Below, in pieces: positions 1 to 64,000 of a stretch of 64,000 nt of DNA. Each line of letters begins with the position of its first letter. Within the stretch, counting starts at the first letter, position 1. The notes under the pieces are model-generated. The model was not told the origin of the DNA. It saw only the letters and a program-made list of their open reading frames with translations, and did not search any database. A program made the translations under genes and the position numbers. The stretch covers positions 14,573 to 78,572 of the forward strand of contig CAWEMP010000013.1 in assembly GCA_963810205.1 (NCBI GenBank), given 5' to 3'. The DNA comes from an uncultured Acidobacteriota bacterium (lineage in GTDB: Bacteria > Acidobacteriota > Thermoanaerobaculia > UBA5066 > Gp7-AA6).

Positions 1-509
1 AGCAGCAGCCTTGACGGGGTGCGGACGACGACAGTGACTTGGTGGCCGGCGGCTAACGCTTGGCGAAGCACGTGGCTACCGAGGGATCCCGTCGCGCCAA
101 AGATGATGAGGCGAGCCATGTGGCGCCCGGTGGGCCTATGGACAATCGGCGGCACGCTCAATGCGGCCTAACGGGCGGCGCGTCAGCGGCGAGCGAAGAG
201 CCGGAAGTGAAATCGACGTTTCTGCCCTCCTTCGCGAGTTGAGGCACGAAAGACTCTATCGCTTCGTCGCGGTTTTCCTCGCTGCCGTGATCGCGGCCCG
301 AAGGCCCTTCTTCTCCCGGATCGCCGCCGGCGCCAACTAATTCGGCCGATTCGGCGAGTTTTTTCACCCCCTCGATATGCGGGGCGACCCTCTGGGCGGA
401 GCGGCTCGGTGGCGGAGGTCCGACCACCCCAGGGGGGTGGCTACTTCGGCCGGTGACGCTGGAGCATCGACGCCGTGCGGTGCCCGGAGAAGTCCATCAT
501 CGCCGCTGA

Positions 510-1289
510 CTAGTGCGGTGGCCGGGTCGGCTTCGGGGTATGAGTTGGCTTCGGCGTACGGGTCGGCCTCGGCGTGTTTGTCGGCGGCGGCACCGGAGTG
601 TCAGTGGGGGTCGCTGTCGGCAACGGCGTGTCGGTCGGCAACGGCGTATTTGTCGGCAACGGCGTGTCCGTCGGTGTCGGCGTGGCCGTCGCCGTCGGCG
701 TCCGAGTGGGAGAAGGCGGTCCGATGGCCGTTGCTGTCGCCGTCGATGTCCGGGTTGGCGTGGCAGTCGGCGTCCGGCTCGCCGTGAACGTCGCGATCGG
801 GGAGGGCGTCGACGTGTGCGTGGGGGTGAACGTCAGAGTTCGACTCGGTGTGAGAGTCGACGTGGGCGGAGCAGACGGAATTGAGGTGACCGTCGGATTC
901 GCAGACGGCGTCCTCGTTGCCGACGACGCGGCCGTGGTCGTCGCCGTGGGCGCGCCGGGCGAGGCTGTAGGCGTTGCGCTCCCGGACGCGGGCGGTGCAG
1001 TTGCCGTGGCGGAGGGCGAAGTCGCCGGCGACACGGACACGAGCGGGGTCGGGCTGCCGGCGAGGGGCGTCGACGTCATGGACGGAGCTTGCGTCGGAGC
1101 CTCGGTACTCGTGAGCGGGGCGGTGGGGGGATCCTTGAAGCAGGCGATGCCGGGAAGCGCACTCAAGATGAGCAGGCAGGCCAACCCCGGCTGTACTCGC
1201 CCGCCTGTCGGGTGTTGGTTGCGCCCTCTTACCATGAGTCCGAGATCCACAGACGAGCCAACCAAAGCACCGCCAGCCGGGCCGGGCAA
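510..1289 (-). other. Pro/Thr-rich low-complexity ORF (possible secreted PT-repeat protein) over an imperfect tandem DNA repeat; the mirror + strand ORF is G/V-rich
   Basis: ORF table 510..1289(-) with an N-terminal hydrophobic stretch followed by long PT/PTAT runs. The DNA at 590-900 shows period ~18-21 repeats (ggcaacggcgtgtcggtc...). Cannot distinguish a real gene from a repeat artefact. Confidence 0.25.
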
Positions 1290-1741
1290 CGATGCGTTCG
1301 CATCGTTGGCCGATCCTACACCCCGGCATCCGCCCCCCGAAGATCACCTTCGGCTCGTCGCCGCTGCTGACGCGACCCCCGGTAAGCGGCAAACCGAAAG
1401 CTCTTGGGGCCCCGAGGTATTCGAGGCGACCCTTTGGGCGGAGCGGCTCGCTGGCGGAGGTTGGACCGCCCCCAGAGGTGTGGATGGGCTCGAGTCGATG
1501 ACTGTGCCCCTTTTTTGTGCCCCCTCTCGATCAAAAAGCATCGCACTCGGTAGTAGCGTCGGGAGAGCGGAAATCGCCGCAAGGTCCTTGAAAATCAACG
1601 TGTCTCGCACTCGGTAGCAGTCGGTAGCAAAACGCGGATTTCCTGCTGTTAACCGGTTAGCTCGCCAGCTTCTTCGCCGAGCGGAAGGTCGACTCAGGCT
1701 TGCGCGGCCGATTCTCGGCAGGTGACGAATGTCAGGCTCAG

Positions 1742-1773
1742 AAAAAAGGCCCTCTCCCGCGAGGGGAGAGGGC
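1742..1773 (-). terminator. Rho-independent terminator hairpin (GCCCTCTCCCCTCGCGGGAGAGGGC then U-tract on the minus strand)
   Basis: Seen in sequence: aaaaaaggccctctcccgcgaggggagagggc, about 75 nt downstream of the minus-strand transporter gene. Confidence 0.6.
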
Positions 1774-1847
1774 AGGATGAGGGACTCAACCCAGGCCTCC
1801 GAGTCGCGTTGCCACAACTTGCCGAGCAATGTATTGAGAAAGGACTG

Positions 1848-2693
1848 CTAGCCGGGCGACCCGGCGCCGGCTGCTCGCCCTCGCCACTTGAGGTAGGGGA
1901 TGGAGACGGCCGCCGAGGCGAGGGAATACGCGAGGACGAGGGCGACGGTCTTCGGCCCCGGCACCGTCGAGGCCGCCAGCATGGCGATCCCCACATGTCG
2001 CGAGGCGCAGGAGATGGCGAGCGCCGTGCGGTCGGAGGGGTCCGGTCCCCCGAGCACGTGCCCGATCGCCAGGGCCACCGCCGTCATTCCCGCGAGCGCG
2101 AGGAGCGGGCCCCAGCCGACCTCGACGAGCAGGCGCCAGTGAAGCGCGAGCAGGGTGAGGCCGGCCACGAGGAGGGCGGCGCCCGCCACGCCGAGGATTC
2201 GCTCGGACAGGCGCTCGGCGACCTTCGAGAGCGGCCACCGGAGGAGCATTCCCACGACGAGTGGAGCCAGGAAGGCCTTCGCGATGATGAGAGCCACGGC
2301 GCGGGGCTCCACGGACGCTTCCCGGCCGAATAGCGGGCCGAGAAGGGCCAGCCAGGCGGGCACGACCACGACGGCCAGGAGCGAGGACGTGACGACCAGG
2401 CTGAAGACGTAGCCCTCCCGGCCGATCTTCATCAGCTTCTTCGGCAGCAACGGCGCTCCGGCCGAGATGGCGAGGACGAGGATCGCGGTCTTCACGGCGA
2501 CCCCGAGTGGCAGCATCTTGGCGACGAGCAGGGCGACGAGAGGCACCGCCACGTACATCGCCAGGAGCGAACGCAGGAGCTCCTTCGGGCGCCGCCAGAG
2601 GTACATGAGGTCGGCGGGCGTCGACCCGAGGCCGACGGCGAAGATCAGCGTCACGATCGAAAGCTTGAGGACGAGGAGCAGGTTGGCCGTCAT
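1848..2693 (-). CDS. Polytopic membrane transporter, bile acid:sodium symporter (BASS)/SBF-like
   Basis: 281-aa ORF, about 9-10 hydrophobic helices, composition typical of the BASS/AEC superfamily. Intact. Confidence 0.6.
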   Translation of the reverse strand: MTANLLLVLKLSIVTLIFAVGLGSTPADLMYLWRRPKELLRSLLAMYVAVPLVALLVAKMLPLGVAVKTAILVLAISAGAPLLPKKLMKIGREGYVFSLVVTSSLLAVVVVPAWLALLGPLFGREASVEPRAVALIIAKAFLAPLVVGMLLRWPLSKVAERLSERILGVAGAALLVAGLTLLALHWRLLVEVGWGPLLALAGMTAVALAIGHVLGGPDPSDRTALAISCASRHVGIAMLAASTVPGPKTVALVLAYSLASAAVSIPYLKWRGRAAGAGSPG

Positions 2694-2750
2694 GGGCAGT
2701 TCCTCCGGATCAGTCCGCGATTCTCTTGGGCGTCGAAGGCCGGTGTCCCT

Positions 2751-4988
2751 CTACTTCTTCAAATAAGAAATCTTCGTCGTGCCGATCGTCCCGTTGAAGG
2801 CGAACGGTGCCTGGTCGAAGTAGTCGAGCGAGACCGGCGAATCCAGATCGCGACCGAGATCGAAGGTTGCGTTCGATGTGAAGTGGAGCGACATGGCGGC
2901 CGGCACCTGGCCCTGCCCCACCACTGCGCCATTCACCTTCAGGGTGACGTTCATCGGGCCGCCGATGCCTGCAACGAGCTTCGATTCGACCTCGACCTTG
3001 ACTTTGCCGGTCGGCAGCTTCTCCCGGGCCTTGATCTTCGTGCGTTGAACCTCGAACAGGTTGAACTCGTAACTGAGGATGCCGTCCTTGACGTAGCACG
3101 CGACGCCTCCGGAGAAGCCGGCCAGCGCGTACAACACGCCGTTGGCATTCGGCGGCACGTCCAAATCCATGGTCACGAGGCTGTCGACCTTTCCGAGCTT
3201 GGGGGCGGCGGACTCGGGCATTCGGGTCATTGGACCGTCGAACGTCCATTCGGTGAGGGACGAGGCGGGGGCGTCCTCCGGATGGAACATCGCCGTAGAC
3301 CACATGCCGCCGCCGATGGGGAGGTTCTTGTTCTTCGTGGACTCGAGAAGGAACAGGTCCTTCATCTCCTCGAGCTTCTGCGGATTCGCAGCGCCGAGGT
3401 CGTTCGCCTGGCTCCAATCCTCCGTGATGTTGTAGAGCTCCCACTTGTCGGTGAGGGGGGACCACTCTTTGATGCCTTTCGGCATGCCGCCCACCCACGG
3501 CTCACGCGGGCCCGGGGCGCTCGCGAACCAGCCGGCGTCGTAGATCCCGCGGCTGGCCATGATGTCGAAGAACTGGGTCTTCCGCGTCCCCGGCGCTTTG
3601 GGATCGCCGAACGCGTAGACCATGCTGACGCCGTCGATCGAGTCCTGCTCGAACCCGTTCACCACCCGGGGCGGAGTGATCTTCGTCAGCTCGTAAATCG
3701 TCGGAACGATGTCGATCACGTGGTGGAACTGCGGCCGGGCGGTCGGTTCGGCCTTGATGCGACTCGGCCAGGCGACGGCCATGGGCTGGCGGATGCCGCC
3801 GAAGTAGGCCCCCATGAGCTTGGTGCCCTTGTACGGGGTGCTGCCCGCCCACGCCCATCCGGCGTGGAACATGTTGTCGGTCTTGGGGCCGCCGAGCGCG
3901 TCGAGGCCGCCGAGCTCGTTCAACGCCTCGATGTGTTGCGAGATCCTTGTCGGAATCCCGTTCTGCGCCAGCTGCTCGCTGATGGTTCCGTTCAAGCCCT
4001 CGGAGGAGGATCCGTTGTCGCCCCAGATGTAGAAGATCAGCGTGTTGGCGAGCTTCCCCTGCTTCTCGATCTCGTCGATGACCCGGCCGGCGTTGTAGTC
4101 GGCGTGCGCGGTAAACCCCGCAAAGACCTCCATCAGACGGCGCTGGAACGGCCTTTCGGCCTCGGGGATCGAGTCCCAGGAAGCCATGGAAGCGGGGCGC
4201 GGCGTGAGCCGGGCGCCCTGGGGGATCCAGCCCTTGGCCTTGGCCCGCGCGAAGACGCGCTCGCGGTACTTGTCCCAGCCGTCGTCGAACTTGCCCTTGT
4301 ACTTGTCGGCCCATGCCTTCATGACCTGGTGCGGGCCGTGCGATGCGCCCGGCGCCCAGTACATGAAGAACGGCTTGTCCGGTGAAAAGGCCTTCTGTTC
4401 GCGCAGCCAGTGGATCGCGTCGGACGCGATGTCGTCGGTCAAGTGGTAACCCTTGGCGAGCTCCTCGGTGACCTGGGTGGTGTTACGTGTCAGGGTCGGC
4501 TCGTACTGGGAGGCCTCGCCGGCCAGGAACCCGTAGAAGTACTCGAAGCCGTAGCCGGTCGGCCAGTAGTCGAACGGACCCTTGGACGTGATCTGCTCCT
4601 CGGGCGTGTTGTGCCACTTGCCCCAGGCCCCGGTGTTGTAGCCGTAGTCCTTGAGCACTTCGGCGACGGTCGCCGACGACTTCGGGATGGTCCCGCTGAA
4701 TCCGTCGAAGTCGTTGGCAATGGCCGAGATCTGGCCATTGCCGACCCGGGTGTGGTTCCGTCCGGTCAGGAGGGCGGCTCGCGTGGGCGAGCACATGCCC
4801 GTGGAGTGGAAGCGATTGAAGGAGATGCCCATCTTCGCCACGCGATCGAGCGTCGGCGTGTCGATCTCACCGCCGTAGGTCGAAGGCGTGCCCGGTCCCA
4901 CGTCGTCCATCAGGATGATCAGGATGTTCGGAGCTCCATCGGCGAGATGCTTCGGTTCGACCCGCTTCTTGTAGGTGGAATCCTTCAT
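2751..4988 (-). CDS. Arylsulfatase (alkaline-phosphatase superfamily) with long C-terminal extension
   Basis: 745 aa; has the signature CSPTRAALLTGR (formylglycine target) and the LIILMDDxG sulfatase N-domain. The C-terminal ~150 aa is shared with the other sulfatase copy in the window. Confidence 0.9.
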   Translation of the reverse strand: MKDSTYKKRVEPKHLADGAPNILIILMDDVGPGTPSTYGGEIDTPTLDRVAKMGISFNRFHSTGMCSPTRAALLTGRNHTRVGNGQISAIANDFDGFSGTIPKSSATVAEVLKDYGYNTGAWGKWHNTPEEQITSKGPFDYWPTGYGFEYFYGFLAGEASQYEPTLTRNTTQVTEELAKGYHLTDDIASDAIHWLREQKAFSPDKPFFMYWAPGASHGPHQVMKAWADKYKGKFDDGWDKYRERVFARAKAKGWIPQGARLTPRPASMASWDSIPEAERPFQRRLMEVFAGFTAHADYNAGRVIDEIEKQGKLANTLIFYIWGDNGSSSEGLNGTISEQLAQNGIPTRISQHIEALNELGGLDALGGPKTDNMFHAGWAWAGSTPYKGTKLMGAYFGGIRQPMAVAWPSRIKAEPTARPQFHHVIDIVPTIYELTKITPPRVVNGFEQDSIDGVSMVYAFGDPKAPGTRKTQFFDIMASRGIYDAGWFASAPGPREPWVGGMPKGIKEWSPLTDKWELYNITEDWSQANDLGAANPQKLEEMKDLFLLESTKNKNLPIGGGMWSTAMFHPEDAPASSLTEWTFDGPMTRMPESAAPKLGKVDSLVTMDLDVPPNANGVLYALAGFSGGVACYVKDGILSYEFNLFEVQRTKIKAREKLPTGKVKVEVESKLVAGIGGPMNVTLKVNGAVVGQGQVPAAMSLHFTSNATFDLGRDLDSPVSLDYFDQAPFAFNGTIGTTKISYLKK

Positions 4989-5173
4989 CGTCAGCCCCGC
5001 GGTGGAGCCGGACGGCGCGGGCGCGAAGGGCAGAACCTCCTGCGCCTGTGCCAGCTAAGGCGCTCAGCGCGAAGCCGAGAACGGTCAACGGGACCCCCGT
5101 CATGGCTTTCGTCATCGCTCGATCTCCAATCGTCTCGACCCGCGGGTCGACCTCGTCGGCTTTCGGTGCTTCG

Positions 5174-6092
5174 TCACTCGGAAAGAATCAGGATCTCGAC
5201 CCGCCGGTTCTGGCCCCGGCCCTGCTCCGTCGAGTTGTCTCCGACGGGGTCGGATTCTCCGCGCCCCGAGGTCTGGATCCGGGCGGCATCGACGCCGTGT
5301 CGCCACGAGGTATCCCTTCACGGCTTCGGCCCTCTTCTCCGAGAGGGCCTGGTTGTACGCGTCGCTGCCGATGCTGTCGGTATAGCCAACGAGGGAGATC
5401 TCGTAGCCCGAGTACTTCTTGACGAAGTCGATGGCCTTCTGCAGGTCCGCGTCGTCCGGCTTTCTCACGGTCGCCTTGTTGAAGTCGAAATTGACGTGGA
5501 GCGTCAGGCGATCGACGACCGTGGCGGCCACGGTGACCGTCGCGGATGCATCGCGGGATCCGCCCGCGCCGAGCGCGGCGATGCGGTATTGCGTCGTGCG
5601 ATCGGGGCAGACCTGCCGGGAGCCGTTCAGATCCACCTTTCCGACTCCCTGGTCGATCGAGACGCTCGAGGCGTTCGACGAAGACCACGTCAGCGTCGCG
5701 CACTGGCCTTGCTGGATCGAGGCCGGGCTCGCCGAGAGGGACAGCGTCGGCGCAGGCGCCGGCGGCTGGACGGGAGCCGGTGCAGGCGCGGGCCGGGCTT
5801 CGGCGACGACCCTGGGCGGGCACAGGCCGTTGGCCTTGTCGATTGCCTCCTTGGCCAGGGCGATCGCCTTCGTCGTATCGCAGGACTTGCAGAGTGCGTA
5901 CGCCTCGTCCTTGAGCTGCTCCGCCGCCCTGAAATCGTCCGGGCACAGCTTGTCCTTGCCGGCCTGCCTGGCGGACTCGACGGCCTGGTTCGCGTTGATC
6001 ACCTCCGTCGGATAGGAACATCCGACGAAAGCGCTCACGAGAACGGCACAAGCCATCGTCAGCAGCGAGCGCAGCGTCTTGAGTTTCGGCAT
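5174..6092 (-). CDS. OmpA-family lipoprotein, paralog 1 (frameshifted near C-terminus)
   Basis: Lipobox LVGC, a Cys-rich helical domain, a PAPAPAP linker, an Ig-like domain and an OmpA_C domain. The true C-terminus (GVDAARIQTSGRGESDPVGDNSTEQGRGQNRRVEILILSE) is in the third frame, so there is one indel near 5290. The ORF table splits it as 5112..6092. Confidence 0.7.
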
Positions 6093-6119
6093 CCTCGACT
6101 CCTTATCGTTTCCTGCGGC

Positions 6120-6551
6120 TCACTTCATCCCGAACACGGTCACGTCCGCCTTGCCCTTCCCGGATCCCTTCGTGTCGTACCAGAAGTCGATCCGGCGGAT
6201 GCTGCGCGTGCCGACGCCCTTGAGGTCGATCACGCGGCTCTCCCCGCCCTGGGGAATGTTCTGTCGCACGTCGATCTTGTCGGGCTGGCCGTTGTCGTAG
6301 GTGACGACCATGTGCTGCATGTTCAGGGGCGCGTCGGTCACCTTGAACTTGATCCGGCGGAAGTTGTCGAACGGTCCCTCCACGACGATCCCGTCGTGGT
6401 CCGCCGAGTGGCTGGCGTGCGTGGTTCCGATCATGACCCAGGATCCGGCGGGCGCGGCGTTGGGCTGGACGTGCTTTTGCGCGAGGACGGGGGCGACCCA
6501 GGCCAGGGCGAGCGTCGCCGCGGCCGCCAGGATCTTGATTGTTCTCTTCAT
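6120..6551 (-). CDS. Small secreted protein (signal peptide; DUF2541-like all-beta fold suggested)
   Basis: ATG at 6551 preceded by GGGAGGAAACA. Signal peptide MKRTIKILAAAATLALAWVAPVLA. 143 aa. Confidence 0.6.
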   Translation of the reverse strand: MKRTIKILAAAATLALAWVAPVLAQKHVQPNAAPAGSWVMIGTTHASHSADHDGIVVEGPFDNFRRIKFKVTDAPLNMQHMVVTYDNGQPDKIDVRQNIPQGGESRVIDLKGVGTRSIRRIDFWYDTKGSGKGKADVTVFGMK

Positions 6552-6564
6552 TGTTTCCTCCCTG

Positions 6565-7092
6565 CTACGGATGGCCGACGACCATGTAGGTGACCGAGGT
6601 CCCGGCGTACTGCGGCTGATACCAGGTCGAGCCGCACTGCTGATAGGCGATGCCATTGATGACGGTCGTCATGCAGCCCACCGGGGGCGTGTTGACGATG
6701 GAGCCGATGACGGCCGCGGTGACCATCGTCGTCGCGGTGATGGCGGCGGCGGTGGCGATCGGGTTGTCGTTGAAGCAGCAACCGTTGTTGTAGCCGTAGC
6801 CATGGTGGTGGTCGACGTCCACGTCGATGTCGATGTCCCGGTCGACGTTGACGTTGGTGTTCCGATTGACGTTCTTGTTCTGGTTGACGTTGACGTTCTT
6901 GTTCTGGTTGACGTTGGTGTTTCGGTTCTTGTTGTCGTTGCGGCTGCCGGCGTTGTTGACGCTCGACTTGGCCTGGCTGCGAGAGCCTCCGCCCCCGCCG
7001 CCCGGCTTGTTCGGAAGGGCGAGACCGGTCGCTGCCGCGAGAAGAGCCGTCAGGAAGGCTGCGATCGTCTGTCGAAAAATGACTTTGTTCAT
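6565..7092 (-). CDS. Secreted low-complexity protein with N/V/K repeats (NKNVNVNQ...), a DIDIDVDVD acidic run, a HHH motif and a Cys-containing C-terminal domain
   Basis: ATG at 7092 preceded by GGAG. Signal peptide MNKVIFRQTIAAFLTALLAAATGLA. The DNA carries a 24-bp tandem repeat, gttcttgttctggttgacgttgac, on the + strand. Confidence 0.5.
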   Translation of the reverse strand: MNKVIFRQTIAAFLTALLAAATGLALPNKPGGGGGGSRSQAKSSVNNAGSRNDNKNRNTNVNQNKNVNVNQNKNVNRNTNVNVDRDIDIDVDVDHHHGYGYNNGCCFNDNPIATAAAITATTMVTAAVIGSIVNTPPVGCMTTVINGIAYQQCGSTWYQPQYAGTSVTYMVVGHP

Positions 7093-7102
7093 GTCGCTCC
7101 TC

Positions 7103-7878
7103 TCAGTTCGCGCCGGCCGTGCCGGTGACATTCGCGAAAACGATGCGTTTGGCGTCGGGGGGGGCGTCGAAGGTGAACGCCGCCTCGTTGAAGGACGGCG
7201 CGAGGTCCCAGGTGTAGACGGCCGAGTACTGCGGCCGCGCCTCGTCGGTCGTCGTCGTGATGACGAGCTTGCGCGGCAGCGGGAAATCTCCACGCTGGAT
7301 CCAGATCTGCCAGTCGAGACCCTCCTGGCGGAACGCGTAGTGCTCGCACGTGGTGCCCTGCACGTCGCTCGGGCCGGCGTTCGCCGCCGCGACAATGGCG
7401 CTCGAGTTCACCCTCTCGGTGCCCCACCAGAAGAGATCTTCGAGGGGAAGCTCGATGTCGTACTTGTCGGCGAGCACGCCGGCGAGCTGACCGATCGTCG
7501 CGGGCGCCGGAACCGTGGCGTAGTACTGGATCGCCTGGCCGTAGAGCGTGAAGGTCTTGCCGTCGTAGAGATAGAGCCGCTGCTTCTCGCCGTTCACGGT
7601 GTCGATCCTGCAGGTGCGAGGGGAACTGGGCGAGGATGTCGACCTTCCCGTCGCGCTGGACGAGCAGCCCGTCGTCGAGCACCTTGTCCCGTGTGGTCTT
7701 CGCCGTCACCCGGAAGGTCTTGACGGTCCGCAGGTACGCTCCCATCCGGTCGAGCGCCGCGACCGCTCCGGGGTCGATACCGGCGCGACGACGTCGCGGC
7801 CTGCTGCGCCGAAGCCGTGCCCGCGAGCGCCATCAGAAGCGCGGCGGCAAGCGCTGCCTTGTATTTGCCGGAGTTCAT
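7103..7878 (-). pseudogene. LolA-like/DUF2092-type periplasmic protein, disrupted by two frameshifts
   Basis: The signal peptide MNSGKYKAALAAALLMALAGTASA (ATG 7878), the middle (MGAYLRTVKTFRVTAKTTRDKVLDDGLLVQRDGKVDILAQF) and the C-terminal 164 aa (7103..7597) lie in three different frames. Confidence 0.5.
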
Positions 7879-7974
7879 GACGTTCTCCTCATGGATTCCT
7901 TCATTGCCAGTCCTCCTCCGTGCGCGTCCCGCCCCGTTCCGAGCGGTTTGCGCGTCCAACCGTTTCGATTCACT

Positions 7975-8920
7975 TCAGAATGCGTATGTCATTCGGGCCC
8001 GCCACATGTTTCCGCGGGCGTTTCCGCTCTTGGCGAAGATGGTTCCGTAGGTGACCTGGAGCCCGAGGGGCCGGCTGAGCTGAATGCCGAGGGTCCCGCC
8101 GCCGCCCAGCTGCTCGATCCTGTTGTCGTCGTAGACGCCGTCGGAGGTCGTCGCGCCGCCGTACTGGCCGCGCAGATCGAACGAGAGCCAGAACATCTTG
8201 CGTGAGGTTGTGCGAGAGGTGAGTCTCGAGGACCCACAGCGGATTCTGGCTTCGCACGGTCCCCGGTCCGGACACGTCCGTGTTGTCGGTGTAGAGGTAG
8301 ACGTTCGGGTTCGCTTCGAGCCAGAACGGATCCCTGGGGTCCCCGAACGGCACCACGATCGGCGCCCCCACCCGGAACATCCATCGGTTCGTGCCGAGGT
8401 TGATGAGCCGGTCGCTGTCGTAGTCGCCGAGCGGCGGCATGACCCCGACCAGTCCGTAGACCTGGAACGTCTGCCGGTGCTTCACGAACTCGGCAGGTTC
8501 GAGGGCGGGCGCTCCGAACAGGCCCACTCGGAGGGCCACGTAAGGATCCGCGAATCCGGAATGCGGCCTCACGTTGACCGTTGGAACCCGCCTCGGGGGT
8601 GGGCAGATCGAGGGTGCCGCTGACGCTGCCGAAGATCGGGCTCGCCCAGAGCTCGGCGATTTGCCCACCGATGCAGAAGAAGTGGAGGTAGCTCAAGACG
8701 CCGATCTGGCTCCGGATGTTCGAGTTGCGGATCTGGATGCTCTGGGTGAAGTTGTAGTTGCTCGAGATGTCCATGTAGGTGGGAACGAGGAGGTTCGTGC
8801 CCGCCGGGGCCGGCAGGTAGGTGTGAGCGCCTTCGCCCTGGGCGAGGATCCGGCCGGGCAGCAGCAGTCCGAGACCGAGCAGCGAGCAAAACCGGAACGG
8901 GAACGCGACGATGCATCATC
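7975..8920 (-). pseudogene. Outer-membrane beta-barrel of the MetA/phenol-degradation-pathway transporter family; at least 2 frameshifts
   Basis: Fragments across frames are homologous to the intact paralog at 62382..63329 (LINLGTNRWMF..., C-terminal ...RMTYAF). Adjacent to a sulfatase, like that paralog. Confidence 0.5.
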
Positions 8921-8968
8921 ACTCCCGTTCATCCCCTCTTCCTGGGCAGCCGCTGGCTGAGCACTACT

Positions 8969-11315
8969 TCAGCTCGACGCGAACCGCCCGATCCGGCCGT
9001 CGAACCGGAACGGCCGCCGGTCGAAGTAGTCGAGCGAGACCGGCGAGCCGAGATCGACGCCGACGTCGAAGGTCTCGCTGGCGGTGAAGGCCGCCGGCAC
9101 CGTGCGCTGGACGGTCGTGCGGGCGACCTCGGCGCCGTCGACCGAGAGCACGACCTCCGCCGGCGCGCCGGGCTTCGCGATGGTCGTGTCCACCTCGATC
9201 CGGTGCTTGCCGGGCGCGAGCCTGCCCGTCGAGCGCGCGGTGTAGCGCTCGATGATCATCATGTTGTACTCGTAGACGAGCTGGCCCTTGTCCATGTAGA
9301 GAGCGAGGCCGCCGGATGCGCCGCCGAGCGCGTAGAGGACGCCCGATGCGTTCTCGGGAAGCTCGACCTCGACGATGACGCGGTTGCTCTCGCGGCCCAG
9401 GCCGGGCGCGGTGAACTCCGGCATGCGGGTCGTCGTCGCGTCGAACTGCCAGCTCGTGTAAGGCGTCTTGACGCGATCTTCCGGGTGGATGCGCAGCCAG
9501 ATCCCGGCGCCGATCGGGAAGGCCTTGTTCTATTCGGCTTCTTCAGGAACAACGCCTGGAGGTCGTTGAGCCGCTTCGGGTCTCTGGCGGCGAGGTCGTT
9601 CGCCTGGGAGAAGTCGGTCCGGGTGTCGTAGAGCTCCCAGACGTCCTTGTTCGAATCCCACGTCGCCAGCCCCGGGCTCACCGTGAGCCAGGGCGTCAGG
9701 GGCCCGAAAGTGCAGGCATACCAGCCGTCCTGGTAGATGCCGCGGCTGCCGTTGTTGTCGAAGTACTGCGTGCGCTTGCGCCCGGGACCTTCGCATCCGC
9801 GAACGTGTAGACCATGCTCACGCCGTCGATCGGGTCCTGCGCGAAGCCGTCGACGACCTTCGGCGGAGTGATGCCGAGGACGTCGTAGATTGTCGGCACG
9901 ATGTCGTTGACGTGGTGGAATTGCGCGCGCGGCGTCTTGTCGGGTCGGATACGCGCCGGCCACGAGACCGCCATCGGGTTGCGCGTGCCGCCGAAATGCG
10001 AGGCGATGAGCTTCGTGTACCGCAGGGGTGTGTCGCCCGCCCACGCCCAGCCGGCGTGGTACATGTTGTCGGTCTTGGGGCCGCCGATCGCATCGAGCCC
10101 GCCGAGCTTCTCGAGAGCGGCGAGCTGCTGCTCCATCGTGTTCGGGATCTGGTTCTGGGCCAGCAGCTCGCTGATGGTGCCGTTCTGGCCTTCGGCGCTC
10201 GAGCCGTTGTCGCCCCAGATGTAGAAGACGATCGTGTTCTCGCGCAGGCCGAGCTGGTCGAGTCCGTCGATGACCCTGCCGGCCTGGGCGTCGACGTGCT
10301 CGACGAAGCCCGCGTAGACCTCCATCAAGCGCCGCTGGAACGGCCGCTCCGACTCGGGGATGCTGGCCCAGGCGGCCATCGACTCGGGCCGCGGCGTCAG
10401 CTTCGTTCCGGCCGGGATCCAGCCGAGATCCTTCTGGCGCTTGAAGATCCTCTCGCGCAGGACGTCCCAGCCTTCGTCGAACCGGCCCTTGTACTTGTCG
10501 GCCCATTCCTTGAAGACGTGGTGCGGGCCGTGACCGGCGCCGGGGGCCCAGTACATGAAGAAGGGCTTGTCGGGCGCGTACGCCTGGTGGCGCTTCATCC
10601 ACTCGACGGCCCGATCCGCCAGGTCCTCGCTCAGGTGGTAGGTCTCGCTGTGCGGAGGCTCGATCGGGTTGAGGTTCTCGTAGAGCCGCGGCTCCCACTG
10701 CGAGGTCTCACCCGCGAGGAATCCATAGAAGTAGTCGAAGCCGATCCCCTCTCCGGTCGGCCAGAGGGTGAACGGCCCCATCGCCGTGGTCTCGGTCGCG
10801 GGAGTGTTGTGCCACTTGCCGAAGGCGGCGGTCTTGTAGCCATAGGCCCCCAGCACCTTCGCCAGGGTCGCCGAGGTCCGCGGAATGACACCCGTGTAGC
10901 CGTCCCAGTCCACGGCGCGCTCGGCGATCGTGCCCGAGCCCACGCGCTGGTGGTTGCGGCCGGTCAGGAGCGCCGCCCGCGTCGGCGAGCAGATGGCGGT
11001 GGTGTGGAACGAGTTGTAGCTGACGCCATTGTTGGCGATGCGCGTGAGCGTGGGCGTGTGAATCGGGCCGCCGTAAGTTTCGGGCAAACCGAAGCCGACA
11101 TCGTCGAGCAGGATGATGAGAACGTTCGGAGCGTCCTTCGGCAAATGGTCCGGCTGGGCGCGATTGGCGAGCTTCGACTCCTGCAGCGTCGGCCGGGCGA
11201 CGCTCGCCGACGGCACCGGCGGAAACGGAAGCACGGAGCCGTCGGACGGGGCCGCCTGTTGCGCCGAGGCCCGCGCGGCGCCGACGACGAGAAGGACGCC
11301 GAGAATCCCTGGCAA
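8969..11315 (-). pseudogene. Arylsulfatase paralog 2; at least 2 frameshifts between about 9430 and 9800
   Basis: N-terminal 539-aa ORF with CSPTRAALLTGR. The middle (9259..10698 frame) and the C-terminal 151 aa (8969..9424) match the 2751..4988 sulfatase in other frames. Confidence 0.7.
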
Positions 11316-11363
11316 TGTCTTGCGCCTGGGATTCGTCGTTGCTCGGGATCACCGGGTTCGAGC

Positions 11364-11711
11364 TCATGCGTCGGCCTCCTGGTCGTTCCAGAGTCGATGG
11401 ATCGCGACCATCGTTTCGGTGAGCGGCCCCGAGGTCGGTCCGATGATCGTCATCCGGTTCGGCCGAGCGAGGACCCTCAGGGCGCCCTGCAGGACGCCGA
11501 ACGCCTCCGAGCGCAGGTGGGCGTCCAGCGCCGCCGCCGTCTGCCACCCGGTGACCAGGCCGAACGTGGCCGGGACCTCGAGGTCTTCGTAGACGTCTCC
11601 GAACTGGAGGGCGGCGTCCTGTCGGGCCGCGGCCAGCCAGGCGAGAAGCGCCTGGGAGAACTCGCGGCGTTCGGCCGGGCGGGCGACGATGCGGGCAGTG
11701 AGCACGATCAT
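11364..11711 (-). CDS. ABM (antibiotic biosynthesis monooxygenase)-like small protein
   Basis: Start MIVLTARI with AAGGAA RBS. About 115 aa, composition consistent with a ferredoxin-like ABM fold. Confidence 0.45.
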   Translation of the reverse strand: MIVLTARIVARPAERREFSQALLAWLAAARQDAALQFGDVYEDLEVPATFGLVTGWQTAAALDAHLRSEAFGVLQGALRVLARPNRMTIIGPTSGPLTETMVAIHRLWNDQEADA

Positions 11712-11918
11712 TCCTTGTTCAACTCGATCACTTCGACTCTTCCGGAGAGCAAGAGCCGGGCCCGGTTCGGTCACGGGCCCTCGAGGCCCTGGGGCCGTTT
11801 GGAATCAGAGTGTTGCGAGTTCGACGGAGCCGCGAAGCACGGCTGCGGACCGCGACATCTCGCCAAACCGCGACATTTCGCGGGCGCGGAAAGCTCGGAG
11901 AACTATGATCCGGGCATC

Positions 11919-14528
11919 ATGGGGATGGCGCGGCCGGCTTCGCGGAAGGGGGCCGCTCTCCGTCTGATCGTTCCGGTCCTCGCGATGTCCGCGCTCGCGG
12001 CCGCGCCAGACGACCCGGAAGTCCGTCCGCGCTCCGTTCTCCTTCTCTTCTCGTTGCGGAGCACGGCGGCCTCAGTCGCACCCCTGGAGTCCGCTTTTCG
12101 AACGACGCTCGAGAAGACTCTGGACGCGCCCGTCGACTTTCACGTCGAGTATCTCGATCTTCCGGACTCCGCGAACGTTCCCTACGGCCGGCGGCTCACC
12201 GAGCTCCTGCGAGAAAAGTACGCCGGCCGGCGGATCGACGTGGTGGTGACCGCGCGCATGGAAGCCCTGAACTACCTGCTCCAGAATCGCAAGGCCCTCT
12301 TTCCGGGAGTCCCGCTGGTCTTCACGGACATCGCGCGGCAAGACGTCGCCGACAAGCCGCTGCCTCCGGACGCGACGGGCGCTTTCCTGGTCATGGAAGG
12401 TCAGAAGACGGTCGATGTCGCCCTCGACCTCCATCCGGATGCGGCGCGCATGGTCATCGTGGGCGGCGCCTCGCCGTCGGACCGCAGTACGGAGCCTTTC
12501 GCGCGGCGCCTCATCGAAAAGCGCGCTCCCGACCTGGAGGTCGTTTCGCTCATCGGCCGGCCGCTCGCGGAGCAGCTCGACCGGCTCGCGAACCTGCCCG
12601 AAAAGAGCGTGGTCCTCTTCACGAGTTATCGAGCCGACGCGCAGGGCCGGTCGACGATCGCTCGCGACGTGCTCCGCCGGCTGGCCGCGGTCTCGAATTC
12701 GCCGATCTACGGGGCCTCCGAAACGTTTCTCGGCTACGGAATCGTCGGGGGCGACCTGATTCGGTTCGGGCCGCTCGGGGAGCGGGCCGGTGAGCTCGCA
12801 GCCCGGATCCTGAAGGGCGAATCGGCCTCGGCCATTCCACCGATCGAGCAGTCCTCGAGCCGCCTGATGTTCGACTGGAGGCAGCTCCAGCGCTGGAAGA
12901 TCGACGAGGCCAAGTTGCCGGCAAGAAGCGTCGTGCTCTACCGCGAGAAGACTCTGTGGTCCGAGTACAAGGGACGCATCCTGGGGCTGTTCGCGCTGCT
13001 CGTTGCGCAGACGTTCGTGATCCTCGCTTTGCTTCGGGCGCAGCGCAACCGCCGCCGGGCGGAGGCGGACCTGCGCGCGGCCGAGGCGCGCTACCGCACC
13101 GTCGCGGACTTCACGCACGACTGGGAATACTGGAAGCGGCCGGACGGCTCCTTTGCCTACGTGTCGCCCTCGTGTCTTCGGACGACCGGCTACGAGGCCG
13201 AAGAGCTCTACCGCCGGCCGTCGCTGCCCTCCGAGCTGGTCCTGGAGGAAGACCGCGAGGCCTGGGAGGCGCATCGTTTGGAGGCCCAGGCGGGAAGAGC
13301 TCCGCAGGGTCTCGAGTTCCGCATCCGGGACAAGGACGGACAGGTCCGCTGGATCGAGCACGTCTGCTCGAAGGTCACAGGCGAGGGAGGTGAGTTTCTC
13401 GGTGTCCGGGGGTCGAACCGGGACATATCCCGCCGCAAGCAGTCGGAGGAGGAGCTCCGGCATGCTCTTTCGGAGATCGAGCGGCTCAAGGACCGCCTCG
13501 AAACGGACAATACGTACCTTCGGGAGCAGCTGCAGCCGGAAAAGGGCTTCGAGGGAATCGTTGGAACGAGCGACGCCATGCGCTACGTGATCTCGAAGGC
13601 CCAGCTGGTCGCTCCGACTTCGAGCACGGTACTGCTTCTCGGCGAGACGGGCGTGGGCAAGGACATGGTCGCCCGCGCCATCCATGCGCTGAGTCCTCGG
13701 AGCGCGCGCCCTCTCGTCAAGCTCAACTGCGCCGCGCTGCCAGCCTCGCTCGTCGAGAGCGAGCTCTTCGGACACGAGAGGGGAGCCTTCACCGGGGCCG
13801 TGTTCCTGCGCAAGGGGCGTTTCGAGATCGCCGACGGCAGTACGCTCTTCCTCGACGAGGTGGGCGAGCTGCCGATGGACCTGCAGGCGAAGCTCCTGCG
13901 CGTGGTCCAGGACGGGGAGTTCGAGCGCGTGGGCGGCACCGCCACCCTGAAGGCGGACGTCCGGCTGATCGCGGCGACGAATCGTCACCTCGACGAGGAG
14001 GTCCGCGCTGGCCGCTTCCGCGCGGACCTCTGGTACCGGCTGAACGTGTTTCCGATCACGGTTCCGCCCCTGCGGCAGCGTCGCGAGGACATTCCGCTCC
14101 TGGTCCGTTTCTTCGTCGAGAAGCACTGTCGCCGGATGGGGAAGCAGCCCCTCGAGGTGTCGCGCGGCGTCATGAAGGAACTCGAGGCCCAGGACTGGGC
14201 GGGCAACGTTCGCGAGCTCGAAAGCGTCGTGGAGCGGGCGGTGATCTCGAGCGCCGGGCCGTCGCTCCGCCTCGGTTCCGAGTTCTCACCGGCGCGCCCG
14301 GCCGCGGCGCCGGACGCGGCGGATTCGAACGGCTCGAAGACCCTGACGCAGCTCGAGCGCGACCACATCGTGGCGACCCTGGAGCAGACCTACTGGCGCC
14401 TCGAGGGCGAAGGCGGAGCGGCCGAGCGGCTCGGCATGAACGCGAGCACGCTCCGCAGCCGCATGCGCAAGTACGGGATCCGGCGGCCGGGCAGCCGCCC
14501 GATCGAGATCACGATCCCCAAGCCCTAG
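11919..14528 (+). CDS. Sigma-54-dependent transcriptional activator with periplasmic ABC-substrate-binding-like sensor domain, TM, PAS, AAA+ (GETGVGKD...GAFTGA) and Fis-type HTH
   Basis: C-terminal 869 aa of the 9912..14528 ORF. Start MGMARP with signal/TM; ESELFGHERGAFTGA and the HTH are conserved. Intact. Confidence 0.85.
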   Translation: MGMARPASRKGAALRLIVPVLAMSALAAAPDDPEVRPRSVLLLFSLRSTAASVAPLESAFRTTLEKTLDAPVDFHVEYLDLPDSANVPYGRRLTELLREKYAGRRIDVVVTARMEALNYLLQNRKALFPGVPLVFTDIARQDVADKPLPPDATGAFLVMEGQKTVDVALDLHPDAARMVIVGGASPSDRSTEPFARRLIEKRAPDLEVVSLIGRPLAEQLDRLANLPEKSVVLFTSYRADAQGRSTIARDVLRRLAAVSNSPIYGASETFLGYGIVGGDLIRFGPLGERAGELAARILKGESASAIPPIEQSSSRLMFDWRQLQRWKIDEAKLPARSVVLYREKTLWSEYKGRILGLFALLVAQTFVILALLRAQRNRRRAEADLRAAEARYRTVADFTHDWEYWKRPDGSFAYVSPSCLRTTGYEAEELYRRPSLPSELVLEEDREAWEAHRLEAQAGRAPQGLEFRIRDKDGQVRWIEHVCSKVTGEGGEFLGVRGSNRDISRRKQSEEELRHALSEIERLKDRLETDNTYLREQLQPEKGFEGIVGTSDAMRYVISKAQLVAPTSSTVLLLGETGVGKDMVARAIHALSPRSARPLVKLNCAALPASLVESELFGHERGAFTGAVFLRKGRFEIADGSTLFLDEVGELPMDLQAKLLRVVQDGEFERVGGTATLKADVRLIAATNRHLDEEVRAGRFRADLWYRLNVFPITVPPLRQRREDIPLLVRFFVEKHCRRMGKQPLEVSRGVMKELEAQDWAGNVRELESVVERAVISSAGPSLRLGSEFSPARPAAAPDAADSNGSKTLTQLERDHIVATLEQTYWRLEGEGGAAERLGMNASTLRSRMRKYGIRRPGSRPIEITIPKP

Positions 14529-14624
14529 GACGCGATCGTCGACCGCCACGATCGGGTTTCGCGGCCGGAGGCACGGCGCCCCTTTCGGGGCGCCGTTTTC
14601 TCGAGGGACCGGTGGAGTTGAGGC

Positions 14625-15545
14625 CTAGGTCGCTTCGGACAGGATCAGGATCTCCACCCGCCGGTTTTCGGCGCGACCCTTCTCGGTCGCGTTGTCTCCG
14701 ATCGGGTCGGCCTTTCCGCGTCCCTCGGTCTGGATCCGGGAGGCGTTGGCGCCGTGCTTCACGAGATAGTCCTTGACCGATTCGGCCCGCTTTTCGGAGA
14801 GCTTCAGGTTGTACGCGTCGCTGCCGACGCTGTCGGTGTATCCGACGAGGGAGACCTGAGAGCCGGAGTACTTGTCGATGAAGGCGATGGCCTTCTTCAG
14901 GTCGGCGTCGTCGGCCTTTCGGATGGTGGCCTTGTTGAAGTCGAAGTTGACATGCAGGGTCAGCCGGTCGACGACCTTGTTCACGGTCACCGTCGTGGAA
15001 GCCGAGCGGGATCCGCCGGGGCCGGTCGCGGTGACGCCGTACTGCGTGGTGCGATCGGGGCAGACGCGCTTGGAACCGTTGAGGTCGACACTCCCGACAC
15101 CCTGGTCGATCGCGACGCTCGTGGCGTCCGAGGTGGTCCAGGTCAGCGTCGCGCACTGGCCCTGCTGAACCGTGGACGGGCTCGCCGAGGCCGATACGCT
15201 GGCGGCTCTGGCCGGCGGGGGCGGGGGCGCGGGCGCCGGCCTCTCGGCCACGACCACGGGTTTGGCCGGGCAGAGTCCCTTGCTCTTTGCGAGCGATTGA
15301 TTGGCCAGCTCGATCGCCTTCTTCGTGTCGCACGGCTGGCACACCGCATAGGCCTCGTTCTTCAGGTTCTCGGCGGCAAAGAACTCATCGGGGCACTCCT
15401 TGTCCTTTCCATCCCGACGCGCGTTCTCGATCGCCTCGTTCGCCATGACCAGTTCCTTCGGAGGGGCGCAACCCACCAGCCCGCTCACCAACGCGAGGCA
15501 GGCAGCCAACAGAAACAGAGATTTCCGGACCTCGAGCTTCGGCAT
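14625..15545 (-). CDS. OmpA-family lipoprotein, paralog 2
   Basis: AAGGAG RBS then ATG (MPKLEV...). Lipobox LVGC. Same four-part architecture as paralogs 1 and 3. C-terminus ...NRRVEILILSEAT. Confidence 0.8.
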   Translation of the reverse strand: MPKLEVRKSLFLLAACLALVSGLVGCAPPKELVMANEAIENARRDGKDKECPDEFFAAENLKNEAYAVCQPCDTKKAIELANQSLAKSKGLCPAKPVVVAERPAPAPPPPPARAASVSASASPSTVQQGQCATLTWTTSDATSVAIDQGVGSVDLNGSKRVCPDRTTQYGVTATGPGGSRSASTTVTVNKVVDRLTLHVNFDFNKATIRKADDADLKKAIAFIDKYSGSQVSLVGYTDSVGSDAYNLKLSEKRAESVKDYLVKHGANASRIQTEGRGKADPIGDNATEKGRAENRRVEILILSEAT

Positions 15546-15764
15546 CTTCACGCTCCTTCTTGGGCGCATTCTTTCCCTGACGGAGTTTAGACAATATGAA
15601 GTTTCCGAGGAGTCTTTTCGGTGCGGCCGCGTAGTCGATTTGCGTCGATCAGGCTCGTTTCCGTCACTGCGGATGCGAGGTCCCGGCCCGGCCAGGGGAG
15701 GGAGTCCGCCGGACCGGCGGCCGGCACCTCCCGACCCGGCTGAGCGATGCTCCTCCTGCGGGTC

Positions 15765-17462
15765 TCACACGCGGCTCGGCGTCGTGAACCGCTCGAGCGC
15801 ATAGCGCGCCATCGCGTCGGCGAGCTCGCTTTCGCCCATGACGGCCTTGCCGACGTTCTTGCCCTCGAGGTACTCGCGTTCGCCGTCGCTGTGCGTGCGG
15901 ACGACGATGTCGATCCCGGGGTTGATCCGCCGGGCGAGGTCGATGACGGCGCGGGCCTGGAAGGGATCCGGCGCCGTGACGACGAGCAGACGTGCGTCGC
16001 GCAGGCCGGCGTGCTCGAGGACCCCGGGCCGGGCGGCGTCGCCGTAGACGACGGGAATGGCCCGGCGGCGCAGGGAGGCCGCGGCGTCGTGATCGTGCTC
16101 GATGACGATGTACGGAATCCCGCGGGCCCCGAGCGCCACGCCGACCCGTCCGCCGACCCGCCCGAATCCGACGAGGACGGCGTGGTCGCGGAGGCGGCCC
16201 GTGTCGAGACCCGCCGGCGATTCCGGGAGGTCCGGGGCGGACCCGGCGAGCCTGGCGATGCGCGGGTGGGAACGAAGCCAGCGGTCGAGCGGCTCGATCG
16301 TCCGGAACACCAGCGGATTGAGCGTGATCGACAGCAGGGCCCCGGCAACGATGAGGCTCTGGGCGGCGGGCGGGAGCAGGCCGAGGGACATCCCGAGCGC
16401 CGCGAGGATGAAGGAAAACTCGCCGATTTGCGCAAGGCTCGCCGAGATCGTCAGCGCGGTGCGGAGCGGCTGGCGGAAGGCGATGACGATCACGGCGGCT
16501 GCGATCGACTTCCCGACCATGACGATCAGGACGACGGCGACGACCTGGAGCGGCGCGCGAATGAGGATCGTCGGATCGAAGAGCATTCCGACGGCCACGA
16601 AGAAGAGGACTGCGAAGGCATCCTGGAGGGGCAGGGCGTCCGACGCCGCCTTGGTCGCGAGGTCGGACTCGCTGATGACCATGCCGGCGAAGAACGCGCC
16701 GAGGGCGAAGGAAACGCCGAACAGCGAGGCCGCACCGACGGCGATTCCGAGAGCGATGGCGAGCACGGCAAGCGTGAAGAGCTCGCGGGAGCCCGTGCGG
16801 GCGACCCGCTCGAGGAGCCACGGCACGACTCGCCGGCCGACGACCAGCATGAAGACGATGAAGGCCGCGACCTTCGCGAGGGTCCACCCGATCGCGACGG
16901 CGAGGCTCGGTCCGCCGTCCGGGGCGGCGGCCCCGCCGAGCGGCACGGCGAGCGCCGGCAGGAGGACGAGGACGAGGACCGTGACGAGGTCCTCGACGAT
17001 GAGCCATCCCACGGCGATGCGGCCGTCACCGGTCTCGAGCGCGCCGCGATCCTCGAGCGCGCGCAGGAGCACCACGGTGCTCGCGACCGAGAGGGAGACG
17101 CCGAAGACGATGCCGGAGCCCCAGGTCCAGCCCCAGACGCGCGCGACGAGGGCGCCGAGCGCCGTGGCGGCGAGGATCTGGACGATCGCGCCCGGCACCG
17201 CGATGCGTCGAACCGCCAGAAGATCCCCGGGCGAGAAGTGCAGTCCCACGCCGAACATGAGGAGGATGACGCCGATCTCGGCGAGCTGCGAGGCGAGGCC
17301 CGCGTCCGCGACGAAGCCCGGCGTGAACGGGCCGACCGCGACGCCGGCGAGCAGGTAGCCGACGAGGGGCGGCAGCCGCAGGCGGACGGCGAGCAATCCG
17401 AGCGCGAACGCCAGGGCGAAGCCGCCGGCGATCGTCGCGATCAGTGCGGTTTCATGTGGCAT
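15765..17462 (-). CDS. kefB: CPA2 monovalent cation:proton antiporter with C-terminal RCK/TrkA-N domain (KefB/YbaL-like)
   Basis: 12-TM Na_H_Exchanger core plus the VLVGFGRVGG NAD-binding motif. Start MPHETAL. Confidence 0.85.
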   Translation of the reverse strand: MPHETALIATIAGGFALAFALGLLAVRLRLPPLVGYLLAGVAVGPFTPGFVADAGLASQLAEIGVILLMFGVGLHFSPGDLLAVRRIAVPGAIVQILAATALGALVARVWGWTWGSGIVFGVSLSVASTVVLLRALEDRGALETGDGRIAVGWLIVEDLVTVLVLVLLPALAVPLGGAAAPDGGPSLAVAIGWTLAKVAAFIVFMLVVGRRVVPWLLERVARTGSRELFTLAVLAIALGIAVGAASLFGVSFALGAFFAGMVISESDLATKAASDALPLQDAFAVLFFVAVGMLFDPTILIRAPLQVVAVVLIVMVGKSIAAAVIVIAFRQPLRTALTISASLAQIGEFSFILAALGMSLGLLPPAAQSLIVAGALLSITLNPLVFRTIEPLDRWLRSHPRIARLAGSAPDLPESPAGLDTGRLRDHAVLVGFGRVGGRVGVALGARGIPYIVIEHDHDAAASLRRRAIPVVYGDAARPGVLEHAGLRDARLLVVTAPDPFQARAVIDLARRINPGIDIVVRTHSDGEREYLEGKNVGKAVMGESELADAMARYALERFTTPSRV

Positions 17463-17585
17463 CGAGAGCGCCGCCTCGCATTCCGTTTCTCGGCAGGTCC
17501 TGAGGCCGGCGGCGCGCCCGAGCGGGCTCGAGCCGGCCACCGTGGCCGCTGGCTCGCCCGCCCGGGCCTCTCTCCGCCTAGGCGA

Positions 17586-18536
17586 TCATTTGGACAGGAT
17601 GAGTATTTCGACTCGCCTGTTCTGGAACCGGCCCTCGGGCGTCGAGTTGGAGGCGACGGGATCCGATTCCCCGTGGCCGCTGGTCTTCATTCTGGAATCC
17701 GCGGCGCCATGCGACTCGAGGTACGCCTTCACCGCCGCGGCGCGCTTCTCCGAGAGCTTCTGGTTGTAGGCCTCGCTGCCGATGCTGTCGGTGTAGCCCT
17801 CGATCGAAACCTCGTAACCCGGGTACTTCCGGACGAAATCGATCGCCTTCTGCAGCTCGGCCTCGTCCGCCCTTCGGACCGCGGACTTGTTGAAGTCGAA
17901 GTTGACGTGAATGGTGAGCTTGTCCACGGCCCGGGGTCTCACGACCACCGTCGTCGACGCCGTGCGCGACTCGCCTGCGCCGGCGGCGGTCGCCGTGTAT
18001 TGCGTCGTGCTCCCGGGGCAGACCTGGCGGGAGCCGTTGGGCTCCACCCTTCCGACACCGGGCTCGATCGACACGCTCGAAGCCTGGCTCGACGACCACG
18101 TCAGAGACGCGCACTGGCCCTGGATGACGGAGTCCGGGCTCGCGGTGAGAGACACGGTCGGCGCGGGAGCGGGGGCAGGTGCCGGAGCGGGCGCCGGCCG
18201 GGGCTCGGCGACGACTCTCGGCGGGCACGGCGCCGCCGCCTTGCTTGCCGCCTCGAGGGCGAGGGCGATGCTCTCGTCACCATGGCAGCGCCGGTACTTG
18301 GCCCAGGCTTCGTCCTTGAGCGCTTCGGCGGCCTTGAACTGTTCCGGGCACTCCCGGTCCTTGCCGGCCTGCCGCGCGGCCTCGACGGCCCGATCGGCGT
18401 CGGGCAGCTCCTTCGGGAACCACGCCCCGCCGTGGTTGCTATCCCACTCCCACGACGAACACCCGACCAGCAAGCTCAGGGGTAAGAAACAAACGGCCGC
18501 AAGCAGCGGCACCTTCCGGGCCTTGAAGGGAAGCAT
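17586..18536 (-). CDS. OmpA-family lipoprotein, paralog 3
   Basis: AAGGAGG RBS. MLPFKARK... LVGCSS lipobox. A PAPAPAPAPAP linker. C-terminus ...NRRVEILILSK. Confidence 0.8.
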   Translation of the reverse strand: MLPFKARKVPLLAAVCFLPLSLLVGCSSWEWDSNHGGAWFPKELPDADRAVEAARQAGKDRECPEQFKAAEALKDEAWAKYRRCHGDESIALALEAASKAAAPCPPRVVAEPRPAPAPAPAPAPAPTVSLTASPDSVIQGQCASLTWSSSQASSVSIEPGVGRVEPNGSRQVCPGSTTQYTATAAGAGESRTASTTVVVRPRAVDKLTIHVNFDFNKSAVRRADEAELQKAIDFVRKYPGYEVSIEGYTDSIGSEAYNQKLSEKRAAAVKAYLESHGAADSRMKTSGHGESDPVASNSTPEGRFQNRRVEILILSK

Positions 18537-18656
18537 CGCGGCCTCCTTGTTGCCGGGTACTTCATCACAGGTGGTCGGGGTCATCAACCGAGGAACTCAC
18601 TGCCCCGGGGTTCCCAGGGGCCGGCACCGGCCCGGGGGCCTCGCGAGGGAGGGCGC

Positions 18657-19604
18657 CTAGCGCCCCGGGCGCAGGCTCAGGGCCTCGATGCCGACCGAGT
18701 AGATGTCGCCGAGGCCGTTGCCGGGCGAGCGGATCGCCTCGAGGAACTTCGCGTAGGACATGGGGGCGATCGGCGGCCGGTCGAAAACGCCCTGGACGCT
18801 GGTGAAGTAGAAGGCCTTCCCATCCGGGGAGATGAGCGGCGTGTAGGGCGAGTACTCGGCGTTCAGTTTCGCTCCCAGCGACTCCGGGCTCGACCATGAA
18901 CCGTTCTCGAAGTACGAGACGTAGAGCGCGGACTCGGCGCCCGGACGCTTCGACAGGAAGATCATGAAGCGGCCGTCGGGGGAGACGTACTGGTTGGAGT
19001 CCTCCTCGCCGGCGTCGATCGGCGCGGGCAGCGGCTCGGGCGCCTGGTACTTCCCGTCGACGAGCTTCGATCGGTAGAGCCGCCGGCCGGTGCGCGGGCC
19101 GCCTTCGCGGCCGCTCGCCCCGATGTAGAGCGTGCCGTCGGCCGTCACGGACGTCGTCGTCTCGGAGCCGGCGCTGTTGACGGGCGCCCCGAGGTTCCGC
19201 GGCTCGCTCCACCCCGTGCCCGTGCGATCCATCACCCACAGGTCGAAGTCTTTCTTCGGCTCCGTCCCCTCGGTCGGGCGCGTCGAAGCGAAGAAGAGTT
19301 TCTTCCCGTCCGGCGACAGGGTCGGATCGATGTCCGAGTAGCGCCCCGAGAAAGGGGCGATCTCGGGCGTGGTCCAGGCGCCGTTCTCGAGTTTCGAGAC
19401 GACGATCCACATGACGCGCTTGTTGCCGGGGCTGCCCTTGCTGAAGTAGAGCGTCTTCCCGTCGGGCGACAGGGCCGGGCCGAACTCGATGTCGCCGGTC
19501 GAGATCACGCCGGGCGCGAGGAGCCGCGGCGCCGGGGTCGTCTGGGCGAGGGCGGGCCGCGCCAGAATCGCGGCGACGAGTGCGATCCCGATTCGAGCGT
19601 GCAT
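18657..19604 (-). CDS. Secreted TolB-like beta-propeller (PD40/WD40-like repeats) protein
   Basis: Signal peptide, then repeated SPDGK..LYF/ SPDGR.. motifs typical of PD40 blades. Confidence 0.75.
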   Translation of the reverse strand: MHARIGIALVAAILARPALAQTTPAPRLLAPGVISTGDIEFGPALSPDGKTLYFSKGSPGNKRVMWIVVSKLENGAWTTPEIAPFSGRYSDIDPTLSPDGKKLFFASTRPTEGTEPKKDFDLWVMDRTGTGWSEPRNLGAPVNSAGSETTTSVTADGTLYIGASGREGGPRTGRRLYRSKLVDGKYQAPEPLPAPIDAGEEDSNQYVSPDGRFMIFLSKRPGAESALYVSYFENGSWSSPESLGAKLNAEYSPYTPLISPDGKAFYFTSVQGVFDRPPIAPMSYAKFLEAIRSPGNGLGDIYSVGIEALSLRPGR

Positions 19605-19633
19605 GGCCGCTCGAAACTATAGCCGAGGCGCCC

Positions 19634-20041
19634 TCAGCGGCCGGGCGTGACCTGGTCCATCGCCGCCTTGCGCTCCGCGACGGCCCAGAGTCCCAGGTGG
19701 CTCCGCCAGGCGCCGGCGGAGGCCGGAGCGAGGACGAACTCCAGCTCGTCGCCGCTCGAACGCGTAAAACGGAGGACCTCCTGCCGAAGCAGCCTCCGTC
19801 CGCTCGCGAGCTTGTGTCCCGTAGCGATCTTCTGGATGCGGGAGGTCGGCAGGAGCTCGGTCTCTCCGAAGAGTCCCTGGAACGACACGGCGTCTTCGGT
19901 CAGGCCGAGGATTCCCGGCACGCGCCGGTACGCGCCGGCCACGCGCTCGGCTCGCGTCAGAAGCTTGAAGCCCGCGCCGGGTTCGGCGAGAAGCCTCGCC
20001 GCCAGCCGATCCTGCGCCCGGCGAAGCAGGAGGCGAGGCAT
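19634..20041 (-). CDS. Hypothetical protein, possible bacterial PH/GRAM-like domain
   Basis: 135-aa ORF in a gene-sized gap. Only a weak fold resemblance. Confidence 0.3.
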   Translation of the reverse strand: MPRLLLRRAQDRLAARLLAEPGAGFKLLTRAERVAGAYRRVPGILGLTEDAVSFQGLFGETELLPTSRIQKIATGHKLASGRRLLRQEVLRFTRSSGDELEFVLAPASAGAWRSHLGLWAVAERKAAMDQVTPGR

Positions 20042-20139
20042 CGCGACGAGCAGCGGCGGCCGTCACGACGGCGGCCGCGATCGAGATGGCGAGCGGGCTC
20101 ACGGTGCCAGAGCCGCGGACGCAGGCGCCGACTCCCGCC

Positions 20140-21831
20140 TCATGGGGGACCGATCCCGTAGAGGAGGAGCGAGAAGGTCTTGACCAGGAAAACCGCCATC
20201 TCCCCGCGGTTGCTGGGACGGTCCGGGCAGTAGAGAGCGGGAGACGCCAGGCAACCGCCGGTGATCTGACGGTCGTAAAGCTCTTCGATCCAGTCCGAGA
20301 AGCCGATCCCCGGGGTGCACGGCACGTCGTCGAAGACGCCGGTGCAGTCGGGCGGAGCGTACCCGGAGCCCTCGAAGGTCTTCAGGAGGAGGACGGCCAT
20401 CTGCCCGCGCGTGACCGCGTCGTCCGGGCAGTAATTGTTGCTACCGCAGCCGCCCGTGATGCCGAGCGAGAAGAGCTCCTCGATCGAGGGGTCGTAGGGG
20501 CTGCCCGTGCACGGCACGTCGTCGAATACGTCGCCCGTGCAGGCAGGAGGGGAGTGGCCGGAGCCGAAGCTCGCCTTCAGAAGGAACACCGCCATCTGCG
20601 CGCGCGTGACGGGATTGCCGGGGCAATAGGTGCGGTCGCCGCAGCCTCCCGTGACTGCCGTTGTGGAAGAGGTTCTCGATGAACCGATAGAACGGATGCG
20701 CGCGAGGCGGTGTCGGTGAAACTGTCGCCGAGGTGGAGCGTCCAGGTCTTCAGGCCGCCGTTGCTCAGGATCTCGTCGACGCTGGCGTCCCAGTGCAGCG
20801 CGGGGCGGTTGATCGCGTCGGCGAACACCCGGTAGCAGTCGGAATCGGCGTCGCACGGCTTCGTTTCCGACGGCAGCAGCACACCGTAGTAGGCGGCGCT
20901 GTCGCTCGTCATGTAGAACGGGAAAAACGGGGAAGCCGTCCACGGTCCCGTGAAGTTCGCGATCTGAGCCCGGACCTCCAGGTTGCCGGGGTCGCCGTTG
21001 TTCCACGCCGGCTCGATCCTCACGCTTTCGCCCGGCTCGAAGACGCCGTTGACGTCGGACGTCGCGGGCACGTTCGGCGTGACGTCCACCAGAAGGCCCG
21101 CCGGAGCCAGGGGCGCCGGCTCCGGGTGACAGATCGAAGAGCAGCCGTCACCGTCGGCCGTGTTGTCGTCGTCGCAGCCTTCGAGCCCTTCCAGGGTTCC
21201 GTTGCCGCAGGTGGCCGGCGGCCTCGTCCCGAAGTCGAGCATGTTGTTGGTGGGTTGCGGGCTCGCCGTGATGAAGTCGTTCTCGCCGTCGTCGGTGTCG
21301 TCGCACGCGTCGAGGTTCTCGATGCCCATGCAGATGTCGAGCCGGCGCCGCGCGGCGTAGCCGGGGATCAGGCCGACGTCCCCGTTGTACGGGGTTCCCA
21401 CCCCCGTCGCGCTGCCCGTGTAGTTGCCCCAGGCAAAGCAATCGTCGGGCGTCGAGCCCTCCCAGCAGACCTTTCCTCCTGCCGGCGAGAGGACGGCGGT
21501 CATCGCCAGATCGGCCGTGAGGTTGAAGATCGTCGCGGCGTCCGCCGTCGCGACGAAAATCATCATCTCGTTAGCGGGGTTGTCGACGTCGTCCAGGAAC
21601 GTGAACGTGCCTGTCGGCATGCCGGCGGCGTCGAACGTCAGGACGCTATGACCGTTGACGAGGTTCTGGATCGCCCGAATAGGCCTGGAGGAGGACGTAC
21701 TGCGCGTTCGGGTGAGCGGCACTTCCCGCGAAGATCTCCTTGACTTTGATCTCGTGGAAGGCCGCAGCGGCCGGCTTCGACCCCACGACGACGAGCAAGA
21801 GTCCGAGCGCGAGACGTGTAGTGGATCGCAT
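20140..21831 (-). CDS. Secreted protein with Cys-rich repeat (CGNGTLEGLEGCDDDNTADGDGCSSIC) and three C-terminal SLH domains; 2 frameshifts
   Basis: Signal peptide MRSTTRLALGLLLVVVGSKPAAA at 21831. Body lies in the 20577..25697 frame. The SLH repeats (ITGGCG...YCP...VTRAQMAVFLLK) are in the 20140..21006 frame. Confidence 0.55.
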
Positions 21832-21946
21832 CGCGGCTTCTTCCTTACCGAAGGGCGTTCTGAATCCCATCCTAACGAAAGGGGGCTGCCTGCGCGGGCT
21901 TTTGGCTGAGTCTTAGGGTCGTTCAGGTCCTCCGAGGCGGGCAGCC

Positions 21947-23032
21947 CTAGTGCAGGAACTTCTTCCGGTTGCGGATGTAGTCCGTGAACAGGAACTCCGC
22001 CAGGTTGTACGGCGACGCGTAGTACGCCCGTCCGCGATTGATCTTGGTCAGCTTGTCGACGAACTCGACGAGGTACGTGTCCGTGGCGATCATGAAGGTC
22101 GTGATCGTGATGCCGTCGCGGCGGCAGGCGTCGGCCTCCTCGAGCGTGCGGTTGACGATCTTGAGGTCGAGGCCGAACGGGTTCTTGTAGAGCCGGCCGC
22201 GCTCCCAGATCGCCGAGGGCTTGCCGTCGGTGATCAGGAAGACCTGCTTGTTGGGGTTCTTGCGGTGGACGAGGAGCTTGCGCGCGAGCGCGAGCCCGGC
22301 CTTGGTGTTGGTGTGGAACGGCCCGACCTGCGTCTTCGAGATCTCCGAGATCGGCACGCGCTTCGCGTCGTCGCCGAACAGAAGCACGTCGATCGAATCC
22401 TTGGGGTACTTCGACTGGATGAGCTCGACCATCGCGAGGGCGACCTTCTTCGCCGGCGTGAAGCGGTCCTCGCCGTAGAGGATCATCGAGTGGGAGATGT
22501 CGATCGCGAGCACCGTGGCGCAGGAGGTCAGGTGCTCCTCCTCGTGGACCTCGAAGTCGTCGGCGGTCAGCGCGATGTCGTCGGCGTCGCGGCGCACGGC
22601 GTTGCCGATCGAGCGGATGCCGTCGATCGCGCTGGGGTTGTCGCCGAATTCGTACGCGCGCGTCTCGGGCAGCAGCTCGCCGCCCGACCCCGAGCGCGGG
22701 ACCGCATGGTAGCCGGAGCCCGCCTTGGTCAGGGACGTGAAGATCTCCTCGAGCGCGGAGCGGCGGATGCGCCGCTCGCCGGCCGCCGAAAGGGTGAGCT
22801 GCCCGCCGCGCTCCTCGACCATCTCGCTCTTCTGGAGCTCGTTGCGGAACTCCTCGAGGTCGATGCCCGGGTCGATCATGCCGCGCTCCTGGAGGTACTT
22901 CATCCACCGGAGCGCCTCCTCGACGTCGCCGCCCGACTGCAGCACGAGCTGGAGGAAGAGCTTGACGAGCTCCTGCTGGGTGAGGAGCTCCCGGAGCAGG
23001 TCGAGCGGAAAGTCCGTGTAACGGTAGCGCAC
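21947..23032 (-). CDS. vWA (von Willebrand factor A) domain protein, partner of the upstream AAA+ ATPase
   Basis: 361 aa; VLAIDISHSM MIDAS-like motif. Confidence 0.8.
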   Translation of the reverse strand: MRYRYTDFPLDLLRELLTQQELVKLFLQLVLQSGGDVEEALRWMKYLQERGMIDPGIDLEEFRNELQKSEMVEERGGQLTLSAAGERRIRRSALEEIFTSLTKAGSGYHAVPRSGSGGELLPETRAYEFGDNPSAIDGIRSIGNAVRRDADDIALTADDFEVHEEEHLTSCATVLAIDISHSMILYGEDRFTPAKKVALAMVELIQSKYPKDSIDVLLFGDDAKRVPISEISKTQVGPFHTNTKAGLALARKLLVHRKNPNKQVFLITDGKPSAIWERGRLYKNPFGLDLKIVNRTLEEADACRRDGITITTFMIATDTYLVEFVDKLTKINRGRAYYASPYNLAEFLFTDYIRNRKKFLH

Positions 23033-23037
23033 GGCGT

Positions 23038-23804
23038 CTATCCGCGCCCCAGAGCCGCGCGCCAGGAGGCGGCGGACTGCGCCAGGAGCGATCGGTCGCT
23101 CGTCGTGAAGACCGTGTAGCCGAGCGCGGCCAGCGCGGGAATCTGGTCGACCGTGCGAAGCATGATGCCGGCCGCCTTGCCATGCTCGCGCGCGACGGCG
23201 CCGACGCGCTCGACGGCGGCGCGATAGCGCGGCTCGTCGTAACGGCCGGGGACGCCGAGGGCCTGCGAGAGGTCGTTGGGCCCGACGAAGAGGACGTCGC
23301 AGTCCTTCTCGGCCGCGATCTCGGAGAGCGCGTTGACGGCGCCGGCGGTCTCGATCTGGATGACCACGGCCGTGGAGGCGTTCGCCTCGAGCACCCAGTG
23401 GTCGAAGGGAAGCGTCCCGTAGCGGTTGGCGCGCACTCCCGCGAGGCCGCGTTTCCCGACCGGCGCGTACTTGACGCTCTCGACGGCGGCGCGGACCGCC
23501 GCGATGCCGTCGGCCCTCGGGAAGAGCGTCCCGGCCGCGCCCGAGTCGAGCGCGCGGCCCGCGTCGGCCGAGGCCTGGCAGTTCGGCACCCGGACGATCG
23601 CCGGGATGCGGGCGCCGTCGGCCGCGCGGACCATGGCCTCGACGGACTCCGGGCCGAAGTTGCCGTGCTCGGTGTCGAGAACGAGAAAGTCGAACCTCGG
23701 CAGATCGCCAGCAACTCCGCGAGCCCGGCGGTCGGCCACGTCAGGAAGCAGCCGAGAACGGGCTCCCGCGCGAGGAGGCGCGAGCGCAGCGCGCCCTCCG
23801 CCAT
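23038..23804 (-). CDS. HpcH/HpaI-family aldolase (class II aldolase/citrate-lyase beta-like); N-terminal frameshift
   Basis: 233-aa ORF with the DFLVLDTEHG motif. The N-terminus MAEGALRSRLLAREPVLGCFLTWP is found in another frame, with its ATG 2 nt after the AAA+ gene stop. Confidence 0.65.
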
Positions 23805-23806
23805 CC

Positions 23807-25393
23807 TCAGTTCACCCGGTTCCGGACCAGGTTGAACTTCAGCATCTCGGTGTAGGAGATGCGGGAGTCGAGATCCTCGCGGGCGATTTTCAGGTGCTGG
23901 GTCAGGCCCTCGAGGACGAGCTCCATGCCGATCGCGAGCTCCTCCGTCGAAGCCGGAGAGAAATGCTCCTCGACGGCCTTCTTCAGGCTCGGGACCGACT
24001 GGAGCGCGGCGAGGTGCTCGGAAAACGGCGCGTCGTCGGAGAGGGTGATCCGGTTGCCCGCGGCGAACCAGGCGACGATCGGCTCGTAGAGCGGGTTCAC
24101 CTTCTCGGGCGGCGGCGGGGCCGGGCGGCGCCGCTGCGGCCCGCCGGTCTCCTCGTCCTCCTCCGCCTCCAGGCGGCGCCGCTCCGAGGGCCGGCCGGAG
24201 TCGGGCGGCGGGAACTTGGCGTCGAAGAGCTTCTTGACGGCGGTGCCGATGAGCTTCTTCGCGATGACCTCCGCGCCCTGCTGCTCGCCCTCGTACACCA
24301 TCTCGACTTTTCCGGTGATCGCGGGCAGCGTCGCCGGCAGGTCGCAGAGCCGCGGCGACACCCGCGTCTCGCCGTTGACGAGGCCGCGCCGCTCGAGGTT
24401 CGACGCGAGGATTTCGATCGCGGAGATCGGCATGCGCGCCGAGACGCCCGAGGACTGGTCGACGAACTCGGAGGCGCGCGCGGCGAAGGCGATCTCCTCG
24501 ACGAGCTCGCGGAAGAGGTCGGGGATCTCGATCTTCGGCCCGCCGTCGCGCTCGACCCAGGCCTCCTGCGCCGTGATTTTCGCCGCGGTCTTCACGTCCT
24601 CGGGATAGTGCGTGAAGATCTGCGAGGAGATGCGGTCCTTCAGCGGCGTGATGATGTTGCCGCGGTTGGTGTAGTCCTCCGGGTTCGCCGAGAAGACGAG
24701 CAGGATGTCGAGGGGGATCCGCACCGGGAAGCCTCGGATCTGCAGGTCCCGCTCCTCGAGGATGTTCAAGAGCCCGACCTGGATGCGGGGCTGGAGGTCC
24801 GGCAGCTCGTTGATCGCGAAGATGCCGCGGTTCGTGCGCGGGACGATGCCGAAGTGGATGACCTCCTCGTCCGAGTAGGCGCGCCGCTCGGTGGCGGCCT
24901 TGATCGGGTCGATGTCGCCGATGAGGTCCGCGATCGTCACGTCGGGCGTCGCGAGCTTCTCGCGGTAACGCTCCTCGCGGCCGATCCAGACGATCGGCGT
25001 CGCGTCGCCCTTCTCGGCGGTGATGCGCCTGCCGTACTTGGTGATGGGCGCGAAGGGATCCTCGTTGAGCTCGCTTCCGGCGATCGCCGGGATCTCGGCG
25101 TCGAGCAGGTGGACGAGCAGGCGGAGCAGCCGCGTCTTGGCCTGGCCGCGCAGGCCCAGCAGCAGCATGTCGTGCTTGGAGAGGATCGCGTTGTGGAGCG
25201 CGGGCAGGACCGTGCGCTCGTACCCGTGGATGCCGGCGAAGGGATTCTCGCCCTGGGTCAGCGCGCGGCAGAGGTTGCCGCGGAGCTCTTCCTTGATGCC
25301 TCGCGAAACGTAGCCGGACGACTTCAGATCTCCGAGGGTCTGGGGCTTCTGGGGTCAGGCCTTGATTCTGTACTCCCCGGCCGCCCTGGTCAT
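23807..25393 (-). CDS. AAA+ ATPase of Mg-chelatase ChlI/sigma-54-interaction-like type (Walker A GLRGQAKT); in-frame TGA at codon 13
   Basis: 453-aa ORF. The N-terminal domain upstream (..FAGIHGYERTVLPALHNAILSKHD) is in frame back to ATG 25393, but interrupted by a TGA inside an inverted repeat. Confidence 0.65.
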
Positions 25394-25472
25394 CCGCTCT
25401 TTTGCTCATCTGATTAATCCAACTTTCTGCCAACTTGCGGCTCATGAGTACAGAATCAAGGCCTGACCCCAG
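25344..25472. repeat. Perfect 27-bp inverted repeat (arms about 25344-25370 and 25446-25472) around a 75-nt relatively AT-rich loop holding the RBS and ATG of the AAA+ gene
   Basis: Seen in sequence: cttctggggtcaggccttgattctgtactc ... gagtacagaatcaaggcctgaccccagc. Confidence 0.8.
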
Positions 25473-25506
25473 CTTTCTCCGGCTACCTGCCGGCGTTGCG
25501 GGACTC

Positions 25507-25992
25507 TCAACCCGGTTTGAAGGAGGGGGCCTGGTCGGAGGGCGCAAAGAGCGTCGGGGCGGGCTTGTGGGCGAGGGCGGCCGCCCGGCCGGCGAGCGCC
25601 TGCATGCGCGCCCGGTCGAAACCGACGACCGTCTCGGCGATCTTGCCGTCGGCGCCGACCCGGAAGAGCGTCGGAACGTTCGCCACGCCGAGCGCATCCG
25701 ACGCCGGCCAGGGCTCGCGGTCGTAGAGGGTCTCGAGCCGCGTCTTCAGCCGGGCGCCGAAGGCCTTCGTCTTGGCGGCGTCGTCCTGCGTGATCGCGAC
25801 GACCGAGAATGTCCCGCCCTCGGCGATCTGCCGGATCCTCTCGAGGAACGGCCAGGTCAGCTCGCAGGTCGGGCAGGTCGTCTTGAAGACCGCGTAGAGA
25901 GTCTCGCCGCCGCGCCTGGGATCGGCCGCCGCACCGGACTGGTCGCGCAAAGTGATCTTCGGGAACGGAGCTCCCGGGTCGAGGGCGGCCAC
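25507..25992 (-). CDS. Thioredoxin-fold protein (TlpA/AhpC-TSA-like, CPTC active site)
   Basis: 161 aa with FKTTCPTCELTWPF. Confidence 0.7.
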   Translation of the reverse strand: MAALDPGAPFPKITLRDQSGAAADPRRGGETLYAVFKTTCPTCELTWPFLERIRQIAEGGTFSVVAITQDDAAKTKAFGARLKTRLETLYDREPWPASDALGVANVPTLFRVGADGKIAETVVGFDRARMQALAGRAAALAHKPAPTLFAPSDQAPSFKPG

Positions 25993-26063
25993 GACTCGGG
26001 ATTATAGACTTCGACCCGAGCGCGCCGGCGCTACGTCGAGGTCGGCGGGGAGGACACGCGTCG

Positions 26064-27407
26064 ATGAGTCGGAAGCAGCGCGGCCGGATCTCGCGGCGCG
26101 GGTTCCTGAAGGCGGCCGGGACGGCGATCGCCGCGGGGGCGGTGCCCGCGCTTTCGTGCTCGCCGTCGGAGAAGACCTCGTCGGCGGCCGGCAAGACCCT
26201 CCGCATCCTGCAGTGGAGCCACTTCGTGCCCGGCTACGACGCCTGGTTCGACGGCGTCTACACGAAGGAGTGGGGCGCGAAGCACGGCACTCGGGTCATC
26301 GTCGATCACATGGCCGCGACGGAGATCAACGCGCGCGGCGCCTCCGAGGCCGCGGCGAAGAAGGGGCACGATCTGTTCCTCTTCATCTCGCCCCCGGCCG
26401 CCTACGAGAAGCAGGTCATCGACCACCGGGAGATCGTCGACGAGGTCGAGCGGCGGCACGGCAAGATGATTCCGCTGGCGCAGAAGTCGACGCTCAATCC
26501 GAAGACCGGCAAGTACTTCGCCTTCTCCGATTCCTTCGTGCCGGACCCCGGGAACTACCGCATCGACCTGTGGAGCCAGGTCGGCTATCCCGCGGGACCG
26601 AGCACCTGGGAGGATCTGCGCTCGGGCGGGCGGCAGATCCGAGAGAAGTTCGGCAACCCGGTCGGCCTCGGCCTTTCGCAGGAGATGGACTCGAACATGG
26701 CCCTGCGCGGCGTGCTGTGGTCCTTCGGCGGGGCCGTGCAGGACGAAGAGGGCCGCCCGATTCTCCGGTCGAACGAGACGGTCGAGGCCGTGAAGTTCGT
26801 TCGCGCGCTCTACCAGGAGGCAATGACACCGGAGGTCTTCACCTGGGACCCGGCATCGAACAACCGGATGATGCTCGCGGGACGCGCGTCCTTCGTGTGC
26901 AACGCCATCTCGGTCACGCGGACCGCGGAAAAGGACAATCCGGAGCTCGCCCGGAAGATCGGCCTCGTGCCGGCCCTGCAGGGCCCCGTCCGCCGCATCG
27001 CCGCCGAGCACGTCATGAACTGTTACGTGATCTGGAAGTTCGCCGACAACATCGACGGCGCGAAACAGTTCCTGGTCGACCTCGTCGACCACTTCGCGGA
27101 GGTGTTTTCGAAGAGCGAGTTCTACAACTTCCCGTGCTACCCCACGACCGTTCCGAACATGGCGGAGGTCCTCGCGAAAGACCCCGTGGCCGATCCGCCC
27201 GGCAAGTACTCCGCGCTCTCGGGCGTCCTCGACTGGGCCACGAACGTGGGGTTTCCGGGGTATGCGACGGCGGCGATCGACGAGGTTTTCAACACCTTCG
27301 TCATCCCCACCATGTTCGCCCGAGTCGCGCGCGGCGAGGTCCGGCCGGAGGCCGCGGTCGACGCGGCGCAGCAGGACGTGGAGCGGATTTTCAAGAAGTG
27401 GGCGTAG
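26064..27407 (+). CDS. ABC transporter periplasmic substrate-binding protein (family 1, sugar-type) with Tat signal
   Basis: SRRGFLKAAGTAIAAGA twin-arginine motif. 447 aa. Confidence 0.85.
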   Translation: MSRKQRGRISRRGFLKAAGTAIAAGAVPALSCSPSEKTSSAAGKTLRILQWSHFVPGYDAWFDGVYTKEWGAKHGTRVIVDHMAATEINARGASEAAAKKGHDLFLFISPPAAYEKQVIDHREIVDEVERRHGKMIPLAQKSTLNPKTGKYFAFSDSFVPDPGNYRIDLWSQVGYPAGPSTWEDLRSGGRQIREKFGNPVGLGLSQEMDSNMALRGVLWSFGGAVQDEEGRPILRSNETVEAVKFVRALYQEAMTPEVFTWDPASNNRMMLAGRASFVCNAISVTRTAEKDNPELARKIGLVPALQGPVRRIAAEHVMNCYVIWKFADNIDGAKQFLVDLVDHFAEVFSKSEFYNFPCYPTTVPNMAEVLAKDPVADPPGKYSALSGVLDWATNVGFPGYATAAIDEVFNTFVIPTMFARVARGEVRPEAAVDAAQQDVERIFKKWA

Positions 27408-27413
27408 GGGCGC

Positions 27414-27713
27414 GCGGCGCGCGCTCCCTACGCCCATCCCGAGGGCCGGAGGCCCGAGGGATCCCGGACTCGATTTGCAGTGCCCGCTCAAGCCCGGGAT
27501 CCCTCGGCGCTCCGCGCCTCGGGATGACCCGCGATGGCGTTGCGCGCCGCGGCGCGCGCTCCCTGCGCCCATCCCGAGGTCCGGAGGACCGAGGGATCCC
27601 GGACTTCACTTGCGACCATGCCCGTCAAGCCCGGGATCCCTCGTCGCGATGCTCCTCGGGATGACGGGCTCCTTGCCCTCGGGATGACCCGCGATGGCGC
27701 TGCGCGCTGCGCG
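27414..27713. repeat. Two tandem copies (period ~134 bp) of a hairpin-forming intergenic element with nested inverted repeats (cgagggatcccgg...cccgggatccctcg; catcccgagg...cctcgggatg)
   Basis: Seen in sequence. Further GGGATCC-containing direct repeats follow to about 27870; seven GGGATCC sites in about 450 bp. Confidence 0.75.
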
Positions 27714-28076
27714 GGTCAAAAGAAGGGCGGCCTCGGCGGCCGCCCCGGAAGGATGGGTTGGGCGGGATCCAGCGCCCGCCCGGGACTCTCTGCGCCGCCG
27801 GCGGATGGGATCCATCGCCCACCCGCAAAACCCGCGACCGGGATCCAGCGCCCGGCCGCGAAGAGTTTCCGAAACCTCAGAAGTCGCGAATTCCGCTGCC
27901 CGTTGCGACGAATGCTCGTCCAGGCCGTCGTCGCGGTGTCTCCATGGCTTTACAAGAAATCATCGACTGGCCCTTACAGTCAACAACTAACGCCATTGCA
28001 ATCAGTTAGCCTGTAAACGCTTGCAAAGTATTAATTGTAAATCAGTAGATGCAGTAAAGTCGCGAGAGGTTTCCGC

Positions 28077-29513
28077 ATGGCAGAGAGCAAGTTCGGCCCG
28101 AAAATCCGTGCCTTGCGCCGACGCCACGGCCTCCGCCAGGTCGACCTGGCGGAGAAGCTGGCAATCTCACCGTCCTACCTGAACCTCATCGAGCACGACC
28201 AGCGGGCACTGACCGCGCCCCTGCTCCTGAAGCTCGCCGAGCTCTACCCGCAGGAATTGCAGCGTTTCGCGCCGGACGACCACGCGCGGCTCATCTCCGA
28301 CCTCCACGAGGTCTTCGGCGACACGCTCTTCGAAACCCACGACGTCACCACGACGGACCTGCGCGAGACGGCCTCGAACGAGTCGGTGTCGCGGGCGATC
28401 GTGAAGCTCTACCACGCCTACCGCGACGCGCTCGAGTCGATCCAGGCGGTGGCTTCCAAGGTCTCGGACGGCGGCGACCTCACCGGGATCGACCCGGCGC
28501 GCCTGCCCTCCGAGGAAGTCTCGGACGTCCTGCAGGAGAACCAGAACTACTTTCCGACGCTCGAGGAGGCGGCCGAGCGGCTCGCGGAGGAAGCCGGACT
28601 CGAGAGGCCCGACGCCTACCCGGGTCTCGTGCGCCTCCTGACCCGGGAGGGCATCGCCGTCGAGATCGTGACGCACCCCGGCCCCCGCGCCGCCATGCGA
28701 TCCTACGATCGGGAGGCGAAGCGGCTCTATCTCTCCGAGATCCTGTCGCCGCACGCGCGGAATTTTCAGATCGCGCACCAGATCGGCCTCCTGCGCCTGA
28801 CGGGGGAGTTCGACCGCATCCTCGAGAAATGCCGGCTGACGACACCCGACTCCGTGACCCTCTGCCGGGTCGCTCTCGCCAACTACTTCGCCGCGGCGCT
28901 CCTGATGCCGTACGGCCCGTTTCTCGAAGCCGCCCGGACGTTCCGCTACGACATCGAGCTGCTCGAGCGTCGCTTCGGCGTCAGCTTCGAACAGGTCTGC
29001 CACCGGCTGACGACGATGCGGCGGCCGGGACACGAGGGCGTGCCCTTCCACTTCATCCGCGTCGACATCGCGGGGAACATCTCCAAGCGCTACTCGGCTT
29101 CCGGGATCCGGTTCGCGCGCTTCTCGGGCCTCTGTCCCCGCTGGAACGTCCACAGCGCGTTCATGACGCCCGGAATCGTGCGCACGCAGATCTCGCGCAT
29201 GCCCGACGGGACGACGTACCTCTGCGTCGCCCGCACGGTGCGCCAGAGCATGGGCGGCTTCGGGGCGGCGCACCCGCTCCTGGCGATCTCGCTCGGCTGC
29301 GAGGTCGGCCATGCCCGGCACCTCGTCTACGGGGACAGCGTCGACGTGAACAACGCCAACGCCGCCGTGCCGATCGGGATCACCTGCCGGCTGTGCGAGC
29401 GGATGGACTGCGACCAGCGGGCGTTCCCGCCGATCCACCGGAAGCTCGGCATCGACGAGAACGTCCGCGGGACGTCCTTCTACACGCCGGCCCGGCCCGA
29501 CCGAACCGCATAG
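28077..29513 (+). CDS. XRE-family transcriptional regulator with ImmA/IrrE-like metallopeptidase (DUF955) and DUF2083 domains (ScfR/RamB-like short-chain acyl-CoA regulator family)
   Basis: N-terminal HTH (LRRRHGLRQVDLAEKLAISPSYLNLIEHDQR), conserved middle, Cys-rich C-terminus. Confidence 0.8.
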   Translation: MAESKFGPKIRALRRRHGLRQVDLAEKLAISPSYLNLIEHDQRALTAPLLLKLAELYPQELQRFAPDDHARLISDLHEVFGDTLFETHDVTTTDLRETASNESVSRAIVKLYHAYRDALESIQAVASKVSDGGDLTGIDPARLPSEEVSDVLQENQNYFPTLEEAAERLAEEAGLERPDAYPGLVRLLTREGIAVEIVTHPGPRAAMRSYDREAKRLYLSEILSPHARNFQIAHQIGLLRLTGEFDRILEKCRLTTPDSVTLCRVALANYFAAALLMPYGPFLEAARTFRYDIELLERRFGVSFEQVCHRLTTMRRPGHEGVPFHFIRVDIAGNISKRYSASGIRFARFSGLCPRWNVHSAFMTPGIVRTQISRMPDGTTYLCVARTVRQSMGGFGAAHPLLAISLGCEVGHARHLVYGDSVDVNNANAAVPIGITCRLCERMDCDQRAFPPIHRKLGIDENVRGTSFYTPARPDRTA

Positions 29514-29525
29514 AATCCCGCCCGC

Positions 29526-30548
29526 ATGGCGATCGTCGCGACGCGCGCGCTGACCAAGCGGTTCGGCGCCGGAGAGAATGCCGTCGACGGCGTCGACATC
29601 GAGACGCGGGACGGGGAATTCCTGGTGCTGCTCGGCCCGTCGGGCTCCGGCAAGACCACCGTGCTGCGGATGATCGCGGGCCTCGAGGAGCCGACCTCGG
29701 GCGAGATCCTGATCGGGGGCGCGGTCGTCAACGACCTGACCCCGCGCGAACGCGGCATCGCGATGGTCTTCCAGAGCTACGCGCTCTACCCGCACCTCAC
29801 GGTCTACGACAACATCGCGTTTCCGCTGAAGGCCCAGGGCGTCCCGCGCGGCGAGCACGAGGCCAAGATCGGCTGGGCCGCCGAAACGTTCGGCATCCTG
29901 CGACTGCTGGCCCGCAAGCCGCGCGAGCTCTCCGGCGGCGAGCGGCAGCGGGTGGCGCTCGCGCGCGCCCTCGTGCGCGAGCCGCGGGTCTTCCTGCTGG
30001 ATGAGCCGCTTTCGAACCTCGACGCGAAGCTGCGGGCCTCGGCGCGCGAGGAGCTCCAGAAGTTCCAGAAGCAGATCGGGACGACCGCCGTGTACGTGAC
30101 GCACGACCAGGTCGAGGCGATGGCGCTCGGCGACCGCGTCGTCATCATGGACCACGGCCGCATCCGCCAGGTCGGGACGCCCGCCGAGGTCTACGACGAT
30201 CCCGCGGACACGTTCGTCGCGACGTTTCTGGGCTCGCCGCCGATGAATCTGCTCGAAAAGGGCGGCGAGGTCCTGGGCTTTCGGCCCGAGCACGTGCGGG
30301 GCGGCGCGGGGCCGGTCGGGGCTGCGCGGTTCCGGTTCCGCTGCGAGCTGACCGAGTATCTCGGCTCCGAACGGCTCGCCTTCGGCACGCTCGAGGGCTG
30401 GGAGGGCCGCGAGGTCGTCTGGCGCTTTCCGTCCTGGGAATCGGCCCCGGAAGTGGGCTCGATCCAGGATGTCTTCGTGGAGAAGTCGCGGCTGCGGTTT
30501 TTCGATGCCGCCTCCGGTCTCCGGCGGCCGACGGCGCAGGTTCCTTGA
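29526..30548 (+). CDS. ABC transporter ATP-binding protein (MalK/UgpC type)
   Basis: Walker A GPSGSGKTT, LSGGERQRVALARAL, and a C-terminal TOBE-like domain. Confidence 0.9.
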   Translation: MAIVATRALTKRFGAGENAVDGVDIETRDGEFLVLLGPSGSGKTTVLRMIAGLEEPTSGEILIGGAVVNDLTPRERGIAMVFQSYALYPHLTVYDNIAFPLKAQGVPRGEHEAKIGWAAETFGILRLLARKPRELSGGERQRVALARALVREPRVFLLDEPLSNLDAKLRASAREELQKFQKQIGTTAVYVTHDQVEAMALGDRVVIMDHGRIRQVGTPAEVYDDPADTFVATFLGSPPMNLLEKGGEVLGFRPEHVRGGAGPVGAARFRFRCELTEYLGSERLAFGTLEGWEGREVVWRFPSWESAPEVGSIQDVFVEKSRLRFFDAASGLRRPTAQVP

Positions 30549-31435
30549 CCGGCCGCTCGCGCGGGGGACGCTGGCTCGGTCCGGCGCTCGTGGCGCCGGC
30601 CTTCGCCTACATCGCGCTTCTCGTCGGCCTGCCGGTCGTTCTCTCGCTCTTCCTGGCCGTGAGCGACGCGCGCGTCGGTTCCGACGAGCTGCATTTCGCG
30701 GGCCTCGCGAATTTTGCCGGCGCGGTCCGAACGCCGTCCTTCCGGGCGGCGCTCGCCCATTCGTTCCTCTTCACGGTGGCCTCCCAGGTGCTGGTGCTCG
30801 CCGGGGCGACGCTCCTCGCCCTTTCGCTCAAGGAAGCCTTCCGCGGCCGGGGGCTCGTGCGGTTCCTGGTGCTGCTGCCCTGGGTCGCCCCGATCTCTCT
30901 CGGCGCGATCGGCTGGAAGTGGCTGCTCGACTCGATCTACAGCGTCGTCAACTGGGGGCTCGCCGCGGCGCACCTGGTCGACCCGTGGAATCCGCCGATG
31001 TGGCTCGGGCAGCCGCGCCTGGCGATGCTGTCGGTGATCCTCGTCCACACGTGGCGCACGCTGCCTTTCGCGACGGTGATCCTGCTGGCCGGGCTGACGT
31101 CGATCCCGCGCGACATCCCCGAGGCGGCGGCGGTCGACGGAGGAGGGTTCTGGCGGACGCACTTCACGATCACGCTGCCCATGATCCGCCCGATCGTCCT
31201 GGTGGCGCTGCTCTTCGGCGTCGTCTTCACGTTCACCGACATGACGGCCGTCTACATCCTGACGCGCGGCGGTCCGGCCGACGCGACGCAGGTCCTGCCG
31301 TCGCTCGCGTTCTTCACGGGGATCCTCGGCGGGGACCTCGCGGGAGGGGCCGCGATCTCGCTCTTCCTCTTTCCGCTCCTGCTGGCGGCGGCGATCGTGC
31401 TGCTGAGGATCGCGCGCCGCTCGGAGGTGACCTGA
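30545..31435 (+). CDS. ABC transporter permease (MalF/UgpA-like)
   Basis: 6 TM and an EAA-like loop. Overlaps the upstream stop by 4 bp. Confidence 0.85.
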   Translation: MTGRSRGGRWLGPALVAPAFAYIALLVGLPVVLSLFLAVSDARVGSDELHFAGLANFAGAVRTPSFRAALAHSFLFTVASQVLVLAGATLLALSLKEAFRGRGLVRFLVLLPWVAPISLGAIGWKWLLDSIYSVVNWGLAAAHLVDPWNPPMWLGQPRLAMLSVILVHTWRTLPFATVILLAGLTSIPRDIPEAAAVDGGGFWRTHFTITLPMIRPIVLVALLFGVVFTFTDMTAVYILTRGGPADATQVLPSLAFFTGILGGDLAGGAAISLFLFPLLLAAAIVLLRIARRSEVT

Positions 31436-31436
31436 G

Positions 31437-32270
31437 ATGCGCCGGCGGAGCGCGCGTCGAATCCTGCGCCTCGTGGTCGCCGCGTTCGCGCTCGTGCTGT
31501 CCTTCCCGTTTTACTGGATGCTCCTGACGTCCCTGAAGCGCACGAGCGACCTCTACGACGTCGCGAACAACCCGCTCCTCTTCAACGAATCCCCGACGCT
31601 CGAGCACTGGAGATTCCTCTTCGCCGAGACGCTCTACCCGCGCTGGCTCGCCAACACCACGCTCGTGGGACTCGCCGTCGTGGCGATCACGCTCCTCTTC
31701 GCCGTGCCGGCGGCCTACGCCCTGGCGCGCCTGTCGGGGCGCTGGGGCGAACGGGCGGGCATCGGGATGTTCCTCATGTACCTGGTCCCTCCGACCCTCC
31801 TCTTCATCCCGATGTCGCGCGTCGTCGCGGTCCTGGGTCTGCAGGACTCGCTCTGGTCTCTCGTCGTCGTCTACCCGACCTTCACCGTGCCGTTCGCGAC
31901 CTGGCTCCTGATGGGCTTCTTCAAGTCGATCCCGAAGGACCTCGAGGACGCGGCGATGGTCGACGGCCTGTCCCGCTTCGCGGCCTTCGCGAAGGTCGTC
32001 GTCCCGATCTCCTTCTCCGGGCTCGTGACGGTCTCCATTTTCGCCTTCACCCTCGTCCTTCAGGAGTTCGTCTACGCGCTGACCTTCATCTCCTCGGCCT
32101 CGCTCCAGACCGTCGGCGTCGGCGTGCCGATCTACCTCGTCCGCGGCGACGTCTACTACTGGGGCGAGCTGATGGCCGCCTGCCTCTTCGCATCCGTCCC
32201 GGTGGCGATCGTGTACAACCTGTTTCTCGACCGGCTGATCCAGGGATTCACGGTCGGGGCGGTGAAGTGA
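31437..32270 (+). CDS. ABC transporter permease (MalG/UgpE-like)
   Basis: 277 aa with the DLEDAAMVDG EAA motif. Confidence 0.85.
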   Translation: MRRRSARRILRLVVAAFALVLSFPFYWMLLTSLKRTSDLYDVANNPLLFNESPTLEHWRFLFAETLYPRWLANTTLVGLAVVAITLLFAVPAAYALARLSGRWGERAGIGMFLMYLVPPTLLFIPMSRVVAVLGLQDSLWSLVVVYPTFTVPFATWLLMGFFKSIPKDLEDAAMVDGLSRFAAFAKVVVPISFSGLVTVSIFAFTLVLQEFVYALTFISSASLQTVGVGVPIYLVRGDVYYWGELMAACLFASVPVAIVYNLFLDRLIQGFTVGAVK

Positions 32271-32276
32271 CCGGCG

Positions 32277-32702
32277 TCAGGCGTCGGCGCGCGGGACGAA
32301 GAGCTCGAGCGGCAGGTGCCGCGAATAGGCCTCGAACGCGCTGTCGACGGTGAAGATCGACGCGCTCAGCCTTTCTGCGACGGCGCAGAGCAGGATGTCG
32401 ATCGCCGCGGACTGGATTCCCCGACTTCGACACAGATTCGACATCTCGGCCGCGCGAACGTGATCGGCCGTGTGCAACGGCTCGTCGGAAAAGGCGGCGA
32501 ATCGATCCCGCAGCTCGGCAAACCTGCGCGGGTCGCCGACGCCGGAGAGGAGCTCCTGTCGGACCAGGCCGACGACCACGACGCGTCCCTCGCGGATGAG
32601 GACGGCCAGGGCTGCCGCGTGAGCCTCTTCGACCCGGGAGAGGCTGGACGGGTGGCGGCGAAGCGCGAGAGACCAGACGTTGGTATCGACGAGGACTCTC
32701 AC
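32277..32702 (-). CDS. vapC: VapC PIN-domain toxin
   Basis: GTG start overlapping the vapB stop (GTGA). LVDTNVW...D...D PIN acidic residues. 141 aa. Confidence 0.75.
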
Positions 32703-32899
32703 CGCTTGAGCCGGTTCTTCTTGTAGTCGTAGTCCGGATCGAACTCGACCTTGCCGAAAAGGTCGAGAATCTCGAGCTGCTTGCGCCGCTGGACGAATTC
32801 CTCGAGAGCGGCGGTCACGGCTTCGCGCTTGGTGGCGAAGTTGCCGAGGCGTTTGGCTTCGAGGATGAGTTGGTCGTCGAGCTCGAGGTTCGTGGCCAT
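32699..32899 (-). CDS. vapB: VapB-type antitoxin (66 aa)
   Basis: GGAGG RBS then [43 protein letters not shown]. Confidence 0.7.
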
Positions 32900-33004
32900 G
32901 AGACCTCCGCCACACATTATAGTGTGTGGAGCAATGTGTGGCCAGTAGCTTTGATTTCCGGTCGCGCGCCACTCCAGTATTGTCGCGAGGCTCCCGGAGG
33001 ACGC

Positions 33005-34975
33005 TTGAAGAACTCGAAACCCGACAATCGGACCCGGACCCTCGAAGCCCTCCTCCTCGAGAAGCGCCGCTTCCCGCCGCCGAAGGCGTTCGCAAAGGCG
33101 GCGCACGTCTCGAGCGAGGCGGTGTACCGCAGGGCCGACCGCGACTTCGAGAAGTTCTGGGCGGGCTTCGCGAAGGAGCTCGACTGGTTCAAGCCCTGGA
33201 AGAAGGTCCTCGACTGGAAGCCGCCGAGGGCGAAGTGGTTCGTCGGCGGCAAGCTCAACGTTTCGGTCAACTGCCTCGACCGGCACCTCTCGGGCCCTCG
33301 AGGCAACAAGGCCGCGCTCGTCTGGGAAGGCGAGCCGGGGGACCAGCGCACCCTCACCTACCGCGACCTCCACCGCGAGGTCGGCAAGTTCGCCAACGTC
33401 CTGAAGTCGCTCGGCGTGAAGAAGGGCGACCGCGTCACGCTCTATCTGCCGATGATCCCGGAGCTTCCCGTGGCGATGCTGGCGTGCGCGCGGATCGGCG
33501 CGATCCACTCGGTCGTCTTCGGCGGCTTCTCGGCCGAGTCGCTGCGGGACCGGATCAACGACCAGGGAGCCAGGGTCCTCGTCACGGCCGACGGCGGCTG
33601 GCGGCGCGGCCACGTGGTGCCCCTGAAGCAGATCGCCGACGAAGCGCTCGCCGATGCGCCTTCGATCGAGCACGTCGTCGTCGTGCGGCGGACCGGCGCG
33701 GACGTGGCCTATCACTCCGGGCGCGACCGGTGGTGGCACGACCTGATGAAGGACGCCCCGATTCGCTGCGCACCGGAGAAGATGGACGCCGAGGACCCGC
33801 TCTACATCCTCTACACCTCCGGCACGACGGGCAAGCCCAAGGGAATCCTCCACACCACGGGCGGCTACCTCGTGGGCGCATACGCGACGTCGAAGTGGAT
33901 CTTCGACCTGAAGGACGAGGACGTGTACTGGTGCACGGCCGACATCGGCTGGGTGACCGGGCACTCCTACGTCGTGTACGGGCCGCTCGCCAACGGCGCG
34001 ACCTGCCTCATGTACGAGGGCGCGCCCGACACGCCCACGCGCGCGCGCTTCTGGGAGCTCATCGAGCGGCACGGCGTCACGATCCTCTACACGGCGCCCA
34101 CGGCGATCCGCGCGTTCATGAAGTGGGGCACGGAGTGGCCGGCGAAACACGACCTGACGACGCTGCGCCTCCTCGGCTCCGTCGGCGAGCCGATCAACCC
34201 CGAGGCCTGGATCTGGTACCAGAAGCACATCGGCGGCGGCCGATGCCCCGTCGTCGACACGTGGTGGCAGACGGAGACCGGGATGATCCTGATCTCGCCC
34301 CTGCCGGGTGTGACCACGACGCGCCCCGGCTCCGCGACCAGGCCCTTCCCCGGGATCGAGGCGAAGATCCTCGACGCCGACGGCCGGGAAGTGAAAGTCG
34401 GCGGCGGCTACCTCGCCATCACGCGGCCCTGGCCGGCGATGCTCCGCGGAATCTGGGGCGACGACGAGCGCTACGTGAAGACCTACTGGTCGCGCTGGGG
34501 CCAGGACGTCTACTTTCCGGGAGACGGCGCCAAGCGCGACGCGGACGGCAACTTCTGGCTGCTCGGCCGCGTCGACGACGTCATGAACGTGGCCGGGCAC
34601 CGGATCGGCACGATGGAGGTCGAGTCGGCTCTCGTGGACCACCCGGCCGTCGCCGAGGCGGCGGTCGTCGGCGTCGCGGACGAGCTCAAGGGAACGGCGA
34701 TCGCGGCCTTCTGCATCCTGAGGGAATCGGCCCGGGCGGGCGATGGGGATCTGAACGCGGAGATCCGCGGCCACGTCGGCAAGAAGATCGGCGCAATCGC
34801 GCGGCCGGACAAGCTCTTCTTCGTCGCGGACCTGCCCAAGACCCGTTCCGGCAAGATCATGCGGCGGCTGCTGCGGGACCTCGCCGAGGGCCGCGTGCTG
34901 GGCGACACGACCACGCTCGCCGACTCGGGCGTCGTGGCGGCGCTCAAGCAGAAGTACGAGGATCGCGACGCGTGA
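33005..34975 (+). CDS. acs: Acetyl-CoA synthetase (AMP-forming)
   Basis: TTG start with GGAGG 4 nt upstream. [11 protein letters not shown] and the full Acs signature. 656 aa. Confidence 0.9.
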
Positions 34976-36506
34976 GGCCGGCGGGCGACCGGCTCTACGC
35001 CGGCGTGTGGATCGTCGCGGCCGTCAAGCTCCTGGCCCACCTGGCGACGACAGGCCGCTTCGGGTACGAGTACTTCGTCGACGAGCTCTACTTCAACGCC
35101 TGCGCGAAGCACCTGGCCTGGGGCTACATCGACATGCCGCCCTTCCACCCGGCCGTCACGGCCGTGGTGACGGCGGTCGCGCCCGGGTCGCTCTTCGCGA
35201 TCCGGCTGCTGCCGACCCTGGCCGGCGCGGCGCTCGTCCTGTTGACCGGCCTTCTCGCGCGCGAGCTCGGGGGCGGTAAGTCCGCCCAGCTTCTCTCGGC
35301 GATCTGCGTGGCGGTCGCGCCGATCTTCCTCATCGCGCACAGCTTCTCCTCGATGAACGCGTGGGAGCCGCTCCTGTGGACCGGCTGCGCGATTCTGCTC
35401 GTGCGCCTCCTCGACGGCGCGGACCCGCGGCTCTGGCTCGCTTTCGGCCTGCTCGCCGGGATCGGTCTCCTGAACAAGCACACGATGGGGCTTTACGGGG
35501 TCGGTGTCGTCGTGGGCCTCGCCTCGAGCGCCCGCGGGCGCGCCCTTTTCCGGAGCCGGTGGATCTGGGTTGGAGCGGCGGCGGCGTTTTTCGTGTTTCT
35601 TCCGAACCTCGTCTGGAACGTCCGCGAGGGCTTCCCGTTCTTCGAGCTCCAGGCCGCGATCCGCGCCAACCGGCGCAACGTCGAGCTATCGCCGCTCGCG
35701 TTCCTCGGCCAGCAGGCGATCATGCTGCTCCCGTTCACGGCGCCGGTCTGGCTGGGAGGGCTTGGCTGGCTCCTCGTCGATCGCGAGGGGCGTCGCTACC
35801 GCGCGCTCGGCGTCGTCTACCTGACGATCCTCGCCGCGCTCCTCGCCCTGAACGGCCGCGTCTACTATCTGGCGCCGGCCTACCCGATGCTCTTCGCCGG
35901 GGGCGGCGTCGCCGCGGAGCGCCTGCTCGCCGGGCGCAGGCTCGCGTGGCTCGGGCCCGTCTACGCCGCCGTCCTCGTCGCAGCCGGGATCTTCTTCGCG
36001 CCGATGGCGTTGCCTTGTTTGCCACCCGACCTGTACGTCCGGTATTCGCGCGCCATCGGCATGCAGCCGCCGCGATCGAGACCCATCGCATGGGCCCGCT
36101 GCCGCAGCTTCTCGCCGACCGTTTCGGCTGGAAGGAGATGGCGGAGAAGGCCGCGGCGGTCTACCGCGCGCTGCCCGAGGCCGAGCGCGCCGGGGCGCGG
36201 GTCTACGGCCAGAATTACGGCCAGGCGGGGGCGATCGACATGTACGGCCCGGGGCTCGGTCTTCCGCCTGCGCTCTCGGGCCACCTGGCGTACCACGACT
36301 GGGGACCGCCCCCGGTCGACCCGACGGTCCTCATCGTCTTCGACGACGACCGCCCGACGCTCGAGGGCCTCTTCGGCGAGGTCGAGCCCGCGGGTCAGGT
36401 GACCCATCCCTATTCGATGCCGTACCAGCACTTCGACGTCTGGGTCTGCCGGAAACCGAAAGTCTCCCTGCGCGCGATCTGGCCGCGCCTGCGCGAGCTC
36501 GGGTGA
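34972..36506 (+). CDS. GT39/GT83-type (ArnT/PMT-like) membrane glycosyltransferase; 1 frameshift near 36060
   Basis: GTG overlapping the acs stop. N-terminal multi-TM domain in the 32926 frame. The C-terminus (...[14 protein letters not shown]...) is in the 35361..36506 frame. Confidence 0.6.
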
Positions 36507-36554
36507 GGCGAGAAAGAGCTTCCCAGCAGCCCTCCAGCACGTACAATCGAAGCG

Positions 36555-37664
36555 GTGAAAGCAACCGGAAGCGTTCTGGACGGCCAGATCCTTGGCCGGC
36601 TTGATCGCTGGCGGAAGGCGCGCGCGGTGTTCGTTCGGCCCGACGGCGTCGAGGCCGAGCGCGCGGTGGCCGCAGTGTTCGGCCGGAACTGGGTCCGAGC
36701 GCCGATGTACGGGCGAGCCCGGCGCCTCCTCGTCGAGCGCACCCCGCAACACTTCCTCGACGAGCTGACGAAGGCTCTGGGCCCTCTTGCCGAACGCGTC
36801 CGCGTGGCCCCCGAGGACATGCAGCAGACGAAGTGGGATGCGATGAGCCGCCTGACGCCTCTGTCCCGGGCGCGAATCGAGGTCGAGGCCCTCTGGCTCG
36901 CCGACGAGCTCTCGACCGGGGACTTCTTCGTCGAGTTCCAGCCGATCTTCGACCTGAAGTCCGGAGAGACCGTCGGGCAGGAGGGTCTGCTTCGGGCCCG
37001 CGGCCGCGCGGCGTCGCGGCTGGCGGCCGAGATCTTCCCGGCAGCCGAAGCGCTCCACCTCGCGCCGTCCTTCGAGTCCTTCTCATGGTCCTGCGTGCTC
37101 GAGGCGACGGCGCGGCTGCCGGAGGGCACGCTCGTTTTCTTGAACGTCAATCCGCGGCTGATCGGTCGGGCGGAGGACGCGCTCGCGGCCCTCGGCGCCG
37201 AGGCGGAGCGGCAGGGTGTCTCGTTTTCTCGCCTCGTGCTGGACCTCGTCGAGATCGAGACTCTGCCGGCCGCCCCCGAGCTCGCGACCGCGCTCATGGT
37301 GCCGCGCGACCTCGGCGCCGTGATCGCCCTCGACGACGTGACGTCCGGCTACGGCACGCTGCAGCTGTGCCACGCCCTCCAGCCCGAGTTCATCAAGGTC
37401 GACAGCGAGGTCACCCGCGGGATCGCGACGGACCCGCGCCGGCGGGCCATCCTGAGGTTCCTCGCCGACCTCTCGCGCGAGTTCGCCTTCCGTCTGGTCG
37501 CCGAGGGGATCGAGTCGGCGGACGACCTCGACGTGTGCGCGGCCGAGGGCGTCACCGCCGCGCAGGGCTACTTTCTCGCCAGACCCGCTGCGGAGCCGCC
37601 GCCGGCCTCTCCGGAGCTGCGCGCGTGGCTCGCGGCGCGGTCCGGGGCCTCGCGGAGCGCGTAG
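36555..37664 (+). CDS. EAL-domain protein (c-di-GMP phosphodiesterase-like, EGL variant of EAL motif)
   Basis: EFQPIFDL, DDVTSGYGTLQ and EFIKVDSE motifs. Confidence 0.7.
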   Translation: MKATGSVLDGQILGRLDRWRKARAVFVRPDGVEAERAVAAVFGRNWVRAPMYGRARRLLVERTPQHFLDELTKALGPLAERVRVAPEDMQQTKWDAMSRLTPLSRARIEVEALWLADELSTGDFFVEFQPIFDLKSGETVGQEGLLRARGRAASRLAAEIFPAAEALHLAPSFESFSWSCVLEATARLPEGTLVFLNVNPRLIGRAEDALAALGAEAERQGVSFSRLVLDLVEIETLPAAPELATALMVPRDLGAVIALDDVTSGYGTLQLCHALQPEFIKVDSEVTRGIATDPRRRAILRFLADLSREFAFRLVAEGIESADDLDVCAAEGVTAAQGYFLARPAAEPPPASPELRAWLAARSGASRSA

Positions 37665-37666
37665 GT

Positions 37667-38083
37667 TTGGCGCCGAAGGGCGACGACCCTTCCGGGCTCG
37701 CCTCCGTCCGCCTCGACGTCTGGCTGGACGTGGCCTGCGTCTTTCCCACGCGCACGCAGGCCAAGGACGCCTGCGAAGGCGGAAAGGTGGACGTCAACGG
37801 TGCGCGCGCGAAAGCCCATCGGGAGATCCGGCCAGGCGACCGGATCGGCCTTGCGTCCCGCGACGATTCCGGCTTCCGGCGGGAGCTCGTCGTGCGCGGC
37901 CTCGCGGACCGCTCGATTCCCAGGGCCGCCGCCCGCGCCCTTTACGAGGACGTGACGCCTGCCCCGCCGCCCGAGGTCGTGGAGGCCCGCCGGCTCGACC
38001 GATTGCTCGCTCCCCGCCGGGACGCGGGCCGTCCGGACAAGCGGACCCGCCGCGACCGGATCCGGCACAAACGCGGAGACTGA
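37667..38083 (+). CDS. S4-domain RNA-binding protein (Hsp15/HslR-like)
   Basis: VRLDVWLDVACVFPTRTQAKDACEGGKVDVNG S4 signature. The start codon is uncertain. Confidence 0.5.
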   Translation: MAPKGDDPSGLASVRLDVWLDVACVFPTRTQAKDACEGGKVDVNGARAKAHREIRPGDRIGLASRDDSGFRRELVVRGLADRSIPRAAARALYEDVTPAPPPEVVEARRLDRLLAPRRDAGRPDKRTRRDRIRHKRGD

Positions 38084-38099
38084 GAATAGACTTCGCTCC

Positions 38100-38387
38100 A
38101 TGGATTTCGACGTCCTCTGCCCCTGCTGCAACGCGCGGCTGAAGGTCGATCCGGACCTGAAGGCCGTGATCGCGCACGAAGCCCCGAAGACGCCGCGCAA
38201 GTTCGGCTCGGTGGACGACGCCATCGGGGCGCTGAAGGGCCAGGACGAGGAGCGCGAGAAGAAGTTCGCCGCCTCGATCGAGGCCGAGAAGTCCAAGAAG
38301 GACGTCCTGAACCGGAAGTTCCAGGAGCTCTTCGAGAAGACGAAGGGCGACACGTCCAAGCCCGTCCGCGACATCGACCTCGACTGA
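38100..38387 (+). CDS. Small zinc-ribbon (CxxC...) protein with Lys/Glu-rich tail
   Basis: MDFDVLCPCCNARLKV. 95 aa. Confidence 0.5.
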   Translation: MDFDVLCPCCNARLKVDPDLKAVIAHEAPKTPRKFGSVDDAIGALKGQDEEREKKFAASIEAEKSKKDVLNRKFQELFEKTKGDTSKPVRDIDLD

Positions 38388-38422
38388 GGGCCGGGCGGCC
38401 GACTGCCCACGCCCCGTGACGA

Positions 38423-39382
38423 CTACCCCGGGCCGGCCCCCTGGTACGCCATCTCTCGCAGCGCCGCGATCCGCTTCTCGATCGGAGGGTGCGTCGCGAA
38501 GAGGTCGGCGAAGAACCCCTCCCGGCCGTTGACCGGCCGCCCGCGAGGATCCTCGATGCAGAGGTGCGCGATGCCCTGCTTGATCGAGGGCGTCGGCTCG
38601 ACGGCGGCGGCGATCTTCTCGAGCGCCGAGGCCAGGCCGAGGGGGTTGCGCGTCAGCTCCGCGCCGGAGGCGTCGGCCAGATACTCGCGCTGGCGCGACA
38701 CGGCGAGCGAGACGATCCGGGCGATGATCGGCGCCAGCACGATCGAGACGACCCAGAGCGCGACGAAAAGGAGGCCGAGCCCGCCGCCCTTTTCCGAAGA
38801 GTCCCGGCGGCCGCCCCAGCGCAGGCCGCGCCGGCTCCAGTCCGAGAGAAGCAGGATCGCCCCGGCGAGCGCGGCGACGACGGTCATCAGCCGCACGTCG
38901 TAGTTCCGGACGTGCGACAGCTCGTGGGACACGACGCCCTGCAGCTCGTCGCGGTCGAGCTTCTCGAGGAGCCCCCGCGTCACCGCGATCGAGGCCCGTT
39001 CCGGCCCGATGCCGGTCGCGAAGGCGTTGGGGTCCCCGTCCGGGATGACGTAGATCGCGGGCCTCGGCAGGCCGCTCGCGATCGCCATTTCGTCGACGAC
39101 GTTCTCGAGCATCCGATGCCTCGGATCGGCGGGATCGAGGGGCACGGCGCGCGTCGACTCGATCACGGCGCGGTCGCCGCCCTGGAGCGACCACCAGGCC
39201 GAGAAGCCGCCGACGCAGAGGGCGCCGAGCGTCGCGATCGGCAGCCCGGGCGAGAAGCCGCCCGCGTACAGCATCCCGTCGGCGCCGAGGCCGATGAGGA
39301 CGAGCAACAGGACGAACCCCGCGATGAACATCCGCGTGTTCGCGATGTTGCGCCTCTGCTGGTCGTAGAGGTTGAGCGGCAT
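38423..39382 (-). CDS. htpX: HtpX-like M48 zinc metalloprotease
   Basis: HELSHV motif, 4 TM. Confidence 0.85.
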   Translation of the reverse strand: MPLNLYDQQRRNIANTRMFIAGFVLLLVLIGLGADGMLYAGGFSPGLPIATLGALCVGGFSAWWSLQGGDRAVIESTRAVPLDPADPRHRMLENVVDEMAIASGLPRPAIYVIPDGDPNAFATGIGPERASIAVTRGLLEKLDRDELQGVVSHELSHVRNYDVRLMTVVAALAGAILLLSDWSRRGLRWGGRRDSSEKGGGLGLLFVALWVVSIVLAPIIARIVSLAVSRQREYLADASGAELTRNPLGLASALEKIAAAVEPTPSIKQGIAHLCIEDPRGRPVNGREGFFADLFATHPPIEKRIAALREMAYQGAGPG

Positions 39383-39410
39383 CGGAGTCTCGCGTGCCGA
39401 GACTCGTTCG

Positions 39411-39995
39411 CTACTGCGGCGGTCGCAGGCTCAGGTCGACCTTCGGCACGGCGCGCTCGGCGGCGTCCTGGATCTCGAAGAGCTCGACCGGCTGGAACTT
39501 GAACGCCTGCGCGATCAGGTTGTCCGGGAAGACCTGCTGCGCGGTGTTGAAGCGCGTCGCGATGTCGTTGTAGAACTGGCGGGCGAAACCGATGCGGTTC
39601 TCGGTCGAGGAGAGCTCCTCCATGAGCGCCTTGACCGACTCGTTGGCCTTCAGGTTCGGGTAGTTTTCCGCCAGGGCGAAGAGGCGCGAGAGCGTCTGCG
39701 TCAGCGCGTTCTCCTTGTCGGCGGCGTCGGCGACGCCCCGGGCGGAGACGGCGGAGTTGCGGGCCTGGATCACCTTCTCGAGGGTGTCCTGCTCGAACTG
39801 CATCTCGCCCTTGACGGCCGAGACGAGGTTCGGGATGAGGTCGTGCCGGCGCTTCAACTGGACGTCGATCTGCTTCCAGCCGTTGGCGACCTGGTTGCGG
39901 AGCGAGACGAGGTTGTTGTAGCGCCAGATCGCCCAGATGGCGCAGAGCACCGCGCCGACGAGCAGGACGACCAGGCAACCTCCGATTGCGGCCAA
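39411..39995 (-). CDS. lemA: LemA family protein
   Basis: N-terminal TM, then a conserved LemA core (NLVSLRNQV...QFYNDIATRFN). Confidence 0.85.
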   Translation of the reverse strand: MAAIGGCLVVLLVGAVLCAIWAIWRYNNLVSLRNQVANGWKQIDVQLKRRHDLIPNLVSAVKGEMQFEQDTLEKVIQARNSAVSARGVADAADKENALTQTLSRLFALAENYPNLKANESVKALMEELSSTENRIGFARQFYNDIATRFNTAQQVFPDNLIAQAFKFQPVELFEIQDAAERAVPKVDLSLRPPQ

Positions 39996-40046
39996 AGCGT
40001 TCCTCCGCTTCCTAGTACGCTTTTCCGGCCCGAGAGTTCAGTGCGC

Positions 40047-41180
40047 TCAGGTGTTCAGGCCCTGGCGGAGCTCCCGCGCCAGGATCTCGACTGCCGAGCG
40101 GGTGCCGCCCGTCAGCTTCTCCTTCCAGACCGTCTCGGTCTCGAACCGCCGGTCACCGATCGCCTCGGCCCAGGGCCGGAGCGCCGCGTCGAGCTCGCCG
40201 GCGGACCAGACGTCGCCGCCGCGCTTCCTGACCATGGCGATGACGTACGGGACGATGCGGATGAAAGCGCGCAGCGACGTCGAGCTCTTGATCGAGTACT
40301 TGCGCCCGGCGAACGCCGCGGGGAAGGCCCGGGCGGCGGCCTTGAAGTAGTTGAGGAAGAAGCGGCGGGCATTCTCGCGAAACTCCCGGGCGACGCGTCC
40401 GCCGGCCGTGTCGATGGCGGCGAAGACGTCGCGCAGCTCGTCGGCGAGCGAGGCCTGCGTGACGGTGCCCTTGCCGATGCCGAGGACCTTGATCGATCCC
40501 CTCAGGGGCGAGCCCTCGTCCTCGTTCAGGGTGCGGATGACGTCGTGGGCGGCGGCCAGGTTGTCGTCGCGGTAGAGGCGGCGGCCGGCGAGCGAGATCA
40601 GGTGCGACGGGTTCAGCTTCGTGTGCTTGCTGTTGATCGTGACGAAGAGCTCGACGACCTGGTCGGCCGTGAGGCTGTCGAAGACGACGGCCGGCACCTG
40701 GAAGTCGCGCAGACTGTGCTTCTCGGCGAGCTGGTGCAGGGCGAGCAGGCGGTGCTGGCCGTCGAGCGCCCGGAGGATCCCGGACTCCTCGGGGAGCTTG
40801 AGCGAGCCGGCGTCGGCCCGGCCCCCCGAAGGCGCGAACTCCAGGCGCTTCTCCGAAACGAGCAGGACGCTGCCCGGGATGGCCGGAAGGGTCCCGGAGT
40901 CGGCGCACTGGAGGTAGTACGCCACGAGCTCGTCGATCTTCCTCTTGATGATCGGCCTCTGGAAGGCATGTTCCGAGGCGGCGATCCGCTTCTCCAGGAA
41001 CTCCCAGTTGACCCGTCCGGGGGCCGCTTTCGACTTGCCGCGGGTCGTTTCGCTGCCGGGGCCGAAGGAAAGCACCTCGAAGCCGACCAGGGACTGCAGG
41101 TCCGCGCCCGAGAGCAAAGCCTCGTAGAACCGCACTCCAAACTGGTTCAGCCGAAGCGAGGGCACCGAGACCATTGTCAC
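40047..41180 (-). CDS. DGQHR-domain protein (ParB-like nuclease superfamily; DndB/DpdB-like)
   Basis: LRALDGQHRLLAL motif and the ...VTINSKHTKL region. 377 aa. Confidence 0.8.
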   Translation of the reverse strand: MTMVSVPSLRLNQFGVRFYEALLSGADLQSLVGFEVLSFGPGSETTRGKSKAAPGRVNWEFLEKRIAASEHAFQRPIIKRKIDELVAYYLQCADSGTLPAIPGSVLLVSEKRLEFAPSGGRADAGSLKLPEESGILRALDGQHRLLALHQLAEKHSLRDFQVPAVVFDSLTADQVVELFVTINSKHTKLNPSHLISLAGRRLYRDDNLAAAHDVIRTLNEDEGSPLRGSIKVLGIGKGTVTQASLADELRDVFAAIDTAGGRVAREFRENARRFFLNYFKAAARAFPAAFAGRKYSIKSSTSLRAFIRIVPYVIAMVRKRGGDVWSAGELDAALRPWAEAIGDRRFETETVWKEKLTGGTRSAVEILARELRQGLNT

Positions 41181-41294
41181 CTCCTGGCCGTCCGGGTCGC
41201 CCGGGGGGTCGGATTCCCGTTCCGGGCGGCGAAAGCGTATACCGCCGTCAGGGGGTTTGGAGCCTAGAGAAATGACTCCCGGGCAGGTGGTCTT

Positions 41295-41639
41295 TCAGGG
41301 CGGCGAGACGGTCTTCCAGTCCTGGCCGGCCACCATCTGGTCGTAGATCGCGCTCGCGCCGGTCAGGATCCCGGTCAGCTCGACGGTCAGGATGGCCGCC
41401 AGGTCGGGGAGGGCCTCCGGCCGGGCCACCGGGACCGAGCACTCGACGGTGGACTGGCCGAGCGAGGCGAAAAAGGGCGAGGGCCGGCGGGTCCAGTCCG
41501 AGTCGCTGCGCCGGTGCTTGGTCATGAGGAAGGCGGCCAGCCGGCGCTCGTCCCAGGGCTCGGACATCGTCCAGGAGAAATTCGCCCGCAGGCCCTTTTG
41601 CTCGATGGACGGGGCTTCGCTCGCCAGGGTAATCGACAT
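41295..41639 (-). CDS. Hypothetical 114-aa protein immediately upstream of the DGQHR gene
   Basis: ORF only; no recognisable motif. Confidence 0.35.
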   Translation of the reverse strand: MSITLASEAPSIEQKGLRANFSWTMSEPWDERRLAAFLMTKHRRSDSDWTRRPSPFFASLGQSTVECSVPVARPEALPDLAAILTVELTGILTGASAIYDQMVAGQDWKTVSPP

Positions 41640-41681
41640 GGGACTGGCTAAACGATAGCATCACCGCGTTCTTCCAGGACC

Positions 41682-42434
41682 GTGAAAAGAGCGCTGCCGC
41701 TGTCTCTTCTGCTGCTCGCCGGCGCCGCCGCCCGCGGCGTGCCCGCCGACGAGAACGTCTATGCCTCGCATCTGATGGTCGACCAGGACGTCGTGGTCTC
41801 GGCGCGCATCACGGGCATCGTCGAGTCGATCGCGGTCGACCGGGGCACCGCGGTCGCGCAGGGCCAGACGCTGGCGACGCTCGACACCCGCGCCCTCGAT
41901 GCCGACGTGCGCGAGGCCAAGGAAGACATGGACCTGAAAAAGGCCGTGTACGACCGGGCGCAGGCCCTGGCGAGCTCGAAGGTGATGAGCGTCCAGGACC
42001 TCGACGAGAAGAAGGCCCAGTACGCCGTCGCGGTCGCCCGCTGGGAGAAGACGAAGACGCAGCGCGACTACGCCGTGATCCGGGCGCCGTTTGCGGGCGT
42101 CGTCACCGAGAAGTACGCCCGGATCGGCCAGAAGGTCGTCGAGGACGGCAGCGAGCCGCTCTTCAAGATCACCGCGACCGAGCCGCTGCTCGCCCGCATC
42201 TACCTGCCGGAGGACCGGCTGCTCCAGGTCCGGGTCGGCGACCGGGTCGAAGTCGTCCCGGAGCGGTTCCCCGACGCGAAGACGACCGGGGAGATCCAGT
42301 TCATCAGTCCCACCGTCGACGCCGCGAGCGGGACCTTCCAGGTCGTCGTGCGCGTCCGGCGCGAACCGGGCAAGACGGTGTTGCGACCCGGGACGGCGGT
42401 CAAGGTGCGCTTCCAGGCGCCCGCGGCGCATTAG
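41682..42434 (+). CDS. HlyD/RND membrane-fusion-protein family periplasmic adaptor
   Basis: Signal peptide, coiled coil, and IRAPFAGVV lipoyl-like motif. Confidence 0.75.
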   Translation: MKRALPLSLLLLAGAAARGVPADENVYASHLMVDQDVVVSARITGIVESIAVDRGTAVAQGQTLATLDTRALDADVREAKEDMDLKKAVYDRAQALASSKVMSVQDLDEKKAQYAVAVARWEKTKTQRDYAVIRAPFAGVVTEKYARIGQKVVEDGSEPLFKITATEPLLARIYLPEDRLLQVRVGDRVEVVPERFPDAKTTGEIQFISPTVDAASGTFQVVVRVRREPGKTVLRPGTAVKVRFQAPAAH

Positions 42435-42465
42435 GGCGCGCCGGGACGACGCCGGCGCGACGCCC

Positions 42466-43176
42466 ATGGCGCCGAGACCCTCCCGCTCCACGGCGCGCCT
42501 GCGCTCGGCGCTCGACCGGATGCTGGTCCACGACGTGAAGAACGTGTCGTTCCGGCTGCGGCTCCTCCTCTCGAACATCGACGAGCACTGGGAGGACGCC
42601 GAGTTCCGGAAGACCGTGCGGGAACTGCTGGCGTCGACGGTCGAGCGTCTGGAGGGCCTCGCCGGCCGGTTCGTCGAGCGCCAGGACGCGGTGCTCGTCA
42701 AGATCGAGCTCGACGTCAACGAGCTCCTGCGCAAGGTGGCGGACAAGCCGACCCGCCGCGGCCACCGGTCGACGGGAGCCGGGCCCTCGCTCTCGTTCGC
42801 GCTCGGCGCCGTTCCTCGCATCTGGGGCGACCCCTTCTACCTCGGCGATGCCTTCGGAAGCCTCCTCGAAAACGCCTGGGAGGCGGCGATCCCCGAGGGC
42901 AAGGTCGTTCTCCGGAGCTACACCGGGGGCACGACGCGCCGGCCCCGCGCCGTCGTGGAGTTCATCGACAACGGCGCCGGAATGACGCCCGAGTTCCTCC
43001 GGGACCGCCTCTTCCAGCCCTACGAGACGACCAAGCCCCAGGGCGTGGGCCTGGGGCTCGCGACCGCCGGCCAGATCGTGAAGTTTCACCGGGGCTCGAT
43101 CCGCATCCTCTCGCAGTCGGGCGGGGGGACGCTCATTCGCCTCTCGCTGCCGGGAATTCCGGGAGGACCGGGTTGA
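42466..43176 (+). CDS. Soluble histidine kinase-like protein (H-box LVHDVKN; HATPase_c with DNGAGM, GLGL)
   Basis: C-terminal 236 aa of the 42091..43176 ORF. Confidence 0.65.
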   Translation: MAPRPSRSTARLRSALDRMLVHDVKNVSFRLRLLLSNIDEHWEDAEFRKTVRELLASTVERLEGLAGRFVERQDAVLVKIELDVNELLRKVADKPTRRGHRSTGAGPSLSFALGAVPRIWGDPFYLGDAFGSLLENAWEAAIPEGKVVLRSYTGGTTRRPRAVVEFIDNGAGMTPEFLRDRLFQPYETTKPQGVGLGLATAGQIVKFHRGSIRILSQSGGGTLIRLSLPGIPGGPG

Positions 43177-44558
43177 GCGAGACGGCCGCGCGGCCTTCCG
43201 GGCGGATCGTGATCGTCGAGGACGATGCCGACCTGCTCGAGCAACTGACGTGGGCCCTCAAGGGAAAGTTCGCCGTCTCGGCGGCCCGCGACGCGACGCA
43301 CGGCCGCGTGCTCTGCGAGTCGGAGCCCGATCTCTACCTCTTCGACCTGCGCCTGCCGCCCTCCGGGCAGGTGCAGGAGGGCCTCGATCTGCTGCGCCAC
43401 GTGCGCCAGCGCGATCCGGAGGCGACGGTCGTGATGATGTCGGGCGAGGGCGAGCGGCGATACGCGCTGCAGGCGATTGCGCTCGGCGCCTTCGACTTCT
43501 TCCAGAAGCCGATCGATACGGCCGAGCTCCTGCTGATCCTGAATCGCGCGCTCGAGCGCCGGCGGCTCCTCGCCGAGAACCGGGAGCTGCGGCAGGCCGC
43601 GCAGCCGGCGAGGCCTCTCGACCGCCTCGTGGGCCGCAGCGCCGCCGATGCGTGCCCTGGCGCGGGACATCGAGAGGGTCGCGGGAAGCGACGCCACGGT
43701 GCTCATCTTCGGCGAGAGCGGCACGGGCAAGGACCTCGTCGCGCAGTCGATCCACGCCGCCGGCCCCCGGCGCGACCGGGCGTTCGTGCCGGTCAACGCC
43801 TCGGCGCTTCCGGAATCGCTCGCCGAGGCCGAGCTCTTCGGTCACGAGAAGGGCGCGTTCACCGGCGCGATCGCGTCGCGGCCGGGCCGGTTCGAGCTCG
43901 CCCAGGGCGGCACGCTCTTTCTGGACGAGATCGGCACGCTCTCGCCGGCGGTCCAGTCGAAGCTGCTGCGCGTTCTCGAGAGCCGCGAGGTCGAGCGCGT
44001 CGGCGGCCGGCGGCCGATCCCGGTCGACTTCCGGCTGATCTCGGCGACCAACGAGGACCTCGAGGCGCGCGTCGCCGCGGGCACGTTCCGGGAGGACCTC
44101 TTCTATCGCATTCACACGGTGCCGCTTCGCATCGCGCCGCTGCGCGAGCGGGGCGAGGACATCGCGCTCCTCTCCGAGCACTTTCTCGCGCTCTTCGGGC
44201 AGCGGCACGGGAAGGTCGACCTGCGCCTGTCCGCGGGTGCCCTCGCGCGGCTCCAGGCTCATGCCTGGAAGGGAAACGTGCGCGAGCTGCAGCACGTCAT
44301 CGAGATGCTCGTCCTCTTCTCGCGACGCCCCCGAGATCGGCGAGGAGGAGCTGCCGAGGGCCCTCCGGGAGGGGCCGGCGGCGGTCGGGACGCGCCGCGG
44401 CGCCGGCGAAGGACTTCGCGTCGGCCGTCGAGGAGTTCGAGCGCCGGACGCTCTCGGCGGCGATCGCGGCGGCCGGGGGCGTGAAGGCGGAGGCGGCTCG
44501 ACGGCTCGGGCTCGACGCGAACCAGATCAAGTACCTGTGCCGGAAGTACGGGCTCTAG
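43173..44558 (+). CDS. Sigma-54-dependent response regulator (REC + AAA+ + Fis HTH); two compensating frameshifts
   Basis: The REC domain and HTH lie in the 43173 frame. The AAA+ core (GESGTGKD, GAFTGA) lies in the 43648..44484 frame. Confidence 0.7.
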   Translation: MSETAARPSGRIVIVEDDADLLEQLTWALKGKFAVSAARDATHGRVLCESEPDLYLFDLRLPPSGQVQEGLDLLRHVRQRDPEATVVMMSGEGERRYALQAIALGAFDFFQKPIDTAELLLILNRALERRRLLAENRELRQAAQPARPLDRLVGRSAADACPGAGHREGRGKRRHGAHLRRERHGQGPRRAVDPRRRPPARPGVRAGQRLGASGIARRGRALRSREGRVHRRDRVAAGPVRARPGRHALSGRDRHALAGGPVEAAARSREPRGRARRRPAADPGRLPADLGDQRGPRGARRRGHVPGGPLLSHSHGAASHRAAARAGRGHRAPLRALSRALRAAAREGRPAPVRGCPRAAPGSCLEGKRARAAARHRDARPLLATPPRSARRSCRGPSGRGRRRSGRAAAPAKDFASAVEEFERRTLSAAIAAAGGVKAEAARRLGLDANQIKYLCRKYGL

Positions 44559-44682
44559 TCGGTTGATAAATTCACCCTCCGGTGGGACAAAATTTCAACC
44601 AAACGGGCTTTTGCCGTTTGCGTCTAAATTCGCAAGCCCTTTTGCGACAGTGTTTAGTCGTTTTCTGCTGGGATCCGAATTC

Positions 44683-44699
44683 TGGCCTTCTTCTTGCCT
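44683..44699 (+). promoter_or_regulatory. Candidate sigma-54 (-24/-12) promoter TGGCCttcttcTTGCC
   Basis: GG and GC spaced exactly as in the TGGCAC-N5-TTGC consensus, about 30 nt before ATG 44730. Confidence 0.45.
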
Positions 44700-44729
44700 C
44701 TTCTATTCGGCAACAGAAGGAGGATCAAC

Positions 44730-45160
44730 ATGGGTAATGAAGTCAAGATCAAGCTGACGGACGCTCAGAAATCCAAGATCAAGGAAGCCACGGGCAAGGA
44801 CCTCCCGGAGATCCGCGTCGAGACGTTCGGCTCGAGCCCGGCCTCGATGTCGGCGAGCTCCCCGCTGAAGGCCACCCGCGCCATGCGCGCCGCCAAGTCG
44901 CTGCGTGCCGCGAAGTCGTTGCGCGCCGCGAAGTCGCTGCGTGCCGCGAAGTCGCTGCGTGCCGCGCAAGTCGCTGCGTGCCGCGCAAGTCCCTGCGCGC
45001 CGCGAAGTCCCTGCGCGCCGCGAAGTCGCTGCGTGCCGCGAAGTCCCTGCGCGCCGCGAAGTCCCTGCGTGCCGCGAAATCGCTGCGTGCCGCGAAGTCC
45101 CTGCGCGCGGCCAAGTCGCTGCGTGCCGCCAAGTCCCTGCGCGCCGCGAAGTCCCTCTAG
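44730..45160 (+). CDS. Small protein: 55-aa Lys-rich N-terminal region followed by about 16 tandem KSLRAA hexapeptide repeats; two indels in the repeat array
   Basis: GAAGGAGGA RBS. MGNEVKIKLTDAQKSKIKEATGKDLPEIRVETF... The 44978..45160 ORF reads (KSLRAA)n to the TAG. Confidence 0.55.
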
Positions 45161-46062
45161 GAGTCGTCCCTTCCCCGGGAACGCCCCGCTTCGGCGGGGC
45201 GTTTCTTTTTCACCACCAGACGAGGGTCTGGATCCAGTGGCCGACGACCCGGCCACGTGCGCCAGAGGAACGACTTGCGCCCCAGCCGGATCTTGGCCTG
45301 CCCGCTCATCCCGGGCAGGTCTCGCCCGTCGGCGTTGTCGAACTGCACCACCGCGATGAATCGCTCCGGCGACTCCGACGGCCGCATCGTGGTCTTCGAG
45401 CCGTCGGACGGTCCGGGGACGGTCTCCGCGGCCGCGCCGATGCGCACGATCTTTCCGTGCAGGATCGAGGCCGGCCGCGCCGACAGCTGCAGGGACACGG
45501 GCGAGCCGACCCGAAGATAGGAAAGGAGCCGCTCGCTGACGGGGATCTCGGCCTTGAGCCGGTCCGACCTCGCCGACTTCGGCGATCAGATCTCCGGTCC
45601 TGAGGAAACGTCCCTGGAGGTCCTGGACGCGGGGCGTCAGGAGGCGGCCGTCGATCGGGCTGGCCACCGAGAGCCGGCGGAGGCGGTCCTCGTCCCGTGC
45701 GAGGGCGAGCGCCGAGGCAGCCTCGCGCTGCTCGGCGCGGTACACGCCGGAGGCGTCGCCGGCCTGGCGCTGGCGGCTGGCCTGCTTCAGGAGGCCTTCC
45801 CGCTCGGCCGTCGCGCCCGCGATTCCTCGAGGCGACGGCGGGGCTCGCCATGAGCGCAACGGCTTCTCCGGCTCGCACCGGGTCGCCCTCCCCGGCCTTC
45901 ACGGAGACGACGATCCCGTCTTCCGGAGCCTCGAGCCGCACCGACGTCCACGGCGCGAGGATGGCCGTCGTTTCGAAGCGTCCACGGCGCCCAGGGCACC
46001 GCGACGAGCAGGAGGACGGCGGCTGCGATGGACAGGACGGCGACACGGGCGCGTCGCGACAT
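45157..46062 (-). CDS. HlyD-family secretion protein (copy b); at least 3 frameshifts
   Basis: N-terminal TM MSRRARVAVLSIAAAVLLLV. Fragments SPIDGRLL, LPGMSGQAKIRL in other frames. Confidence 0.45.
45181..45210 (+). terminator. Rho-independent terminator (acgccccgc ttcg gcggggcgt + TTTCTTTTT)
   Basis: Seen in sequence, 20 nt after the TAG. Confidence 0.7.
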
Positions 46063-47424
46063 GAGCAGCTCCTTCTTGTCGAGGTAGACGAGGCGGACGC
46101 CCTGCAGAACCGTGCGGACGCTGCTTGCGAAACAGGCGGAGCAGGGTCAGGGCGAGCAGGACGCCGGCGACGTTGGGAAAGTACTTCGCATAGAAGTTGT
46201 AGAAGAGGTGCGCCGATGAACAGCATGATCACAACGACGAAACCGAGCGCCAGCGGCCCGTAGATCGAGGAAGATCCGGCGCTTGCGGCGCGAGAGCACG
46301 GGGACCTCGACGTTGAGCCGCAGGACGTGCTTCTTGAAGAGGGCGGCGAGGTACTCGAACGAATCCTCGCGCAGCTCCGGGATCTCGAGGACGCTCGCAA
46401 GGGCGTAGTAGCCGTCGATCTTGATCGAAGGGGATTGATGTTGAAGAAGAGCGTCGAGATCCCGGTGAAGAGCATCAGCTTGTACGACAGCTCGTGGAGA
46501 AGCGTGTCCGGGTAGGAGACGACCCAGAGCGCGACCGCGAAGCAGCAGATGATGGCCTCGATGTACATGCCGGCGAGCATGACCCAGAGCCGGTGCCACT
46601 TGCTTCTCGAAGAGAAGGGCGTCGGTCGTGTCGCAGTAGAAGGCCGGCATGAAGTAGAGCAACGCGACGCCGATGTCGTGCACCTCGCCGCCGTAAAACT
46701 TGCACGACGTAGCCGTGCGCGAGCTCGTGGATCAGGCCGATGAAGCAGAGAATGAAGAAGAACTGGACCGCGTCCCAGAAGGGCTTGCGCAGGAACGCGT
46801 AGAGCTCGAGGGTCTGCTCCCAGATGGGCGTCGAAGTGGCTGACGATGACCCCGGTCATCATCGCGATCAGGACGAGCGAGATCGCGACCGTCGGGGGCC
46901 GCCAGATCCAGCGGACGTACTTCTGCGTGCGGTCGAGGAAGCGGTTCGGGTCGAAGACGTGGAACGGGATGAGGAAGATGTCGAACCCCTCGGCCTTTTG
47001 CTCCGCCGTCCGCCGTCGGGCGTCCTTGATCCGGGCGAACTCCTGGAGGTTGCGCTCCGCGGCGGACTGCTCGAGCAGGTCCATGCCGTGCAGCATCTCC
47101 TCGTATTCGGGGACGAGGGAGGTCTCGATGACTTCGTTCGGGAACTGGGCCTGGTAGACGGCGTGGATCTCGGACAGCGTCCGCGTCCCGTCGAAGAGGC
47201 TCGATCAGGCCCCAGGTGCCCTCGTCGAAGCTGTAGTACTTGGTGGTGTCCGGGTTCTTGACGACCCACTGAACCTCGCCCATCTGGACGATGCGGCGCG
47301 CGATGAGGTTCTTCTTGAGCGCCGGCCGGTCTCCGGCCCGGCCGTGCTTCGCCGCGAGCGCGGCGGCGCCCTTCTCGAGGGGCGCCGCGGAGACGAGGGT
47401 CGACGCGCGCGCGACGGCGCTCAC
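46060..47424 (-). CDS. Peptidase M50 (site-2-protease-like) family membrane protein with HELAH motif; at least 2 frameshifts; C-terminal boundary unresolved
   Basis: GTG start overlapping the upstream stop (GTGA). FFILCFIGLIHELAHGYV...FYGGEVHDIGVALLYFMPAFYCDTTDA. Lower-coordinate boundary approximate. Confidence 0.45.
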
Positions 47425-48330
47425 GGGAGGAGCGGCCAGATCTTGTGCCAGAGGTAACGCAGGGGCTTGCGAAAGAGCACCGCGCCGAGCCGGCGCGTCC
47501 CGACGGAGACCTTGCCTTGCCCGAGCATGCCGGACTTCGGAGCGCCTCCGCGGGATTCTCGACGCGGACCTCGGCGATGACGAAGCGCTCTTCGCCCTCC
47601 TCGCGCAGGGCGGCGCCGACGCGCTGCGACCTGGCCTCGGAAGACGCGTGTCGGGAAGGGATTCATCTTGAGCGCCACCGGCTGCCCGGCCTTGAGCAGC
47701 GCCGACGTCGGCCTCGGGGACCGCGACCTCGGCCGTGACGCTGTCGACGTCGGCGACGACCGCACAGCTCGGCGCCCGCGACGAGCGCCTGTCCGACGCG
47801 CTGCTCGATGTGGGGCGTGACGAGGATGCCGGCGATCGGCGCGCGGAGGACGGTCTTCGCGAGCTGTTCCGTCTCGAAGGCGAGTCGTGCCGCGGCCTCG
47901 TCGCGGCGGGAGCGCGCCTCGAACATCGACGCGGCGTCGCCGGCTTCCGTGTGCCGCGCGATGTCGCTCTGGGCGATCCCCAGCGTCGCCCGCGCCTCCG
48001 CCATCGACGCCAGGTAGCTTCTCGTCCTTGAGCATGGCGATCGACGTCGCCGGCGGCGACATGGTCGCCTTCCCGGTGCTTCACTTCGCGGACGATCCCT
48101 TCGACGCCGGCCGTGACGGAGGCCCGGCGCCCGGGCAGCACGCGTGCCGGCCCGTCGACCTTAGGGGCCACGGCAGAACGACGAGGGCGAGGATCGCCGC
48201 CAGCGTTCCGATGAGCCCAGGACTGGCGCCGGCGCTTCGGGATCCCCTGGAGCTTTCGGCGCTTCTCGAGCAGCGGCTCCCAGAAGCCGGCGAGCGGGAC
48301 GTGCTTGTAGAGCTGGGCGTTGCGGACGGC
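47421..48330 (-). CDS. HlyD-family secretion protein (copy a); frameshifted
   Basis: C-terminus ...GMLGQGKVSVGTRRLGAVLFRKPLRYLWHKIWPLLP. Lipoyl-like VTAGVEGIVREVKHREGDHV upstream. Upper-coordinate boundary approximate. Confidence 0.4.
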
Positions 48331-49867
48331 GACGGTCGCCTGGTTGACGAGGATGGAGAGCAGGTCCCGCGTCTCCTCGTCGAAGATCAGGGCCTCCTGG
48401 CTCTCGAACCCGAGCACGCCGAGCTTGCCTTCCTCGTCCTTGAGCAGCACGCCGAAGAAGGAGCGCAACCCCGTTTCCGCGAAGATCGCGCGGAACTTCT
48501 CCTCGGTCTCGGGCCGGTCCGCGGTGATGGCTCCGTCCTCGGTCTGGGTGACGATCGCGTCGCGTCCCCGAGAGGAACACCCACTGGAGGAGGTCGTCCA
48601 TGCGGCGCACGCCGGCGTCCTTGCGGTCGATTTCGGCCGCGCCCGAGACGGCGCCCAGGCGCAGCTTTCCCTTGGCGTGGATGGCGATGGCGCAGCGGTC
48701 GTACGCGACGAGCGCCGCGGTCGCGTTGACGATCGTCTGCATGACCTTGTCGAGGTCCAGCGTCGCGGTGATCTCGCGGCTGACGGCGAGGAGCGCGTCG
48801 AGCTCTTCGACCTTCTTCTCGGCCTCGTGCTGGCGGGCGATACGCAGGGCCCGGACGGCCTGGCGGGCGATGTCGTGCGAGCAGCTCCTCGTCCTCCGCC
48901 GAGAACTCGGGATGCCGGCCGCGCTTGTTCGCGACGACGAGCGCGCCGATCGAAATCTCGTCTTCCACGAGGGGACGCGGCGAGCACGGAGCGGACGGGG
49001 TAGAGCGGGTTTTCCGTGGAGACGGGATCGGACTCGGGGATGCGGTTGCGGCGCATCGGGTTCTGGTCGGCGATGACGTCGCCGACGACCGTGCTGCCGA
49101 CGTGGTCGGGGGGCGATTCGACCTCGTAGTTCTCGTTGATCGCCATGGCCGCGACGGTGACGTCGTCTTCGCCCTCGAGGATCCAGAGGCAGGCCGCCTC
49201 GCCCGTGACGAAGTCCGCGGCCTTGCGAACGATCAGCTCCGACAGCTCGTCCGACGTCGATCGTCGAGCCGAAGGCCTTGGACAGGTCGTAGAGGTTCGT
49301 GAGCCTCTCGATCGCGTGGAGCATGCCGACCGTCTTGCGCTCGGACCGGAGGGCCCGTCCGAGGGCCGGCGCGGCCTGCTCGAGGAAGGCCTCGAGGCGG
49401 GCGAGCGCGACCTCGGCGTCGGGCATCTCGGTGAAGAAGATGGCCAGCAGCCCGACGACCAGTCCCTCGGCCTCGAGCGGCACCGCGATGCACGCCCGAT
49501 AGCCGGGGAGGCCGCGCACGAAGGGGTCGCTGGTGGCGAGCTCTTCGCCGGTCAGCACGATCGGCTGACGGTCGCGAACCAGGTCGCGGATGTAGCCGGA
49601 GTCCCGCGGCGCCGACCGCCTCAGGAACTTCTCGACGCCCTCGCCTTCGGCGCCGATGCAGAGGAAGAGGGGATGGACCGTGTCGGGCGCCCAGAGCAGC
49701 GTCGCGTCCGCGCCCGCCATCGACGCGCTCCAGCGCGCGGCCCAGCCGGAGGTCTGGGCGAGGTTCTCGCAGAGGGCGAGCTCCGCCAGGGCCGAGACCT
49801 GCGCGTCGGCCCGGTCCTTCTCGGTCTCGACCGGCTCGTCGTCCGGTCCCTGGGGTTCGTCCGCCAA
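48330..49867 (-). CDS. Multi-GAF-domain protein (at least 3 GAF-like segments across frames); several frameshifts
   Basis: Start MADEPQG...; GAF-like blocks in three frames. Lower-coordinate boundary approximate. Confidence 0.45.
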
Positions 49868-49904
49868 CGGTCTCCTTCCGGAAACGACAACCGGAGCTCC
49901 GGGA

Positions 49905-50240
49905 TCAGAAGCTCGAGAGGGCGGCCTCCATGTCCTCGTGGATCTCGAAAACCGAATCGAGCTTGGTCATCTGAAGGAGCTTGCGAATCTGGGGGCCGGC
50001 GTTCAGGAGCTTCGTCTGCCCGCCTTCCTTCTGCGAATTGGTCAGCGCCCGCACCAGAGCGCCCAGTCCCGAGCTGTCGAGGAACCCGACCGCCGAGAGG
50101 TCGACCAGCAGGTTCACGCGCCCCTCTTCGAGGAGCCTCGTGACCGTCTTCTTGAAGTTGGTCTCGGCGTCGCCGATGACCAGGTCTCCCGTGACCGTGA
50201 CGATGGTCACGCTTCCGTCGTCTCGCGTCTCCAGATCCAT
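49905..50240 (-). CDS. STAS-domain anti-sigma-factor antagonist (SpoIIAA-like)
   Basis: 111 aa with VDLSAVGFLDSSGLGAL. Confidence 0.75.
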   Translation of the reverse strand: MDLETRDDGSVTIVTVTGDLVIGDAETNFKKTVTRLLEEGRVNLLVDLSAVGFLDSSGLGALVRALTNSQKEGGQTKLLNAGPQIRKLLQMTKLDSVFEIHEDMEAALSSF

Positions 50241-50392
50241 AGAAGTGGGCGGATTATGTCAAACAATCGGATTTGCAAGACCGGGAGCGTGAAACCCGGC
50301 CATGGCGGCGGCATCGAAGGTGCGGGAGTGAAGCTGTGAGCCCTTTTGGCCGGATTCGGACGGGACGGGGAAAGATCCGCCCGGGCCCCGGA

Positions 50393-50640
50393 ATGAGCGC
50401 CGGCGAGCGCCCGTACATCACTACTTCCTCTACCTCTATCTCGAGGGCGAGCTGCCCGAGGACCGCCGCCGCGAGTTCGAGCGCCACCTCGGGGTCTGCG
50501 ATCCGTGCCGGTACATCCGCCAGTACCGCGAGTCGATCGAGCTGGGCCGGGCGGCCTTCCGCGGCGACGACCTTCCGCGGACGAGGCGGCCCCCGAGGAG
50601 CTCGTCCAGGCCATCCTGCGCGCACGGATGAAGGGGTAGG
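50393..50640 (+). CDS. Possible zf-HC2 anti-sigma-factor-like small protein (H-x3-C-x2-C); frameshifted
   Basis: HHYFLYLYLEGELPEDRRREFERHLGVCDPCR in a frame offset from the ATG. Very tentative. Confidence 0.3.
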
Positions 50641-50680
50641 TTGGCCCGTTCCGTACGCGAGCGTGGATAGAATTCGGGCC

Positions 50681-51684
50681 ATGCCGATCGATCGCCGGAC
50701 CCTCCTGTCCCTGGCCGCCGCCTCGCTCGCACACTCCGGGTTCACATCCGCGCGGCCGGGCCCGACGAAGACCTCCGAGGTCAAGACCGCCGGGATCCGC
50801 CTGATCCCGGTCGACGGCAGGTACAAGGTCTGGACGAAGAAGCTCGGCAAGGGCCCCATCCAGATGCTCACGCTTCACGGCGGGCCGGGCGTCACCCACG
50901 AATACTTCGAGTGCTTCGAGGACTTTCTTCCGCAGGCTGGCGTCGAGTTCTACTACTACGACCAGCTCGGCTCCTTCTACTCCGACCAGCCCGACGACCC
51001 GTCCCTCTGGACGATCGACCGTTTTCGCGAGGAGGTCGAGCAGGTGCGCGCGGCACTCGGCCTGGAGAACTTCATACCTCTACGGCCAGTCATGGGGCAG
51101 CATGCTCGCGATCGAGTACGCGCTGAAGTACCAGAAGCACCTGAAGGGCCTGGTGCTCTCGAGCATGACGGCCTCGATCCCGTCCTACATGGCCTACGTC
51201 GCGAAGCTCCGCGCCGCGTTGCCGAAGCCGATGCTCGCCACACTCGAGAAGTACGAAGCCGAGGGCAAGTACGACGCGCCCGAGTACCAGGAAGCGATGT
51301 ACGAGGGCGTCTACAAGCGCCACGTCTGCCGTCTCGACCCGTGGCCGGATCCCGTGGCGCGCGCCTTCAAGCACATCAACAACCAGGTCTACGGAACGAT
51401 GCAGGGACCCAACGAATTCGTCGTGACCGGGACCTTCAAGGACTGGGACCGCTGGAACGACCTCGCGAAGATCAAGGTTCCCGACGCTCGTCGTCGGCGC
51501 GACGTACGACGAGATGAACCCGGACGACATTCGCCGGATGGGGACGCTCTTGCCGCGCTCCCGGGTCGCGATCTGCGAGAACGGCAGCCATCTGGCCATG
51601 TGGGACGACCAGGAAGCCTACTTCCGGCATCTCGTGGCTTTCCTGCAGGACGTCCAGGCCGGCCGGTTCCCGTCCCGGGCTTAA
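50681..51684 (+). CDS. Proline iminopeptidase-like alpha/beta hydrolase (S33) with Tat signal; 2 frameshifts
   Basis: MPIDRRTLLSLAAAS..., LTLHGGPGV, GQSWG nucleophile elbow. C-terminus in a third frame. Confidence 0.7.
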
Positions 51685-52008
51685 CCATTTCTTGAGAATC
51701 GCGGGGCTGGGGCGCACGAAACCTCTGCCGACCGGGTGCATCGAAGCGTCGTGAGATCCGACTCCGGGGGTACCCGCGTACTCCGCGGGAGACCGGGGGG
51801 GCCCCGGCTCCCATTCCGGGTGCGGGGCGAGGGCGCCGGAGACCCGGGGGATGTGCCGGGCGCGCTTTCCGGCGATAGAATTTGCGGCTCGAGTCGCTCG
51901 AGTCGCTCGAGCGACGCGATCCGGAAAAACGAGGGTATCTCGCGGTAGCCATGTCGGCTGCAGCGGTGGTGGGTGGAACCCCGAAACGGGGAGCGAAAGG
52001 AGACAGGG

Positions 52009-52428
52009 ATGAAGAAGGGCGATCTGACGGTGAAGGCGATCGGTCTCGCGGTGGCCGGTGTTCTCGCGGGCTCGCAGCTGCTCTCGGCTCTGCCGAAGAA
52101 CGAGTCGAAGGCCGGCGGCAAGAACGGCAACGCGAGCCAGGACGCCAAGGACAAGACGGCCGCTTCCTCCGACAAGCACGTCTGCAAGGGCATGAACTCG
52201 TGCAAGGGGAAGGGCGGTTGTAAGAGCGGCGACGCCGGCTGCGCGGGCAAGAACTCCTGCAAGGGCAAGGGCGGCTGCGCTTCGGCCGACATGAAGCACT
52301 CCTGCAAGGGCATGAACGCGTGCAAGGGCCAGGGCGGCTGCAAGAGCGGCGAGAACGGCTGCGCCGGCAAGAACTCCTGCAAGGGCAAGGGCGGCTGCGC
52401 GGTTCCGGTCGCGAAGAAGGCGGCCTAG
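52009..52428 (+). CDS. Cys-rich RiPP precursor candidate: Sec signal peptide plus two near-identical 6-Cys modules (12 Cys), bufferin/BUF_6/12Cys-like
   Basis: AAAGGAGACAGGG RBS. MKKGDLTVKAIGLAVAGVLAGSQLLSALP. Modules HVCKGMNSCKGKGGCKSGDAGCAGKNSCKGKGGCA and HSCKGMNACKGQGGCKSGENGCAGKNSCKGKGGCA. Confidence 0.7.
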   Translation: MKKGDLTVKAIGLAVAGVLAGSQLLSALPKNESKAGGKNGNASQDAKDKTAASSDKHVCKGMNSCKGKGGCKSGDAGCAGKNSCKGKGGCASADMKHSCKGMNACKGQGGCKSGENGCAGKNSCKGKGGCAVPVAKKAA

Positions 52429-52445
52429 TTTCATCGTCAGAAGAC

Positions 52446-52478
52446 GGGGGGACGCGGCCAGACCGCGCCCCCCGTTTT
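52446..52478 (+). terminator. GC-rich hairpin plus short U-tract between precursor and MNIO gene (putative attenuator/partial terminator)
   Basis: ggggggacgcgg ccagac cgcgcccccc gtttt. Confidence 0.4.
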
Positions 52479-52502
52479 GATTTCCCGAGACCCGAAGACA
52501 CC

Positions 52503-53363
52503 TTGAGACCCGAGAACCGAAACCGCTGGAGCTTCCCCGACCTCGGCGTCGGCGTGGGCCTGCGCACGGTCCACTACGCGCACATCCTCGAGCAGAAGCC
52601 CGAGGTCGATTTCTTCGAGGTTCTGTCGGAGAACTACCTCGACACGGGCGGCCGGCCCGCCTGGGTGCTCGACCAGGTCGCCGAACGGTACCCCGTCGTT
52701 CTGCACGGCGTTTCGATGTCGATCGGCTCGACCGATCCGCTCGACCGCGCCTACCTCTCGAAACTGAAAGCCCTCGCCGCCCGCACCCGCGCCCTCTGGG
52801 TTTCGGACCATCTGTGCTGGACCGGCGTTTCCGGACGGAATACCCACGACCTGCTCCCGATGCCGCTGACCGAGGAGGCGCTCGCGCACGTCGTCGCCCG
52901 CGTGAAGATCGTGTCGGACATCCTCGAGCGGCCGCTGATCCTCGAGAACGCCTCGACGTACGCGGAGTTCGCCGCGTCGAGCATGACGGAGTGGGAGTTC
53001 TTCGGCCGGCTGATGGAGGAGGCGGACTGCGGGATGCTCCTCGACGTCAACAACGTCTACGTCAGCGCCTTCAACCACGGATTCGACCCGAAGGCCTACC
53101 TCGACGCGATCGATCCGTCGCGCGTGGCGCAGTACCACCTCGCGGGCCACACGAACAAGGGAACGCACATCCTCGACACGCACAGCGACCACGCCATCCC
53201 GGAGGTCTGGGAGCTCTACCGCCGCTCGGTCGCGCGCACGGGCAACGTGGCCACGCTGTTCGAGTGGGACGGCGACATCCCGGCCTTCGAGGTGGTGCAC
53301 GCCGAAGCCCTGAAGGCCCGGAAGTTCCGGGACGAGGAGAACAAGGTTGCCGCGGCCTCTTGA
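52503..53363 (+). CDS. DUF692/UPF0276 enzyme = multinuclear non-haem iron oxidase (MNIO; MbnB/BufB-like)
   Basis: GVGLR...DFFEVLSENY...HGVSMSIGS...SDHLCW...LENASTY...LLDVNNVYVSAFNHG...YHLAGH...LFEWD. TTG start is inferred. Confidence 0.8.
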   Translation: MRPENRNRWSFPDLGVGVGLRTVHYAHILEQKPEVDFFEVLSENYLDTGGRPAWVLDQVAERYPVVLHGVSMSIGSTDPLDRAYLSKLKALAARTRALWVSDHLCWTGVSGRNTHDLLPMPLTEEALAHVVARVKIVSDILERPLILENASTYAEFAASSMTEWEFFGRLMEEADCGMLLDVNNVYVSAFNHGFDPKAYLDAIDPSRVAQYHLAGHTNKGTHILDTHSDHAIPEVWELYRRSVARTGNVATLFEWDGDIPAFEVVHAEALKARKFRDEENKVAAAS

Positions 53364-54198
53364 GCTGCCGCTTCCGCGCCTCCAGCGCTGGATGCAGGCG
53401 GTCATCGAGCAGCCCGGAACGGCGGAGGAAGCCGTCGCGGCCGAGGCGGCGCGGGCCGAGCTCGATCCCGCGTCGATCGCCGGCGTGATCCTCCCGTCGA
53501 AGACACTGTCGCCGGTCGAGCGAATCGGCGTCTACCAGGGCATGTACCTGCTGCGGATGGTCGAGGCGCTCGAAAACGATTTCCCGGCCGTCGCGCACTT
53601 CCTCGGGGCCGAGCGCTTCGCGGAGCTCGTCACGCGATACGTCGCGGCTCATCCGTCGAGGAGCTACACGTTCAACCGCCTGGGCGACAGTTTCCCCGGG
53701 TTCATTAGGACGTCGTACAGGGTCCGCCGGAAGGCCTTCGTCGCCGAGCTCGCGCGCCTCGAGAGTCTGGTGACCGAGGTGTTCGACGCGCCGCCGTCGC
53801 CAGCCTGGCCCGCCGAGGAGATCGCGGAGATCCCGGAAGCGGCCTGGCCGGGCGCCGTGCTCGTGCCGTCGGCGGCCCTGCGGGTCGGGTCGTTCGCCTA
53901 CCCGGTCAACGCCTACCTGCAGTCGGTCAAGGACGAGAACCACGACCATCCGGCGACCGGCCGGCAACCCACGTGGATCGCGGTTTATCGGAAGAACTAC
54001 GAGGTCTGGCGGCTCGATCTCTCGAAGCCGGCCCACGACTTCCTCGCCGCCCTCGTGAAGGGCCGGCCGTTCGGCAAGGCCGTCGTCGCGGCCACACGCG
54101 GGCTCCAGGGCGCGCCTGGCGAGCCGCTCTTCCGCTGGCTGCGCGACTGGGTGGCCGAGGGCTTCTTCCAGAGCGTCGTCCTCCCGACTCCTCGCTGA
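53347..54198 (+). CDS. DUF2063 protein (MbnC/BufC-like MNIO partner)
   Basis: Overlaps the MNIO gene by 17 nt. N-terminal LQRWMQAVI motif region. 283 aa. Confidence 0.75.
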   Translation: MPRPLELPLPRLQRWMQAVIEQPGTAEEAVAAEAARAELDPASIAGVILPSKTLSPVERIGVYQGMYLLRMVEALENDFPAVAHFLGAERFAELVTRYVAAHPSRSYTFNRLGDSFPGFIRTSYRVRRKAFVAELARLESLVTEVFDAPPSPAWPAEEIAEIPEAAWPGAVLVPSAALRVGSFAYPVNAYLQSVKDENHDHPATGRQPTWIAVYRKNYEVWRLDLSKPAHDFLAALVKGRPFGKAVVAATRGLQGAPGEPLFRWLRDWVAEGFFQSVVLPTPR

Positions 54199-54225
54199 GG
54201 AGCGCCCGCCTATAATCCCGGCCGC

Positions 54226-56520
54226 GTGCTTCCGGACTCGGGAATTCTTTCGCTGTCGAACGGGCGCAGGTGGCTCGCCCTCGGCGCGCTCTTCGCCCTC
54301 CAGCGCGCGCTCGCTCTCGCCGGCACACCCGCGAACGCGGCGCGCTTCGTCGCGATCCTGGCTCTCGGTCTCGCCTGCGCCGGGTCGGCGCTCGCGTTCG
54401 AAGGCCGCGTCGTCCTGAAGGGGTCCCTCGACCCGGTCGTCGGCGCGGAGGTCGTGGTCCTCGGGTCCAACGTCACGCAGATCACCGGCCCCGGGGGCTT
54501 CTTCCGCTGGGAGCCGACGCCCGTCGCGCCCTTCGAGGTTCTCGTCGTGCTGCCGGGCGGCCGTTACATGCGGCCGTTCACCGTCGCGAGCCTTCCCGCC
54601 GACGGCCCGGTGACGATCACCGTGGAGCCGATCGCCGAAGAGAGCGTGCTCGTGACGGCCGGAGCGGCGCCGACGATCGAGGCGACGCCGGTCAACGGGA
54701 CGACCATCGTCCCGAAACAGGACATCGAGTCGCGCCAGCCGTTCAACCTGACGCAGTCGGTGGAGAACGTGGCGGGCGTGTCGTCGGTTTCGGAGGGCCA
54801 GGCGGCGGTCCCGGCGATTCGCGGCCTCGCGCGCGGGAGGAGCCTCATCCTCCTCGACGGCGCGCGGGTGTCGTCGGAGCGGCGCGTAGGCCCGAGCGCG
54901 ACGTACGTCGACCCGTTCGTGCTCGATGGCGTCGAAGTGGCGCGCGGTCCGGGCTCGGTGGCCTACGGGTCGGACGCGTTCGGCGGCGTGATCGCGGCGC
55001 GCACGCTCGCCGTGGCGCCCGGCGGGCCGCTCCACGTCGAGGCGACCGGCGACTACGGCGTCGGAATCCCGGGCGGCAGCGTCGGCGCCTCGGTCTCCTC
55101 GCCTCTCGGCGCGGACGGGGGCATCCTCGTCGCCGGGCACTACCGCTCCTACGGGAACTGGGACAGCCCCGACGGCGAGGTGATCAACTCGGGCTTCCGC
55201 GACAGCGGCGTGCTCGTGCGCGCTTCCTACCTGCTGGGTCCCGGGACTCTGACCGCGGGCTGGCAGGGCGACTACGGCCGGGACATCGACCGTCCGCGCA
55301 ACAACTCGGACGTCGTGCGCTTCTTCTATCCCGAGGAGAACTCGAGCCGGTTCACGCTGTCGTACGACAGCCAGCCGTTCGCCGGGTTCTCGCGCGTCGG
55401 CTTCGTCGGGCTCATCGGCTCCTACGACCAGATCACGGACCAGTACCGGTACGCGACGCCGGCGACGGTCGCGTCGGTCGAGCGGGCCGACGTCTCGGCC
55501 AACGACTTCCAGGCCCGCGGCTTCGCGGAGCGGTTCTTCGGCCCCGTGCGGGTCGAGCTCGGAGTCGACGTCAACGGCCGCTACGACCTGCACGCCCTCG
55601 ACGTCGCCGTCCGGTACACGGACCCGATCGAAGAGCGGGTCAACGTGTCCGTCGACGACGCGCACCGCACGGACGCCGCCGGTTACCTGACGGCGGAGGC
55701 GGCGCTTCTGAAGCAGCTGACGCTCTCCGGCGGCGTGCGCTACGACAGCGTGACGACGGTCAACCAGGGCGGCTACTTCGGCGACCAGTCCACTTCGAAC
55801 GGCGCCGTGTCGGGCTCGGTCGCGCTGACCGCGGGCTCCTTCGGCGGTTTCTCCGCGACCGGGCAGTTCTCGCACGGGTTCCGCGATCCGGTCTTGTCGG
55901 ACCGGTACTTTCGAGGCCCTTCGGGCCGCGGTTTCATCACCGGCAACCCGGATCTCGAGCCGGAGACGGCGGACCAGTGGGACGTCGCCCTGCGCTACAA
56001 CGGATCCGGCTTCCGCACGGCGTTCTACATGTACGACTACACGATCACGAACCTCATCGAGCGGTACGCGGGCGAGCTCCCGGACGACTTCTTCTTCCGC
56101 AACCGGGGCGAAGCCCACCTGCAGGGGCTCGAGCTCGAGGTGCAGGTGGACCTTCCCGAGGGATTCGCCGTGGCGCTGGCCGGGCAGATCGAGCGCGGCG
56201 TCACCGTGGACGACGACCGGCCGATCGACGACATACCGCCGGAGTCGCTGAATCTCCAGCTGCGCAAGGCCTTCGGGCCGGCGTTCGTCCAGGCGCGCGG
56301 CGTCGTATACGCGGGCGACGCCAACCCCGGGCCCAACGAGCGGGCGAGGCCGGGCTACGGGTTGCTCGACCTCGGCGGCGGGTACCGCTTCGCGGAGCAC
56401 TTCGAGCTCCAGGCGTACGTGCGGAACGTGCTCGACAAGCTCTACCTGGTCAGTCCCGACGCGCGCGCCGTGCCGGCGCCGGGGATCTCGGCGACGTTCA
56501 CGGGCTTCGTTCGGTTCTAG
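54226..56520 (+). CDS. TonB-dependent outer-membrane receptor with N-terminal carboxypeptidase-regulatory-like domain
   Basis: Plug region (IRGLARGRSLILLDGARV), a 22-strand barrel, terminal F. Confidence 0.85.
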   Translation: MLPDSGILSLSNGRRWLALGALFALQRALALAGTPANAARFVAILALGLACAGSALAFEGRVVLKGSLDPVVGAEVVVLGSNVTQITGPGGFFRWEPTPVAPFEVLVVLPGGRYMRPFTVASLPADGPVTITVEPIAEESVLVTAGAAPTIEATPVNGTTIVPKQDIESRQPFNLTQSVENVAGVSSVSEGQAAVPAIRGLARGRSLILLDGARVSSERRVGPSATYVDPFVLDGVEVARGPGSVAYGSDAFGGVIAARTLAVAPGGPLHVEATGDYGVGIPGGSVGASVSSPLGADGGILVAGHYRSYGNWDSPDGEVINSGFRDSGVLVRASYLLGPGTLTAGWQGDYGRDIDRPRNNSDVVRFFYPEENSSRFTLSYDSQPFAGFSRVGFVGLIGSYDQITDQYRYATPATVASVERADVSANDFQARGFAERFFGPVRVELGVDVNGRYDLHALDVAVRYTDPIEERVNVSVDDAHRTDAAGYLTAEAALLKQLTLSGGVRYDSVTTVNQGGYFGDQSTSNGAVSGSVALTAGSFGGFSATGQFSHGFRDPVLSDRYFRGPSGRGFITGNPDLEPETADQWDVALRYNGSGFRTAFYMYDYTITNLIERYAGELPDDFFFRNRGEAHLQGLELEVQVDLPEGFAVALAGQIERGVTVDDDRPIDDIPPESLNLQLRKAFGPAFVQARGVVYAGDANPGPNERARPGYGLLDLGGGYRFAEHFELQAYVRNVLDKLYLVSPDARAVPAPGISATFTGFVRF

Positions 56521-56562
56521 GACGGCCGGGCGCGGGAAGTCAGGAGCCCGGAGGCAACGATC

Positions 56563-57655
56563 GGGGTCAGCCCTGAAGGTCTGACGATTGGGGTCTGACC
56601 TGAAAGTCTGAAGGTTCGTGCCCGAGCGCGGACGCGACCCGCTCGACGCGTCTTGCGAGAGCCGGATCGCGAACCATCGCCCTCTCCAGCCGGCGCAGGC
56701 CGTGGGCGAACGCGGATTCGTCTCGCCCGAAGCAGCCGGCCAGCGCAGCAGCCGCGATCCCATGGTCCCGCCGCCCGACATAAGCGGTGATCAGACGTGC
56801 CTGTGACTCCGCTCGGCCCTGCGACGGCCCCTTCAGCCAACCGAGCGAGAAGCCCTGCAGCGTGCATGCTGCAGTCGCGAATGTCGACGGCGTCCAGCGG
56901 CTCTCCTTTGGCAAGGCCAACCGCGCCTCGTGCAACGAGCGCCGCGCGAACTCCTCCCCACCCTTGACGACGCGCCCGAGCGGTTCGACGTCGTCGTAGG
57001 ATTCAGGCTCGGCGGATCCCATCCAGTGCCGATACGCCGCGCGCGCTCGTGGCCGAGTCGACGCGAGCCGCTGCAGCACGAAATCGACATCGAGCCAGCT
57101 CGGTCCTCCTCCCTCGCGGTACCACCGATCGCTTGACCAGGGGAAGACCTCGGGTCGGTCCACGATCCCGGCCTTGACCGGATTGAGGTGAATGTACCGG
57201 ACGAGCGTCGCCAGGTAGCGCTCATGCTCCACGAGGAAGGCCTTGTACCGGCCCTGAAAGAGATGGCCGACGCGATCGTGCCGGACGTTGAACTTCTGGC
57301 TGTAGTAGAAATGCAGCGCCAGCATGACCTTCGAGAGGAGGACGGGACCTCGCTCGATCGCCAGATGGACGTGGTTCGGCATGAGGCAATAGGCGAGCAC
57401 GCCGAACCCATATCGATCGCGGCATTCGGCGAGTCGCGAGAGGTACAGTCGCCGATCTGCGTCGTCGCGGAAGAGGTCACGCCGCTCGTTTCCGCGGGCG
57501 ATGACGTGATAAACGCCCCCGGCGATCTCGACTCGCGGCGCGCGCGACATCGCTTCCGATTTCGCTCCTCTATCCCTACTATTGTCGCAAGCGGGCCCTG
57601 AAGTGTCATACCTTCAGGGCTGACCCCAAGTGTCAGACTTTCAGGGCTGACCCCC
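56563..57655. mobile_element. REP-associated tyrosine transposase (RAYT) unit flanked by inverted doublets of REP-like hairpin sequences
   Basis: Left GGGGTCAGCCCTGAAGGTCTGAC and GGGGTCTGACCTGAAAGTCTGAAGG. Right GTCATACCTTCAGGGCTGACCCC and GTCAGACTTTCAGGGCTGACCCCC (reverse complements, 1 mismatch). Confidence 0.7.
56567..57550 (-). CDS. tnpA: IS200/IS605-like Y1 (HuH) transposase, REP-associated (RAYT/TnpA_REP)
   Basis: VYHVIARGNERRDLF...LMPNHVHLAIE...HLFQGRYKA (HuH and catalytic Y). The ORF tail reads into the REP. Confidence 0.8.
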   Translation of the reverse strand: MSRAPRVEIAGGVYHVIARGNERRDLFRDDADRRLYLSRLAECRDRYGFGVLAYCLMPNHVHLAIERGPVLLSKVMLALHFYYSQKFNVRHDRVGHLFQGRYKAFLVEHERYLATLVRYIHLNPVKAGIVDRPEVFPWSSDRWYREGGGPSWLDVDFVLQRLASTRPRARAAYRHWMGSAEPESYDDVEPLGRVVKGGEEFARRSLHEARLALPKESRWTPSTFATAACTLQGFSLGWLKGPSQGRAESQARLITAYVGRRDHGIAAAALAGCFGRDESAFAHGLRRLERAMVRDPALARRVERVASALGHEPSDFQVRPQSSDLQG

Positions 57656-57680
57656 ATCGGGGAAAGGATAGCCTCTGCCC

Positions 57681-59661
57681 GTGAGAGACGCCCTGACGCG
57701 GGAGTGGCTCGAAGCGGACGGGCTCGGCGGCTTCGCCTCGGGGACGGTCGCGGGGATCCGGACCCGCCGGTATCACGCGCTCCTCCTGACCGCGACGACG
57801 CCGCCGACGGGACGCGTCGTGCTCGTGAACGGGTTCGACGCCTGGGTCACGACCTCCGCAGGCCGCTACGCCATCACGTCGCAGTCCTACGGGCCGGATG
57901 TGACCTACCCGGACGGTGGCTCCCGCGCCGACGCCTTCACGCTCGAGCCCTGGCCGCGCTGGACGTTCACGCTCCCGGACGGGACGCGCGTCGCACAGGA
58001 GATCTTCGTGCCGAAGGGCGCCTCGGCCGCGGCCGTTGCCTGGAAGCTCGTCTCCGGGACGGGCGCCGTGGCCCTCGAGGTCCGGCCGTTTCTTTCCGGG
58101 CGCGATTACCACTCCCTCCATCACGAGAACCCGTCCTTTCACTTCGAGGCCGCGGCGGCCGGCGACGGGAGCCTGCGCTTCCAGACGTACGCGGACCTTC
58201 CCGCGATCGCGATGCGTGCCAACGGCACATGGGCGCCCGGGCCCGAGTGGTACCGCAACTTCGTCTATGCCGAGGAGCGCGCCCGCGGTCTCGACTTCGC
58301 GGAAGACCTCGCGTCGCCGGGAACGCTCCGCTTCGACCTTTCCCGCGGCGAGGGGATCTGGCTCATGGCGGCGGAGGGGCACGAGGCGGCCCTCGGCACG
58401 GACAGCCCCGAGGCCGCCCTCGAGGCACTCCGCACCGCCGAGCGCGCGCGCCGCGCCGCCTTCGCCACGGGGCTCGAGCGCTCCGCCGACGCCTATCTCG
58501 TCCGCCGCGGCCAGGGGAAGACCGTCGTCGCCGGCTACCCATGGTTCACCGATTGGGGCCGCGACACTTTCATCGCCCTGCGCGGACTGTGTCTGGCCAC
58601 CGGCCGCCTCGACGAGGCGGGCGAGATCCTCGTCCAGTGGGCGGGCGCCGTCTCGGAGGGCATGCTGCCGAATCTCTTTCCGGACGGAAAGGTTCAGCCG
58701 GAGTTCAACTCCGTCGACGCCTCCCTCTGGTATCTCGTCGTCATGGCCGAGTACTTCCAGGCCCGCGCCGCCGCGGGCCGCCGCGTCGCGGGGGCCGAAC
58801 GGCAGAAGCTGCAGACCGCCTTCGGCGAGATCCTCTACGGGCTACGCGACGGGAACGCGCTACGGGATCCGCGCCGACTCGGATGGACTGCTCGCCGCGG
58901 GCGAGCCGGGCGTGCAGTTGACGTGGATGGACGCGAAAGTCGGCGACTGGGTCGTCACGCCGCGCATCGGAAAGCCCGTCGAGATCCAGGCCCTCTGGAT
59001 CAACGCTCTCAAGATCGCCGACGCCTTCACCGACGCTTTCCGCGGTCTCCTCGCGAAGGCCACCGAGTCCTTCGAGAAGCGCTTCTGGAACGAGGCCGAA
59101 GGCTGCCTCCACGACGTCGTCGACGTCGACCACCGTCCCGGTACCGCCGACCCGACCCTGCGGCCGAACCAGGTTTTCGCCGTCGGCGGACTGCCCGTTC
59201 CGCTCGTGACGGGAGAGCGCGCGCGGCGGATCGTCGACGCCGTGGAGTCTCGGCTCGCGACGCCATTGGGCCTTCGCACCCTCCCGCCGGGACACCCGGA
59301 CTACCACCCCCGCTACGTCGGCGGCCCACTCGAGCGCGACGGCGCCTACCACCAGGGCACCGTCTGGCCGTACCTGCAGGGCGCATTCGTCGACGCCTGG
59401 GTCCGCGTGCGCGGGGGAGGCGCGGACGTCGTCCGTCAGGCCCGCGAGCGGTTCCTCGCTCCGCTCCTCGCCCACCTCGACGAGGCGGGCGTCGGCCACG
59501 TCTCCGAGATCGCGGACGCCGACCCGCCCCACACGCCCCGCGGCTGCCCCTTCCAGGCCTGGTCGCTCGGCGAGCTCCTGCGTCTCGACCGGGTGATCCT
59601 GGCCCTCCCGCTCGGCGCCCGACACGCCGGGCGCGGGGCGGCATCCAAGGTCCGGGCATGA
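57681..59661 (+). CDS. Glycogen-debranching-enzyme-like (amylo-alpha-1,6-glucosidase family) protein; 1 frameshift near 58860
   Basis: [30 protein letters not shown]-domain. The C-terminal catalytic (alpha/alpha)6 region is in the 57916..59661 frame. Confidence 0.7.
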
Positions 59662-62322
59662 CCGACAAGAAAGCCCCGCTCGATCCCGAGCGCCTGCGCC
59701 TCGACGAGGACGTCAAGCGCGTGAAGAACTGGAAGCGCTGGGGGCCCTACCTTTCCGAGCGCCAGTGGGGGACCGTGCGCGAGGACTACAGCCCGCACGG
59801 CACCGCCTGGGACTCGTTCCCGCACGAGCACGCGCGCTCCCGGACCTACCGCTGGGGCGAGGACGGCCTCATGGGGATCTCCGACCGCCACCAGTACGTC
59901 TGCTTCGCGATCGCGCTCTGGAACGGGAAGGACCCGATCCTCAAGGAGCGGCTCTTCGGCCTGACGGGCCCCCAGGGCAACCACGGCGAGGACGTCAAGG
60001 AGTGCTACTACTACCTCGACTCGACGCCGACGCACTCCTACATGAAGGCGCTGTACAAGTACCCGCAGCGCGAGTTCCCCTACCAGCGGCTCCTCGACGA
60101 GAACCGCAACCGTTCGCGCCGCGACCCGGAGTTCGAGCTCCTCGACACGGGCCTCTTCGACGACGATCGCTACTTCGACGTCTTCACCGAGTACGCCAAG
60201 GCCTCGCCCGACGACATCCTGATCCGCGTCCGCGTTTTCAACCGCGGGCCCGAGGCGGCCACGGTCCACGTGCTCCCGACGATCTGGTTCCGCAACACCT
60301 GGTCCTGGGGCCTCGGCACGCGCCGCCAGCGCCTGCGCGCCGGCGAAGCGCATTCGGGCTTCGCCACGATCGACGTCGACAGCGAGTACTACGGCCGTCT
60401 CGCCCTCCAGTGCGAGGGAACGCCGGAGCTGCTCTTCACCGAGAACGAGTCGAACTCGAGACGACTCTGGAATGCCGACAACGACTCGCGCGCACGTCAA
60501 GGACGGCATCCACGACTACGTCGTCCACGGCGTGAAGGATGCCGTCAACGCGGACTGCGTGGGCTCCAAGGGCTCGGCCCGCTACGTCCTGACGATCCCG
60601 GGCGGGGAGTCGGCGGTCGTGCGCCTGCGACTCTCCCGCGACGCGGCTCCCGACCGGCCCTTCGGCCCGGAGTTCGACGCGCTCTTCGATGATCGCGTGC
60701 GGGAGGCCAACACCTTCTACGACGCTCTCGCGACGCCGGATCTCTCCGAGGACGCCCGCGCCGTCCAGCGCCAGGCGTTCGCCGGCATGCTCTGGTCGAA
60801 GCAGTTCTACCACTACGACGTCGCCCGCTGGCTGCGCGGCGACCCGGCCGGGCCGGAGCCCCCGAAGGAGCGCCTCCACGGCCGGAACGCCGACTGGACG
60901 CATCTCTTCAACGCCGACGTGGTCTCGATGCCGGACAAGTGGGAGTACCCCTGGTACGCCGCGTGGGACCTGGCCTTCCACTGCATCCCGCTCGCGCTCG
61001 TCGACCCCGACTTCGCGAAGCAACAGCTCGTGCTGCTGCTGCGCGAGTGGTACATGCACCCCAACGGGCAGCTCCCCGCTTACGAGTGGGCCATGGGCGA
61101 CGTGAACCCGCCCGTGCACGCCTGGTCGGCCTGGCGCGTCTACAAGATCGACAGGAAGCGCACGGGCAAGGGCGACCGCAAGTTCCTCGAGCGCGTGTTT
61201 CACAAGCTGCTTCTCAACTTCACCTGGTGGATCAACCGCAAGGACGCCCAGGGCAAGAATGTCTTCCAGGGCGGGTTCCTGGGGCTCGACAACATCGGCG
61301 TCTTCGACCGCTCGGCTCCGCTGCCGACGGGCGGCAACATCGAACAGTCCGACGCCACGAGCTGGATGGGCATGTACTGCCTCAACATGCTCGTGATCGC
61401 CCTCGAGCTCGCGAAGGAGGACTCCGCTTACGAGGACGTCGCGTCCAAGTTCTTCGAGCACTTCGTCTACATCTGCCGGGCGATGAACAACATCGGCGGC
61501 GCGGGCATCGAGCTCTGGAACCGCGAGGACGGCTTCTTCTACGACGTGCTCGATCTTCCCGACGGCCGCAAGTTCCCGATGAAGGTCCGGTCGATGGTGG
61601 GCCTGATCCCGCTCTTCGCCGTCGAGACGCTCTCCTCCGAGACGATTGACCGGCTGCCGGGCTTCAAGCGCCGCATGCAGTGGTTCCTGGAGAACCGGCC
61701 GGACTTCGCGCAGCACGTCGAGACGGAGACGACGCCGAACGGACAGGTCCGCCGCTTCTTCTCGCTCGTCAACCGGCAACGCCTGAAGCAGATCTGCCGG
61801 TACCTCCTCGACGAGAGCGAGTTCCTGGCGCCCCACGGCATCCGCTCCGTGTCGCGGTACCACAAGGAGAACCCCTACGTCGTCGACGTGATGGGCATGG
61901 AGCACCGCGTCGACTACGAGCCGGCGGAGGCCTCGACGGGCCTCTTCGGCGGCAACTCCAACTGGCGCGGGCCGGTGTGGTTTCCCGTCAACTACCTGAT
62001 CATCGAGTCGCTCCAGAAGTTCCACTTCTACCTGGGCGACGCCTACAAGGTCGAGCTTCCCTGGGGATCCGGCCAGCTCAGGAGTCTCTGGGAGGTCGCG
62101 GGGGAGCTTTCGCGGAGGTTGAACCGCATCTTCCTGCGCGACGAGGACGGGCGGCGCCCGGTCTTCGGCGGCGCGCACAAGCTGCAGACCGATCCGCACT
62201 TTCAGGATCACGTTCTCTTCCACGAGTACTTCCACGGCGACAACGGCGCCGGCATCGGCGCGAGCCACCAGACGGGCTGGACGGGGCTCGTGGCGAAGCT
62301 CATCCAGCAGAGCGGCCAGTAG
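59658..62322 (+). CDS. GH63-like (processing alpha-glucosidase/MGH-type) glycoside hydrolase; 1 frameshift near 60470
   Basis: ATGA overlap with the upstream gene. The 60472..62322 segment has a conserved six-hairpin glycosidase core (..WDLAFH.., ..GWTG..). Confidence 0.7.
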
Positions 62323-62381
62323 GGCACGAGCGGCCGACGTCGTCGTCGACGACCCGAGCCTCGAGCCGGAGGCGTGACGCT

Positions 62382-63329
62382 TCAGCGATCGAACCAGAGA
62401 ATCTGGTACGACACGCTGTAGATCGTGAAGTCGGCCCCGATGGACGTCGTCGCGCCCCTCGACCAGAAGAGCTTGATCGACTGCCGCCGCCCGAGCGGCA
62501 CGGACCCGGTCAGGCTGACGCGGGCGTTCTTGAACAGGTCCCCGCGGGGTTGGCCGTCGAGGCTCGTCTCGCCGCCCGTGTAGTAGGTGGCGCTGGCCGC
62601 GAGCCACAGGCGCGGCAGAAACGTGTAACTGACGTGGCCCTGGAAGGCCCAGATGGGTTCCTGCGTCCGGACCTGGCCGCCGAAGAAGTCGTCGTTCGTG
62701 GTGAAGAACCAGATGCCGGCGTAGGCTTCGAACGTCCACTTCTCGAGAGGCTGCAACAGCCCGAGCTCGGTCTTGAAAGCCCAGCGATTGCCGCCGATGT
62801 TGATCAGCTTGTCGGGGAGGTACTGTCCGGTCGGTGCCACGGTGACCAGGTTGAAGCCCAGGGTCGTCGACGGCGGGCGGGCCACGAACTCGGCCGGTGG
62901 CAGCGCGGGGGCTCCCAGCAGGTTCACGGTCAGCCGAGACTGCAGGTCGGCGAAGCCCGAGCGGGTGATGCGGCGCGCCTCCTCGTTGACTTCGCCCTCG
63001 ATGGAGCCCCACACGTAGGGCACCGCGAGGCCGGCGCTCGCGGACCGGCCGAAAAGGCTGAACGTGCGAAGGTAAACGAGGGTGCCGGAGTTGATCTTCG
63101 CCGTGACGTTCGAGAAGGGGAGCGAGGCGTCGAAAACGATCCCGCCCGTCTGGTAGCCGTAGTTGGCGATCGCGAAGTTGGCGCCGACGGGGTTGGGCGA
63201 GAAGGCCCGGGGCTCGAGGGACTGCGCGGCGGCGGAGGCCGCTCCAAAGGCCGCGAGAAGCCCCGCGGCCAGAGGCGGCAAGGCTCGGGTCGAGGCGGAC
63301 CGGGTCTTGCGCCAGCGCATGCGAACCAC
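62382..63329 (-). CDS. Outer-membrane beta-barrel, MetA/phenol-degradation-pathway transporter family (intact paralog)
   Basis: Signal peptide, alternating amphipathic strands, C-terminal ...ILWFDR. Confidence 0.8.
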   Translation of the reverse strand: MVRMRWRKTRSASTRALPPLAAGLLAAFGAASAAAQSLEPRAFSPNPVGANFAIANYGYQTGGIVFDASLPFSNVTAKINSGTLVYLRTFSLFGRSASAGLAVPYVWGSIEGEVNEEARRITRSGFADLQSRLTVNLLGAPALPPAEFVARPPSTTLGFNLVTVAPTGQYLPDKLINIGGNRWAFKTELGLLQPLEKWTFEAYAGIWFFTTNDDFFGGQVRTQEPIWAFQGHVSYTFLPRLWLAASATYYTGGETSLDGQPRGDLFKNARVSLTGSVPLGRRQSIKLFWSRGATTSIGADFTIYSVSYQILWFDR

Positions 63330-63457
63330 CGCAAGTTATCAGAGCCCGTTGTGATCCCGCCCCGGGGCGTGATTTCATGCGCCCAACGCTCGGGATCGGC
63401 CCCCGCACGTCGTCCAGGCCTCCCACTGGCCGAACCATCGAGAACCGAGGAGTGTCC

Positions 63458-64000
63458 GATGAAACGAGTCCTCTCGGGAGGCTTGCCGATCGCCGTCCTG
63501 ATGGCCGTCGCGCCTCTGTCCGCGCAGCAGGTCACGGGCGAGCTGGGCTCGCCCAGCGCCACGACATCGATCAACGGCCAGCAGCTCCCGCCGCCGCCCC
63601 CGAAGTTCGGCGGCGTCATCAAAGAGAGCGCCAAGGACTCCAAGCCCTGGTGGCCGCCCCGCGTCGTGCCGCCGAAGGGCGCGCCCAACGTGCTCCTGAT
63701 CATGACGGACGACCAGGGCTACGGCGTCAGCGGCACGTTCGGCGGCGTCATCCCGACGCCGGCGCTCGACCGCGTCGCGAAGGCCGGCCTGCGCTACACG
63801 CATTTCAACTCCACCGCGCTCTGCTCGCCGACGCGGGCCGCGCTGATTACGGGTCGCAACCACCATTCAGTCGGCTTCGGCGTGATCTCGGAGCTGTCGA
63901 CGGGCTATCCGGGGTATGACTCGATCATCGGGGTGGAGAACGCGACCATCGGCCGGATCCTTTCCGACAACGGGTACGCCACGTCGTGGTTCGGCAAGAA
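63458..64000 (+). CDS. Arylsulfatase paralog 3 (5-prime partial; runs off the window)
   Basis: AGGAG RBS. Signal peptide. NVLLIMTDDQGYG and CSPTRAALITGRNHH. Confidence 0.85.

Follow-up and report, generated by a model that had tools for sequence, protein, structure and literature searches.

The closest described systems are the bufferins and other products of MNIO (DUF692) enzymes. For Buf1 and Buf2 of Caulobacter vibrioides, a loss of 4 Da at each of four central cysteines, a CysI-CysVI disulfide, periplasmic location, and both induction by copper and protection against it have been shown, and the heterocycle assigned to bufferins is 5-thiooxazole (PMC11626156). The Buf2 family, represented in C. 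vibrioides by bufA2B2C2 (CCNA_02999-03001), also falls under the name 'captophorins', and about 10% of its precursors are reported to take a 12-Cys form with a duplicated domain, tandem 6-Cys domains lying in a single Sec precursor (Microb Genom 2025, PMC12452194). In methanobactin synthesis (MbnA-MbnB-MbnC with the receptor MbnT), an MNIO converts Cys of a ribosomal peptide to copper-binding heterocycles. In the oxazolins or fontiphorins (HvfABC, FonABC), which are EGKCG-repeat captophorins with a copper-related role, an MNIO and a DUF2063 protein install 5-thiooxazoles on repeated Cys motifs.

We analysed a 64-kb stretch of DNA (the window) from an uncultured soil Acidobacteriota bacterium. 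By analogy with these systems, it probably contains a bufferin operon of the Buf2 (BUF_6/12Cys) type, bufA2-bufB-bufC, encoding a predicted periplasmic copper-binding peptide and followed by a TonB-dependent receptor (TBDR) gene that is independently transcribed. The cluster comprises:

51874-54198, + strand: probable bufA2-bufB-bufC operon, Buf2 (BUF_6/12Cys) bufferin family
52009-52428, + strand: bufA2, 139-aa precursor with 12 Cys, ATG start
52174-52281, + strand: 6-Cys module 1 of the precursor, KHVCKGMNSCKGKGGCKSGDAGCAGKNSCKGKGGCA
52294-52401, + strand: 6-Cys module 2 of the precursor, KHSCKGMNACKGQGGCKSGENGCAGKNSCKGKGGCA
52503-53363, + strand: bufB, MNIO (DUF692) maturase, TTG start
53347-54198, + strand: bufC, DUF2063 partner protein, directly after the MNIO gene

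All ORF coordinates were confirmed, and the gene set at 52009-54198 runs from the precursor through the MNIO to its DUF2063 partner, whose gene overlaps bufB by 17 nt. Gene order, this overlap and the precursor motifs are those of the published Buf2 cluster (PMC11626156, PMC12452194), and the same bufA2-B-C core recurs in related clusters of Acidobacteriota and other lineages. BufB scored 354.4 bits against NCBIfam NF050167 (MNIO_BufB; cutoff 310), covering profile positions 1-262 of 262, and 361 bits against Pfam PF05114. Its closest solved structure is 3BWW (DUF692), with which its HG-S, SDHL, EN-S-Y, LDVNN-YV, H-AGH and DTH motifs align. BufC reached 70 bits against PF09836 (DUF2063/HvfC_N; cutoff 27.2) and, over residues 57-268, 61 bits against NF050145 HvfC, under the cutoff of 142; no BufC-specific profile model was found. 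These matches over 52503-54198 bear out the initial annotation, which had placed a DUF692 enzyme and an overlapping DUF2063 partner directly 3' of a precursor, assigned the cluster to the bufferin or BUF_6/12Cys class and proposed such an HMM check. Its suggestion of an acidobacterial background also agrees with our data, all ten related genome loci retrieved with the TBDR query being Acidobacteriota MAGs. The epithet 'undescribed', by contrast, suits the ortholog itself, which is uncharacterised, but not the class, which is already published, the 12-Cys subtype included. We are confident in annotating the locus as a Buf2-type bufferin (captophorin) cluster, and our result is mainly corrective.

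The precursor consists of a signal-peptide-like N-terminus (residues 1 to ~27), a spacer rich in Lys, Ser, Ala and Gly, the two 6-Cys modules and a VPVAKKAA tail. By inspection, the N-terminus offers an n-region (MKKGDLTVK), a hydrophobic core (AIGLAVAGVLAG) and a candidate cleavage site (LSA/L), with neither a twin-Arg motif nor a lipobox. The modules agree at 31/36 amino acids and 96/108 nucleotides, and each spaces its cysteines as C-x5-C-x5-C-x6-C-x5-C-x5-C. The two near-identical modules had been described correctly, but the 12-Cys core is not the unusual detail it was taken for: beside its published share of Buf2 precursors, two modules with identical Cys spacing and a linker of 6-7 residues occur in 101 of the 120 best homologues. 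More than 7000 homologues of bufA2 were found, and in an alignment of 73 sequences nine of the 12 Cys are invariant, the other three being kept in at least 90%. The proposed check against the BUF_6/12Cys NCBIfam model gave a mixed outcome, with an E value of 1.3e-14 to NF050166 (BufA2) but 54.1 bits in two stretches, slightly under the cutoff of 60. The precursor scored 16.4 against Pfam DUF7640, under the threshold of 28.1, and its AlphaFold2 model is uninformative (pLDDT 46).

With Buf2 of C. vibrioides the locus shares conserved Cys-Lys-Gly motifs in a precursor whose N-terminus here is signal-peptide-like, a DUF2063 gene next in line after the MNIO gene, the absence of a DoxX gene, and a BufB that exceeds the family cutoff. 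It differs in its duplicated core (12 Cys, two modules), its acidobacterial host, the absence of a SigF/NrsF-type (ECF sigma) regulator pair, and a putative promoter with a sigma-70-type -10 element, followed by a leader that is long and structured. It does not differ substantially from the published 12-Cys subtype (PMC12452194), to which it adds a member from an uncultured lineage of soil Acidobacteriota. Assignment to the HvfABC or oxazolin-type captophorins was considered and rejected: BufB scored 259 bits against the HvfB model NF003818, under the cutoff of 360, and the precursor carries Cys-Lys motifs in 36-residue modules, with none of the Lys-Cys EGKCG 5-mer repeats. A methanobactin operon was likewise rejected. 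BufB scored 59.7 bits against the MbnB model TIGR04159, far under its cutoff of 325, and the partner is a DUF2063 protein, not MbnC. MbnA is a short leader-core peptide without a signal peptide, whereas the precursor here is a putative Sec-type protein of 139 aa with a signal-like N-terminus. The expected product is a periplasmic thiooxazole detoxification protein, whereas methanobactin is a secreted oxazolone/thioamide chalkophore for acquisition, and the receptor, unlike MbnT, is not conserved with the cluster.

That receptor is nonetheless a point of likeness to methanobactin, and two features downstream of bufC bear on it:

54211-54216, + strand: TATAAT box outside the buf cluster, 9 nt upstream of the TBDR start codon
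54226-56520, + strand: TBDR gene, Plug and TonB barrel domains (Pfam), substrate not assigned by profile

The gene begins 27 nt after bufC and runs in the same direction, and the initial annotation took it for an MbnT-like re-uptake partner. The corresponding route to copper acquisition, in which the modified peptide would be released, bind copper outside the cell and re-enter through the adjacent receptor, also fits the presence of bufA2BC within 7.5 kb upstream at all ten genome loci from the receptor query. Published surveys counted an unrelated gene as part of a cluster only where the spacing was <=10 bp, so a receptor-type neighbour would have been missed. We nevertheless consider this route highly unlikely, for several reasons. 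First, the 27-nt spacer contains a TATAAT box, 9-11 nt before the start codon and conserved in the closest relatives, CCTATAAT being kept in related loci L006, L007 and L008 despite diverged flanks. The hexamer occurs three times in the window against 0.47 expected, and we read this copy as the putative promoter of the neighbouring gene itself. Second, sister genomes place the receptor at distances of 0.03 to 7.5 kb from bufC, and in sister MAGs the intervening stretch usually holds genes for a BlaI-like repressor and an M56-like protein (a BlaI/BlaR1-like pair) together with an inverted repeat and a -10 box. Third, L025 is 92% nucleotide-identical to the receptor-bearing L011 through bufC yet lacks the whole receptor block, which is also missing from L027. 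Fourth, a receptor-like ORF was found at 0/80 metagenomic Buf2 loci (HMM search, all positive controls recovered) and a receptor at 0/6 further buf loci, and no buf genes lie near receptor orthologues at 55-68% identity. Fifth, the TBDR falls under the cutoff of every NCBIfam receptor subfamily, including the copper receptor family (36 versus 472). Finally, bufferins are made with Sec signal peptides and build up in the periplasm (PMC11626156), and inactivating the bufferin operon of Bordetella pertussis did not reproduce the phenotype of a strain that had lost the copper TBDT CrtA (PMC12914433). On these genome comparisons, close relatives are polymorphic for insertion or deletion of the receptor, and no Buf2 locus examined outside one shallow clade has it. 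We therefore take the TBDR gene for a chance neighbour with its own transcription, which does not belong to the conserved cluster. It should not count as evidence for a secreted, re-imported chalkophore. An addition to the bufferin literature we searched is the occurrence of the 12-Cys subtype in soil MAGs of Acidobacteriota, where it sits in a region whose metal-related cargo comes and goes.

By analogy with the Caulobacter bufferins, the iron- and O2-dependent MNIO BufB, working with BufC in the cytoplasm, would oxidise the four central Cys in each of the 6-Cys modules, yielding 5-thiooxazoles at a cost of 4 Da per modified residue. Homology suggests that Sec export and signal-peptide removal near residue 27 would follow, and the outer Cys of each module would then form a disulfide. 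The predicted total is eight thiooxazoles and two disulfides (approximately -36 Da), in a two-domain product that would be retained in the periplasm and bind excess copper. Two chemical details of the initial annotation need amending here: the expected shift of -4 Da per Cys pair, where the Buf2 value is -4 Da per modified Cys (PMC11626156), and the attribution of oxazolone/thioamide groups to bufferins, for which 5-thiooxazole has been assigned instead.

A bufferin-type cluster with a non-copper role, sequestering another soft metal (Au, Ag, Cd or Zn) or protecting against oxidative or sulfur stress, would accommodate the known fusions to other metal-binding domains and the fact that gold and oxidative stress induce related operons (PMC12452194, PMC13097082). 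It would also accommodate the window, elsewhere in which we found no copper-resistance genes or copper regulator. Among relatives, a CusA/CzcA-like (heavy-metal RND) efflux gene adjoins bufC in L009, judged by eye from the translated sequence, and a YHS/thioredoxin-like gene adjoins the cluster in L014 (Pfam; YHS under threshold); neither is copper-specific. However, all bufferins and captophorins tested so far bind copper and protect against it (PMC11626156, PMC13097082), and an orphan 12-Cys homologue, with no adjacent MNIO gene, sits inside a Cus/Cu-ATPase/MerR island. We regard a non-copper role as unlikely and retain periplasmic copper binding as the preferred function, in favour of which the efflux gene of L009 can also be cited.

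Frameshift-like breaks in neighbouring genes show that the sequence quality of the region is imperfect. Both genes reported just upstream, for zf-HC2 and a proline iminopeptidase, are present, each broken by apparent frameshifts, although the former is a full-length homologue with such breaks and not the fragment it was thought to be. The GAF protein and glucosidase genes flanking the locus are similarly affected. Breaks of this kind, and the existence of orphan precursors without an adjacent MNIO gene (PMC12452194), could point to a locus that is inactive or decaying, or to a Cys-rich protein that binds metal simply through its thiolates, without modification. We judge this very improbable: bufA2, bufB and bufC are all intact and full length against their profiles, and relatives retain the ribosome-binding site, the start codons and the hairpin. 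Moreover, long-read MAGs of relatives show similar breaks, for example in bufB of L006 and in the TBDR gene of L013-L015, which point to assembly errors rather than decay.

The non-coding sequence of the operon contains several candidate control elements:

51874-51881, + strand: putative -10 promoter element GATAGAAT for bufA2, implying a leader of ~120 nt
51945-51961, + strand: leader hairpin 1 (GTAGCC-ATGTC-GGCTGC), RNAalifold on 10 relatives
51979-51991, + strand: leader hairpin 2 (CCCCG-AAA-CGGGG), RNAalifold, just upstream of the ribosome-binding site
51997-52002, + strand: Shine-Dalgarno AAGGAG, 6 nt before the bufA2 ATG, read from the sequence
52445-52483, + strand: GC-rich hairpin and U-tract between bufA2 and bufB (stem 52445-52474, U-tract 52475-52483)

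The region 52425-52500 folds at -35.2 kcal/mol (z -4.7), and 0/200 shuffles fold as well. In this fold the stem gains four A/G-U pairs and so spans 52441-52478, while 52428-52432 forms another helix with 52487-52491. A simple terminator scan did not detect the hairpin, probably because the stem has a bulge. The hairpin attenuator proposed earlier at 52446-52478 is therefore present as a strong hairpin with a U-tract, but it is not unusual: equivalents occur in 15/15 relatives checked, some with unrelated stem sequences, and a post-precursor hairpin is enriched in 52 metagenomic loci. That many Buf2 clusters keep a strong hairpin between precursor and enzyme genes, with a U-tract in the window and some relatives, adds to the literature searched. 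The hairpin would act as a leaky intrinsic terminator or attenuator.

By homology, transcription would start after the GATAGAAT -10 box and produce a structured leader of ~120 nt, and the strong AAGGAG site and ATG would give efficient translation of the precursor. The hairpin and U-tract right after the precursor stop codon would end most transcripts, only read-through reaching bufB and the translationally coupled bufC. Since bufB also starts with TTG behind a weak ribosome-binding site, the precursor would greatly exceed the enzyme. What we observe is the hairpin and the overlap of bufB with bufC, and from these we infer the regulatory consequence; a kept hairpin at this position fits a design that makes more substrate than enzyme. 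The bufB start position is conserved, being TTG, GTG or ATG in most relatives.

A bolder idea is that the operon in this acidobacterial clade is controlled in cis by RNA: the leader hairpins and the post-precursor terminator could together make up an attenuation system that responds to stress or metal and governs both the output of the operon and the ratio of precursor to enzyme. We consider it improbable; if true, such control would replace the ECF sigma/anti-sigma pair known from Caulobacter. In a weaker variant, loss of BlaI/BlaR1 in the window's sub-lineage may let read-through from bufC co-express the receptor.

In the leader, AAAGGAG is invariant in 12/12 aligned upstream regions, and the stem of leader hairpin 2 is kept in 10/10 sequences. 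In leader hairpin 1, RNAalifold pairs columns 74/86 as A-U in five sequences and G-C in five, a covariation; this hairpin also occurs in L025-L027 and is clade-specific. A structured leader of the clade's own upstream of bufA2 is new relative to the bufferin literature searched. The GATAGAAT octamer, exact or with 1-2 changes, lies upstream of the precursor ATG in 10 of 11 relatives with upstream sequence (that of L009 being truncated), at 117-135 nt from octamer start to ATG, and presumably acts as a promoter. The upstream iminopeptidase gene has an exact copy of the octamer too, 7 nt ahead of its ATG.

By gene architecture and profile matches, the locus is a member of the Buf2 bufferin family. 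The ORF list and the raw sequence agree on four co-directional genes, so that the precursor, MNIO, DUF2063 and TonB-dependent receptor genes reported in the initial annotation are all present:

52009-52428, (+), bufA2, precursor of 139 aa; ATG start with AAGGAG upstream
52503-53363, (+), bufB, MNIO (DUF692); TTG start; Pfam PF05114 at 361 bits; full-profile match to NCBIfam MNIO_BufB at 354 bits (curated cutoff 310)
53347-54198, (+), bufC, DUF2063 partner; 17-nt overlap with bufB; Pfam DUF2063/HvfC_N at 70 bits (cutoff 27.2)
54226-56520, (+), TonB-dependent receptor (TBDR); GTG start; Plug and TonB-barrel domains

These scores bear out the DUF692 and DUF2063 assignments for 52503-54198. The models for two related enzymes, MbnB and HvfB, gave the window MNIO 59.7 and 259 bits against a required 325 and 360. 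Among solved structures, BufB is closest to 3BWW, a DUF692 protein with which its conserved motifs align; BufC had no match when its sequence was searched against the PDB. In the definition of Leprevost et al. (PMC11626156), BUF_6/12Cys precursors carry a Sec signal and either 6 or 12 conserved Cys, and their genes lie beside MNIO and DUF2063 genes. A further survey (PMC12452194) gives 6 Cys for 90% of Buf2 precursors and 12 for the remainder, and its AlphaFold model of a 12-Cys member consists of duplicated 6-Cys domains. Placing the cluster in this class was therefore correct. Calling it undescribed holds only for this particular member, from an uncultured acidobacterium, which is uncharacterised; both the family and its 12-Cys subtype are published.

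The bufA2 product begins with MKKGDLTVKAIGLAVAGVLAGSQLLSALPK; a Lys/Ser/Ala/Gly-rich spacer then leads to two 6-Cys modules, KHVCKGMNSCKGKGGCKSGDAGCAGKNSCKGKGGCA and KHSCKGMNACKGQGGCKSGENGCAGKNSCKGKGGCA, which are identical at 31 of 36 residues and 96 of 108 nt and share the spacing C-x5-C-x5-C-x6-C-x5-C-x5-C. It matches NCBIfam BufA2 in two stretches (E 1.3e-14) at 54.1 bits, just under the cutoff of 60. A search with this precursor as query gave more than 7000 homologs, and 101 of the best 120 share the two-module layout, with the same Cys spacing and 6-7 residues between the modules; the duplicated 12-Cys core, previously singled out as unusual, is thus the common layout among close homologs as well as a published subtype (PMC12452194). 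Module 1 of the window is closer to module 1 than to module 2 of other proteins in 70 cases versus 18, which suggests that the duplication is old. An AlphaFold2 model of the precursor from a 73-sequence alignment was unusable (pLDDT 46, pTM 0.19). Buf2-like precursors of 18 Cys (three modules) or about 25 Cys also exist, and some Buf2-like precursors carry twin-arginine-like (RRxF) or lipobox-type signal peptides rather than plain Sec signals (homologs P0026, P0055, P0074 and many of P0028-P0118). One related locus (L002, 8001-9367) has an orphan 12-Cys precursor with no adjoining MNIO gene, which lies within a CusAB/Cu-ATPase/DUF305/MerR island and overlaps the start of an ECF sigma-zf-HC2 fusion gene.

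The mechanism can be predicted from homology with Caulobacter Buf2: while the precursor is in the cytoplasm, BufB and BufC would make 5-thiooxazoles of the four central Cys in each module, each Cys losing 4 Da. The protein would then be exported by Sec, a disulfide would join the outer Cys of each module, and the two-domain product would bind copper in the periplasm. The heterocycle assigned to BufB's enzyme clade is the 5-thiooxazole (PMC13097082), not the oxazolone/thioamide that had also been suggested. A Pfam survey of 20 other ORFs of the window found no copper-resistance genes.

Several candidate control elements accompany these genes:

50666-50673, -10-like box GATAGAAT of the upstream proline iminopeptidase gene, 7 nt before the ATG, in the same layout as at the receptor gene
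51874-51881, (+), putative -10 box of bufA2, GATAGAAT-like, conserved in 10 of 11 relatives with upstream sequence
51945-51961 and 51979-51991, (+), conserved hairpins in the bufA2 leader of about 120 nt
52445-52474, (+), GC stem of the post-precursor hairpin, with a UUUUGAUUU tail, between bufA2 and bufB

The post-precursor hairpin, annotated earlier as an unusual attenuator, is real but not unusual. The segment containing it (52425-52500) folds at -35.2 kcal/mol (z -4.7), with none of 200 shuffles as stable, and a strong hairpin (-25 to -46 kcal/mol) lies directly 3' of the precursor stop codon in all 15 loci folded, with unrelated stem sequences in distant loci such as L003, L022 and L024. 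The 80 nt that follow the precursor stop average -36.3 kcal/mol in a set of 52 metagenomic loci, versus -27.0 in background windows of the same loci, and in one third of these loci the fold falls within the lowest 5% of its own background. Hairpins were folded per sequence; the RNAalifold alignment is poor there because of indels, and a consensus promoter/terminator scan missed the bulged stem. The U-tract ends only about 20 nt before the bufB start codon, whose position is kept as TTG, GTG or ATG in most relatives, so bufB and bufC would be expressed by read-through. We infer that the hairpin terminates transcription leakily, so that the precursor is made in large excess over its enzymes. Such a hairpin appears typical of Buf2 clusters and goes without mention in the two bufferin surveys searched.

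Upstream of bufA2, the leader (51882-52008) is common to the ten genome loci found with the TBDR query (L006-L015) and to L025-L027, and is not found in more distant Buf2 loci. One base pair of its first hairpin covaries, with A-U in five sequences and G-C in the other five. At gathering thresholds Rfam matched nothing in the whole window, this leader included, and with only about 14 closely related sequences we regard its conservation as a lead rather than a finding. The consensus scan returned no sigma-70 promoter, and an ECF-type promoter formed by GGAACC (51975-51980) and CGAA was ruled out by its 13-nt spacer and overlap with the ribosome-binding site. The closest relatives carry a tandem/palindromic CTCGAGTCGCTCGAG tract 3' of the bufA2 -10 box.

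The receptor had been read as an MbnT-like partner for metallophore re-uptake, but our locus comparisons do not support a link to the buf cluster. First, the gene appears to have its own promoter: the 27-nt bufC-receptor spacer contains TATAAT at 54211-54216, 9 nt 5' of the GTG start (three such hexamers occur in the 64-kb window versus 0.47 expected), and CCTATAAT is kept in the closest relatives though the flanks diverge. As the receptor and iminopeptidase genes both have -10 boxes just before their starts, leaderless-type promoters look normal here, which suggests that this organism commonly makes transcripts with little or no leader. The protein itself scored below every NCBIfam subfamily cutoff (best TonB-hemin, 176 bits versus 317; copper receptor model, 36 versus 472), and a PDB sequence search gave only generic matches, to CirA, BtuB and PhuR.

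Second, the receptor query recovered ten genome loci, and every one has bufA2BC upstream of the receptor, but at differing distances. In L006-L008 the two are separated by 30-80 nt. In L010-L013 they are about 1.5 kb apart, with a BlaI-like repressor (PF03965, 62 bits) and an M56-like HExxH membrane protein encoded in between; the gap reaches 3.3 kb in L014, with YHS/thioredoxin-like genes added, and 7.5 kb in L009 and L015, including in L009 a CusA/CzcA-like efflux gene. Loci L009-L015 also share a conserved inverted repeat, CTACGAGC-N-CTGGTAGTAGCTCGTAG, about 100 nt upstream of the receptor start (for example L012 9900-9985), which is likely to be an operator, and a -10-like CCTAGAnT 6-8 nt before the receptor ATG. 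The window and L006-L008 have neither the regulator pair nor the repeat.

Third, the receptor is present or absent among close relatives. L025 and L011 are 92% identical in nucleotide sequence from the upstream genes through bufC; homology ends at the bufC stop codon, where L025 runs straight into the S8 peptidase gene, which in L001 is found on the far side of the receptor, and L027 skips the same block. Farther afield, an HMM that recovered five of five positive controls found no receptor-like ORF at E below 0.1 in 80 metagenomic Buf2 loci, about 19 of which have at least 2 kb after bufC. None of six further Pfam-annotated loci has one; these comprise bufA2BC alone, bufA2BC with DoxX, or an orphan precursor in a Cus/Cu-ATPase/MerR island. 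Nor is there a reverse link, as receptor orthologs at 55-68% identity lie in unrelated neighbourhoods.

Published biology points the same way: bufferins are Sec-exported and accumulate in the periplasm (PMC11626156), and Bordetella with an inactivated bufferin operon did not show the phenotype that comes with loss of a copper TBDT (PMC12914433). The supplements of PMC12452194 make no mention of TonB or Plug. A published bufferin survey took unrelated genes into a cluster only within 10 bp, so its silence on receptors is weak evidence, and it is our own locus comparison that carries the argument.

Other genes of the window have the following layout:

40047-41291, (-), protein with a DndB-like (DNA-sulfur-modification-associated) domain, among housekeeping-type genes
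46732-49867, (-), GAF-domain gene, full-length homolog with frameshift-like breaks
50377-50640, zf-HC2 anti-sigma homolog, full length with frameshift-like breaks
50681-51684, proline iminopeptidase, full-length homolog in three reading frames
56567-57550, (-), Y1 (IS200-like) transposase gene, adjoining the TBDR
57681-59661, amylo-1,6-glucosidase-like gene, full-length homolog with frameshift-like breaks

The zf-HC2 and iminopeptidase genes noted upstream are thus present, the former not as a fragment. Frameshift-like breaks are many in the window, but none interrupts the three buf genes or the receptor gene. Related MAGs have comparable breaks in other genes (for example bufB in L006 and the TBDR gene in L013-L015), which suggests that those of the window are probably long-read assembly errors rather than pseudogenes. 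The ten TBDR-query loci all come from uncultured Acidobacteriota MAGs, most with 'MFD' isolate names; more distant homologs are labelled Thermoanaerobaculia or Vicinamibacterales.

The segment 3' of bufC is a hotspot of cargo gain and loss (L025 10182 onward and L027 10207-10319 versus L011 8413-12173). Depending on the relative, bufC is followed by no cargo, the TBDR alone, BlaI/BlaR1 with the TBDR, added YHS/thioredoxin genes or a CusA/CzcA-like efflux system. Also missing from the window is the S8 peptidase gene that L001 has 3' of the TBDR. Some relatives (L001/L006 1451-6598; L010, L013, L021) have a second MNIO cluster between zf-HC2 and the iminopeptidase or bufA2, in the order HbpS-like, SGL, MNIO, HvfC_N and a small ORF of about 100 aa that in L001 weakly matches BufA1/DUF2282. 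This block of about 5 kb is absent from the window (junction 50640/50678); that of L021 has an ECF sigma gene immediately upstream. The DndB-like gene is surrounded by genes for sulfatases, OmpA-family proteins, a Na/H exchanger, an ABC transporter and acetyl-CoA synthetase.

Follow-up and report, generated by a model that had tools for sequence, protein, structure and literature searches.

The bufferins of C. vibrioides described by Leprevost et al. 2024 arise from Sec-exported precursors on whose cysteines two proteins, BufB and BufC, install 5-thiooxazoles (PMC11626156). In the periplasm they bind copper, and they give protection from copper stress (PMC11626156). In the Buf2 protein of this species the four central cysteines show -4 Da shifts, and CysI and CysVI are probably joined by a disulfide; the thiooxazole and copper-binding chemistry is established only for C. 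vibrioides Buf1 and Buf2 (PMC11626156). The Buf2, or BUF_6/12Cys, family is defined by 6 or 12 conserved cysteines, the 12-Cys form consisting of duplicated 6-Cys domains (PMC11626156, PMC12452194). One such 12-Cys protein has been modelled as a two-domain protein, and the order bufA-bufB-bufC has been called strictly conserved (PMC12452194). According to published surveys ~10% of Buf2 precursors have 12 cysteines as duplicated 6-Cys domains, and public surveys also note some precursor genes that are unlinked to an MNIO gene. A 2026 paper divides the captophorins into Lys-Cys, Cys-Lys and DUF2282 substrate groups and reports that the MNIOs of the Cys-Lys group carry Asp where Lys-Cys enzymes have a Phe after the catalytic Asp (PMC13097082). 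The signal peptide has been proposed in the literature as part of what BufB-BufC recognise. No experimentally characterised 12-Cys bufferin was found in the literature searched.

Here we describe a locus in a 64-kb stretch of DNA (64,000 nucleotides, hereafter the window) from an uncultured bacterium that is a Thermoanaerobaculia-like member of the Acidobacteriota. We estimate a probability of about 85% that the ORF at 52009-52428 belongs to a bufA-bufB-bufC operon and encodes a BufA2-type precursor of a Buf2 (BUF_6/12Cys) bufferin. The gene is intact and its two-fold 6-Cys module is real; the architecture has already been published, and the gene is an ordinary new member of its family. The precursor can be named with confidence as bufA2, although public records list it as a hypothetical protein, and the same holds for bufB and bufC.

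The Precursor Gene Is Intact

Positions 52009-52428 (+) contain exactly one ORF, running uninterrupted from ATG to TAG and encoding 139 amino acids plus stop (MKKGDLTVKAIGLAVAGVLAGSQLLSALPKNESKAGGKNGNASQDAKDKTAASSDKHVCKGMNSCKGKGGCKSGDAGCAGKNSCKGKGGCASADMKHSCKGMNACKGQGGCKSGENGCAGKNSCKGKGGCAVPVAKKAA), which we annotate as bufA2, a 12-Cys Buf2-type bufferin precursor. The GC fraction at codon positions 1, 2, and 3 is 0.53, 0.55, and 0.93, and a ribosome-binding site read from the sequence, AAGGAG (51997..52002, +), lies 6 nt before the ATG within an AAAGGAG that is invariant in 12 related loci. An independent assembly (locus L001; ENA ERZ25039602 contig_15512) is 98-99% identical and encodes the same precursor protein, with zero indels relative to the window across 51900-56533 and five nucleotide differences within bufA2, all of them synonymous. 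By blastn the two sequences share 94.5% identity overall and ~99% in the operon, and they are thus different contigs. More than 7,400 homologues of bufA2 were scored at E<=1e-3; the best full-length ones are up to 94% identical, and the cysteines are invariant in thousands of relatives. The earlier note on this DNA had named a wrong reading frame, for example through an indel inside the ORF, as the circumstance that would leave its repeat untranslated, and this is excluded by the third-position GC, the ribosome-binding site, the second assembly, and the homologues.

The protein begins with a predicted signal peptide (aa 1-27; 52009..52089, +) delimited by hydropathy and conservation, with a basic n-region, MKKGDLTVK, and an h-region, AIGLAVAGVLAGSQLL. 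The hydrophobic stretch covers residues 10-27; its Kyte-Doolittle hydropathy peaks at residue 15 (2.45), and it ends in a small-residue site, LSA↓LP, with no lipobox cysteine; cleavage there, after Ala27, is probable from the sequence pattern. An AVAGxxAG motif is conserved in the h-region, and in an alignment of 84 sequences G17 and G21 each reach at least 90% conservation. A spacer rich in Lys, Gly, Asn, Ser, and Asp follows (aa 28-56; 52090..52176, +) and is poorly conserved, with a mean column conservation of 0.22 compared with 0.85 in the modules. The contrast between the conserved AVAGxxAG and the variable spacer fits the published suggestion that the signal peptide takes part in recognition by BufB-BufC. 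In about a third of the bufA2 homologues we also observed twin-arginine (Tat-like) motifs; if they act as such, some members of the family would be exported by Tat and not by Sec.

The Core Is a Tandem Repeat of a Six-cysteine Module

The 12 cysteines of the protein fall at residues 59, 65, 71, 78, 84, and 90 and at 99, 105, 111, 118, 124, and 130, forming two 6-Cys modules offset by 40 aa (120 nt). Module 1 (H57-A91; 52177..52281, +) reads HVCKGMNSCKGKGGC-KSGDAG-CAGKNSCKGKGGCA and has its 3-Cys half-units at 52183-52221 and 52240-52278, so that its Cys-to-Cys span is 52183-52278. Module 2 (H97-A131; 52297..52401, +) reads HSCKGMNACKGQGGC-KSGENG-CAGKNSCKGKGGCA, with half-units at 52303-52341 and 52360-52398 and a Cys-to-Cys span of 52303-52398. 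Between them lies a linker, SADMK (aa 92-96; 52282..52296, +), which leaves 8 residues between Cys90 and Cys99. The spacing within each module is C-x5-C-x5-C-x6-C-x5-C-x5-C, followed by x8 and then the identical register. The earlier note was right that the spacing is repeated exactly, and its formula, C-x4-C-x5-C-x6-C-x6-C-x5-C, was wrong. Most of the first 60 of the best 120 homologues share this cysteine register, with an inter-module gap of 8 residues, or in some cases 7 or 6.

At offset 40 the two modules are identical at 30 of 35 positions, whereas the highest offset-40 self-identity in 100,000 composition-preserving shuffles was 15. The repeat is therefore not due to chance, and the proposal that the core is a tandem duplication of a 6-Cys module holds. 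There are 5 differences within the 35-aa H..A module and 8 over the 39-aa period, close to the figure of about 7 given before, and the Gly/Lys richness and the CKGKGGC motif noticed then are both present, the 75-aa core containing 20 Gly, 14 Lys, and 12 Cys. The DNA of the modules is identical at 97 of 117 positions and includes an exact 35-nt repeat at 52246 and 52366.

Each module is itself made of two copies of a 13-residue 3-Cys unit, CKGMNSCKGKGGC and CAGKNSCKGKGGC, with the consensus C-x-G-x-N-x-C-K-G-x-G-G-C; at the DNA level the half-units are identical at 31-38 of 39 positions. In both modules the cysteines are followed in turn by K, K, K, A, K, and A, a pattern strongly conserved in the 84 sequences that gives the protein eight CK dyads (Cys 59, 65, 71, 84, 99, 105, 111, and 124) and four CA dyads. 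All 12 cysteines, 4 Asn, and His97 are among the 25 invariant columns of the same alignment, and the invariant columns of the modules include one Asn per half-unit and several Gly.

The Duplication Is Old and the Number of Three-cysteine Units Varies

We compared the modules of 102 two-module proteins with one another. In 156 cases a module had its nearest neighbour at the corresponding position of another protein; in 5 cases the neighbour was a module at the other position, and in 7 it was the module's own partner. The modules also carry specific signatures, CKGKGGC in module 1 and CKGQGGC in module 2. Taken together, the neighbour counts and the signatures point to an old duplication under constraint, and on this sequence comparison we regard the duplication as ancient and the modules as positionally orthologous. 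A recent duplication or gene conversion was considered as the source of the identity between modules and rejected, because module 1 is closer to module 1 of other proteins than to its own module 2.

The best 120 homologues include proteins with 2, 3, 4, 5, and 6 of the 3-Cys units, and 105 of the 120 have four C-x5-C-x5-C units. Forms with 6 cysteines (P0032 and P0053) and with 9 (P0021) closely resemble the window protein in signal peptide and tail; they could be either real recombinants or assembly collapses.

Family Assignment

A search of NCBIfam returned a single match for the bufA2 ORF, NF050166 "BufA2 family periplasmic bufferin-type metallophore" (E 1.3e-14), which we used as a proxy for the authors' own Buf_6/12Cys HMM. 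The score of 54.1 bits, obtained in two stretches, falls short of the 60 bits set as the curated equivalog cutoff: the homology is significant, yet an automatic pipeline would not assign the name. Among seven further relatives, whose modules number one, two, or two-and-a-half, scores ran from 27 to 60 bits and just one reached 60, and two longer relatives with 18 and 25 cysteines scored 89.6 and 69.4. The modules of relatives align without gaps to profile positions ~27-62, which form the BufA2 6-Cys core. Since most of the one- and two-module members tested from this clade lie at or below the cutoff, automatic pipelines miss them, and in soil phyla there are probably more 12-Cys forms than counts suggest.

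The earlier note had suggested comparison with the BufA2 or BUF_6/12Cys family, and the assignment is borne out by the match of the modules to the NF050166 core, by the BufB-type MNIO and DUF2063 genes that follow, and by the recurrence of the bufABC order. The precursor has multiple Cys-Lys dyads and stands beside genes for an MNIO and a PME1 (DUF2063) protein, as in the captophorin Cys-Lys group, and its conserved CK/CK/CK/CA/CK/CA pattern fits that group (PMC13097082). Pfam gave no significant family for the precursor, its only hit being a sub-threshold one to DUF7640 (E 0.011, 16 bits); DUF2282 (PF10048), the domain of the Buf1 bufferins with their four conserved cysteines, had no match in the precursor even at E up to 10, and the EGKCG motif of oxazolin (Buf_EGKCG) is absent from the protein. 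A sequence search of the PDB returned no match for the precursor. AlphaFold2, run on an 84-sequence alignment, gave an unconfident model with almost no secondary structure (pLDDT 47.5, pTM 0.23), so that a two-domain fold is unsupported for the window protein.

Genes for the Maturation Enzymes Follow the Precursor Gene

The gene after bufA2 is bufB (52503..53363, +), which encodes a 286-aa MNIO (DUF692) bufferin maturase from a TTG start; a public gene call on the second assembly has the same coordinates. BufB matches NF050167 "MNIO family bufferin maturase" with 354.4 bits against a cutoff of 310 and PF05114 with 361 bits. Its scores on the HvfB, ApyH, MbnB, and ChrH models are lower and do not reach the cutoffs, with 259.4 bits against 360 for HvfB (NF003818) and 59.7 bits against 325 for MbnB (TIGR04159). 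In the PDB it matches 3BWW (E 1e-50) as well as MbnB/TglH-type structures. At the site where 3BWW reads ERDFNFP, BufB reads EWDGDIP, so that in a comparison via 3BWW the Phe of the specificity site is absent and an Asp stands one position further on. In 73 related BufB sequences the linked MNIOs read EWD[AEGDQ][DNES]IP: none has F at the site, which is filled by A, E, G, D, or Q, and the next residue is in most cases D, N, E, or S. This motif is consistent with co-adaptation of the enzymes to Cys-Lys substrates and broadly agrees with the site reported for that group (PMC13097082).

The third gene, bufC (53347..54198, +), overlaps bufB by 17 nt and encodes a 283-aa DUF2063/HvfC_N partner protein (PME type 1). 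It matches PF09836 with 70 bits against a cutoff of 27.2 and the HvfC model NF050145 with 61 bits, below the cutoff of 142; a sequence search of the PDB gave no match for BufC.

The genes bufA2, bufB, and bufC are co-linear in ~70 of the 80 species-representative genomes with a relative, and a DoxX gene is often adjacent on either side. The hosts are mostly Acidobacteriota (Thermoanaerobaculia and Vicinamibacteria) and Planctomycetota with some Gammaproteobacteria, and those of the closest relatives are uncultured Acidobacteriota and Thermoanaerobaculia MAGs. One stand-alone homologue lies among heavy-metal P-type ATPase, MerR, DUF305, and RND genes. Several relatives have a second MNIO-DUF2063 cluster upstream, together with HbpS-like and SGL genes.

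Conserved Elements around the Precursor Gene

An alignment of the 11 closest loci reveals a -10-like element upstream of bufA2, GATAGAAT (51874..51881, +), conserved as GATAGAAT/GATAAGAT, that may be part of a promoter; a scan of 51600-52600 with sigma-70 promoter and terminator consensus patterns gave no match and no full promoter. Located 59 nt before the bufA2 ATG is a second motif, GTA(a/t)CTCG-N5-AGCCATGTCGGCT (51935..51959, +), which contains a 5-bp hairpin with compensatory changes in 2 of its 5 stem pairs and occurs only in the closest clade. Its candidate roles are an operator, an alternative-sigma promoter, or a 5'-UTR element. Rfam gave no match in 51500-52600.

Between bufA2 and bufB there is a GC-rich stem-loop (52441..52478, +) followed by UUUUGAUUU, a U-rich tract, giving it a terminator- or attenuator-like appearance. 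Its folding energy is -35.2 kcal/mol (z = -4.75). An equivalent stem with a different sequence is found in the nine closest loci listed (L009-L017), and in 32 of 68 loci the fold between bufA2 and bufB is within the lowest 5% of the locus's own background. The hairpin is probably an attenuator that raises the ratio of precursor to enzyme transcript.

A TonB-dependent Receptor Gene Lies Downstream

An accessory neighbour, a gene for a 764-aa TonB-dependent receptor (54226..56520, +), begins 28 nt after bufC. The receptor is intact, with plug and beta-barrel domains and a C-terminal Phe, and a Y1 transposase-like gene flanks it at a distance of 46 nt, where synteny breaks. Of more than 80 loci, the window, L001, L002, and L016 alone have a directly adjacent receptor; that of L010 is displaced and broken, and in L009, L011-L015, and L017 bufC is followed by subtilase or glycogen-debranching genes and no receptor. 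We considered the receptor as a conserved member of the cluster and rejected this, its adjacency being sporadic even within the closest clade.

A tblastn search of the 64-kb window gave no hit for DoxX, for an ECF sigma factor, or for another MNIO or precursor, and a Pfam survey of 33-47 kb found no copper or heavy-metal resistance genes, its content being a generic HlyD-type adaptor, a histidine kinase, a response regulator, an EAL protein, and a glycosyltransferase. Because the window lacks DoxX and an ECF sigma factor, and no copper-resistance genes were found in 33-47 kb, the link to copper rests on homology.

The Predicted Product

By analogy with its characterised relatives we infer the chemistry, export route, modified cysteines, metal, and joined state of the modules as follows. 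The precursor would be synthesised in the cytoplasm, where BufB and its DUF2063 partner BufC would oxidatively turn cysteines into 5-thiooxazole heterocycles. After modification the signal peptide would take the chain across the inner membrane and then be removed, probably after Ala27, leaving a product of ~112 aa (~10.8 kDa) that would stay in the periplasm and sequester copper through thiooxazole ligands; the product should thus be periplasmic rather than secreted, as the earlier note had it. Given the conserved K, K, K, A, K, A after the cysteines, we predict four thiooxazoles and one disulfide per module; the whole chain would then have two disulfides and eight heterocycles, with conversion at up to eight Cys-Lys sites. 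Without modification the chain cleaved after Ala27 has a calculated average mass of ~10,788 Da, and the predicted changes, -4.03 Da for each thiooxazole and -2 Da for each disulfide, would lower it by ~36 Da. The Cys-Lys rule and the C. vibrioides precedent, in which CysI and CysVI are unmodified, do not match one to one. A single two-domain product would hold about twice as much metal as a 6-Cys bufferin.

Whether the two modules yield two mature units or one 12-Cys product had been left open by the earlier note. A single exported two-domain product of ~10.8 kDa is the most likely outcome, and no support was found for the release of two units. We consider it unlikely that the protein is a multi-core precursor whose linker is cut by a protease after modification and export to give two separate 6-Cys bufferins. 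Such processing would suit the fact that both modules are complete copies, each after a conserved Lys-His, that the clade also has 6-Cys proteins of one module that share the signal peptide and tail of the window protein (P0032 and P0053), and that a subtilase (Peptidase_S8) gene lies just downstream in two close relatives (L002 and L009). However, the window contains no protease gene, the gap between the receptor and the transposase-like gene being only 46 nt, and the linker of 5-8 residues is moderately conserved only as A-x-A-x-x-K-H, which mirrors the K-H preceding module 1 and has no recognisable processing motif. Relatives with multiple repeats are moreover handled as full-length exported chains, such as the "full-length product" of gonophorin (PMC13097082), and the published model of a 12-Cys Buf2 is a two-domain protein. 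The missing protease gene, the linker without a conserved cleavage motif, and the retention of the full exported chain in relatives together favour one 12-Cys product.

An equally doubtful, composite proposal would make the 13-residue 3-Cys unit the true unit of the family, with fast copy-number change by recombination between near-identical repeats, and would add both the recruitment of a 12-Cys bufferin to metal trafficking or acquisition, instead of purely periplasmic buffering, in a receptor-bearing Thermoanaerobaculia-like lineage and Tat export for part of the family. If it were true, changes in the copy number of the 3-Cys unit would tune metal capacity.

Slightly less probable again is chalkophore-like metal acquisition, in which the metal-loaded peptide or its cargo would be handled by the downstream TonB-dependent receptor in the manner of methanobactin and MbnT. 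The receptor is intact in its plug and barrel domains and C-terminal Phe, and in the window, L001, L002, and L016 it is co-oriented and nearly contiguous with bufC, which speaks for such a role. Against this, L009, L011-L015, and L017 have subtilase or glycogen-debranching genes in its place, adjacency was undetected in the other ~75 loci, and the transposase-like gene beside the receptor marks a break in synteny. The receptor itself best matches generic haem/siderophore subfamilies, all sub-cutoff, with only 36 bits on the TonB-copper model, and the precursor, though it has a signal peptide, lacks a system for export across the outer membrane.

We find it very improbable that the product is an unmodified, metallothionein-like periplasmic protein that binds metal through free thiolates, with BufB and BufC acting elsewhere or on few sites. 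Stand-alone homologues without an adjacent MNIO do exist (L003/L071, L007, L030, and L075), in line with the unlinked precursor genes of public surveys, but in the window, as in ~70 of 80 loci, bufB and bufC directly follow the precursor gene. The EWD[AEGDQ][DNES]IP of the linked MNIOs, as opposed to the ERDFNFP of the Lys-Cys-type 3BWW, and the modification of the central four cysteines in C. vibrioides Buf2 also argue for a modified product. The weakest reading, a spurious or frame-shifted ORF from a GC-rich, indel-prone long-read assembly, could appeal to the frame-shifted look of nearby genes (an abhydrolase at 50.7-51.7 kb spread over three frames and a split zf-HC2 anti-sigma remnant), but is already refuted by the codon-position bias, the ribosome-binding site, the identical protein in an independent assembly whose operon has no indels, and the full-length homologues with their invariant cysteines.

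The modified, single-chain 12-Cys bufferin thus remains our preferred reading, and the window bufA2, being well conserved in a clean operon and having eight predicted Cys-Lys sites, is a reasonable candidate for testing what such proteins raise as questions: is the copper stoichiometry doubled, which cysteines are converted, and does the chain stay intact?

Comparison with Described Systems

The closest described system is the 12-Cys Buf2 bufferin (PMC11626156, PMC12452194), which has the same signal peptide, two 6-Cys modules, and bufA-bufB(MNIO)-bufC(DUF2063) order, with DoxX as an optional member. The published description of a duplicated 6-Cys domain is exactly the architecture found in the window, and nothing essential differs. 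The window copy is without DoxX, has a TonB-dependent receptor downstream, and scores just under the NF050166 cutoff; the two-domain model in the paper is of another member, whereas the AlphaFold2 model obtained here is unconfident.

The characterised 6-Cys founder of the family, C. vibrioides BufA2 (CCNA_03001), similarly has a Sec-type signal peptide, a 6-Cys core, and a BufB2/BufC2-type pair, and like the window it has no doxX; each of the window modules matches the core of the BufA2 profile. It differs in having a single module, in which CysI and CysVI are at core positions 24 and 50 (26 apart, compared with 31 here), and in its regulation by SigF, which is not evident in the window. Its chemistry is known (four -4 Da cysteines and one disulfide), whereas that of the window protein is predicted only.

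Related systems also include oxazolin, fontiphorin, and gonophorin, the Buf_EGKCG or Lys-Cys captophorins, which are likewise made as signal-peptide precursors with repeated cysteine motifs of variable copy number and carry 5-thiooxazoles made by closely related MNIO and DUF2063 pairs. Their repeat is the 5-mer EGKCG with the Lys before the Cys, whereas in the window the Lys follows the Cys in 13-residue 3-Cys units, and the window MNIO falls below the HvfB cutoff (259 vs 360 bits) and has EWDGDIP in place of the ERDFNFP of 3BWW. Methanobactin (MbnA/MbnB/MbnC with MbnT) shares with the window a cysteine-modifying MNIO, a copper-binding ribosomal peptide, and, in this instance, a TonB-dependent receptor beside the operon. 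MbnA, however, is a short leader-core peptide with no signal peptide, the MNIO partner is MbnC rather than a DUF2063 protein, and methanobactin is taken up again after its secretion. In the window the precursor does carry a signal peptide, the MNIO reaches 59.7 bits against the 325-bit MbnB cutoff, and the adjacency of the receptor is sporadic.

Precursor variants and annotation

The NCBIfam BufA2 model NF050166 was scored on the 139-residue window protein, the 12-Cys bufferin precursor encoded by bufA2 (52009–52428, plus strand), and on its homologues P0002, P0019, P0022, P0030, P0032, P0053, P0061 and P0101. The window protein and the seven tested relatives that have one, two or two-and-a-half modules scored from 27 to 60 bits, and only one of these eight proteins reached the BufA2 cutoff of 60 bits. 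These low scores are consistent with the label "hypothetical protein" found in public records, and the 12-Cys form of bufferin is likely to be under-annotated.

The number of 3-Cys units, the 13-residue halves of the 6-Cys module, varies across the homologues P0032, P0053, P0021, P0030, P0026 and P0055. Variants with 6 and 9 cysteines have a signal peptide and a tail much like those of the window protein, and proteins with 15, 18 and 25 cysteines are more distant from it. P0053 looks like a recombinant of module 1 and module 2, and the copy-number variants may reflect collapse of the repeat during assembly.

About one-third of the 120 best homologues carry a twin-arginine motif of the RR-x-F-x-K type in the n-region (41 regular-expression matches, at least two of which are likely false positives), examples within the range P0026–P0120 being P0029, P0033, P0035, P0039, P0054, P0056 and P0067. 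A lipobox-like cysteine is present in 18 further proteins of the same 120. Two papers on bufferins refer to Sec alone, and neither "Tat" nor "twin-arginine" occurs in their text. The window protein, with KK in place of RR, looks to be of the Sec type.

Noncoding elements around bufA2

Several elements upstream of bufA2 are conserved in the closest clade only. These are a −10-like GATAGAAT (51874–51881); the motif GTA(a/t)CTCG-N5-AGCCATGTCGGCT (51935–51959), 59 nt 5′ of the ATG, which contains a 5-bp hairpin in which two pairs show compensatory changes; and a CCCC-N5-GGGG hairpin (51979–51991) that adjoins the ribosome-binding site. These upstream elements gave no match in Rfam and may represent a promoter, an operator or a 5′-UTR element. 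Tandem CTCGAGTCG repeats in the same region enclose a perfect 14-nt palindrome, GTCGCTCGAGCGAC (51902–51915); the two nearest relatives, the loci L002 and L009, share no more than part of it.

The gap between the precursor and maturase genes holds a strong GC-rich stem-loop with UUUUGAUUU on its 3′ side (52441–52478). Among the loci listed, the nine closest have an equivalent stem structure of differing sequence in the bufA2-bufB gap. The stem-loop probably works by transcriptional attenuation, setting the ratio of precursor to enzyme.

Gene integrity and flanking clusters

The public contig ENA ERZ25039602 contig_15512 (L001) was ruled out as being the window itself, with 94.5% identity over 16.4 kb. 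Its alignment to window positions 42175–62417 contains 146 gap columns, most of them at 46–48 kb. The buf operon is ~99% identical between the two with zero indels, and the five nucleotide differences in bufA2 are all silent, leaving the precursor identical.

On the 5′ side of bufA2, a proline-iminopeptidase-like α/β hydrolase (50273–51695) is split across three reading frames, and a zf-HC2 anti-sigma homologue (50425–50636) is broken over two. Long overlapping ORFs at 46.7–49.9 and 57.7–60.7 kb suggest more frameshifts. The frame-split genes and the overlapping ORFs are either pseudogenes or products of long-read indel errors.

Several close relatives have an additional MNIO-DUF2063 cluster immediately 5′ of bufA2 (L002, 5389–8532; L006, 1251–5803; and upstream of bufA2 in L009, L017 and L018). 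It also holds HbpS-like and SGL (gluconolactonase-like) genes and encodes a small protein that matches BufA1 weakly. The window lacks this cluster and retains the flanking STAS and zf-HC2 genes.

On the 3′ side, synteny with the relatives breaks at an IS200/Y1-type transposase-like gene (56567–57550, minus strand), and the Peptidase_S8 and ECF sigma genes of L002 and L009 are absent from the window. Directly before the transposase-like gene is an intact TonB-dependent receptor gene (54226–56520), on the same strand as bufC and 28 nt downstream of it. Beyond the window, L001, L002 and L016, all among the closest relatives, are alone in showing this adjacency, so the linkage of receptor and bufC is sporadic. 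Adjacency supports no function; in its position next to the bufferin operon, the receptor of the window recalls MbnT of the methanobactin system.

Follow-up and report, generated by a model that had tools for sequence, protein, structure and literature searches.

In the window, by which we mean the whole 64-kb stretch of DNA that was analysed, a single ORF lies inside doubled inverted repeats in a cassette of about 1.1 kb (56563-57654, minus strand, 1,092 bp), delimited by blastn homology to two related cassettes, L009 and L026. The sequence-only reading took this locus for a 'classic' REP-RAYT arrangement, with a RAYT gene flanked by inverted REP doublets. This raises the question of whether the protein and its repeats are indeed of the REP-RAYT type and, if not, to which known class they belong.

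The two arms, inverted relative to each other (56558-56611 and 57606-57659), have a length of 54 nt and 85% complementarity, and each consists of two 27-nt units (core GGGGTCAGCCCTGAARGTCTGAC), the right pair being 93% identical. This confirmed the earlier description of doubled, inverted repeats on both sides of the gene, with the correction that their true period is 27 nt and not 23-25 nt. The left (gene-3') TIR doublet (56563-56612, plus strand, period 27 nt) has an outer unit at 56563-56585 that matches the 23-mer GGGGTCAGCCCTGAAGGTCTGAC with no mismatches, and an inner, degenerate unit at 56590-56612 with four. The right (gene-5') doublet (57605-57654, minus strand) has an inner unit at 57605-57627 and an outer unit at 57632-57654 with one mismatch each. 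For the three copies with at most one mismatch, shuffles gave an expectation of 0. Units of the right doublet are laid out as GGGGTCAG, CC, CTGAAAGT and CTGACACT, so that two 8-nt direct repeats come after the conserved terminal 8-mer, and GGGGTCAG forms the outer start of the TIRs at 56563 and, inverted, at 57654. Homology by blastn with the L009 (6364-7452) and L026 (4410-5498) cassettes, which have 76% nucleotide identity to the window cassette, ends precisely at the outer GGGG of the repeats, and the immediate flanks are unrelated. No target-site duplication was found at the three cassettes compared (window, L009 and L026), and the base before GGGG shows a mere tendency to T. The cognate TIR has no further copies within the 64-kb window.

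The gene (56567-57550, minus strand) encodes a 327-aa protein made up of a RAYT-like Y1 HUH nuclease, a linker and a DnaA-domain-IV-like HTH. Classification by HMM, as the sequence-only reading had proposed, placed the protein among the RAYTs: it passed the NCBIfam model for REP-associated tyrosine transposases (NF047646, REP_Tyr_transpos) with 84.7 bits against a cut-off of 80, matched Pfam Y1_Tnp at 2.4e-15, and scored 23 bits with the IS200/IS605 transposase model (NF033573), below the cut-off of 55. No sequence-level match to the E. coli TnpA_REP structure 4er8 was found, either by phmmer (E 0.44) or with the family profile (none at E <= 0.1). Since sequence searches gave no link to solved RAYT or IS200 structures, fold comparison was required. 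With the AF2 model of the 327-aa protein (pLDDT 85), the top Foldseek match was 4er8_A (E 3.7e-7, TMt 0.77), followed by the IS200, ISDra2 and IS608 TnpA structures (E about 1e-4 to 1e-3). The catalytic Y1 HUH domain spans residues 4-140 (57131-57541, minus strand) and contains the HUH motif H60-V61-H62 (57365-57373, minus strand) and the catalytic Tyr119 (57194-57196, minus strand). Across 30 homologues, H60, H62, Y119 and N123 do not vary, and Asn123 is likely to be a metal ligand. The active site of E. coli TnpA_REP consists of H59/H61, Y115 and N119 (4ER8), with equal Tyr-to-Asn spacing. Nuclease activity is presumably retained, because the HUH and Tyr residues are invariant across the family. 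Together, the HMM, active-site and fold results supported the claim that this is a RAYT-family Y1 HUH protein.

The ORF tail also runs through the left repeats, as previously noted, and stops at a TGA within the terminal CTGACCCC, which leaves 4 nt to the end of the element. The last 15 codons (SDFQVRPQSSDLQG, followed by the stop) are encoded by the left TIR doublet, and this part of the protein is disordered in the AF2 model (pLDDT about 31). In the inner left unit, which reads GGGGTCTG, the TGA at which many relatives terminate the ORF in frame has been lost.

Beyond the Y1 domain the protein has a C-terminal extension of 190 aa, which includes the DnaA-domain-IV-like HTH (residues about 215-310; 56621-56908, minus strand). 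Against the PDB, the family profile matched 3pvp, the DNA-binding domain of DnaA from M. tuberculosis (E 7e-10), as well as further DnaA structures with E values down to 1e-4, and the Foldseek alignment to 3pvp_A covered 92 columns (TMt 0.83, rmsd 1.8 A). Fold and profile-level homology are common to this domain and DnaA domain IV (PDB 3PVP, 1J1V). However, DES(A/T) stands where DnaA has the DHTT that contacts bases, the protein is without an AAA+ domain, and the TIR is unlike the DnaA box TTATNCACA. Quentin 2018 (PMC6006769) likewise reported TIRs not resembling the DnaA box. A crude analysis of co-variation between inner TIR and HTH, using pairwise distances at 71 loci, gave a partial r(TIR, C-terminal given N-terminal) of 0.13, as compared with 0.25 for the reverse. 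Because inner-TIR divergence was not seen to track the HTH better than the catalytic domain, a reading of the inner repeats by the HTH is without support.

Assignment of the locus to the TIRYT/TIRtron class follows from TIRs that begin with GGGGTCAG and from the DnaA-IV-like HTH in the C-terminal extension. This class was named by Di Nocera, De Gregorio & Rocco 2013 (PMC3733652) and placed phylogenetically by Quentin et al. 2018 (PMC6006769), and is described as having a TIR consensus of GGGGWSAS, a Bac_DnaA_C-type C-terminus and TIRs that overlap the ORF 3' end. Within this class, the equivalent of subclass 2.1.2 of Quentin et al., the Acidobacteria form a group with sharp limits (K. versatilis aba1552/3447, T. 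saanensis tsa392, A. capsulatum acp645 and G. mallensis gma794; PMC3733652). Judged by the published description, the locus shares with this class a Y1 protein that is RAYT-like, ~320 aa long and of Bac_DnaA_C type at its C-terminus, an Acidobacteriota host, a TIR start of GGGGWSAS (GGGGTCAG here) and a 3' TIR overlapping the ORF. In the class, some genomes also have TIR copies elsewhere, as singles, dimers or groups; here, dispersed copies were found in three sister MAGs, and none elsewhere in the 64-kb window. Unlike in published TIRtrons, the 27-nt unit is here tandemly doubled at both ends, and the ORF gains 9 codons into the second unit. The locus is thus probably a TIRtron, consisting of a TIRYT gene for a RAYT-like Y1 HUH protein with a DnaA-IV-like HTH, together with its cognate TIRs, doubled in this clade to 2 x 27 nt at each end. 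As far as sequence can tell, the cassette is an ordinary further Acidobacteriota member of subclass 2.1.2 of a class already described, and the first reading, though right in spirit, mistook the subclass and the type of repeat.

Protein search returned more than 3,900 homologues, with lengths of about 310-330 aa and many with both PF08299 and PF01797, and more than 590 family loci were present in JGI metagenomes. In a sample of 80 metagenomic loci (32-59% identity), GGGGTCAG with at most 1 mismatch was found upstream in 72 and inverted downstream in 71 (~90%). The family TIR consensus from these 80 loci was atGGGGTCAGgCtTg, and the median element length was 1,008 bp. Two or more repeat copies at an end were detected in 15 and 20 of the 80 loci (about 20-25%), the stop codon fell within the 3' TIR at 71/74 loci, and adjacent direct repeats of ~8 nt were present in 25% of inner TIRs versus 2% in shuffles. 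A 57% paralogue, which shares a contig with the 79% orthologue (the L009 contig), has kept GGGGTCA and differs in its inner repeats (GTGTATTC/CTGTATTC). We found no biochemistry in the literature searched for any TIRYT, and no post-2018 literature on TIRYT, on proteins with Y1 and DnaA_C, or on GGGGTCAG.

Alternatively, the locus could be a classic REP-RAYT system, in which a group 2/3-type RAYT disperses flanking REP hairpins or REPINs in high copy number. The REP-associated tyrosine transposase model is passed, the best fold is that of TnpA_REP bound to a REP, the gene has inverted repeats on both sides, and gene-less inverted pairs in sister genomes make REPIN-like hairpins. E. coli TnpA_REP (PDB 4ER8; Messing 2012; Ton-Hoang 2012) shares the Y1 HUH fold, the HUH/Tyr/Asn(+4) residues, cognate repeats flanking the gene, and a short invariant tag at the repeat end, GTAG there and GGGGTCAG here. 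However, this enzyme has 165 aa and no HTH domain, the DnaA-like domain is missing from E. coli-type RAYTs, and the family profile lacks any sequence match to 4er8 at the threshold given above. Neither a GTAG nor a CGTC tag is present in the repeats. Whereas E. coli REPs/BIMEs are imperfect hairpins of ~30 nt in hundreds of copies, the units here are non-hairpin and, in the sequence scanned, few. The CCCTGAAG/CTTCAGGG hairpins reported in the sequence-only reading proved to be mostly one motif read from opposite strands, 1 kb apart. The stem of a single unit is just 5 bp (GTCAG/CTGAC), and folding is weak, both for the ends (z -1.1 to -2.3) and for single units, which gain nothing over shuffled sequence (z -0.4 to -1.7). 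With z values of -0.4 to -2.3 unconvincing, we dropped a REP-hairpin reading of the repeats. The sole local hairpin at the cassette is at the gene-proximal right end (57595-57620, minus strand; strand folding z about -2.2), where the inner right unit pairs with a partial inverted copy (GCCCTGAAG...CTTCAGGGC), with partial conservation only in L009 and L026. Copy number also appears low: the 64 kb contain no further copy, and exact 18-mer matches mark about 6 loci in each sister genome. Moreover, Quentin 2018 (PMC6006769) did not find REP-like sequences around subclass 2.1 genes. With no GTAG/CGTC, no significant single-unit hairpins, TIRs that start with GGGGTCAG and a 190-aa HTH extension, the 'classic' arrangement was not borne out, and a REP-RAYT system is an unlikely explanation of the locus.

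Sister Acidobacteriota MAGs carry scattered copies of the window-type 23-mer, arranged over 90-260 bp in convergent pairs or doublets: MFD00822.bin.1.237 has at least 6 such loci, MFD05942 has 4 and MFD05442 has 2. Exact 18-mer loci number only about 2-6 per sister genome. A motif scan of genome contigs identified only the sister MAGs and about 14 single matches in unrelated taxa, which were taken as chance, as similarity was lost beyond the 18-mer. The sequence-only reading would have fallen with a motif confined to this site and a protein lacking HuH/Y. This is not what was found: the protein has both HuH and Y, and the motif, unique in the 64-kb window, is dispersed in sister genomes. Gene-less TIR pairs of sister genomes fold as long hairpins (z -6.3), and one TIR-bounded mini-element is inverted between two species, with flanks still collinear. 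These mini-elements are intergenic, apparently directly after stop codons, and are located at orthologous sites in all four syntenic MAG pairs, among which no insertion polymorphism was detected. Because the sites are orthologous, the gene-less pairs are old, not recently mobile. The window itself contains a separate miniature element of 120 bp (25351-25470), whose TIRs are of another type, with perfect 25-nt arms (GGGGTCAGGCCTTGATTCTGTACTC) and an ssDNA fold of -37 kcal/mol (z -8.7). This element sits 37 nt beyond the stop of a redoxin-like ORF, GC falls to 0.52 within it, and no cognate TIRYT gene was found in the window or in the 112 loci examined. Like REPINs (Bertels & Rainey 2011), this element and the gene-less elements of sister genomes consist of two inverted repeats with a short spacer, form one long hairpin, are intergenic and persist at orthologous sites. 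They differ in having TIR units (often 1-3 per side) as arms where REPINs have REP palindromes, and in being present in a few copies as opposed to tens to hundreds.

A promoter-like site for the TIRYT gene (57581-57609, minus strand) has a -35 ATGACA within the inner TIR unit, a 17-nt spacer and a TG-extended -10 GACAAT. The scan found 1 such site where 0.1 was expected, as a consensus match only. ATGACA...GACAAT is kept in L026, and TTGACA-like hexamers (at least 5/6 matches) are present in 41/71 family TIRs versus 10% in shuffles. A -35 inside the TIR, and the enrichment of TTGACA in family TIRs, would fit an interpretation in which there is no mobility system: the protein would be a domesticated DNA-binding and nicking protein, the flanking repeats its autoregulatory operators, and the dispersed copies regulatory or structural sites (terminators, protein-binding sites). 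The mini-elements, stable at orthologous intergenic positions, and a single-copy gene that appears vertically inherited are also consistent with this interpretation. However, no family member compared has lost the HUH and Tyr residues, both ends have kept the terminal 8-mer precisely where homology stops, and a TIR-bounded element has been inverted between species, and we consider it very unlikely that the locus has no part in mobility.

The cassette directly follows the gene for a TonB-dependent receptor (54226-56520), as the sequence-only reading had stated, and contains the one TIRYT copy within the window. L009 and L026 are syntenic, with 88% identity over 6 kb, and a DUF2063 gene near the cassette is common to the window and L026 (84%). 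Full synteny of the window with L009/L026 was rejected: the TonB receptor and the GDE protein gave nothing as tblastn queries, and in blastn the DUF2063 gene alone was common. The suggestion that the cassette marks a mobility boundary of the RiPP-cluster locus holds only weakly, since in a sister genome, too, a single gene separates TIRYT from the DUF2063 gene of the RiPP-like cluster, but the intervening gene and the far flank differ. By these comparisons, the TIRYT gene in this lineage appears to behave as a single-copy, vertically inherited (domesticated) gene, unlike an actively hopping IS.

IS200/IS605 TnpA proteins (IS608, ISDra2) share the Y1 HUH fold, but are about 130-150 aa, belong to multi-copy elements that lack TIRs and have, on one strand, subterminal hairpins that differ between left and right, whereas the ends here are true inverted repeats. 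IS200/IS605 Y1 enzymes work on one strand, and their left and right hairpins are different. The true inverted termini on opposite strands, unlike such one-strand substrates, were counted against the mechanism of TIRtrons. An autonomous, currently active IS200/IS605-like IS, recently inserted beside the TonB-receptor/RiPP cluster, would account for a discrete 1.09-kb unit with homology stopping at the TIRs and unrelated immediate flanks, for neighbour genes that vary between related genomes and for a very large, widespread family, but is highly improbable given an IS200/IS605 model score of 23 bits versus a cut-off of 55, one copy only in the window, nearest relatives just 76% identical in nucleotide sequence, a sister genome with the same neighbourhood one gene from DUF2063, orthologous L009 and L026 cassettes, and no target-site duplication or identical second copy at the cassettes compared.

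For the TIRtron, the following mechanism may be proposed. The Y1 domain would read and nick single-stranded DNA at or beside the invariant GGGGTCAG terminus, by analogy with the GTAG tag read by E. coli TnpA_REP. The variable inner TIR, usually with two direct repeats of ~8 nt and often with a TTGACA-like -35 box, may load or position the protein via the HTH, and may also autoregulate the gene. The protein could work in trans on hairpin-forming mini-elements bounded by TIRs, in the way proposed for RAYTs on REPINs. That this amounts to a TIRYT mechanism distinct from both IS200/IS605 'peel-and-paste' and RAYT/REP processing, with Y1 nicking the invariant (T)GGGGTCAG and the HTH reading a pair of paralogue-specific, iteron-like direct repeats of ~8 nt as duplex, is a tentative and rather doubtful proposal.

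The cassette provides no evidence of recent mobilisation of the adjoining RiPP-like/TonB cluster, and its gene should be annotated as a TIRYT-type RAYT homologue, not as an IS200 transposase. The locus is routine in itself, and what it offers is a clean specimen from a very large family for which we found no experimental characterisation in the literature searched. The comparative data bring out several traits for experiments: the near-invariant terminal GGGGTCAG, the variable inner direct repeats often with a -35 box, the ORF habitually ending inside the TIR, and the REPIN-like mini-elements, among them one whose orientation differs between species. If such a two-part terminus is real, the layout would be nearer to a Rep-protein origin than to an IS end, and one protein could excise, invert or copy TIR-bounded hairpin elements and also repress its own TIR-embedded promoter.

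The interval 56530-57660 contains a single convincing ORF, which encodes a protein of 327 aa on the minus strand (56567-57550) and lies between two 54-nt arms (56558-56611 and 57606-57659) with 85% mutual complementarity. Each arm consists of two tandem copies of a 27-nt unit. With 0-1 mismatches, the 23-nt core GGGGTCAGCCCTGAAGGTCTGAC was located at 56563-56585 (+), 57605-57627 (-) and 57632-57654 (-), three copies where shuffles predicted none, and a fourth, degenerate copy with 4 mismatches is present at 56590-56612. Within the 64-kb window the 23-mer was confined to this locus. The sequence-only reading had described inverted, doubled repeats on both sides and a transposase ORF whose tail reads through the left repeat. 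Both features were confirmed, as the ORF traverses both left units and stops at the TGA within the terminal CTGACCCC, 4 nt short of the repeat end, although the repeat period is 27 nt rather than the 23-25 nt given there. The proposed CCCTGAAG/CTTCAGGG hairpins were only partly borne out: these are mostly a single motif, read from one strand at the left end and from the other at the right, but a local hairpin does occur at the gene-proximal right end (57595-57620), the only end to have one. Folding of the cassette ends (z -1.1 to -2.3) and of single 27-nt units (z -0.4 and -1.7) was not convincingly better than chance.

The N-terminal 140 residues of the protein match Pfam Y1_Tnp (2.4e-15). 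The HMM classification proposed as a check placed it above the cut-off of the curated NCBIfam REP-associated tyrosine transposase model (84.7 bits, cut-off 80), while the IS200/IS605 transposase model was not passed (23 bits, cut-off 55). In an alignment of 30 homologues with 48-79% identity, H60 and H62 (the HUH motif, here HVH), Y119 and N123 (in RYIHxNP) and W138/S140 are invariant. The active site of E. coli TnpA_REP comprises H59/H61, Y115 and N119 (PMC3479197), with identical spacing from Tyr to Asn. The best PDB match of an AlphaFold2 model (mean pLDDT 85.3) was 4ER8, TnpA_REP bound to REP (E 3.7e-7, TMt 0.77), ranked ahead of the IS200, ISDra2 and IS608 transposases. A separate helical domain occupies residues about 215-310; the family profile matches DnaA domain IV (3PVP, E 7e-10), on which the model superposes at 1.8 A (TMt 0.83), with DES(A/T) in place of the base-reading DHTT of DnaA. 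The repeats encode the final 16 residues, for which disorder is predicted.

RAYT-like genes with flanking terminal inverted repeats (TIRs) in place of REPs have been described as encoding TIRYTs, the units being TIRtrons (Di Nocera et al. 2013, PMC3733652). According to that study, GGGGWSAS is common to many TIRs, overlap of a TIR with the 3' end of the ORF is frequent, the most sharply defined TIRYT protein group is that of the Acidobacteria, and in some genomes TIRs form moderately repeated families as singles, dimers or clusters. Most TIRYTs fall into subclass 2.1 of the Y1 HuH superfamily, in which no REP-like sequences were found beside the genes and where C-termini of subgroup 2.1.2 are Bac_DnaA_C-like or HTH (Quentin et al. 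2018, PMC6006769). The window cassette matches this definition in its GGGGTCAG termini, DnaA_C-type C-terminus, ORF 3' overlap and source, the nearest relatives of the contig being Acidobacteriota MAGs. The feature read as a classic REP-RAYT is thus a real RAYT homologue by curated model and by its 4ER8 fold, but its repeats are TIRs and it belongs to the TIRYT/TIRtron subclass, a class already known. Our literature search beyond these two papers found no mention of TIRYTs or of this domain pair, and no TIRYT experiments.

We examined this anatomy in 80 metagenomic loci with relatives at 32-59% identity. GGGGTCAG (at most 1 mismatch) occurred within 250 nt upstream in 72/80 and inverted downstream in 71/80, against a chance rate estimated at about 0.1 per flank. 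The TIR consensus was atGGGGTCAGgCtTg and the median unit length 1,008 bp. Two or more TIR copies were present upstream at 15 loci and downstream at 20, so that the doublets of the window represent a recurrent variant. The ORF stop lay within the 3' TIR in 71/74 loci, and in 29 it was the TGA of CTGACCCC. Internal to the conserved 8-mer the TIR is variable. Adjacent direct repeats of ~8 nt were found in 25% of inner TIRs (2% in shuffles), those of the window being CTGAAAGT and CTGACACT. TTGACA-like hexamers (at least 5/6 matches) occurred in 41/71 TIRs (10% in shuffles), and perfect TTGACA in 20/71 5' inner TIRs (0.5% in shuffles), often as two tandem TTGAC-containing 8-mers. This enrichment agrees with the promoter-like site in the inner right unit of the window, and suggests that a -35 box or protein-binding iteron may be built into the TIR. 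A paralogue with 57% identity (L112, 2908-3962), on the same 1.76-Mb contig as the sister-MAG cassette L009, has a single-unit 27-nt TIR, GGGGTCAACC GTGTATTC CTGTATTC, which keeps the outer GGGGTCA but differs in its inner 8-nt direct repeats, GTGTATTC and CTGTATTC; its stop codon likewise lies within the terminal TTGACCCC.

The closest cassettes found, at the sister-MAG loci L009 and L026 (79% amino-acid and 76% nucleotide identity), align with window 56563-57654 and nothing outside. At both ends homology is bounded by the outer GGGG of the repeats, giving a unit of 1,092 bp. No target-site duplication was seen at the cassettes. The inner 3' unit (56590-56612) reads GGGGTCTG in the window and L009, and GGGGCCTG in L026; this change eliminates the in-frame TGA at which the ORF stops in many relatives, and the ORF gains nine codons, running into the duplicated outer unit. 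This extension is kept in all homologues with at least 62% identity, and its tail, ..QVRPQxSDxQG, is conserved in this clade and predicted to be disordered.

L009 and L026 show synteny with each other (88% over 6 kb). With L026, the window has in common only a DUF2063/HvfC gene (84% nt), one gene past the cassette 3' end in both. The intervening gene encodes a TonB receptor in the window and an S8 peptidase in L026, and the opposite flank carries a glycogen-debranching gene and an ECF sigma factor gene, respectively. Given the common DUF2063 gene and differing neighbours, the cassette seems to have been kept by vertical descent amid turnover of the surrounding genes. The gene for the TonB-dependent receptor (54226-56520, with Plug and beta-barrel domains) stops 42 nt short of the left repeat, directly adjacent as described from sequence, but the proposed mobility boundary of a RiPP locus gained little support; the cassette does not resemble a recent insertion that marks the edge of the RiPP-like cluster. 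The upstream context (window 53347-56520 and L001 13352-15541) consists of a DUF692/MbnB-TglH-ChrH gene, a DUF2063/HvfC gene, a small ORF and the gene for a TonB-dependent receptor, a set that resembles an Hvf- or methanobactin-like RiPP cluster.

A scan of GTDB representative genomes with the 18-mer GGGGTCAGCCCTGAARGT returned 30 stretches, 12 of them from three Acidobacteriota MAGs (MFD00822.bin.1.237, six; MFD05942.bin.1.319, four; MFD05442.bin.1.363, two). Most others were single matches in unrelated taxa whose similarity stops with the 18-mer, and were taken as chance. Two of the three-MAG loci are the orthologous cassettes; the remainder are gene-less TIR clusters, with 1-3 units opposite 1-3 inverted units across 45-200 nt, apparently intergenic and often directly past a stop codon. 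As ssDNA these form long hairpins (z -6.3), as do REPINs. In four syntenic MAG pairs (flank identity 86-91%) the clusters occupied orthologous positions and no insertion polymorphism was seen, indicating that they are long established and stable. Between two Acidobacteriota species, one 90-bp TIR-bounded mini-element at an orthologous site (L020 5655-5744, L004 5777-5866) lies in opposite orientations: flanks are collinear, and the reverse complement of one aligns with the other through the spacer. This could reflect inter-arm recombination, or protein-mediated inversion or reinsertion. At L016 (1887-3170), a 427-aa membrane-protein gene borders a TIR doublet on its outer side and is absent from the otherwise syntenic L002 (6829-6837), the difference falling exactly at the TIR boundary.

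The window also holds a 120-bp miniature element (25351-25470) with perfect 25-nt inverted arms, GGGGTCAGGCCTTGATTCTGTACTC, around an AT-rich 70-nt spacer (GC falls to 0.52), 37 nt beyond the stop codon of a minus-strand redoxin-like ORF (25507-25992). It forms an ssDNA hairpin (z -8.7) and shares the terminal 8-mer of the TIRYT cassette but not its inner sequence. The 64-kb window has no cognate TIRYT gene for this element, which implies that the source genome has, or once had, a second TIRYT type.

The Y1 HUH nuclease residues are intact, the C-terminus is a DnaA-IV-type HTH, the terminal 8-mer is nearly invariant and lies exactly at the unit boundary, and TIR pairs occur without a gene. A purely regulatory protein with the repeats as operators is difficult to reconcile with catalytic residues that do not vary and with conservation that follows the unit boundary exactly. 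A classic REP-RAYT is disfavoured by the type of repeat and by its low abundance in the 64-kb window and the sister MAGs. Against an active IS200/IS605-type IS stand the low score on the IS200 model, the single copy in the 64-kb window and retention at orthologous sites. For a TIRYT, we infer that the Y1 domain would read and nick ssDNA at GGGGTCAG, by analogy with TnpA_REP and GTAG. The HTH and inner repeats may serve loading and possibly autoregulation, although a rough comparison of distances gave no support for a specific link between the HTH and the inner repeats (partial r 0.13 vs 0.25). The TIRYT protein would then act in trans upon TIR-bounded hairpin elements.
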